DNA from: an archaeon
Lineage (GTDB): Archaea > Iainarchaeota > Iainarchaeia > Iainarchaeales > CSSED10-239
DNA: 19,482 nucleotides
Direction of reading: 5' to 3'
Assembly: GCA_035390665.1 (NCBI GenBank)
Contig: DAOOUC010000010.1
Coordinates: 1-19,482 of the forward strand
Part shown: in pieces, positions 1-19,482 of the stretch
Position numbering within the stretch: the stretch's first letter is position 1
Layout: each line of letters opens with the position of its first letter
The notes under the pieces: model-generated
Seen by the model: only the letters and a program-made list of their open reading frames with translations
Told to the model about the DNA's origin: nothing
Databases searched by the model: none
Made by a program: the position numbers and the translations under genes

Positions 1-248
1 AACCAAATATTTGAAATAAAATGATTACTTAATTTCTTAAATATCATATTAGAAATTAAAGTTAATGCAGATAACATAAAATAACCTACTGAGAATAAAA
101 CCAAACTTAACCCTATTGTTCCAATATTTAGTTCTAATGTATTAGGGGGTTCTAATTTTCCCATAAAAATAAATATTAAATACAAACCCACAATTAACAA
201 AATTACAGAAATAATCATTAACCATTTATCTACTTTCTTTGTATCCAT
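1..248 (-). CDS. Small integral membrane protein, 3' end cut by the window start (absent from the supplied ORF track)
   Basis: Minus-strand ATG at 248-246. Hand translation MDTKKVDKWLMIISVILLIVGLYLIFIFMGKLEPPNTLELNIGTIGLSLVLFSVGYFMLSALTLISNMIFKKLSNHFISNIW runs stop-free to base 1. It has two hydrophobic spans and lies on the same strand as the pilus-like genes upstream. Confidence 0.5.
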   Translation of the reverse strand, partial: MDTKKVDKWLMIISVILLIVGLYLIFIFMGKLEPPNTLELNIGTIGLSLVLFSVGYFMLSALTLISNMIFKKLSNHFISNIW

Positions 249-259
249 TTTTGTTTCAC

Positions 260-294
260 AAAAAAATAGAAGATATAACCTTTTAAAAGGTTAT
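260..294 (-). terminator. Hairpin plus oligo-T terminator downstream of the 167-aa membrane protein gene
   Basis: Perfect 20-nt palindrome ATAACCTTTTAAAAGGTTAT at 275-294. On the minus strand it is followed by a T7 run (plus-strand A7 at 260-266). It sits between the stop at 318 and the next minus-strand start at 248. Confidence 0.5.
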
Positions 295-317
295 TTATTT
301 TATTAGGTTTTTTGCGT

Positions 318-821
318 TTAAATTATTAGATGCACTGCATTAAATATGAAAATAATTAATGAAGGCATAACAAGCATTACTAATACATCCCATGTATTTA
401 ATGCATCAGGATTTTTCTTATATTCATCCCATAAATATGTGTGTGCTTTTGTTTGTTTCTTTAAATGTAATAAATACCAAAGCAAACTAAAAATTAATGC
501 TGAAATTACCCATAGTGTTATGATTGCAGTATATTTTTCTAAAGCTAAAAAGTATTTAGATGAAAATATCCATAGTATTGTTATTAATCCATAAGTAACT
601 AATACAGAGAATATGGCTTTAAATATTAACTTTGCTGTTCCTGTCTTAAATAATGTAACAATGTTATTGAACAACCACATTATTATGAAAAGAACAGTCA
701 TTAATAATAAAACTATAAATATAAATGTTAAAATAAAAGTTCCAAGAACAAAACCAAGAACTAAAATAATACCTGCTAATATTAAAAAAATAATTTTTGT
801 TAAAAGATTCATAAAAATCAC
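318..821 (-). CDS. Polytopic membrane protein, function unknown
   Basis: The 167-aa ORF is almost entirely hydrophobic helices (LILAGIILVLGFVLGTFILTFIFIVLLLMTVLFIIMWLF...). Position 821 is a GTG; the first ATG is at 812 (MNLLTK...). It is co-oriented with the pilus-like genes. No family recognised. Confidence 0.5.
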   Translation of the reverse strand: MIFMNLLTKIIFLILAGIILVLGFVLGTFILTFIFIVLLLMTVLFIIMWLFNNIVTLFKTGTAKLIFKAIFSVLVTYGLITILWIFSSKYFLALEKYTAIITLWVISALIFSLLWYLLHLKKQTKAHTYLWDEYKKNPDALNTWDVLVMLVMPSLIIFIFNAVHLII

Positions 822-865
822 ATTGTTACTTGAATATATTATTTAGATAAGAAGTATTTTTAATA

Positions 866-1423
866 TTAATTATTTGATTCTGTTGCATTTGAATTATTTT
901 CTGTGTATAATGAATTTTCTGGTTTTTTGTTAAAGAAATAAACACAATAGGTTTTACAGTTTTCAGAATTTGGTGCAAAGCTAATCGGGTCAAAAATTTC
1001 ATCAGGCATATCTCCACTAGCTGTCCAGAAATCACAATACGCCCAAACATTCATCTTTAAATTGTCTGCTTTAATTCTTAAATCTCCATTGTCTAAATAC
1101 TCTATCCCTTGACCACCAATTAATCCTATACAATTTTCGTCCATTCCAGAATAAATACTTATCTTTCTTTTTGTTATTGTGCCTGTAAGCATTAAATCTT
1201 CAATAATAAATGGAATCTTTGTACTTGTTCCTACACTTTTTGCTGCAGATTGTACTCCTTCTTTTAATTTTTGATCACTAATCAATATTGATTGCTTATT
1301 TGTAGATGCAATCATATTCATAATAATTACAAGAATTGCAGCAGCTAAAACAAAAGCAATTAATAATCTAAAAGACTCAGAACTTGAATCGTCTCCTCTT
1401 TGATTAAGTTTAAGTATTTTCAT
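866..1423 (-). CDS. Type IV pilin-like protein with an archaeal class III signal peptide
   Basis: The N-terminus MKILKLNQRG/DDSSSESFRLLIAFVLAAAILVIIMNMI is a short basic leader ending in RG, followed by a ~20-residue hydrophobic helix. The soluble remainder has 4 Cys. Its start overlaps the stop of the FlaJ/TadC-like gene by 1 nt (TAATG), implying translational coupling. Confidence 0.55.
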   Translation of the reverse strand: MKILKLNQRGDDSSSESFRLLIAFVLAAAILVIIMNMIASTNKQSILISDQKLKEGVQSAAKSVGTSTKIPFIIEDLMLTGTITKRKISIYSGMDENCIGLIGGQGIEYLDNGDLRIKADNLKMNVWAYCDFWTASGDMPDEIFDPISFAPNSENCKTYCVYFFNKKPENSLYTENNSNATESNN

Positions 1424-3642
1424 TATAAAACCATATTTGCTAAAATTACAGTCAATACAAACAAGATTGTAGCAACAGGAAGAGTTTGTGCAATTCTATA
1501 TTTTACAAGAATCATATTTTCTTGTTCAATCATTGTAGTAAAGAAAGTCATAATTAAAACAATTTCAATAACATAAATTGCAACAATAATAGTAAATGCT
1601 GTTGGTGTTGCAATCTTACTAATAACATCCATATTTAAAGAACTACCAAAAGAAGACATAGAAGTTATATCCATTCCCATGCCTGTAGTGTCTATTCCTT
1701 CTAAAGATGAAGCCATTTCTTCTAAAGCTCCACTACTTGCTACAGAAGACAAAGTAGAAATTACAACCTTATGAAGAGTTGTTGTTACACCAAGAATAAT
1801 TGGACCAATAAACTTAGCCATACTATTTAAAGTAGAAGTAATTTCTGCAATTAAAGTTGATAATAATCTGTTAATTTCATCTGTATTTCTTAATTGCATA
1901 GAATATGAAATTAAAGTTTTAGCTGCAACATTTACACCCATCTGAACAGAATCAACTACTAATCTCATAGCACTATTGATTATTGTTGAAGGGTTATTCT
2001 TTAAGGCACCATAATTTTTATCAAAAACTGCAGAATTAAGAGTTAAACCTAAGACTCTTATGTTATCAACAGTTTTACCAAAAATATCTTTAGCAACAGT
2101 TGATTTAGGAAGGAATTGACGAGTGTGATCAAAAGCATCTTCAATTGGCTTATTTTCTCCAAGCCTACTTGCAATAATATACAGTGCATCCTTAAATTCT
2201 TTTTCTTGAGTTTCAGTTTGAAGTTGAACTTTTCTTTTATAAACACTTGTTGCATAACACCAAAGAGAAATTGATAAAGAAATAGCTATAAACAAACTAA
2301 AAATAATATAATAAGGAATAATCATATTCTTTGGTTCTGCCCAAAAAGCAGCTTCTTCTGCACACATTACTTTAGGATTAAGTGCTTTTGCATTTAATTC
2401 TTCTGTGGTACATCCCCAAACAGGTGTTGTTGTATTGAATTCTTCTTCTAATATTTTTTCTTTTGTTACTCCTAATGTGGTTTGTAAAAAAATTCCAGAA
2501 AATATACCAACACCCATAATTATTACAATTAAAATAAAAACATTAATCTGAAAATCTTTAATCTTTAATGTATTCTTTTTTGGAAGACCTGGATAATTAT
2601 CAGGAATAACTGGTGGAACATATGTTGGAGGTCTTTTCTTTATAACACTTCTAGCATAAAAGAAACAACCAAGAGGGATAGCAATATTATAAATCATTAT
2701 TAGATAGATTGGTTGAGCCATTGCTGAACCAGAAAAAGCAGAACCAACTGGTAAAACAATAATTAACAATAATGGTAAAAGAATACCAAGATAAAACATA
2801 ACTGTTGCTGGTTGATTTAAAGTTCTTGCATAATCTTCTAATTTTCCTTTAACAGAAACCAAGGTATCATTCATGGTTTGATCTAATAATTGATATCTCT
2901 TACTTTCAGAAGACTCAATTACTGAAGATCTAATCTTCATTAATCCTTTTTTTAGTTCAACAGAGATGTCTCCCCACTTATAAGCTAATTCATCTAAGGC
3001 TTCAGCAACACTATTCTTTATTCCTACCTTTACTTCCCAAAGTAATTTTTTAAGATCTTCTGCAATCTTTCCATGTCCGTGTTCTGAAGCAAATTCTATT
3101 GCTTTTTCTAAATTCGGCACTAACTTCATAGACATTATCATATATCCTAAAATCTCTGGAACAAAAGTTAATGCTTTAATCTTTTCATCTTGAACTTTAT
3201 TTAATGGATATTTTTGAACAAAAATATATAAATAGAAAACTAAACCAATTGGAATTCCAAAAACTAATAAATATGTAAGCATTGAAGATCCCAATGCATT
3301 TGAAATTGTTTCACCAAATAAATAAAATATTGAACCTGAAATAACAACTGCTAAAAACAAACCAACAATTAAAACAAACTTTACGGTTGCAGAATATTCT
3401 TCTGCACTTAAATCCCAATCTAAGAAATCTATTGCTTTTTGATATTCATCGTTGTATGTTGCATTCTTTCCAAGACCTGAAAACTTTTCATTAATCTTTT
3501 TACAAAAAGTAACATAAGCATTTGATTTCTTTTTAGAAAGTTTATCAGAAGGTTTAGAAAAATCTCTTGAATCTATAGCTATAGAACTATAAATTTCTCC
3601 TGGATTTTCCTTTGAAACCTTATACTTATAGTTGTCTGGCAT
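1423..3642 (-). CDS. FlaJ/TadC-like (type II secretion system F family) pilus/archaellum assembly membrane protein
   Basis: 739 aa with two T2SSF-like cytoplasmic helical segments (EILGYMIMSMKLVPNLEKAIEFASEHGHGKIAEDLKKLLWEVKVGIKNSVAEALDELA... and EFKDALYIIASRLGENKPIEDAFDHTRQFLPKSTVAKDIFGKTVDNIRVLGLTLNSAV...). Each is followed by clusters of TM helices. ATG start at 3642. Confidence 0.7.
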   Translation of the reverse strand: MPDNYKYKVSKENPGEIYSSIAIDSRDFSKPSDKLSKKKSNAYVTFCKKINEKFSGLGKNATYNDEYQKAIDFLDWDLSAEEYSATVKFVLIVGLFLAVVISGSIFYLFGETISNALGSSMLTYLLVFGIPIGLVFYLYIFVQKYPLNKVQDEKIKALTFVPEILGYMIMSMKLVPNLEKAIEFASEHGHGKIAEDLKKLLWEVKVGIKNSVAEALDELAYKWGDISVELKKGLMKIRSSVIESSESKRYQLLDQTMNDTLVSVKGKLEDYARTLNQPATVMFYLGILLPLLLIIVLPVGSAFSGSAMAQPIYLIMIYNIAIPLGCFFYARSVIKKRPPTYVPPVIPDNYPGLPKKNTLKIKDFQINVFILIVIIMGVGIFSGIFLQTTLGVTKEKILEEEFNTTTPVWGCTTEELNAKALNPKVMCAEEAAFWAEPKNMIIPYYIIFSLFIAISLSISLWCYATSVYKRKVQLQTETQEKEFKDALYIIASRLGENKPIEDAFDHTRQFLPKSTVAKDIFGKTVDNIRVLGLTLNSAVFDKNYGALKNNPSTIINSAMRLVVDSVQMGVNVAAKTLISYSMQLRNTDEINRLLSTLIAEITSTLNSMAKFIGPIILGVTTTLHKVVISTLSSVASSGALEEMASSLEGIDTTGMGMDITSMSSFGSSLNMDVISKIATPTAFTIIVAIYVIEIVLIMTFFTTMIEQENMILVKYRIAQTLPVATILFVLTVILANMVL

Positions 3643-3756
3643 CTTTTATCTTGTGTTTTAGTATAATTAAAATATATTTATAAAAGAAAGAAAGATTTAA
3701 ATACATGTCCCTTTTCTATTTTTATATATTAAAATAAATTTAATAGGAGACAAAAA

Positions 3757-3948
3757 ATGAGTTTTAAAATAATACATGACAAAAACAAATGTGTGGGTTG
3801 CGGTGCTTGTGTTGCTGTATGCCCTGACAATTGGGAATATAAAGAAGACAAAGTTTTACCTAAAAAAACTAAAGTTGAAGAAATTGGTTGTAACCAAGTT
3901 GCAGCAGATACTTGCCCGGTTTCATGTATAAAGATTGAAAAAGAATGA
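3757..3948 (+). CDS. Small [4Fe-4S] ferredoxin
   Basis: 63 aa with CVGCGACVAVCP (CxxCxxCxxxCP) plus a distal C...CPVSC. Layout resembles short Pyrococcus-type single-cluster ferredoxins. A GGAG RBS precedes the ATG. Confidence 0.8.
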   Translation: MSFKIIHDKNKCVGCGACVAVCPDNWEYKEDKVLPKKTKVEEIGCNQVAADTCPVSCIKIEKE

Positions 3949-4811
3949 AATTAAATTTTGGAACTGCCGGTATTCCTGGGACATCTAATGGTCCAATACC
4001 TAAGATAAAAGATGCAACCGTTTCAGGAATACATCAAGTAGCTAGTTTTAATCTTGATGCTTTGGAGATTGAATTTGTTAGAGGAGTGTATCTTAAAACA
4101 AGTAACCCAGAACAACTAGAACTCATAAAAAAAACCTCAGAAGAAAAAAATGTTTCACTTAGCATTCATTGCCCTTATTATATTAATTTAAGTTCTCTTG
4201 ATTCTGAAATTATTAGAAATAGTATAGGTTATATTTCACAATCACTTATTGTTGGACAATTAATTGGCTCCAGGATTGCTTTATTTCACCCAGGCTATTT
4301 TCAAAAACAAGAAAGGGCAGAAGTTCTAGACACAATTTCAAAAGGAATAGACAAAATTATTGAAACTGTTGAAAAGAAAGGCAATCATAAAAGAATACAC
4401 ATAGGTTTAGAGCTAACCGGAAAAGAAACGCAAGTTGGTTCTTTAGAAGATATTTTTTATTTTTATGAAAAATATAAAGATTTAGGAGTATTACCTGTTA
4501 TTGACTTCTCACACCAACATGCTAGAAAAAATGGTTACTTTAGAGAGCAGAAAAACTTGAATTCTTTTTTTGAAAAACTAGATAGTTATCCAGATTATCT
4601 AAAGAACATGCATATGCACATGTCAGGAATCAATTACTCAGAGAAAGGAGAAAGAAATCATCTAATGTTTGAAGACAAAGCAAATGACTTTCCTTACAAG
4701 AAGATTTTAGAAAAACTAAAAGAAAGAAAAGCAGAAGGGACAATCATCTGTGAAAGTCCTATTCCATATGAGGATGCTCAATTACTAAAAAAAGAATATA
4801 CAAAATTATAA
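3945..4811 (+). CDS. nfo: Endonuclease IV family (AP endonuclease 2 / xylose-isomerase-like TIM barrel) protein
   Basis: The motif series matches Endo IV metal-binding strands: FGTAGIP, SIHCPYYINLSS, ALFHPG, GLELTG, IDFSHQHA, MHMHMSG, ICESP. The start overlaps the ferredoxin stop (ATGA). Confidence 0.7.
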   Translation: MKLNFGTAGIPGTSNGPIPKIKDATVSGIHQVASFNLDALEIEFVRGVYLKTSNPEQLELIKKTSEEKNVSLSIHCPYYINLSSLDSEIIRNSIGYISQSLIVGQLIGSRIALFHPGYFQKQERAEVLDTISKGIDKIIETVEKKGNHKRIHIGLELTGKETQVGSLEDIFYFYEKYKDLGVLPVIDFSHQHARKNGYFREQKNLNSFFEKLDSYPDYLKNMHMHMSGINYSEKGERNHLMFEDKANDFPYKKILEKLKERKAEGTIICESPIPYEDAQLLKKEYTKL

Positions 4812-5279
4812 AAGATCCCAGTCTTTTCCGCCTTTATCTTTTAATCTTTCTTTTACTGATTTTCCATCTTTATTTGCTAATCCGTGCATTGGTCTTGGTA
4901 AATTTGCAGGTTGACTTGATCTTTTCATAATATTTGACTGCTTACTTTCAAGTTCATCCATTTCATCTGGTTCTTCATCGTCATAGTTTCCAGAATCTAA
5001 AATCTCAATTTCATCAATATCATCATTATATGGATCTTCTTTTTTATTTCTAATAATTTCTGTATCTCTTCCACCAGAATTAAGAGTTGGTCTTGTACTG
5101 CTTGTTGCAGCAGCATATCTTTGACCGTCTTTTGATTTTTTCATAACATTTATTCTATCAATACTATCTTGATTAACAGGACCAGAATAACCACATTGTC
5201 TACATTTGTGTCCTCCTGTGCTTTGATCCATTCCTACATTTAAAGAATAACATTTAGGACAATATTTGTATAATACCAT
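4806..5279 (-). CDS. Zinc-ribbon protein with an acidic, low-complexity C-terminal half
   Basis: N-terminal CPKC...x18...CRQCG four-Cys ribbon, followed by a DDIDEIEILDSGNYDDEEPDEMDELE acidic tract. ATG at 5279. The 3' end overlaps nfo convergently by 6 nt. Confidence 0.6.
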   Translation of the reverse strand: MVLYKYCPKCYSLNVGMDQSTGGHKCRQCGYSGPVNQDSIDRINVMKKSKDGQRYAAATSSTRPTLNSGGRDTEIIRNKKEDPYNDDIDEIEILDSGNYDDEEPDEMDELESKQSNIMKRSSQPANLPRPMHGLANKDGKSVKERLKDKGGKDWDLL

Positions 5280-5401
5280 TTTTACTTCACCTTTTTCTCC
5301 ACAAAAATATTAAATATAATAAAATGATAAATACAAATGTTTAAAAGCATATTTTATTTATGTTTTATTAGATTATTTAAAAATAAAAGGAGAAAGATAA
5401 G

Positions 5402-6589
5402 ATGAGTTTTAATAAGAATGAAGTTGGAGTTGTTGCCTATGGTGTAAAAACAGGAATAATTACCCCAAAAGATAATATCATTGAAATAGTTAAACAAACA
5501 TTTAAAAAAAATCCTAAACTTTTAGAAAATGGAGACATTGTTTGTGTTAAAGAAGCAGTTACTGCAATTACTCAGAATAATTTCGTAAGTTTAGAAGATA
5601 TTAGAACAGATATAATAACTAAATTAAAAATAAAAGAAAACTCAACAATTGGTGTTGTTTTTCCAATAACTTCCAGAAATAGATTTTCTTTAATTCTAAG
5701 AGCAATCTCATCAACAGTTCCAAAAGGAAAAATAATAGTACAATTGTTGTTTCCATCCGATGAGCAAGGAAATCAAATAATTTCTGAAGATTTCTTAAAA
5801 AAGAAAAAAATAAAATTAGAAGATAAAATTACTTTAGAAAAAATTGGAAAAAATAGATTCATACATCCAGAGACTGGAATGGATTATATTAAATTCTATG
5901 AAGATTTAATAAAGAAAGAAGGAGCAAAATCTGAAATATTTTTATCAAATAACCCTGAACATATTCTACAATATAAACCAACAGGAGTAATTATCTCTAA
6001 TGTTCACGACAGAAACAAAATTTTAGAAAAAATTAAACCAAAGTTTAAAAACACAATTACTTTACAAGACATCTGTTCTGATAAAAAAAGAAAATCACAC
6101 TCAGAATATGGACTTTTAGGTTCAAACATACTTGATCCTGAAAAAGGAATAATTAAACTTCCACCAAGAGACTCAGACAAAGTTTGTCTAGAAATACAAA
6201 AAATGATAAAAACAACATTTAAAAAAAATGTAGAAGTAATGGTCTATGGAGATGGAGCATATAAAGATCCTGAAAGTGGAATATATGAACTTGCTGATCC
6301 TGTTTGTGCTTTTGGAGTAACTCCTGGAATTGAAAGCAACAGAAGAGTAGGGGTAAAAACAAAATATCTAATGCAAAAATACCTAAATGAAGGAAAAACT
6401 AAAGAAGAAATTCTAAAAGAGATAGAAAAAGAAAAGAAAAAAGTACTTTGCACAACAGACAAAGGAAATATGGCTTGTGAAGGAACAACACCAAGAAAAG
6501 TAAGAAACCTTGTTGCAAGTCTTGCTGATCTTGTGTCTGGTAGTGCAGATGCAAATACTCCTGTAGTTATTGTAAGAGGGTTTATTTAA
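5402..6589 (+). CDS. CofE-like (F420-0:gamma-glutamyl ligase family) protein, enlarged form
   Basis: The N-terminal [17 protein letters not shown]...[18 protein letters not shown], the central [12 protein letters not shown]...ADPVCAFG and the C-terminal [20 protein letters not shown] all parallel CofE motifs (GDDL...DGD.lvv..K..SKaEG; iitDt.Gr; l.mGe...g.PvvvvRG). AAGGAG RBS. Confidence 0.65.
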
Positions 6590-6643
6590 AATTTAAAATT
6601 CTCTTATTTTTTAACAAATATACAAAAAAACAAGAGTTTAGAA

Positions 6644-6651
6644 TTTATATA
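6644..6651 (+). promoter_or_regulatory. Candidate TATA box for a leaderless transcript of the GGDEF-like gene
   Basis: TTTATATA is centred ~26-27 nt upstream of the ATG at 6674 and no Shine-Dalgarno lies between them. This is typical archaeal leaderless geometry. Confidence 0.4.
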
Positions 6652-6673
6652 GTTCTTTAATCACATAATTATT

Positions 6674-7306
6674 ATGAATAATAAAATTTTAATAAAATTA
6701 AGTGTTGGAATTGGAAGAAATTTAGCAGAAGCAGAAGAAGCTTTAAAAATTGCAAAAACAAACAAAAACAAACATAAAAAATTTAATATAGAAATTTATA
6801 ATGGCCCAAAATTAAAATATACAAATATCATTCCGTCTGAAATTATTAATGCATACCTAAGACTTGAAAAAAAGTTATCTAATTCTCCTAAAGAACTTTT
6901 GGATTTAGAAATATTAAAAAAAGATCCAAAAACTAAACTTTTAAATAAATTAGGATATTACATAGAATTGCAAAAATTAGAACTTAAGAAAAAATATAAT
7001 AAAAGAAATAGATTTATTATTTTATTTGATGCAGATTCTATGCACCTTCTTAATAAAAAATATGGCTATGAAACTGTGGATAGATATCTAGAAGCAATTG
7101 GAAAAGCGCTCTCTGAAAACATAAGATATTCTAAAGACCGAAACGAAAAAGATTTATTAAAAATAAAAGATTTATTAAACAATAGAAAAAATGATGCTGC
7201 AGGAGATGAATTTATTATTGATCTCTCTTGTAATAAGAAATATTTAAAACAAATTGCTGAAAGGTATATTACTAATTGTTATGAATATCAGAAAAAATTA
7301 AAATGA
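6674..7306 (+). CDS. Minimal GGDEF-like nucleotide cyclase (AGDEF motif), apparently circularly permuted
   Basis: DPKTKLLNKLGY (cf. D.LTgL.NRr.f), FIILFDADSMHLLNKKYGYETVDRYLEAIGKAL (cf. lDiDhFK.iND.yGH..GD.vL..va..l) and NDAAGDEFIIDLS (cf. R.GGDEFa.ll). The N-terminal ILIKLSVGIGRNLAEAEEALKIAKTNKNKH resembles the normally C-terminal vtvSiGia...ADeALY.AK..GkN segment. Confidence 0.65.
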   Translation: MNNKILIKLSVGIGRNLAEAEEALKIAKTNKNKHKKFNIEIYNGPKLKYTNIIPSEIINAYLRLEKKLSNSPKELLDLEILKKDPKTKLLNKLGYYIELQKLELKKKYNKRNRFIILFDADSMHLLNKKYGYETVDRYLEAIGKALSENIRYSKDRNEKDLLKIKDLLNNRKNDAAGDEFIIDLSCNKKYLKQIAERYITNCYEYQKKLK

Positions 7307-8671
7307 TTTAATTGTTTTTTGTTTCTCTTTTTCTAAAATTCCTTCTGCTGCTATAACGCCTGTAATGGCTGCACCAATAATATTTCCTGAAACTCCTGCT
7401 CCATCTCCAGCCATATAAAGATTTTTTATATGTGTTTCTAAATATTTATTTGTTTTAATTTTTGTGGATCTAAATTTGACTTCAGGAGCATACAGAAATG
7501 TGGAATCTCCATCAAGGCCAGGAAGAATCTTATCAAGCATCTCTATTCCTTCAATTAAATTTTTTGTAATTCTGTATGGCAAAGCAAGACCAATATCTCC
7601 TGGAATTGCATCCTTTAAAGAAGGGGTAATATGAGCGTGCTGAAGTCTTGAATAAGTACTTCTTCTTCCAACTTTTAAATCTTTAAATCTTTGAACTATT
7701 GGTTTTCCACCACCAACTAATGTTGCACCTTGTGCTACAAAATTTGCATAAAGTCTTGTGTTTTCTAAAGGTTCTGTTAATTTTACTTCAGTTACTAAAG
7801 CAAAATTAGAATTCTTGCCATCTAAGTTATGATTGCTGTGCCCGTTAACACAAACAAAATCCTCATATTCTTCTGTTGCCACATATCCGTGAGGACAAGG
7901 ACAAAATGTTCTAACAACATCATCATATGTTTTAGAATACATCAAATAAACAGTTTCATACATTAATTCAGCCTGCTCCTCAATTAAAGCTGCAGGGAAT
8001 TCCACTCTTACTCCAACTTCAATTTTATCATACATTTTTTCAAGATTGTTTTTTTGTGAGATTTTTTCAATCCATGAAGAATTATATCTTCCTGGAGCAC
8101 AAATTACATATTTTGATTTAAGTTCTGCTCCATCAGCTAAAATTACTCCTTGAATTAAATTATCTTTAACCAACAAATCCAAAACTTCTGTATTTGGTAA
8201 AAGTTGTACATTTTTTTTAATTAAATGTTCTTGCAATTTATGAATTACTGCCGGTAGTTTATCTGTCCCAACATGAATTGTTTTTCTTATAAATAATTTT
8301 ATGTTGTGCTTTTGAGAAAGATCAACCAAATCTTGCGTTTTTTTAAGATCTTTTGGATAATATTCTGCAGGCACTCCAAATTCTAAAAATAATTTTTCCA
8401 CATAATCTAAATATTCTTGATATTCTGAGATTGTATAAAGATGAAACATCTTTTCGTGGCTTAAAACTGGAGTAAAATGAAGCTTTCCATCTGAAAATGT
8501 TCCAGCCCCACCAAAACCGGTCATAACATCTGTTTTTTGTCTGTTTTCTACAAGTTGTCCTTTATCAATAAGTAAGATTTTAAGTTTACTATTCTTAGAT
8601 AATTCATAAGCACTAAAAATTCCAGCAGGCCCTGCACCAACAATTATAATATCAAAAAAGTTATTATCCAT
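7298..8671 (-). CDS. FAD-dependent oxidoreductase (uncharacterised FAD-dependent dehydrogenase type)
   Basis: N-terminal dinucleotide fold DIIIVGAGPAGIFSAYEL and C-terminal MAGDGAGVSGNIIGAAITGVIAAEGI. I place the start at the ATG at 8671 (MDNNFFDIIIVG...), not the GTG at 8704 used by the track. Confidence 0.75.
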   Translation of the reverse strand: MDNNFFDIIIVGAGPAGIFSAYELSKNSKLKILLIDKGQLVENRQKTDVMTGFGGAGTFSDGKLHFTPVLSHEKMFHLYTISEYQEYLDYVEKLFLEFGVPAEYYPKDLKKTQDLVDLSQKHNIKLFIRKTIHVGTDKLPAVIHKLQEHLIKKNVQLLPNTEVLDLLVKDNLIQGVILADGAELKSKYVICAPGRYNSSWIEKISQKNNLEKMYDKIEVGVRVEFPAALIEEQAELMYETVYLMYSKTYDDVVRTFCPCPHGYVATEEYEDFVCVNGHSNHNLDGKNSNFALVTEVKLTEPLENTRLYANFVAQGATLVGGGKPIVQRFKDLKVGRRSTYSRLQHAHITPSLKDAIPGDIGLALPYRITKNLIEGIEMLDKILPGLDGDSTFLYAPEVKFRSTKIKTNKYLETHIKNLYMAGDGAGVSGNIIGAAITGVIAAEGILEKEKQKTIKSF

Positions 8672-8743
8672 AAGATTCACAATAATAATATAAAGACTAA
8701 ACACTTTAAAAGATTATTGTGTATCATTTATATTGATACAATT

Positions 8744-9247
8744 ATGGAACTAAAAATTAAACCAATATTTTTAGGAAAAACAAACAATTTCAAAAAAAAT
8801 CAAATAATAAACAATTATTATTGTTTGTATTTTCATAATGGAAAATCATTTCTTTATGCAAAAGAAAACAAATCTTTTATTGAATATCTTATTAATAAAA
8901 GTAATTCCACAGAAAAAGAAAAAATTACAAGACTATTAAATTCTGAAAAGTTTTATGAATTCTTAAATGAAATACCTAATCTCAAGAATTATTCTAAATT
9001 TTTAGAAATACATTACTTAAAAGACCTTAATTTAATAAATAAAATTAATGATTGCTTTCAAGATTGGCTTATTGGAACACCTAATCAAAAAATTAAAGCT
9101 TTAGATAAAATAAAGAAAGAATTAAAACAAGAAATCGTGATAAATTATTTATCTAAATTAAAAACAGAACAACCTAAATTAAGAGAATTAAAAAGAACAG
9201 AACCAAAAAAACGCAAATTAAGAAGAATATCTTCAAAAGCAAAATAA
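8744..9247 (+). CDS. Hypothetical protein with a basic C-terminal tail
   Basis: ORF with its first ATG at 8744 (MELKIKPIFLGK...). It ends in KLRELKRTEPKKRKLRRISSKAK. No family recognised. It is divergent from the FAD oxidoreductase gene. Confidence 0.45.
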   Translation: MELKIKPIFLGKTNNFKKNQIINNYYCLYFHNGKSFLYAKENKSFIEYLINKSNSTEKEKITRLLNSEKFYEFLNEIPNLKNYSKFLEIHYLKDLNLINKINDCFQDWLIGTPNQKIKALDKIKKELKQEIVINYLSKLKTEQPKLRELKRTEPKKRKLRRISSKAK

Positions 9248-10195
9248 TTAAATCAATTTAGAAAAATCAGAACTTATAAAACCACTTGCTTTTGGATGTC
9301 CGTTCCCTCCATATTTCTTAGCAATTTGGGAACAATCAATATTTTTTGATCTAAGGCTTATTTTATCAAAATCTTTCTGATCTTCTCCTTTGGCATAATA
9401 TCTATACCATACAATTATCATTTCTATATCTTTATAAAGTTCGGAATTAAAAATATATTCAGAAATATATCCTGCCTTAAATTGAGAATTAACAATAAAA
9501 CTTTTCACACCTTCAAATTCTATTGTTCTTCCTGTTGAAACATCATCTTTTACTTTTGTATTAATATAAGTATTCATTAATTTACCATATTCTTTAAAAA
9601 TTGGGAAACAATCTTTAAAATAATTATTATCAAACAATTTCAAAAACTCATTATTTATTTCAAAATCTCTATTTGTGTCTTTGTCATAAATCTGAAGATA
9701 TAAGAAATCTATATATTGTAAAACATCTTTAGAATCTGGCAATTGCCACGTCCAAATATCCATATCTTGAATATATTGTGAAAATAAAGATGGTTCTTTA
9801 TCAAAATATTTCCAAACTAAAACACTTGCAGCAGAGTTAATGTCTGTTAATCCTTTTATTTCTAAATCAAACATTTCAGAAATAATATTTTTGTGATGAT
9901 CTATCCAAATTAAATTTTCTTTAAAAACAGATAAAAATTTTGCCATAGTTTCTTTACTAAAACTATAGTCTACAATTACTACTTTTTCAAATTTATTTAT
10001 ATCAATATTATACTTTTTTAAAATCTCGAATATGTTATCCATTCCATAATGAACTTCATAAAAATAATAATATTTCCTTAATTCTTTATAATCTGGAATT
10101 GATTTAGATATTTTTTCTAAATAATCGTTATATGCAAATCCTAAAGCAGAAATTAATCCGTCAAGATCATTATGGTAGAAAATTATTGTTTTCAT
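9248..10195 (-). CDS. DHH/DHHA1 family phosphoesterase (NrnA-like)
   Basis: DHH motif I HNDLDGLISA, motif III WIDHHKN, and the DHHA1 signature GGNGHPKASGF (GGGH-type). 315 aa. ATG at 10195. Confidence 0.75.
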   Translation of the reverse strand: MKTIIFYHNDLDGLISALGFAYNDYLEKISKSIPDYKELRKYYYFYEVHYGMDNIFEILKKYNIDINKFEKVVIVDYSFSKETMAKFLSVFKENLIWIDHHKNIISEMFDLEIKGLTDINSAASVLVWKYFDKEPSLFSQYIQDMDIWTWQLPDSKDVLQYIDFLYLQIYDKDTNRDFEINNEFLKLFDNNYFKDCFPIFKEYGKLMNTYINTKVKDDVSTGRTIEFEGVKSFIVNSQFKAGYISEYIFNSELYKDIEMIIVWYRYYAKGEDQKDFDKISLRSKNIDCSQIAKKYGGNGHPKASGFISSDFSKLI

Positions 10196-10272
10196 GTGTA
10201 TATCTTTCCTTCATTAAAAAAGTCTCATTGATATATATTATAATCACATAAATATTTAAAAAAGGGATTTAA

Positions 10273-10824
10273 TTATTTATTTTTTTTATTAAAGTAAAAA
10301 ATAAATAAAATAAATAAACCTAATATTATTAAAGTTAAAATAATGGTGTTATAATTAAGAGTAGAAGTTGCAGCAGGAGAACTAATTGCTGAAACCATTG
10401 TGCTTTCTACAGAATCACTTGCAATAGTTCTTGCCATTTCTTGTTGTGCAAAATTCTTACTAGATTTCTGATTGATTCCACCAATTGTTGAAGTCATTGT
10501 TAAAAGTAAAGCAAAACCTATTACCCCAACTATTGTTAAAATTAATGCTAAAAATAACCTTGTCTCATTTGGTTTAAGTAATCGCTTTCCCTTAAATGTC
10601 AAAGAATAATATTTCCATTTTCTTAAAGATTCTTCTTTTTTTACTAACCCTGCCTTTGAAAGAACTTCAAGATGTTCTTTAATTGTTGGATTTGATAACT
10701 TTAATTCTATAGATAAATCAGAAAGAGTTTTCTTTCTTTTCTCTAAAGCTTTTAAAATATTTAATCTTGAATCAGAAGCAATTGCTTTTAATGTTTCTTT
10801 ATCTATAGTTATCTTATCTTCCAT
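10273..10824 (-). CDS. ArsR-family winged-helix regulator with C-terminal membrane anchors
   Basis: LKAIASDSRLNILKALEKRKKTLSDLSIELKLSNPTIKEHLEVLSKAGLVKK is a typical ArsR/SmtB HTH. It is followed by two hydrophobic helices (LFLALILTIVGVIGFALLL and IILTLIILGLFILFIFYF). Confidence 0.7.
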   Translation of the reverse strand: MEDKITIDKETLKAIASDSRLNILKALEKRKKTLSDLSIELKLSNPTIKEHLEVLSKAGLVKKEESLRKWKYYSLTFKGKRLLKPNETRLFLALILTIVGVIGFALLLTMTSTIGGINQKSSKNFAQQEMARTIASDSVESTMVSAISSPAATSTLNYNTIILTLIILGLFILFIFYFNKKNK

Positions 10825-10952
10825 AATAATATTTTAAATATTTGTTATTTTAAATCTTCCCTTTTATTTAGGTTTAAAACTACAAAACATCTATTTATAA
10901 TATTTTATAAGTAAGTTTAATATTGTACTTAAATTTTAAAAATAGACTAGAT

Positions 10953-12518
10953 ATGACTACATTTATTCAAACAGAAGAACAACAGAAAAAAGATTTTAAA
11001 TATTCTGTAATGGATGGTGTTTTTTGGACAATTATGACTTATTTAGGTGCAGTATTTTTAACCCCTTATCTTTTATCTCTTGGAGCAAATAGTTTTCAAA
11101 TTGGACTCACAACTTATGTCCCAACATTAATTGCATCAATAATTTGTTTTTTTTCTTATGATTTTTTAAAATACTTTAATTCAAAAAGAAGTTTCGTTGT
11201 ATTTTTTGTAATAATTCAAGCAACACTTTGGATTCCATTAGCTTTTGTTTATTTTTTTGCGACTGGTAGCACTGCAGTGTGGTTTGTTTTAATAATTTAT
11301 TTCTTAATTTCAATAATAGGGACAATACCCGGTCCAGTCTATGGAGATTGGATAGGAAAGGTTTTTAAAATCAAAGAAATTGGATTATATAATGCAAGAC
11401 GAAACATTATTTGTAATCTTGTAACAATATTGCCTTTATTTTTTGCAGGATCCATTTTAGATGCAGCATCTCATTCTAATACTCTTTTTATTTTTACAAT
11501 AATTTTTATATTTGCAGGAATATTTAGATTTATTTCAGCTATGTCTTTGAACAAGATGAGTATTACTGAGACAAAAGAAGAAATAAAACATGAAACACAC
11601 CAATCTAAAGGATTAATGCTTAATGCCTTTAGAGATGAAATAAAAAATAATAAAAATTATGTTTATTTTTTCGTGGTTGTTTTATTTTATTATTTTAGTT
11701 TATATGTTACTGCCCCTTATAATAGATTCTATTTACTTGAAATTGCAAAATTAAGTTATACTCAATATATATCTATTGAGATTGTTGCAATCCTTGGAGT
11801 AATTTTAACACTATTTTACTGGGGAACTGCAGTAGATAAATTTGGCGCAACAAGAGTTTTAAAAGCAACAATTTTCTTTTTACCACTTTATCCATTAACA
11901 TTAATTTTATTTTCTAAAAATTTTTATGTACTTATATCTCTTGTATTTATTGATGCAGTATTAACTGCTGGATTAGGTATTGCTCTAACATCCTATCTTT
12001 ATCAAAATATTAGAAAAAACCTAATTGCACACATGACTTTCTTAACCTTATTCCAATCTATTGCATTAACACTTGGTGCTTTAAGTGCAGCAGGAATAAA
12101 TTATTTATTAACAAAGAATCTTGGTTCTGAAACTAGAGCATTATTCTGGGTTTTTATAATTGGAATAGGTCTTAGATTTATTTCAGCAATATTAAGTCAA
12201 GGATTAAAGGATAATAATCCTGAAAAGACAAATGTATTAAAAGAAATAATTGTTTTTAAGCCAATAATTTATGGTGGTGGAAAATTAATGCAGATTTGGG
12301 GAGAAAAACAAAAAGAAATAACACACAATGTTGGACAACGTACCAAAAAGATACAATTACATCTTAAAAAAACAACCAAACAGATTAAAGGTGATTTTTC
12401 CTTAACTGCAAAAAAATTTGGAAAAGAACTAAATGATACAACAGAAGAAATAATACACACTACAAAAAAAGCAATAAAGAGAACTAAGAAATTTTTAGAC
12501 AAAAAAGATGATTTTTAA
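10953..12518 (+). CDS. MFS-type transporter with a ~90-aa lysine-rich cytoplasmic tail
   Basis: About 12 hydrophobic spans arranged in two halves around a charged central loop (ITETKEEIKHETHQSKG...). I start at the ATG at 10953, not the TTG at 10923. The family call rests on architecture only. Confidence 0.5.
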   Translation: MTTFIQTEEQQKKDFKYSVMDGVFWTIMTYLGAVFLTPYLLSLGANSFQIGLTTYVPTLIASIICFFSYDFLKYFNSKRSFVVFFVIIQATLWIPLAFVYFFATGSTAVWFVLIIYFLISIIGTIPGPVYGDWIGKVFKIKEIGLYNARRNIICNLVTILPLFFAGSILDAASHSNTLFIFTIIFIFAGIFRFISAMSLNKMSITETKEEIKHETHQSKGLMLNAFRDEIKNNKNYVYFFVVVLFYYFSLYVTAPYNRFYLLEIAKLSYTQYISIEIVAILGVILTLFYWGTAVDKFGATRVLKATIFFLPLYPLTLILFSKNFYVLISLVFIDAVLTAGLGIALTSYLYQNIRKNLIAHMTFLTLFQSIALTLGALSAAGINYLLTKNLGSETRALFWVFIIGIGLRFISAILSQGLKDNNPEKTNVLKEIIVFKPIIYGGGKLMQIWGEKQKEITHNVGQRTKKIQLHLKKTTKQIKGDFSLTAKKFGKELNDTTEEIIHTTKKAIKRTKKFLDKKDDF

Positions 12519-12551
12519 ATAATATGTTATATAATAATATAGTGAAGGTAT

Positions 12552-13415
12552 ATGTTTAAGAAAAAAATATTTCAAACAACAGAACACAATGTAAATAAGT
12601 TAATCTTAATTTTAGGTGTTTTTCTTCTTACAATAACTTCTCTAATTATGGCAAATACGAAAGGATGGATTACTTTAAATCCAGGAATACTTGCAACTAT
12701 AAAATTAATTTCTATTATACTCTGGACCTTCTTTATTGCTTCTGTTTTTATTAAATTTACACAAAATAAAGTACATAAATTATTTGACGAAAGCGTAGAT
12801 CTTGAGCAAAGAATACTATTAAGTAAATTTTATAATTTCTTTGTATATTTATTTGCAACTGCTTTTGTATTATGGAAGATGGGAGTTACCCTTGAAAATA
12901 TTACATTATTTGTTGGACTTATTGCTACAGGACTTGCTTTTGCCTTAAGAGAAATCCTTTTACCTTTCTTTGTTTGGTTTATGTTATTAACAAAAAGACC
13001 ATTTAGAATTGGAGATTATATTAAAATTGGAGACGATGAAGGTAGAGTAAAACATATTGGTACTTTTTATGTTTTTTTAGATCCTTTAAACACAGACTTA
13101 AATCAAACAATTAAAATACCTAATAAGATATTTTTAGAAAAACAAGTAATTAACTATGGAGGAATAAACCTTCCAATATTTTTAAAAATCCCTGTAACTG
13201 CTATGGATTTAAAAGACAGTGAAAAAAGAATTGAAGAAATAAAGAAAAATCTAATCAAAATATATCCTGAATATACCATCCATCCAAAACTTGTATCAGA
13301 CAAAGAATATGTATATCTATTATTTGATTTTACAGTATCAACTAAAGAAAACTACACAAAGATAAGACATAAACTTTATGAAGAAACATATAATTATTTT
13401 AAAGGGCCAAGGTAG
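12552..13415 (+). CDS. MscS-family mechanosensitive channel
   Basis: N-terminal TM helices are followed by the MscS signature region LLTKRPFRIGDYIKIGDDEGRVKHIGTFYVFLDP...IKIPNKIFLEKQVINY. Confidence 0.75.
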   Translation: MFKKKIFQTTEHNVNKLILILGVFLLTITSLIMANTKGWITLNPGILATIKLISIILWTFFIASVFIKFTQNKVHKLFDESVDLEQRILLSKFYNFFVYLFATAFVLWKMGVTLENITLFVGLIATGLAFALREILLPFFVWFMLLTKRPFRIGDYIKIGDDEGRVKHIGTFYVFLDPLNTDLNQTIKIPNKIFLEKQVINYGGINLPIFLKIPVTAMDLKDSEKRIEEIKKNLIKIYPEYTIHPKLVSDKEYVYLLFDFTVSTKENYTKIRHKLYEETYNYFKGPR

Positions 13416-13416
13416 A

Positions 13417-14328
13417 TTAAATTTCAAAAACAATTGGCTTTTTGATATCTCCACCTATCTTGTTCAATAACAAGATATTTTTATTTTTCTTCTTTGCCAT
13501 TTCTATTGCTAAATCTTGATAGGTTCTTCCTATGTGAGTTATTGGATTTTTACCATAATATGCTTCTAAAGTCATTGGTTTTGTTGGAGTAATTAATCCA
13601 TTTCTTCTGTTACCTCTACCTGTTGCTCCACTATCTCCCATCTCTAAAGATGTTCCTGTTTTTGTTATAAATTGTGCTTCTTTTGTGTCTCCAATATTAA
13701 TATATAAATTTTTTATTTTAAATTTTTGTTTTAATTCTTTTTCCAATTGTTTCTTATACTCAAAATATTCTTTTGTAGTTTTAAAAGAATCCAAGAATGC
13801 AAGAGCGATATACACTGATTTTTCTTTACCATCATAAGTAAACATAACTTTGTTGTCTGTTCCTATGTGCTTGCCTGTTTTATGAAGATTATCAATATAT
13901 TTACCTATATCTAAAACTAGTTTCTCGTTATTTGTTTCTTGATGACCAACAGCAAAACTTGTATCGTTTGCTTTTTTACATGCAAATATATCATTAAGAT
14001 CAGGGCTTCCTTGGTTTAGAAAATTATAAACTTTATATTTTAATCCGTTTTTTATTTCAAAATCTAAAGTTTCTTTAACTACAGATTCTAAAATTTTATC
14101 TATATTTTTTACTTTTGTATATTGCCCAGCAAAGACAATTTTTACCGGAGTTTTAAATTTTCCTTTTTCTATTTCTCCAGCACACACCATTGTTTTATCA
14201 ACATTATAGTGTTTCATTGTTCCATATTCTTTAAGTAAGGCCTTAGATAATTTTTCAGACAAATTATCTGCTATTGTATCTGGGTGGCCTATTCCTTTTC
14301 TTTCTATTACTTCTATTTTTGTTTTCAT
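13417..14328 (-). CDS. mat: Archaeal-type S-adenosylmethionine synthetase (methionine adenosyltransferase), compact form
   Basis: ERKGIGHPDTIADNLSE, ANDTSFAVGH and TGTSLEMGDSGATGRGNRRNGLITPTKPMTLEAYYGKNPITHIGRTY match archaeal MAT signature blocks (ERKGLGHPDS; ANDTSFGVG; TGTSAEMGDDG.VGRGNR.NGLITP.RPMS.EA..GKNP..HVGK.Y). Confidence 0.85.
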   Translation of the reverse strand: MKTKIEVIERKGIGHPDTIADNLSEKLSKALLKEYGTMKHYNVDKTMVCAGEIEKGKFKTPVKIVFAGQYTKVKNIDKILESVVKETLDFEIKNGLKYKVYNFLNQGSPDLNDIFACKKANDTSFAVGHQETNNEKLVLDIGKYIDNLHKTGKHIGTDNKVMFTYDGKEKSVYIALAFLDSFKTTKEYFEYKKQLEKELKQKFKIKNLYINIGDTKEAQFITKTGTSLEMGDSGATGRGNRRNGLITPTKPMTLEAYYGKNPITHIGRTYQDLAIEMAKKKNKNILLLNKIGGDIKKPIVFEI

Positions 14329-14351
14329 GTCAATTCTCCTTTGTTGCTTAT

Positions 14352-14408
14352 TAGTAACTAATTAGTGTTTGGAAATATTTAAAAAACCTTTCACTCATTA
14401 GTTACTAT
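14352..14408. promoter_or_regulatory. Imperfect inverted repeat, candidate operator in the divergent MAT / RHH promoter region
   Basis: TAGTAACTAATTAGTG (14352-14367) and CACTCATTAGTTACTA (14393-14408) are reverse complements with 1 mismatch. The 25-nt spacer contains ATATTTAAAAAA. A third TAGTAAC half-site lies at 14422-14428, just upstream of the RHH start. Confidence 0.45.
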
Positions 14409-14440
14409 TATAACACTATAATAGTAACGAGGAAAAGAAA

Positions 14441-14608
14441 ATGGTATCAGAAGCAAGAGTTAGTCCTTATTTTTCAAAGGACCAGGTGAAGATAATAGAC
14501 GGATTAGTAAACAAGATTGGTTGCTCGAGAGCAGATGTTGTTAAGCAACTTGTTCTAATAAAGCTAACAGAAATGGGATACTTTAATAAGGAAAAAGACC
14601 ACAAATAG
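14441..14608 (+). CDS. Ribbon-helix-helix (CopG/Arc-like) DNA-binding protein, 55 aa (below the ORF-track cutoff)
   Basis: Hand translation: MVSEARVSPYFSKDQVKIIDGLVNKIGCSRADVVKQLVLIKLTEMGYFNKEKDHK. It shows a beta-strand (RVSPYFS), helix (QVKIIDGLVNK), G-x-S/T-R turn and second helix, the RHH pattern. GAGG lies 8 nt upstream of the ATG. The GNAT gene follows after 10 nt. Confidence 0.65.
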   Translation: MVSEARVSPYFSKDQVKIIDGLVNKIGCSRADVVKQLVLIKLTEMGYFNKEKDHK

Positions 14609-14614
14609 TTGGAC
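14600..14614 (+). repeat. Direct repeat copy 1 (CACAAATAGTTGGAC) spanning the RHH stop codon
   Basis: Matches 15165-15179 at 14 of 15 positions. Both copies include the last two sense codons and the TAG stop of their gene. Confidence 0.6.
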
Positions 14615-14618
14615 GATT

Positions 14619-15173
14619 ATGAAAAAATATAACTATCTTAAAAAACCAATAATCACAGATAGATTGATACTTGTAAAACCATCTCTTGATTTTTGCAAAA
14701 GAAAATTAGAAATCTGGTCTAATCCAAAAATGACTAAATATAACGAAGAACACTTGACTTTAGCAGAAGTAAAGAAAAGAATGAAAGCAAATATAAAAGA
14801 TCAAGGAAAAACCGCAATTTCTTTCTATGCTCTTTTAAAAGAGAATAATTTTCTTATAGGATCTGCAGGACTTCATATCTTAAAGCACAACAACTCTGCA
14901 GAATTAGGTTACGGAATAGATGTAAACTATTGGGGAAAAGGCTATTGCTCCGAAATTGTGTCTGCTGTGCTTGATTTTACCTTCACTCAAACAGATTTAC
15001 ATAGAATCTGGGCCACACCAGCTGTAGAAAACAAAGCCTCTTGTAAGGTCTTAGAAAAATGCGGATTTAGAAAAGAAGCGATTTTAAGAGATTCAGCTTA
15101 CTATTATGGAAAATATTACAACGAAGCATATTATTCTATATTAAAAGAAGAATATTTAAAAATACACAATTAG
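14619..15173 (+). CDS. GNAT family N-acetyltransferase (RimJ/RimL-like)
   Basis: ITDRLILVKP..., LIGSAGLHIL...AELGYGIDVNYWGKGYCSEIVSAVLDFTF...LHRIWATPAVENKASCKVLEKCGFRKEAILRDS is the typical Acetyltransf_3-type core with the Q/RxxGxG/A-like WGKGY acetyl-CoA loop. Confidence 0.8.
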   Translation: MKKYNYLKKPIITDRLILVKPSLDFCKRKLEIWSNPKMTKYNEEHLTLAEVKKRMKANIKDQGKTAISFYALLKENNFLIGSAGLHILKHNNSAELGYGIDVNYWGKGYCSEIVSAVLDFTFTQTDLHRIWATPAVENKASCKVLEKCGFRKEAILRDSAYYYGKYYNEAYYSILKEEYLKIHN

Positions 15174-15179
15174 TTGGAC
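15165..15179 (+). repeat. Direct repeat copy 2 (CACAATTAGTTGGAC) spanning the GNAT stop codon
   Basis: Matches 14600-14614 at 14 of 15 positions. The two copies bracket the GNAT gene, 565 bp apart. Confidence 0.6.
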
Positions 15180-15215
15180 AAAAACCAATTATTATTTAAA
15201 CTTTTTTGTCTACTA
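15171..15215 (+). terminator. Hairpin with T6 run after the GNAT gene
   Basis: TAGT-TG-GACAAAAA (15171-15184) pairs with TTTTTGTC-T-ACTA (15203-15215) across an 18-nt loop. The T6 run (15202-15207) lies in the 3' arm. Confidence 0.4.
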
Positions 15216-15291
15216 TTATATAAACTATTTTTAGTTTAATTTAAGCCATTTTTTTAAATTTAGGGCTGATAAAGAAAAAAGAGGTAATTTC

Positions 15292-15579
15292 ATGAAAAAA
15301 AACACATTAAGCATAGCTATAGTATTTGCATTAATCTTAAGTTTAGGTATAATTAATGCATCTGAATTTAAAATAAAAAATAATAACGGAATAAGTACCA
15401 GATTTAAAACCACACAACCAACATTTTATGATATGGTAAGATGTACGTGCGGTGGCGAGACTTGTGGAAATTCTTTTGAAAGTCACCCTAATGCATCCAT
15501 TGGAGGACTAATAGTATATTGCTCACAACTGTGTTCTTGTAGAACAAAAGTCGGATTTCAATATGAAACAGAATATTAG
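15292..15579 (+). CDS. Small exported six-cysteine peptide (A)
   Basis: GAGGT RBS. The signal-like N-terminus is MKKNTLSIAIVFALILSLGIINASE. The mature part carries RCTCGGETCG and YCSQLCSCRT (6 Cys). A hairpin/T7 terminator follows. Confidence 0.6.
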   Translation: MKKNTLSIAIVFALILSLGIINASEFKIKNNNGISTRFKTTQPTFYDMVRCTCGGETCGNSFESHPNASIGGLIVYCSQLCSCRTKVGFQYETEY

Positions 15580-15592
15580 AACCCCAGAAAAT

Positions 15593-15625
15593 GTAGACAA
15601 TTAATTTTGTCTTACTACTTTTTTT
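15593..15625 (+). terminator. Hairpin plus T7 terminator after peptide A
   Basis: GTAGACAA (15593-15600), loop TTAATT, TTGTCTtAC (15607-15615), then TTTTTTT (15619-15625). Confidence 0.6.
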
Positions 15626-15664
15626 ATCTCCAAATAACCAATAAATAATTTTCGCACTGGACAG

Positions 15665-15681
15665 CTACCCCCCCGAAAACA
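15665..15681 (+). repeat. C-rich motif CTACCCCCCCGAAAACA, left copy of an inverted pair
   Basis: Shares CTACCCCC-N3-AAAA(A)CA with the reverse complement of 18021-18038. It lies ~40 nt upstream of a GGTGA RBS and the 49-aa ORF. Confidence 0.4.
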
Positions 15682-15721
15682 ACCCCTCTTTGTAAGTCTA
15701 TATATATCTGGTGATGTAAAA

Positions 15722-15871
15722 ATGTTCAGAACAGAAAATAAATATAAAGATAATGTGTGTGTTATGTATAAATCGGTTGATGATCTTATACAAAAAAATA
15801 AAAGCTTAATTGGAAGAACAAGAATTTCCAATTACTCTAATCTACAAAGGAGATATTTTACAAGATGTTGA
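15722..15871 (+). CDS. Possible 49-aa basic small protein (speculative)
   Basis: GGTGA lies 7 nt upstream of the ATG, the same RBS type as vapB and vapC here. Translation: MFRTENKYKDNVCVMYKSVDDLIQKNKSLIGRTRISNYSNLQRRYFTRC. No family recognised and it is not in the ORF track. Confidence 0.25.
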   Translation: MFRTENKYKDNVCVMYKSVDDLIQKNKSLIGRTRISNYSNLQRRYFTRC

Positions 15872-16075
15872 TTTTTTGTTATGTTTTCTTCTACATAACC
15901 AAAAACTTCGTTTTTCCTTTCCCCAAGGTTTGCGTGTAGAAAAACTTAAGTCAATTGATCTATCCCGATCCAATAAAATAACAAAAGAAAAATATAGGAG
16001 GCGATAAAAAGTCCATTTTTGGAATTATAGAGAAAAAGCTAATTCTTCGCTAGTTTACTCTAGCCAAAATGTGCG

Positions 16076-16166
16076 AAAAAACACCAAAAAATAGAAAAAA
16101 CAAGCTATCAGACGACCTTTCGGTCGGCTTAATAGCTCTTATATAGAACCGCTAAAATATTTTAGC
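16076..16166 (-). ncRNA. Candidate small structured RNA or intrinsic-terminator element (strand assignment tentative)
   Basis: Perfect 16-nt palindrome GCTAAAATATTTTAGC (16151-16166). Long hairpin at 16103-16137: AGCTAT/ATAGCT outer stem, AGACGACC-TTTC-GGTCGGCT inner stem with one mismatch. On the minus strand the hairpin is followed directly by three T6 runs (plus-strand A6 at 16095-16100, 16086-16091, 16076-16081). Confidence 0.3.
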
Positions 16167-16225
16167 CGATAACGTTATAAATACTTCGTACATATTATAA
16201 TTATAAATAAATTTAAAGTGATATT

Positions 16226-16630
16226 ATGGACAATGCACAAACAAGAGAATATAAGAACGAATGGGATAGGGCTCACAAAGAAGATATAAAGATAAGGAAA
16301 AGGATCAGGGGCGCACTAATCAAGAAGACTCTTGTAGAATATAAAGGTGGTGCGTGTTCTGTGTGTGGATATAACAAAAACATAGCAGTTTTAAGTTTTC
16401 ACCACATAAATGATGAAAACAACCAGAAAGAATACGATATAAGTATCAGGATGGGCAATCGTTGTTCATTAGAAACCTTGAAAAAAGAAGCAGACAAGTG
16501 TATTCTAGTCTGTGAAAACTGTCACAGAGAAATACATCAGAAAGAACTTGATGAAAAATATAGAGAAATAGAAGAAAAATACATTGCTGGCTTAAGTGAT
16601 GCCAGCAGAGCATCATTGTTTAAAATCTAG
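16226..16630 (+). CDS. Free-standing HNH endonuclease
   Basis: CSVCGY...LSFHHINDEN...CILVCENCHREIH gives the CxxC...HH...N...CxxCH HNH zinc-finger nuclease core in a 134-aa protein. Local G+C is raised (25/60 at 16261-16320 and 22/60 at 16321-16380 by hand count). Confidence 0.8.
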   Translation: MDNAQTREYKNEWDRAHKEDIKIRKRIRGALIKKTLVEYKGGACSVCGYNKNIAVLSFHHINDENNQKEYDISIRMGNRCSLETLKKEADKCILVCENCHREIHQKELDEKYREIEEKYIAGLSDASRASLFKI

Positions 16631-16713
16631 AAAATGTCCAATATTTTGTGTAATTTAACTAAAATAAAAAAATCAAGATTTTAAGGCGATGACTTAATCA
16701 ACAAATACTGATT

Positions 16714-17010
16714 CTATTTTTCAGGGTAATATGTTTTTGTTGTAACAGATGTGCCAGTAGTTGTAGTTTCACATAAACATACGGGTTTGCAGCCTTCTGA
16801 ATCGTCACCATTACAACAACAATTCCAATAATGTACATGAGAAGCATCATCATATAAATCTGCATTTCCTGGGTTAGACCCTATTAAATTGGAACTCTCG
16901 ATCTTTTTTGCATTCCCGGTAGTTACATTTGTTATTATCATTCCTATTATTACACCAATCACTAAAGCAACTACTGCCCAAATGATCAACTTTGTTTTAT
17001 CATTTTTCAT
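16714..17010 (-). CDS. Small membrane-anchored or exported six-cysteine peptide (B), related to peptide A
   Basis: GGAG RBS. The N-terminus has one hydrophobic helix (LIIWAVVALVIGVIIGMIIT). The C-terminal part is WNCCCNGDDSEGCKPVCLCETTTTGTS (6 Cys, Thr-rich tail). A T7 run lies downstream of the stop on the minus strand. Confidence 0.6.
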   Translation of the reverse strand: MKNDKTKLIIWAVVALVIGVIIGMIITNVTTGNAKKIESSNLIGSNPGNADLYDDASHVHYWNCCCNGDDSEGCKPVCLCETTTTGTSVTTKTYYPEK

Positions 17011-17162
17011 TTTTTCATCTCCGTTTTTTATGTTTTTTTATGTTTTAAATTTTAACTTTATAAAGTTATTAATAAAATTAATAACCCTATTTGTATTAAA
17101 GAAGGAAAAGTATATAAAAGCTTCATTTTTTGGTTTTTTGGGCGTCCAAGTTTCTGTGTATT

Positions 17163-17720
17163 TTACTTCGCATTATTTTTCTTTGTTTGATATTTTATCT
17201 GTTGCTTTCTTGCCTTCTCACAGAGTCTTGTTATTTTTTTGTCTGTAAAGGGGTTGATGGCTTTTATGCCTGGAATCTTGTTGAAATCTTTTGTGTTTTC
17301 TGTGAAAATAAGATGAATATTGTTATTAAGCATTGTTTGTGCTAGAAGAGCATCAAAAAAATGCACGCCTGTTGAATAGGACAGATCTACTGCTTGCATA
17401 ATTGTATCAGAATTATATGACAAAACACAAAATAAATTAGAAATATTTTTTAAGCGATTATTTAATTCTGCAGGATTATCAAAACATTTAATTTTATTTT
17501 TAGTGACATTCACAAATTCTACAAGATTTTGTATGCTTATACATCCATATTTTAGATTATCTTCTGAAAGCAAATTAAAATAATTCCGTATCTTTTCTGA
17601 TTTATCTTCGGGATTTACGTTTGTATAAACAGTTACAAATATATTTGTGTCTATTAGATAAGGCTCTTTAGGGCTAGAATCTAATTTATCTAAATTTAAA
17701 TATAAGTTCTCAGCAATCAT
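17163..17720 (-). CDS. vapC: PIN-domain ribonuclease, VapC-like toxin
   Basis: PIN acidic residues are in context: YLIDTNIF, QNLVEF, FFDALLAQT, FTENTKDF. I prefer the ATG at 17720 (MIAENLYL...), which has GGTGAG 3 nt upstream, over the ATG at 17741. Confidence 0.75.
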   Translation of the reverse strand: MIAENLYLNLDKLDSSPKEPYLIDTNIFVTVYTNVNPEDKSEKIRNYFNLLSEDNLKYGCISIQNLVEFVNVTKNKIKCFDNPAELNNRLKNISNLFCVLSYNSDTIMQAVDLSYSTGVHFFDALLAQTMLNNNIHLIFTENTKDFNKIPGIKAINPFTDKKITRLCEKARKQQIKYQTKKNNAK

Positions 17721-17730
17721 AATCTCACCG

Positions 17731-17970
17731 TTATCTCTCATAAATTTCCGCTCTTGTTTTAGGCATCTTACCGCCTTTTCTAACCTTTAAAGGATTGGCC
17801 ATCAGATATTTTAAATGCTTAATCGCGTCTAATCTTTTATTTTCTTTTTCAGTTATAGTTTCAACAATTGTTTTACTTATTGCATCTTTTTTATTTCCAT
17901 ATTTGGCTTTAGCCATCTCTCGTAAAAGCTTTTCAGACTTATCATCCATTGATATTGTTATTACTCCCAT
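17731..17970 (-). CDS. vapB: RHH-type antitoxin, VapB-like
   Basis: MGVITISMDDKSEKLLREMAKAKYGNKKDAISKTIVETI has the strand-helix-helix RHH pattern. The ATG at 17970 is preceded by GGTGA; the track start at 18018 is a TTG. It lies immediately upstream of the PIN gene. Confidence 0.65.
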   Translation of the reverse strand: MGVITISMDDKSEKLLREMAKAKYGNKKDAISKTIVETITEKENKRLDAIKHLKYLMANPLKVRKGGKMPKTRAEIYER

Positions 17971-18020
17971 TTTCTCACCATTCTTTTTCCGTTTAATATA
18001 AATTAAAAGGAAGAACAAAA

Positions 18021-18038
18021 TGTTTTTAAAGGGGGTAG
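18021..18038 (-). repeat. C-rich motif CTACCCCCTTTAAAAACA (read on the minus strand), right copy of an inverted pair
   Basis: Plus strand reads TGTTTTTAAAGGGGGTAG. It sits between a TTTAAATATATA TATA-like box and the vapB start. It pairs with 15665-15681. Confidence 0.4.
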
Positions 18039-18106
18039 TTTTACTTAATTATATATTTAAATAATTAATTATTTAAATAATGGATTATTTAATTAATAAT
18101 AACTGC

Positions 18107-18179
18107 AAAAAAAATAAATGTAGAATGCGTCCAAGAAATAATGAGTGGTCTGATAGTTAATCTTTAAAAAAAATAAATG
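18107..18179 (-). terminator. Two oligo-T terminator signals downstream of the NlpC/P60 gene
   Basis: The 14-nt direct repeat AAAAAAAATAAATG occurs at 18107-18120 and 18166-18179, which is CATTTATTTTTTTT on the minus strand. The first T8 begins ~12 nt after the stop at 18191. Confidence 0.5.
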
Positions 18180-18190
18180 CAAAAATTAGA

Positions 18191-19482
18191 CTATCCTAAG
18201 TCCGCAATTAATCTAGCAGGAGGGGGATTGCCATAATCAGTAGAGGACCAATTTGCTCGTCCATTTGTTGTTGAAATCAAATTACCACTACAATCTATAT
18301 TTTGAGTATTTACTCTAGTTACTCTTGTAAAATATAATGGATATCTAAATGCGGTGTTAGAACTATTTGATAACTTTCCATTAAAACAATCATACATTAC
18401 TTTTCTTCCAACAGAAGATGCATGAATAAACTTATAACAATTAGGTTCGGTACCAACATAAATTCCTGCATGCCCAAATAATCCTGCTTTTGTAGTTAAA
18501 AATAATAAATCTCCGGGCCTTAAATATCTTAATTCACTTTCATTTCTAATTACCCCTACTTGACCAGAAATGTGCCCTTTATTCTTTTCAATAAAATCTG
18601 CAATTCCCCATCCGTTCCTAAACAATTCAACACAACGCATAGAATCATCAATATACCCCATATCCCTAAAAGAAACATATAGTAGCCCTACACAATCTAT
18701 GCCTTCCTTTAAATTTCCAAAATTTCTTATATATGCTCTATTTCTCCCTGCAAAAACATATGGAGTATTTAAATATTTGGCTGCTGTTCTTGAAAAATCT
18801 ATACTTGTTAAATCAGAATTATTTTCATTAAGATAATCTAACGAAATACGTGTTGCTTCTGAGTTAAAGTTTAATATAAAAGTTATCGGTTTTACTAAAT
18901 TATTAAATTCTGGTTCAAAATCTATAGAAAAAGAATAATTATTATCTTCTACTATTGTCTGTTGCTTTGTATTTATTTTTACCTTTAACAGAATATTATA
19001 TCCATTTATTATTTTATTTTGTGTTAAATAATCAAAGCAATTTTCTCCTTCTCTATTTGTAACTGTATTTAAATAATCTACAATTCTTTCTTTTGTTCTA
19101 GGAATAAATATATTATCAATTACTAAATCTTTATCAAATTTAGAATCCAATAAATTATCCGGAGAAATTTCATCTTCTGCCTCTTTTAATGATTCATAAT
19201 ATCTTATTATTTCTGTATTACAAAAGTTTGGTTGTATTTGGTTATATTTGTTTGAAGAGTAAAAATAAACAGAATCAAAATTAACATTAATATCCATTAG
19301 TTCAGGAAATGGATTACTTATTATTGGAGTTAAAGATAAATCACCTATAACAATATCTGAATATAGATATTCTTTTTGAATTAGTTCTTTATTAGAATTA
19401 ATATCCATAAACAAAACAATTTCTTTATCATCTATACTTTTTAGATAATACGTAGAAATAATATAAGGAACAATATCGCTTT
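18191..19482 (-). CDS. Large protein with a C-terminal NlpC/P60 cysteine peptidase domain; 5' end probably beyond the window
   Basis: AAKYLNTPYVFAGRN...GIDCVGLLYVSFRDMGY...PGDLLFL...FGHAGIYVG...FIHASS gives the NlpC/P60 Cys-His-His layout. The frame upstream of ATG 19408 / TTG 19414 stays open to base 19482 (SDIVPYIISTYYLKSIDDKEIVLF-MDIN...), with no RBS or promoter in between. Confidence 0.75.
   Translation of the reverse strand, partial: SDIVPYIISTYYLKSIDDKEIVLFMDINSNKELIQKEYLYSDIVIGDLSLTPIISNPFPELMDINVNFDSVYFYSSNKYNQIQPNFCNTEIIRYYESLKEAEDEISPDNLLDSKFDKDLVIDNIFIPRTKERIVDYLNTVTNREGENCFDYLTQNKIINGYNILLKVKINTKQQTIVEDNNYSFSIDFEPEFNNLVKPITFILNFNSEATRISLDYLNENNSDLTSIDFSRTAAKYLNTPYVFAGRNRAYIRNFGNLKEGIDCVGLLYVSFRDMGYIDDSMRCVELFRNGWGIADFIEKNKGHISGQVGVIRNESELRYLRPGDLLFLTTKAGLFGHAGIYVGTEPNCYKFIHASSVGRKVMYDCFNGKLSNSSNTAFRYPLYFTRVTRVNTQNIDCSGNLISTTNGRANWSSTDYGNPPPARLIADLG

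Follow-up and report, generated by a model that had tools for sequence, protein, structure and literature searches.

The stretch of DNA that we analysed (the window, 19,482 nucleotides with a G+C content of ~27%) carries at 6674..7306, on the forward strand, a complete gene that opens with ATG, includes its stop codon and encodes a protein of 210 residues. This open reading frame and the peptides quoted from it in the original prediction are all present in the translation. The product is 100% identical to cluster P0001, whose source name is 'diguanylate cyclase [archaeon]', and the gene is under purifying selection (dN/dS 0.17-0.27 against close homologues). Around it lie housekeeping genes: an AP-endonuclease-2 TIM barrel, an F420-ligase-like gene, an FAD-dependent protein and a weak DHH/NrnA-like gene, with an ArsR regulator, an MFS transporter and an MscS channel as further neighbours. 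The window also holds an archaeal-type AdoMet synthetase and a TFS-like gene, and scanning it for tRNAs and Rfam families returned no matches.

An 84-nt intergenic spacer separates the upstream F420-ligase-like gene from the ATG. A TATA-box-like motif, TTTATATA (6644..6651, forward strand), is centred ~26 nt upstream of the start codon, a position suggestive of a leaderless or near-leaderless mRNA. Alone, this motif is weak evidence because it occurs 30 times in the AT-rich window, counting both strands; few of the genes in the window are preceded by a TATA-like motif at a similar distance. A longer N-terminus is nevertheless excluded by an in-frame TAG at 6650-6652, inside TTTATATA and 8 codons upstream of the ATG, and in 98 homologues the N-terminal motif lies 6-33 residues from the start methionine. 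The N-terminus of the protein is thus firmly fixed by the in-frame stop together with homologue conservation. The same start had been proposed from the sequence with the TATA box as an argument; the start stands, and the argument from the TATA box is weak.

The protein begins with a module at 6683..6799 (residues 4-42; this and all features below are on the forward strand) that is delineated by hhalign profile comparison, re-joining and shuffle tests, conservation and pLDDT, and the N-terminal peptide read from the translation is ILIKLSVGIGRNLAEAEEALKIAKTNKNKH (residues 5-34). The module strand LSVGIG (residues 9-14) is the counterpart of the beta4 'SxGxA' strand of GGDEF domains. The module helix EAEEALKIAK (residues 17-29) corresponds to the alpha4 'AD.ALY.AK' helix, and the strand NIEI (residues 38-41) to beta5. 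Linker helices at 6836..6913 (residues 55-80; DSSP helices 55-70 and 72-80) join beta5 to alpha0, where Pfam and hhalign locate the D.LTGL.NR motif, DPKTKLLNKLGY (6923..6958, residues 84-95). Strand beta1 and its following loop and helix occupy 7010..7081 (residues 113-136), as supported by hhalign, alignment to the solved chain 5m3c_A and conservation; the metal- and base-site peptide, taken from the translation, is FIILFDADSMHLLNKKYGYETVDRYL (residues 114-139). Between alpha2 and beta2 lies a variable, family-specific insertion (7115..7174, residues 148-167) of low pLDDT (54-74 for the blocks covering 151-170 in the AlphaFold model of the 210-residue protein), which differs in length among family members; the Pfam alignment ends at residue 152. 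The beta2-beta3 hairpin, with R171 and AGDEF, follows at 7175..7228 (residues 168-185; hhalign, conservation), and its signature peptide in the translation is NDAAGDEFIIDLS (residues 173-185). As had been noted, the signature (A176-F180, 7199-7213 in the translation) reads AGDEF, not GGDEF. The last structural element is helix alpha3 at 7235..7294 (residues 188-207; DSSP, hhalign, conservation), which carries R197, Y203 and Q206, conserved residues particular to this family. After alpha3 the chain stops, where canonical GGDEF domains run on into beta4. This matches the earlier description of ordered GGDEF blocks followed by one final helix and then the end of the protein, the helix being the DSSP helix 188-207 of the model.

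Profile libraries recognise the two parts of the chain separately. Pfam PF00990 (GGDEF) aligns residues 83-152 to profile positions 3-72 of 161 (E 4.5e-8), scoring 33.5 bits in native order, above the gathering score of 23.8, and NCBIfam agrees with this picture. For residues 7-33 there is a sub-threshold match (E 0.0033) to positions 83-109 of the 114 in the mCpol palm profile, at its C-terminal end; no other Pfam family matches residues 1-74. The two-segment, swapped-order pattern that had been suggested as a check is present, its N-terminal half at sub-threshold strength.

We then restored the canonical order by re-joining residues 79-210 to residues 1-49. The PF00990 score rose to 42.9 bits over two stretches, versus 34.4 in native order, and two further profiles ran collinearly across the artificial junction: mCpol (38-109 of 114, E 0.00025) and a GdpP-type GGDEF profile (47-105 of 126). 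For hhalign we compared a family profile (n=74 sequences) with a canonical GGDEF profile built from 18 domains taken from the tail of the homologue search. The core by itself scored 124.7 and covered canonical positions 13-123 of 178; re-joining raised this to 143.6 and extended it to 13-169. Appending the reversed module (125.1, positions 13-127 of 178) or a linker segment (125.5, positions 13-128 of 178) had no such effect, and none of 159 column shuffles of the module reached the real score (mean 125.6, SD 1.2, maximum 133.9; z ~14.5). Secondary hhalign matches in native order fell on the SxG strand for residues 7-13 (canonical 134-140) and on the AD.ALY.AK helix for residues 17-37 (canonical 154-174). 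When members were scored individually against the canonical HMM, re-joining added a mean of 6.5 bits, with a gain in 97 of 99, compared with +0.3 bits for reversed and +0.5 bits for shuffled controls (paired Wilcoxon p = 2e-17, which is not an independent-sample probability, the sequences being related). Finally, the re-joined family profile aligned with 5m3c_A in one stretch (4-160 to 4-158, E 4.5e-9) that takes in klsvGiG/SASVGIA and AeaAlkeAkk/ADAAMYRAKSRGR, versus only 89-159 (E 3.1e-6) for the native-order profile. Judged by these sequence comparisons, the swapped-order resemblance is far beyond chance, and the proposal that the C-terminal piece of a GGDEF domain sits at the N-terminus of this protein is upheld.

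Three homologue searches delineated a family of ~100 proteins of 196-279 residues with a sharp boundary: E-values within it extend up to 1.7e-37 and the next is 4.9e-6. A GTDB locus search with the family alignment returned 5 loci. Source names are all DPANN or plain archaeal (Pacearchaeota, Woesearchaeota, Nanoarchaeota, Nanoarchaeia, "archaeon"), and each member with a source name is of DPANN origin. The permuted order, whose conservation among homologues had been posed as a question, is kept across the whole family: beta4-alpha4-beta5 precede alpha0 in 99/99 members, none of which has the contiguous canonical order, and every chain ends 0-44 residues (median 7) past alpha3. G12, G14, T87, G94, D119, N127, G143, R171, D178 and E179 are present in all 99 sequences, and D84 and G177 in 98. 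On the relocated helix, A27 is kept in 94/99 and K28 in 92/99. The first signature residue, position 176, is Ala in 73/99 and Gly in 11/99.

An AlphaFold model computed from the family alignment has a pLDDT of 87.7 (~95 over residues 11-30) and a pTM of 0.85. Its elements are strands at 9-14, 38-41, 113-120, 168-171 and 179-185 and helices at 17-29, 55-70, 72-80, 92-104, 123-130, 132-147 and 188-207; as modelled, these five strands and the helices make up the GGDEF complement in rotated order. A homologue that is only ~25% identical and has no Pfam annotation (P0055) yields the same element order (pLDDT 86.6, pTM 0.84), and both monomer models are predicted with confidence to be single domains. 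Foldseek searches of the PDB with either model gave top matches that were all diguanylate cyclase GGDEF domains. Isolated GGDEF domains aligned over ~120-130 columns at ~3-3.7 Å, with a TM-score to the target of ~0.5-0.56, and the P0055 model gave the same partial matches. Partial alignment would be expected of a sequential aligner, should the last third of the domain sit in another part of the chain. Stalk-bearing cyclases gave longer alignments of 147-165 columns, and the native-order profile aligns from residues 57-64 onward into the stalks of SiaD (7e6g) and Dcsbis (4zmm, 4zmu). The linker helices at 55-80 thus have their counterpart in the helical 'stalk' in front of canonical GGDEF domains.

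With swapped-order homology, conservation of the order and of catalytic residues across the family, and confident single-domain models in hand, we regard the protein as probably a stand-alone nucleotide cyclase with a circularly permuted GGDEF (palm-fold) domain. None of the three findings that the original prediction named as refuting it turned up, although the one on an N-terminal strand outside the palm sheet was assessed indirectly. Where the canonical order runs alpha0-beta1-alpha1/2-beta2-beta3-alpha3-beta4-alpha4-beta5, the permuted chain would place beta4-alpha4-beta5 first (4-42), then a ~40-residue linker with two helices, then alpha0 through alpha3 (83-207). The N-terminal strand would insert next to beta1 and complete the palm sheet. 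The moved helix would grip the beta/gamma-phosphates of GTP with Lys28 and with a second basic side chain one turn further on, with Asp119 and Asp178/Glu179 binding Mg2+ and Asn127 and Asp136 reading guanine. Two GTP-loaded protomers, meeting perhaps through the linker helices, may then form c-di-GMP. We speculate that such a protein arose when two GGDEF units were duplicated or fused and both outer ends were then lost.

The alternative that retains most weight accepts the permuted order and places the completion of the palm in trans: beta4-alpha4-beta5 would enter the core of a partner, giving a domain-swapped dimer. The 40-residue linker is long enough for this, and the swap would tie folding to dimerisation, on which catalysis depends; according to PMC7825114, diguanylate cyclases require dimerisation for activity. 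Cis and trans arrangements look the same to a monomer prediction, but the monomer models, with pTM values of 0.84-0.85 and a module pLDDT of ~95, suggest a self-contained fold, and we consider completion in trans unlikely.

In PleD, Asp327 is a metal ligand and Asn335 and Asp344 recognise guanine (PMC6629876). Alignment equates D119 with Asp327, N127 with Asn335 and D136 with Asp344 and sets H124 at Lys332, and the spacing of these four residues (+5, +8, +17) is identical to that of PleD. D178 and E179 form the acidic pair of the xGDEF signature. On the module helix, K28 aligns with PleD Lys442, one of two phosphate-binding residues there; the position of the other, Arg446 (+4), is N32, and a lysine stands at +3 (K31; Lys in 60/99). 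Lys332, in the beta1-alpha1 loop, is not kept: the protein has His124, and the family has His in 80/99 and Lys in 18/99. Three residues are inserted between the invariant Arg171 and AGDEF, and an RxxD I-site at the canonical spacing, five residues before the signature, occurs in 0/99 members; this allosteric site is widespread in GGDEF cyclases but not required of them.

These departures from the consensus bear on a second alternative, that the protein is an inactive, degenerate GGDEF protein serving as a nucleotide-binding receptor or adaptor. In its favour are AGDEF in place of GGDEF, the histidine at the Lys332 position and the lack of an obvious dimerisation or sensor domain; moreover, the AGDEF domain of NbdA has been called degenerate (bioRxiv 10.64898/2026.03.20.713172). 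Yet the metal ligands, the base-reading Asn, the conserved arginine and D-E-F are invariant in 99 sequences, the base-reading Asp is present in 70/99, and the RxxD I-site used by receptor-type GGDEF domains is the one found in no member at canonical spacing. VCA0965 of Vibrio cholerae, a protein presumably with the canonical domain order, offers a comparison. It shares the Ala at the first signature position, and its AGDEF site is active (PMC3974145). Loss of activity therefore seems improbable to us, and less probable than completion in trans.

Asp136 predicts GTP specificity for the permuted cyclase, and since the guanine-reading Asn and Asp are intact, c-di-GMP would remain the most likely product. 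With neither a sensor domain nor an RxxD site, output would depend chiefly on how strongly the gene is expressed. From its residues, then, the likeliest function of the protein would be that of an unregulated c-di-GMP synthase. Other members may differ, as position 136 is Asp in 70/99, Thr in 16, Ser in 8 and Asn in 5. Natural Ser/Thr variants carry GGD(E)F exclusively (PMC6456294); the 29/99 members with Thr, Ser or Asn at this position (Asp344/Ser348) all keep the D of xGDEF, and those with Thr136 or Ser136 would fit the rule for Hypr (cGAMP-making) GGDEF domains. Hypr GacA itself (PMC6456294) has an N-terminal receiver domain and canonical order, and the window protein differs from it in carrying Asp136.

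A third alternative, raised in the original prediction, is that the protein belongs to a conflict system as a minimal palm polymerase resembling mCpol, and supplies a linked effector with some signal that is not c-di-GMP. mCpol (PF18182) and the Cas10 palm belong to the same superfamily, and mCpol is likewise small and sensor-less. The stand-alone character of the protein and the weak mCpol matches (E-values of 0.0033 for the native and 0.00025 for the re-joined order) are what such a reading would lead one to expect, and one divergent member adjoins integrase, T4SS pilin and reverse transcriptase genes. However, mCpol scores stay below the gathering threshold (PF18182, 18.2 versus 26.4 bits in Pfam; NF033576, 16.8 versus 40 in NCBIfam, and 21.9 bits for the re-joined sequence), whereas GGDEF exceeds its own. 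Alpha0, with its D.LTGL.N motif, and the residues that read the base are those of a GGDEF domain, the structural neighbours are all diguanylate cyclases, a PADLOC scan gave no match, and the protein has neither a linked effector nor a CRISPR context. Surrounding genes point the same way. Close relatives are syntenic, with two tandem copies of the permuted gene that are 53-56% identical, and more distant members lie in unrelated neighbourhoods; across the window and seven other contexts, which are of housekeeping character, we found no gene neighbour conserved between lineages. Because there is no conserved partner, a role in a defence operon is unlikely. The conflict-system suggestion did not hold up against these results, and we consider an mCpol-like enzyme very unlikely, below the two preceding alternatives. 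Least weight of all remains with the idea of a C-terminally truncated GGDEF domain behind an unrelated small N-terminal domain, the likeness of residues 5-34 being chance or convergence: single native-order matches are indeed weak (hhalign P 0.02-0.06, module-alone E 0.003, the mCpol E-value above), but this has already been largely refuted by the shuffles, the flat reversal and linker controls, the gain on re-joining in nearly every member, the collinear 5m3c_A alignment, the conserved phosphate-binding Lys and SxGxG strand and the absence of another Pfam family on residues 1-74, and its chance of being right is slight.

The closest known relatives of the permuted cyclase, by sequence and by structure, are canonical GGDEF domains (PF00990; PleD, WspR, T. 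maritima 4urg, PA0575 5m3c). Shared between the two are alpha0 with D.LTGL.N, the metal Asp of beta1 and, at the same spacing, the Asn and Asp for guanine recognition; so are the hairpin bearing xGDEF, the strand SxGx(A/G) and the helix A..AL..AK, which carries the phosphate-binding Lys. Unlike them, the permuted family has beta4-alpha4-beta5 first, lacks a sensor or receiver domain as well as the RxxD I-site, substitutes His for Lys332 in most members, and has the 3-residue pre-signature insertion and a short beta4-alpha4 loop. Searching the open literature, we found no diguanylate cyclase or GGDEF domain described as permuted; there the term is applied to GTPases, the Cas10 HD domain, methylases and biosensors. 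As a class of enzyme the protein is already known, public records giving it as "diguanylate cyclase" or "GGDEF domain-containing". Novelty lies in the topology, in its conservation across the family and in its restriction to DPANN archaea. Somewhat short of an even bet, in our estimation, is the fuller proposition that this may be the first recognised natural permutation of a GGDEF/cyclase palm, in a family of DPANN-specific constitutive synthases that make c-di-GMP (Asp136 members) and possibly cGAMP or mixed products (the ~30% of members with Thr, Ser or Asn at that position).

GGDEF proteins and c-di-GMP have been described as almost absent from archaea, or as unconfirmed on archaeal contigs (PMC5847659, PMC8646023, PMC10086821), and the remark in the original prediction that GGDEF domains are rare in archaea accords with the first two of these reports. 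In two Pacearchaeota genomes a gene for a canonical GAF-GGDEF protein (L003:12590-13618 and L013:10785-11813) lies 4-5 kb away from a permuted member; the protein has full catalytic motifs, canonical order, a GAF sensor at its N-terminus and the signature GGEEF. We considered this co-resident protein as the source of the permuted core and rejected it, since the two are ~30% identical, no closer than the core is to bacterial domains. If our reading of the permuted cyclase is correct, ultra-small, host-dependent archaea would have cyclic-dinucleotide signalling of their own, next to canonical GAF-GGDEF proteins in the same genomes. The gene is found on many independent contigs, with archaeal housekeeping genes around it, which would make such signalling in DPANN archaea directly testable. 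The family would also show that the active site tolerates its phosphate-binding helix at the other end of the chain, and the permutation would mark a chain-opening position useful for engineering sensor-cyclase fusions. Public annotation reflects the split domain: close members are labelled "diguanylate cyclase", and many divergent members have no Pfam match and are called hypothetical. Because standard profiles see half of the domain and divergent members go by that name, censuses of archaeal GGDEF proteins undercount them.

At the alignment column of residue 136 (nucleotides 7079-7081), 29 of the 99 aligned members of the permuted GGDEF family carry Thr, Ser or Asn instead of the guanine-reading Asp. 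Most of them belong to the 'KAGIG' subfamily, in which N91 is likewise replaced by Thr and D121 by Asn. Asp in xGDEF is retained by all 29 substituted members, in line with the rule reported for cGAMP-making (Hypr) GGDEF enzymes, under which this residue is required (PMC6456294). These members might use ATP besides GTP.

Canonical GAF-GGDEF proteins of 342 amino acids are encoded in Pacearchaeota genomes that also carry a permuted family member (L003:12590-13618 and L013:10785-11813, both on the minus strand). Their catalytic motifs are complete, comprising DALTGLFNKR, DLDFFKHYND..GD, RYGGEEF and SVGVG..ALYKAKQSGRN. The presence of such proteins suggests that DPANN archaea make c-di-GMP under the control of a sensor.

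The permuted gene differs in copy number between the window and its close relatives. Whereas the window holds a single copy, the syntenic loci of close relatives hold two tandem paralogues, at 7211-7861 and 8001-8660 in L001 and at 2202-2867 and 3007-3666 in L002. The tandem paralogues are 53-56% identical, and both copies have the permuted layout. Elsewhere, the gene for the divergent family member P0055 (L011 and L012:269-5228) adjoins phage-type integrase, TrbC/T4SS-pilin and reverse-transcriptase (RVT_1) genes; a mobile-element-like region therefore adjoins at least one permuted family copy.

Upstream of the cyclase gene, an F420-0:gamma-glutamyl-ligase-like protein of 395 amino acids is encoded (5402-6589, plus strand). 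Its match to a Pfam profile of 218 positions is spread across residues 14-393, which implies large insertions, and equivalog models cover its last 33 residues only. On the other side lies a convergent FAD-dependent gene (7298-8704, minus strand), whose 3' end overlaps that of the cyclase gene by 9 nt (7298-7306), leaving no space for an intervening terminator. Approximately 2 kb from the cyclase gene, a 314-amino-acid protein (9248-10195, minus strand) shows weak matches to DHH at its N terminus and NrnA-like DHHA1 at its C terminus, and a weak match to PDB entry 3dev. NrnA-type enzymes break down short oligoribonucleotides, including pGpG. L001 and L002 have a similar-sized gene at this position.

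Towards the end of the window, a PIN-domain ORF (17163-17741, minus strand) overlaps an unannotated 119-amino-acid ORF on the opposite strand (16889-17248, plus strand); within this region (16889-17741), the two overlapping stretches are unlikely both to be genuinely coding. A large ORF of 739 amino acids (1423-3642, minus strand) has no match in Pfam or NCBIfam; its counterpart in L001, at 741 amino acids, is conserved in size and position.

Follow-up and report, generated by a model that had tools for sequence, protein, structure and literature searches.

Several described systems place variable sequences behind a conserved N-terminal module. In the conotoxin-type superfamilies of cone-snail venom peptides, a near-invariant leader is followed by hypervariable small peptides with even numbers of cysteines in several frameworks, and conotoxin genes are generally described as diversifying by duplication and accelerated substitution. 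RiPP families, such as the prochlorosins and those with Nif11/NHLP-type leaders, are multicopy and join a single leader to many unrelated Cys-rich ends; RiPP precursor leaders are typically soluble. Type IV pilins of bacteria and archaea have a conserved hydrophobic N-terminal segment and variable C-terminal parts, in many cases with a disulfide loop at the C terminus. In Neisseria pilE/pilS and the variable lipoproteins of Mycoplasma, a conserved 5′ module is the recombination arm, and 3′ cassettes vary between close strains. At the level of the mature domain, the cysteine-stabilized helix motif of endothelins/sarafotoxins and CS-αβ defensins links a CxC strand to a CxxxC helix.

The locus considered here lies in a window of 19,482 nt (the whole stretch of DNA that was analyzed) and encodes two small peptides, A and B. 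Peptide B belongs to a family defined by its leader, whose plan recalls that of the conotoxin-type superfamilies. The likeness is an analogy of organization only: the family is archaeal, is not homologous to conotoxins, lacks a propeptide region, carries its leader also on proteins of 200 to 600 aa, and displays its diversity as allelic cassette replacement by recombination. It shares with the Neisseria and Mycoplasma families a conserved 5′ module as a putative recombination arm and 3′ cassettes that vary between close strains; unlike them, it has no lipobox, an array of silent cassettes was not observed close to the locus, and alleles seem to be replaced between strains instead of being switched by a program within one strain. 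We consider it probable that A and B represent two distinct types of disulfide-bonded mini-protein exported via Sec and that B is the current hotspot allele of a leader family with recombining tails.

Two small Cys-rich genes beside an HNH-like gene

The features of the locus are as follows:

15280–15285, + strand: Shine-Dalgarno–like AGAGGT, 6 nt before the ATG of gene A, as read from the sequence
15292–15579, + strand: gene A, 95 aa, six Cys at positions 51, 53, 58, 77, 81, and 83
15643–15721, + strand: C-rich element with at least 11 genome copies (blastn against its own genome); it marks where the conserved block has its 5′ edge and does not belong to the peptide system
15722–15871, + strand: conserved 49-aa basic ORF within the so-called non-coding block, with intact, similar ORFs in genomes L006 and L070; context only
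16226–16630, + strand: HNH-like gene of 134 aa with the motif CxxC...HH...N...CxxCH, a conserved gene that borders the variable cassette on its right-hand side
16654–16940, − strand: variable cassette, which covers the B tail, the flank 3′ of it, and the final third of the leader (blastn breakpoints)
16714–17010, − strand: gene B, 98 aa, six Cys at positions 64, 65, 66, 74, 78, and 80
16906–17010, − strand: family-defining leader (B residues 1 to 35), with a basic n-region, a hydrophobic GxxxG helix, and TTG-N-A, then K
17017–17022, − strand: Shine-Dalgarno GGAGAT, 6 nt before the ATG of gene B, conserved upstream of most family members
17163–18018, − strand: VapBC-like pair, consisting of a PIN toxin (17163–17741; Pfam PIN) and an antitoxin-like ORF (17731–18018), the conserved left-hand flank of the hotspot

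Both genes come from a tiny-genome (DPANN-type) archaeon. The literal features that the initial annotation had ascribed to A and B are all present: the two ORFs, six Cys in each, a hydrophobic N-terminus in A, an N-terminal helix in B, and the quoted motifs (CTCGGETCG, CSQLCSCRT, FYD, and a QYETEY tail in A; CCCNGDDSEGC, CKPVCLCET, LYDD, and a TYYPEK tail in B). The genes also stand in the described mirror arrangement, converging on the HNH-like ORF. The latter scores 18.7 bits against Pfam HNH, whose gathering cutoff is 21.4 bits, and its motif is visible in the sequence; the gene is intact in L008, L009, and L083 and truncated in L006 and L007, which represent a related species. The so-called non-coding block is 78 to 80% identical in L006 and L007, and Rfam and tRNA scans of the window returned sub-threshold noise only. 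According to Pfam, the neighbors of B are GNAT, HNH, PIN, VapB-like, and NlpC/P60 proteins.

Residues 1 to 23 of peptide A are predicted to form a Sec-type signal peptide (MKKNTLSIAIVFALILSLGIINA, followed by SE), which by inspection divides into a basic n-region (MKKN), a hydrophobic h-region (TLSIAIVFALILSLGII), and a polar c-region (NA). Among 11 homologues with 54 to 97% identity, A23, located at −1 of the predicted cleavage site, is invariant, and −3 is occupied by I or V. C51, C58, C77, C81, and C83 are also invariant, while C53 is retained in at least 90%. The predicted mature peptide of ~72 aa has the framework CxC-x4-C-x18-CxxxCxC; its N-A-S sequon and C-terminal VGFQYETE are likewise conserved. 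The dN/dS of gene A is ~0.15. The gene is present in only 3 of the 10 genus genomes, and a profile of A run against 41 related genomes retrieved orthologues in two genomes and nothing further. A is a conserved low-copy gene with a predicted ordinary cleavable signal peptide.

An AF2 model of A, built from a 12-sequence alignment, has moderate overall confidence (63), with a pLDDT of 73 to 85 in its core. The model has a strand-helix-strand arrangement in which the CxC (C51 and C53) lies in strand 45–53, helix 70–80 holds C77, and C81 adjoins the helix end. As judged from this model, the CxC strand and the CxxxC helix of mature A are probably cross-linked. A putative CxC strand and a putative CxxxC helix would recall endothelins/sarafotoxins and CS-αβ defensins, and the order, CxC first, is that of endothelin-type peptides. 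Compared to these peptides, the A domain is larger (~50 aa) and has no match in PDB sequence or Foldseek searches; the best Foldseek hit of the A model in the PDB had E = 1.1, with no defensin or toxin match.

The signal of peptide B, as delineated by inspection and from the family logo, consists of MKNDKTK, LIIWAVVALVIGVIIGMIIT, and NVTTGNA, and its tail has the framework CCC-x7-C-x3-C-x-C-x18. Homologues P0015, P0053, and P0119 retain this framework with a first spacing of 2 to 4 residues. The AF2 model of B combines a transmembrane helix (residues 4 to 25) with an all-β tail at low confidence (pLDDT of 58). Homologue searches show that each peptide’s own Cys pattern is conserved, and A and B are real conserved small genes for predicted exported Cys-rich proteins. 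The annotation’s statement that no described family could be recognized is borne out by Pfam, NCBIfam, and PDB sequence searches and, for the A model, by Foldseek; when A, B, the leader-family protein P0017, and ten large family members were run against Pfam, NCBIfam, and PDB sequences, no family was found.

Six Cys in each peptide and the literal common block C-x3-C-x-C-x-T could mean that A and B are divergent paralogues, members of one knotted family that cooperate around the HNH gene, for instance in the manner of a two-peptide toxin or bacteriocin. We find this reading, which the initial annotation had proposed in part, unlikely, because direct comparisons of the two peptides are no better than chance. 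BLASTP revealed no similarity (E = 9.9). Smith-Waterman alignment of the mature parts scored 30, while shuffled sequences scored 26.3 ± 5.2 (p = 0.23), and the common block does not exceed chance once Cys richness is allowed for in this way. Comparison of the A family with the B subfamily by hhalign gave a probability of 1.3%, with 9 of 100 column permutations as high. Direct A-B homology was rejected on these BLASTP, shuffling, hhalign, and permutation results. The block is also unstable in either family: the Thr that follows it varies in the A family (T/K/S), its first spacing is 2, 3, or 4 residues among the four homologues of B, and AF2 places it in a helix in A (moderate confidence) and in a strand in B (low confidence). 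The N-terminal signals differ in type. The pairing around HNH is specific to one species cluster, with A homologues of two other genus genomes occupying different locations, away from the B/HNH setting, and strains in which B is swapped or decayed still keep A intact. The HNH gene is a flank only, and A and B are not a pair.

The mature domain of A does match the tails of two proteins with the B leader, P0017 and P0059 (hhalign E = 1.8 × 10^−4; none of 100 column permutations as high); the match of this tail class to the B tail is marginal (1 of 100 permutations as high). The paralogue reading can draw on an indirect chain, in which A matches class c3 (0 of 100) and c3 matches the B class over 13 columns, HxWxCxCNGxD (1 of 100). 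The resemblance of the A Cys domain to the P0017/P0059 class suggests a remote link between A and the leader family, which is other than the link originally proposed. A search with the P0017 tail only (residues 56 to 108) against a 5.8-billion-protein set found P0017 itself alone.

The leader-defined family of peptide B

The family to which B belongs is previously undescribed and is confined essentially to one genus. A leader profile retrieved 129 clusters (counted at E ≤ 10^−3) among 1.84 billion (1.84 × 10^9) representatives, with proteins of 42 to 599 aa; B scores 83.9 bits (E = 6.8 × 10^−24). In its own genome, C10 (B) and C17 are the only matches, and A is without the leader. The family occurs in 8 of the 10 genus genomes, with 2 to 10 copies in each, and is almost absent outside the genus among 215 genomes of the class. 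The leader consensus is MKN[DE]KTKLIIWAVVALVIGVIIG...TTGNA, followed by K. In a logo of 132 proteins, G19 (99%), G23 (100%), G33 (100%), and A35 (94%) stand out together with a conserved Trp, and information content drops sharply right after A35. DNA conservation across the family is limited to the region from the start codon to the leader end. Leader identity is highest at codon position 2 (0.85), lower at position 1 (0.64), and lowest at position 3 (0.58), a pattern indicative of selection on the leader peptide.

The tails behind the leader cannot be aligned to one another. The majority are short and contain 2, 4, 6, or 8 Cys, arranged in one of several recurrent frameworks; 27 of the 132 proteins exceed 200 aa. 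Cys counts in tails are biased toward even numbers (106 even, 14 odd, and 12 zero), although the parity count overstates independence because clusters that share a Cys framework have related representatives. In control sets drawn from the genome that encodes A and B, even counts outnumbered odd ones by 56 to 24 among ORFs whose single hydrophobic segment is N-terminal; among the remaining ORFs, 212 counts were even and 292 odd. This genome codes for a DsbA-like protein that is anchored in the membrane and has a CPYC site; a search of the genome, which is 86% complete, revealed no VKOR.

These sequence features suggest that the tails would be exported, released by cleavage after G-x-A, and disulfide-bonded. 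According to our preferred reading, the ~35-aa leader, with its basic n-region, GxxxG helix, and invariant G-x-A, would direct the export of interchangeable tails, mostly small Cys-rich ones and some proteins of 200 to 600 aa, and would most likely be removed by signal peptidase I. Since the h-region is long (20 residues), the leader could equally remain as a membrane anchor. In that case, the products would be type II (N-in, C-out) membrane proteins displaying small variable surface knobs, and their GxxxG helix would pack against further helices in the membrane. A hydrophobic stretch of ~20 residues with an invariant GxxxG and a conserved Trp exceeds generic Sec targeting needs, and AF2 models residues 4 to 25 of B as a single long helix. 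However, Gly at −3 (100%) and Ala at −1 (94%) fall exactly where conservation ends, which is the signature of a signal peptidase I site. We regard retention of the leader as possible, though not as the expected outcome.

A conserved N-terminal helix followed by a variable C-terminal domain is also the pilin pattern, and many of the large family members end in a C-x13-C loop. The genome has three A24 peptidases and five PilB-type ATPases, so tails could be imagined as pilin heads, with a class III signal and a filament-core helix processed by prepilin peptidase. This is very unlikely. The genome’s own pilins bear a classical KKGQ/GALEYLL site, whereas the leader lacks the class III cleavage motif: there is no K/R-G/A before the helix (K-T-K precedes LIIW) and no acidic residue at +5. 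No leader gene adjoins the pilus loci, and Pfam reveals no pilin or archaellin family. The pilin reading was rejected on comparison with the genome’s own pilins.

The combination of a conserved leader and a hypervariable Cys-rich core recalls prochlorosin-type precursors, the B tail is rich in Thr and Cys, and seven radical-SAM genes are present in the genome. If the family members were RiPP precursors, the leader would be recognized by a modifying enzyme and Cys/Ser/Thr-rich cores would be cross-linked as in lanthipeptides or sactipeptides. However, the leader is a hydrophobic, transmembrane-like helix (predicted to span the membrane), the same leader is fused to proteins of 200 to 600 aa, and no modifying enzyme or exporter is adjacent at the B locus or at four related loci; the radical-SAM genes sit on other contigs. 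The even-Cys parity fits disulfides. The RiPP reading, which is extremely improbable, was rejected on gene context and protein lengths.

Replacement of tails at the B locus

Comparison of near-identical strains reveals different fates of the B tail: a divergent allele or an unrelated tail has taken its place, or it has decayed. The breakpoints fall inside the leader. In L083, the 16654–16940 cassette is swapped: the flanks are 96 to 98% identical, and the tail is a divergent allele (dS of 1.17 in the tail and 0.028 in the flanking HNH gene). A narrower swap (16663–16904) in L009 brought in an unrelated 8-Cys tail, with a breakpoint at leader residue 35. In L008, B has accumulated 12 indels, compared to none in ten other compared genes (~5.3 kb of coding sequence). 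The order of a PIN gene followed by a leader gene recurs in L006, L008, and L070.

B is probably the allele that now occupies a recombination hotspot flanked by the VapBC pair and the HNH gene. New tails would arrive via homologous recombination, with leader DNA as one arm; acquired in this way, they would cause closely related strains to display different tails. By analogy with other diversifying families of surface or secreted proteins, we infer an extracellular role under diversifying selection, for example, in encounters with hosts, competitors, or viruses. The analysis picked out no partner, receptor, immunity, or processing gene for the leader family.

Cassette replacement downstream of a constant N-terminal module, together with the persistence of old alleles in otherwise near-identical strains, would also be expected of antagonistic effectors of the polymorphic-toxin or archaeocin-like kind, in which an export module carries swappable toxic tails directed against rival strains or hosts. 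VapBC, an RHH-GNAT pair, HNH, and an NlpC/P60 protein share the island in which the locus is found. Yet Pfam and NCBIfam reveal no known toxin domain in any tail tested, the tails are not followed by a candidate immunity gene (the convergent HNH gene directly follows B), and no dedicated exporter was found. An effector function is therefore improbable in our view.

A broader, “venom-like” repertoire can be envisaged, in which the conserved leader launches dozens of interchangeable disulfide-rich mini-proteins of several Cys frameworks that strains exchange as cassettes at hotspots, the tails set which host, competitor, or virus the episymbiont engages, and A is an escaped member of one framework that has gained an ordinary signal peptide. 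A dedicated processing or sorting step may then recognize the strictly conserved leader. We consider this extension of the preferred reading rather doubtful.

Implications for surface interactions

Little is known about how DPANN archaea recognize and hold on to partner cells, and candidate surface determinants are very scarce. The population genetics of the leader family is what one would expect of molecules at an interaction interface: the family is genus-specific, occurs in multiple copies, and combines an invariant leader with hypervariable, predicted disulfide-rich ends and with the exchange of old alleles between near-identical strains. A full-text literature search returned nothing on such a leader family. 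As far as Pfam, NCBIfam, PDB, and full-text searches show, it would be the first archaeal family of Cys-rich peptides with a conserved signal and multiple frameworks. Peptides of 60 to 70 aa are small targets that are easily synthesized or expressed for studies of binding, localization, and structure. Overall, the near-invariant export leader and interchangeable Cys-rich ends make the B family a candidate cell-surface interaction factor.

Genes A and B and their direct comparison

The initial annotation described two small open reading frames (ORFs), each with an N-terminal hydrophobic helix and exactly six cysteines in the C-terminal half, that converge on an HNH gene, and this arrangement was confirmed. 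The window has a G+C content of 23 to 32% and encodes an archaeal-type SAM synthetase; its genome comprises 848 kb in 21 contigs (86% complete), and one related protein is labeled Candidatus Iainarchaeum at NCBI. These features identify the source as a DPANN-type archaeon.

Genes and sequence elements of the A-B region
15280-15285, + strand: AGAGGT, Shine-Dalgarno-like hexamer before A (sequence reading)
15292-15579, + strand: gene A, 95 aa
16226-16630, + strand: HNH-like ORF, 134 aa
16714-17010, - strand: gene B, 98 aa
17017-17022, - strand: GGAGAT, Shine-Dalgarno-like hexamer before B (sequence reading)

The cysteine pattern of A is conserved in its 11 homologs (54 to 97% identity): five cysteines are invariant and the sixth is present in at least 90%. 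A23, the predicted end of the signal peptide, is likewise invariant, and an N-x-S sequon and the C-terminal VGFxYETE are kept. A dN/dS of ~0.15 (window versus a relative 82% identical) shows that A is a genuine gene and evolves under purifying selection. Its distribution is patchy (3 of 10 genus genomes), and in two of the three genomes it lies in another neighborhood, without the HNH gene or B. The AlphaFold2 model of A (core pLDDT of 73 to 85) consists of a strand (45-53, with CxC), a helix (70-80, with CxxxC), and a strand (87-93), a predicted layout that recalls the cysteine-stabilized helix motif. No relatives of A were found by Foldseek or by a PDB sequence search.

A and B had been proposed to be paralogs sharing a C-x3-C-x-C-x-T block. 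The strings are literally there (CTCGGETCG and CSQLCSCRT in A; CCCNGDDSEGC and CKPVCLCET in B), but the similarity is at chance level. BLASTP gave no match (E = 9.9), Smith-Waterman alignment of the mature parts scored 30 versus 26.3 ± 5.2 in composition-preserving shuffles (p = 0.23), and aligning the profiles of the A family and the B subfamily with hhalign gave 1.3% probability, with 9 of 100 column-permuted controls equally high. The block is unstable within both families: A homologs have T, K, or S directly behind it, and in B homologs its first spacing ranges from 2 to 4 residues. AlphaFold models CSQLC of A as a helix (moderate confidence) and VCLCE of B as a strand (low confidence). 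Judged by direct comparison, the resemblance thus appears not to be real, and direct paralogy was abandoned.

The leader-defined family of B

Only three proteins (P0015, P0053, and P0119) share B's full length and its framework, CCC-x7-C-x(2-4)-C-x-C-x18, while the first ~35 residues alone, the leader, are common to ~130 other proteins. Searched with a leader profile, 1.84 billion representative proteins yielded 129 clusters of 42 to 599 aa. Of 10 genus genomes, 8 carry the leader, in 2 to 10 copies each and often in tandem; outside the genus it is nearly absent among 215 genomes of the class. A second member in the window's own genome is a 340-aa protein on contig 17. Searches of the open-access literature turned up no account of a family of this kind.

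In the leader logo (132 proteins), K2 (99%), W11 (88%), L16 (98%), and a GxxxG motif formed by G19 (99%) and G23 (100%) are followed by T-T-G(100%)-x-A(94%), after which the information content collapses. At the DNA level, conservation extends from the start codon to ~85 nt past the LIIW codon. Identity is highest at codon position 2 (0.85, compared to 0.64 at position 1 and 0.58 at position 3), and the leader peptide itself is therefore under selection. Invariant small residues at -3/-1, exactly at the conservation boundary, look like a signal peptidase I site, and we infer cleavage at G-x-A; that the leader is instead an uncleaved membrane anchor is a serious variant of this model. Members could alternatively be pilins, given three A24 peptidases and five PilB-type ATPases in the genome, but the genome's own pilins carry KKGQ/GALEYLL and the leader has no such site. 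They could also be precursors of RiPPs, against which stand the hydrophobicity of the leader, the size of 27 of the 132 members (>200 aa), and the failure to find a modifying enzyme near this locus or four related ones.

A type IV pilus-like locus (contig C1, 83499-91993) encodes a PilB-type ATPase, an A24 prepilin peptidase, and four tandem pilins whose genes start MKFNKKGQGALEYLL. In other genomes, a subset of family members shares a promoter-like upstream module, CGCCGAAGGATATATATATA...CGGTTCTCTTTTTTATATTAATT...GGAGATG, duplicated jointly with the leader (loci L028, L029, L030, L034, L038, and L043).

Cassette replacement at the B locus

Different B alleles occupy four near-identical genomic backgrounds, between a VapBC-like pair and the HNH-like gene. 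At locus L083 the flanks are 96 to 98% identical, and the tail, the part behind the leader, has B's framework and is strongly diverged (dN 0.52, dS 1.17). The dS of the adjoining HNH gene is 0.028; the tail is an old allele imported by recombination rather than a product of fast in situ change. At L009 (94 to 96% identical on both sides), 16663-16904 is replaced by an unrelated eight-cysteine tail. L008 is 98.3% identical over 7.5 kb, and 12 indel events lie inside B and 5 just downstream, compared to none in the other ten genes compared (~5.3 kb coding). B is therefore a pseudogene in L008, and decay there is locally concentrated on the cassette (L008 9345-9800). Breakpoints map within the leader (residue 23 or 35) and ~25 to 30 nt beyond the stop codon of the HNH gene.

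Two more distant species have between one and three different leader-family genes in the GNAT-VapBC interval. In these species the HNH gene is truncated or absent; it is therefore a flank rather than a functional partner. It is intact in close strains, and a 66-aa C-terminal remnant persists in a related species (L006, 1963-2163); its best NCBIfam match is the HNH part of IscB (16 bits, far under the cutoff). The VapBC-like region (17173-18200) is 95% identical to L006 4086-5113, compared to 78 to 82% for neighboring genes, suggesting that the toxin-antitoxin pair was recently transferred or recombined.

The block between A and the HNH-like gene, initially called noncoding, has at its 5′ edge a C-rich element (15643-15721) with at least 11 further genome copies (30 to 86 nt, 75 to 97% identity) on eight contigs (C1, C4, C7, C8, C12, C14, C18); this element may be promoter-like or a miniature repeat. 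Inside lies a 49-aa basic ORF (MFRTENKYKDNVCVMYKSVDDLI..., 15722-15871, + strand). Two other species have an intact, similar ORF (L006 1406-1552; L070 11400-11546), so the block may contain a gene for a small protein instead of, or in addition to, an RNA.

Cysteine frameworks of the tails

Tails of different classes cannot be aligned, yet cysteine frameworks recur.

Recurrent tail frameworks
CCC-x7-C-x(2-4)-C-x-C-x18: B's own type
CxC-(5-9)-C-(10-16)-C-(1-2)-CC: 12 clusters
CxC-(7-9)-C-13-CxxxCxC: P0017 and P0059
CC...CC types
C-x13-C loop at the end: larger proteins

A subfamily of 170- to 320-aa leader-bearing proteins (P0070, P0079, P0085, P0090, and ~13 others; loci L035, L036, L045, and L048) ends in YACLTxDGTLFRSxxPCN, the C-x13-C loop, and has no Pfam match; no Pfam domains were found in ten large family members. 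A toxin with immunity was considered as another role for the family; neither a toxin domain nor an immunity candidate was found.

An even number of cysteines is present in 106 tails and an odd number in 14, and 12 tails have none, although representatives within one framework are related and their counts not independent. The same-genome controls gave 56 even and 24 odd counts for ORFs with a single N-terminal hydrophobic segment and 212 and 292, respectively, for all others. A DsbA-like protein, anchored in the membrane and bearing a CPYC site, is also encoded in the genome. Together, the even-cysteine bias and this protein argue that the tails are disulfide-bonded outside the cytoplasm. The 451-aa protein (contig C8, ~8440-9800; L072 1468-2823, - strand) matches Thioredoxin_4 at two separate places and is a candidate extracellular disulfide oxidoreductase; VKOR was not found in the genome (86% complete).

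Several leader-family tails score above decoys with an HMM of the A domain. The best match to this profile is P0064 (15.8 bits), a 158-aa protein with 13 cysteines and two tandem copies of CxC-5-C-17-CxxCC. P0017 and P0059 combine B's leader with A's framework, CxC...C...CxxxCxC, and A's mature profile matches their tails (hhalign E = 1.8e-4, 37 columns, a score reached by 0 of 100 column permutations; Smith-Waterman p = 0.002). This class in turn matches B's subfamily only marginally (13 columns, 1 of 100 permutations as high), and no confident link can be drawn between the tail of B itself and A. The match of A to the P0017 and P0059 tails therefore places the same type of cysteine domain behind two different export signals.
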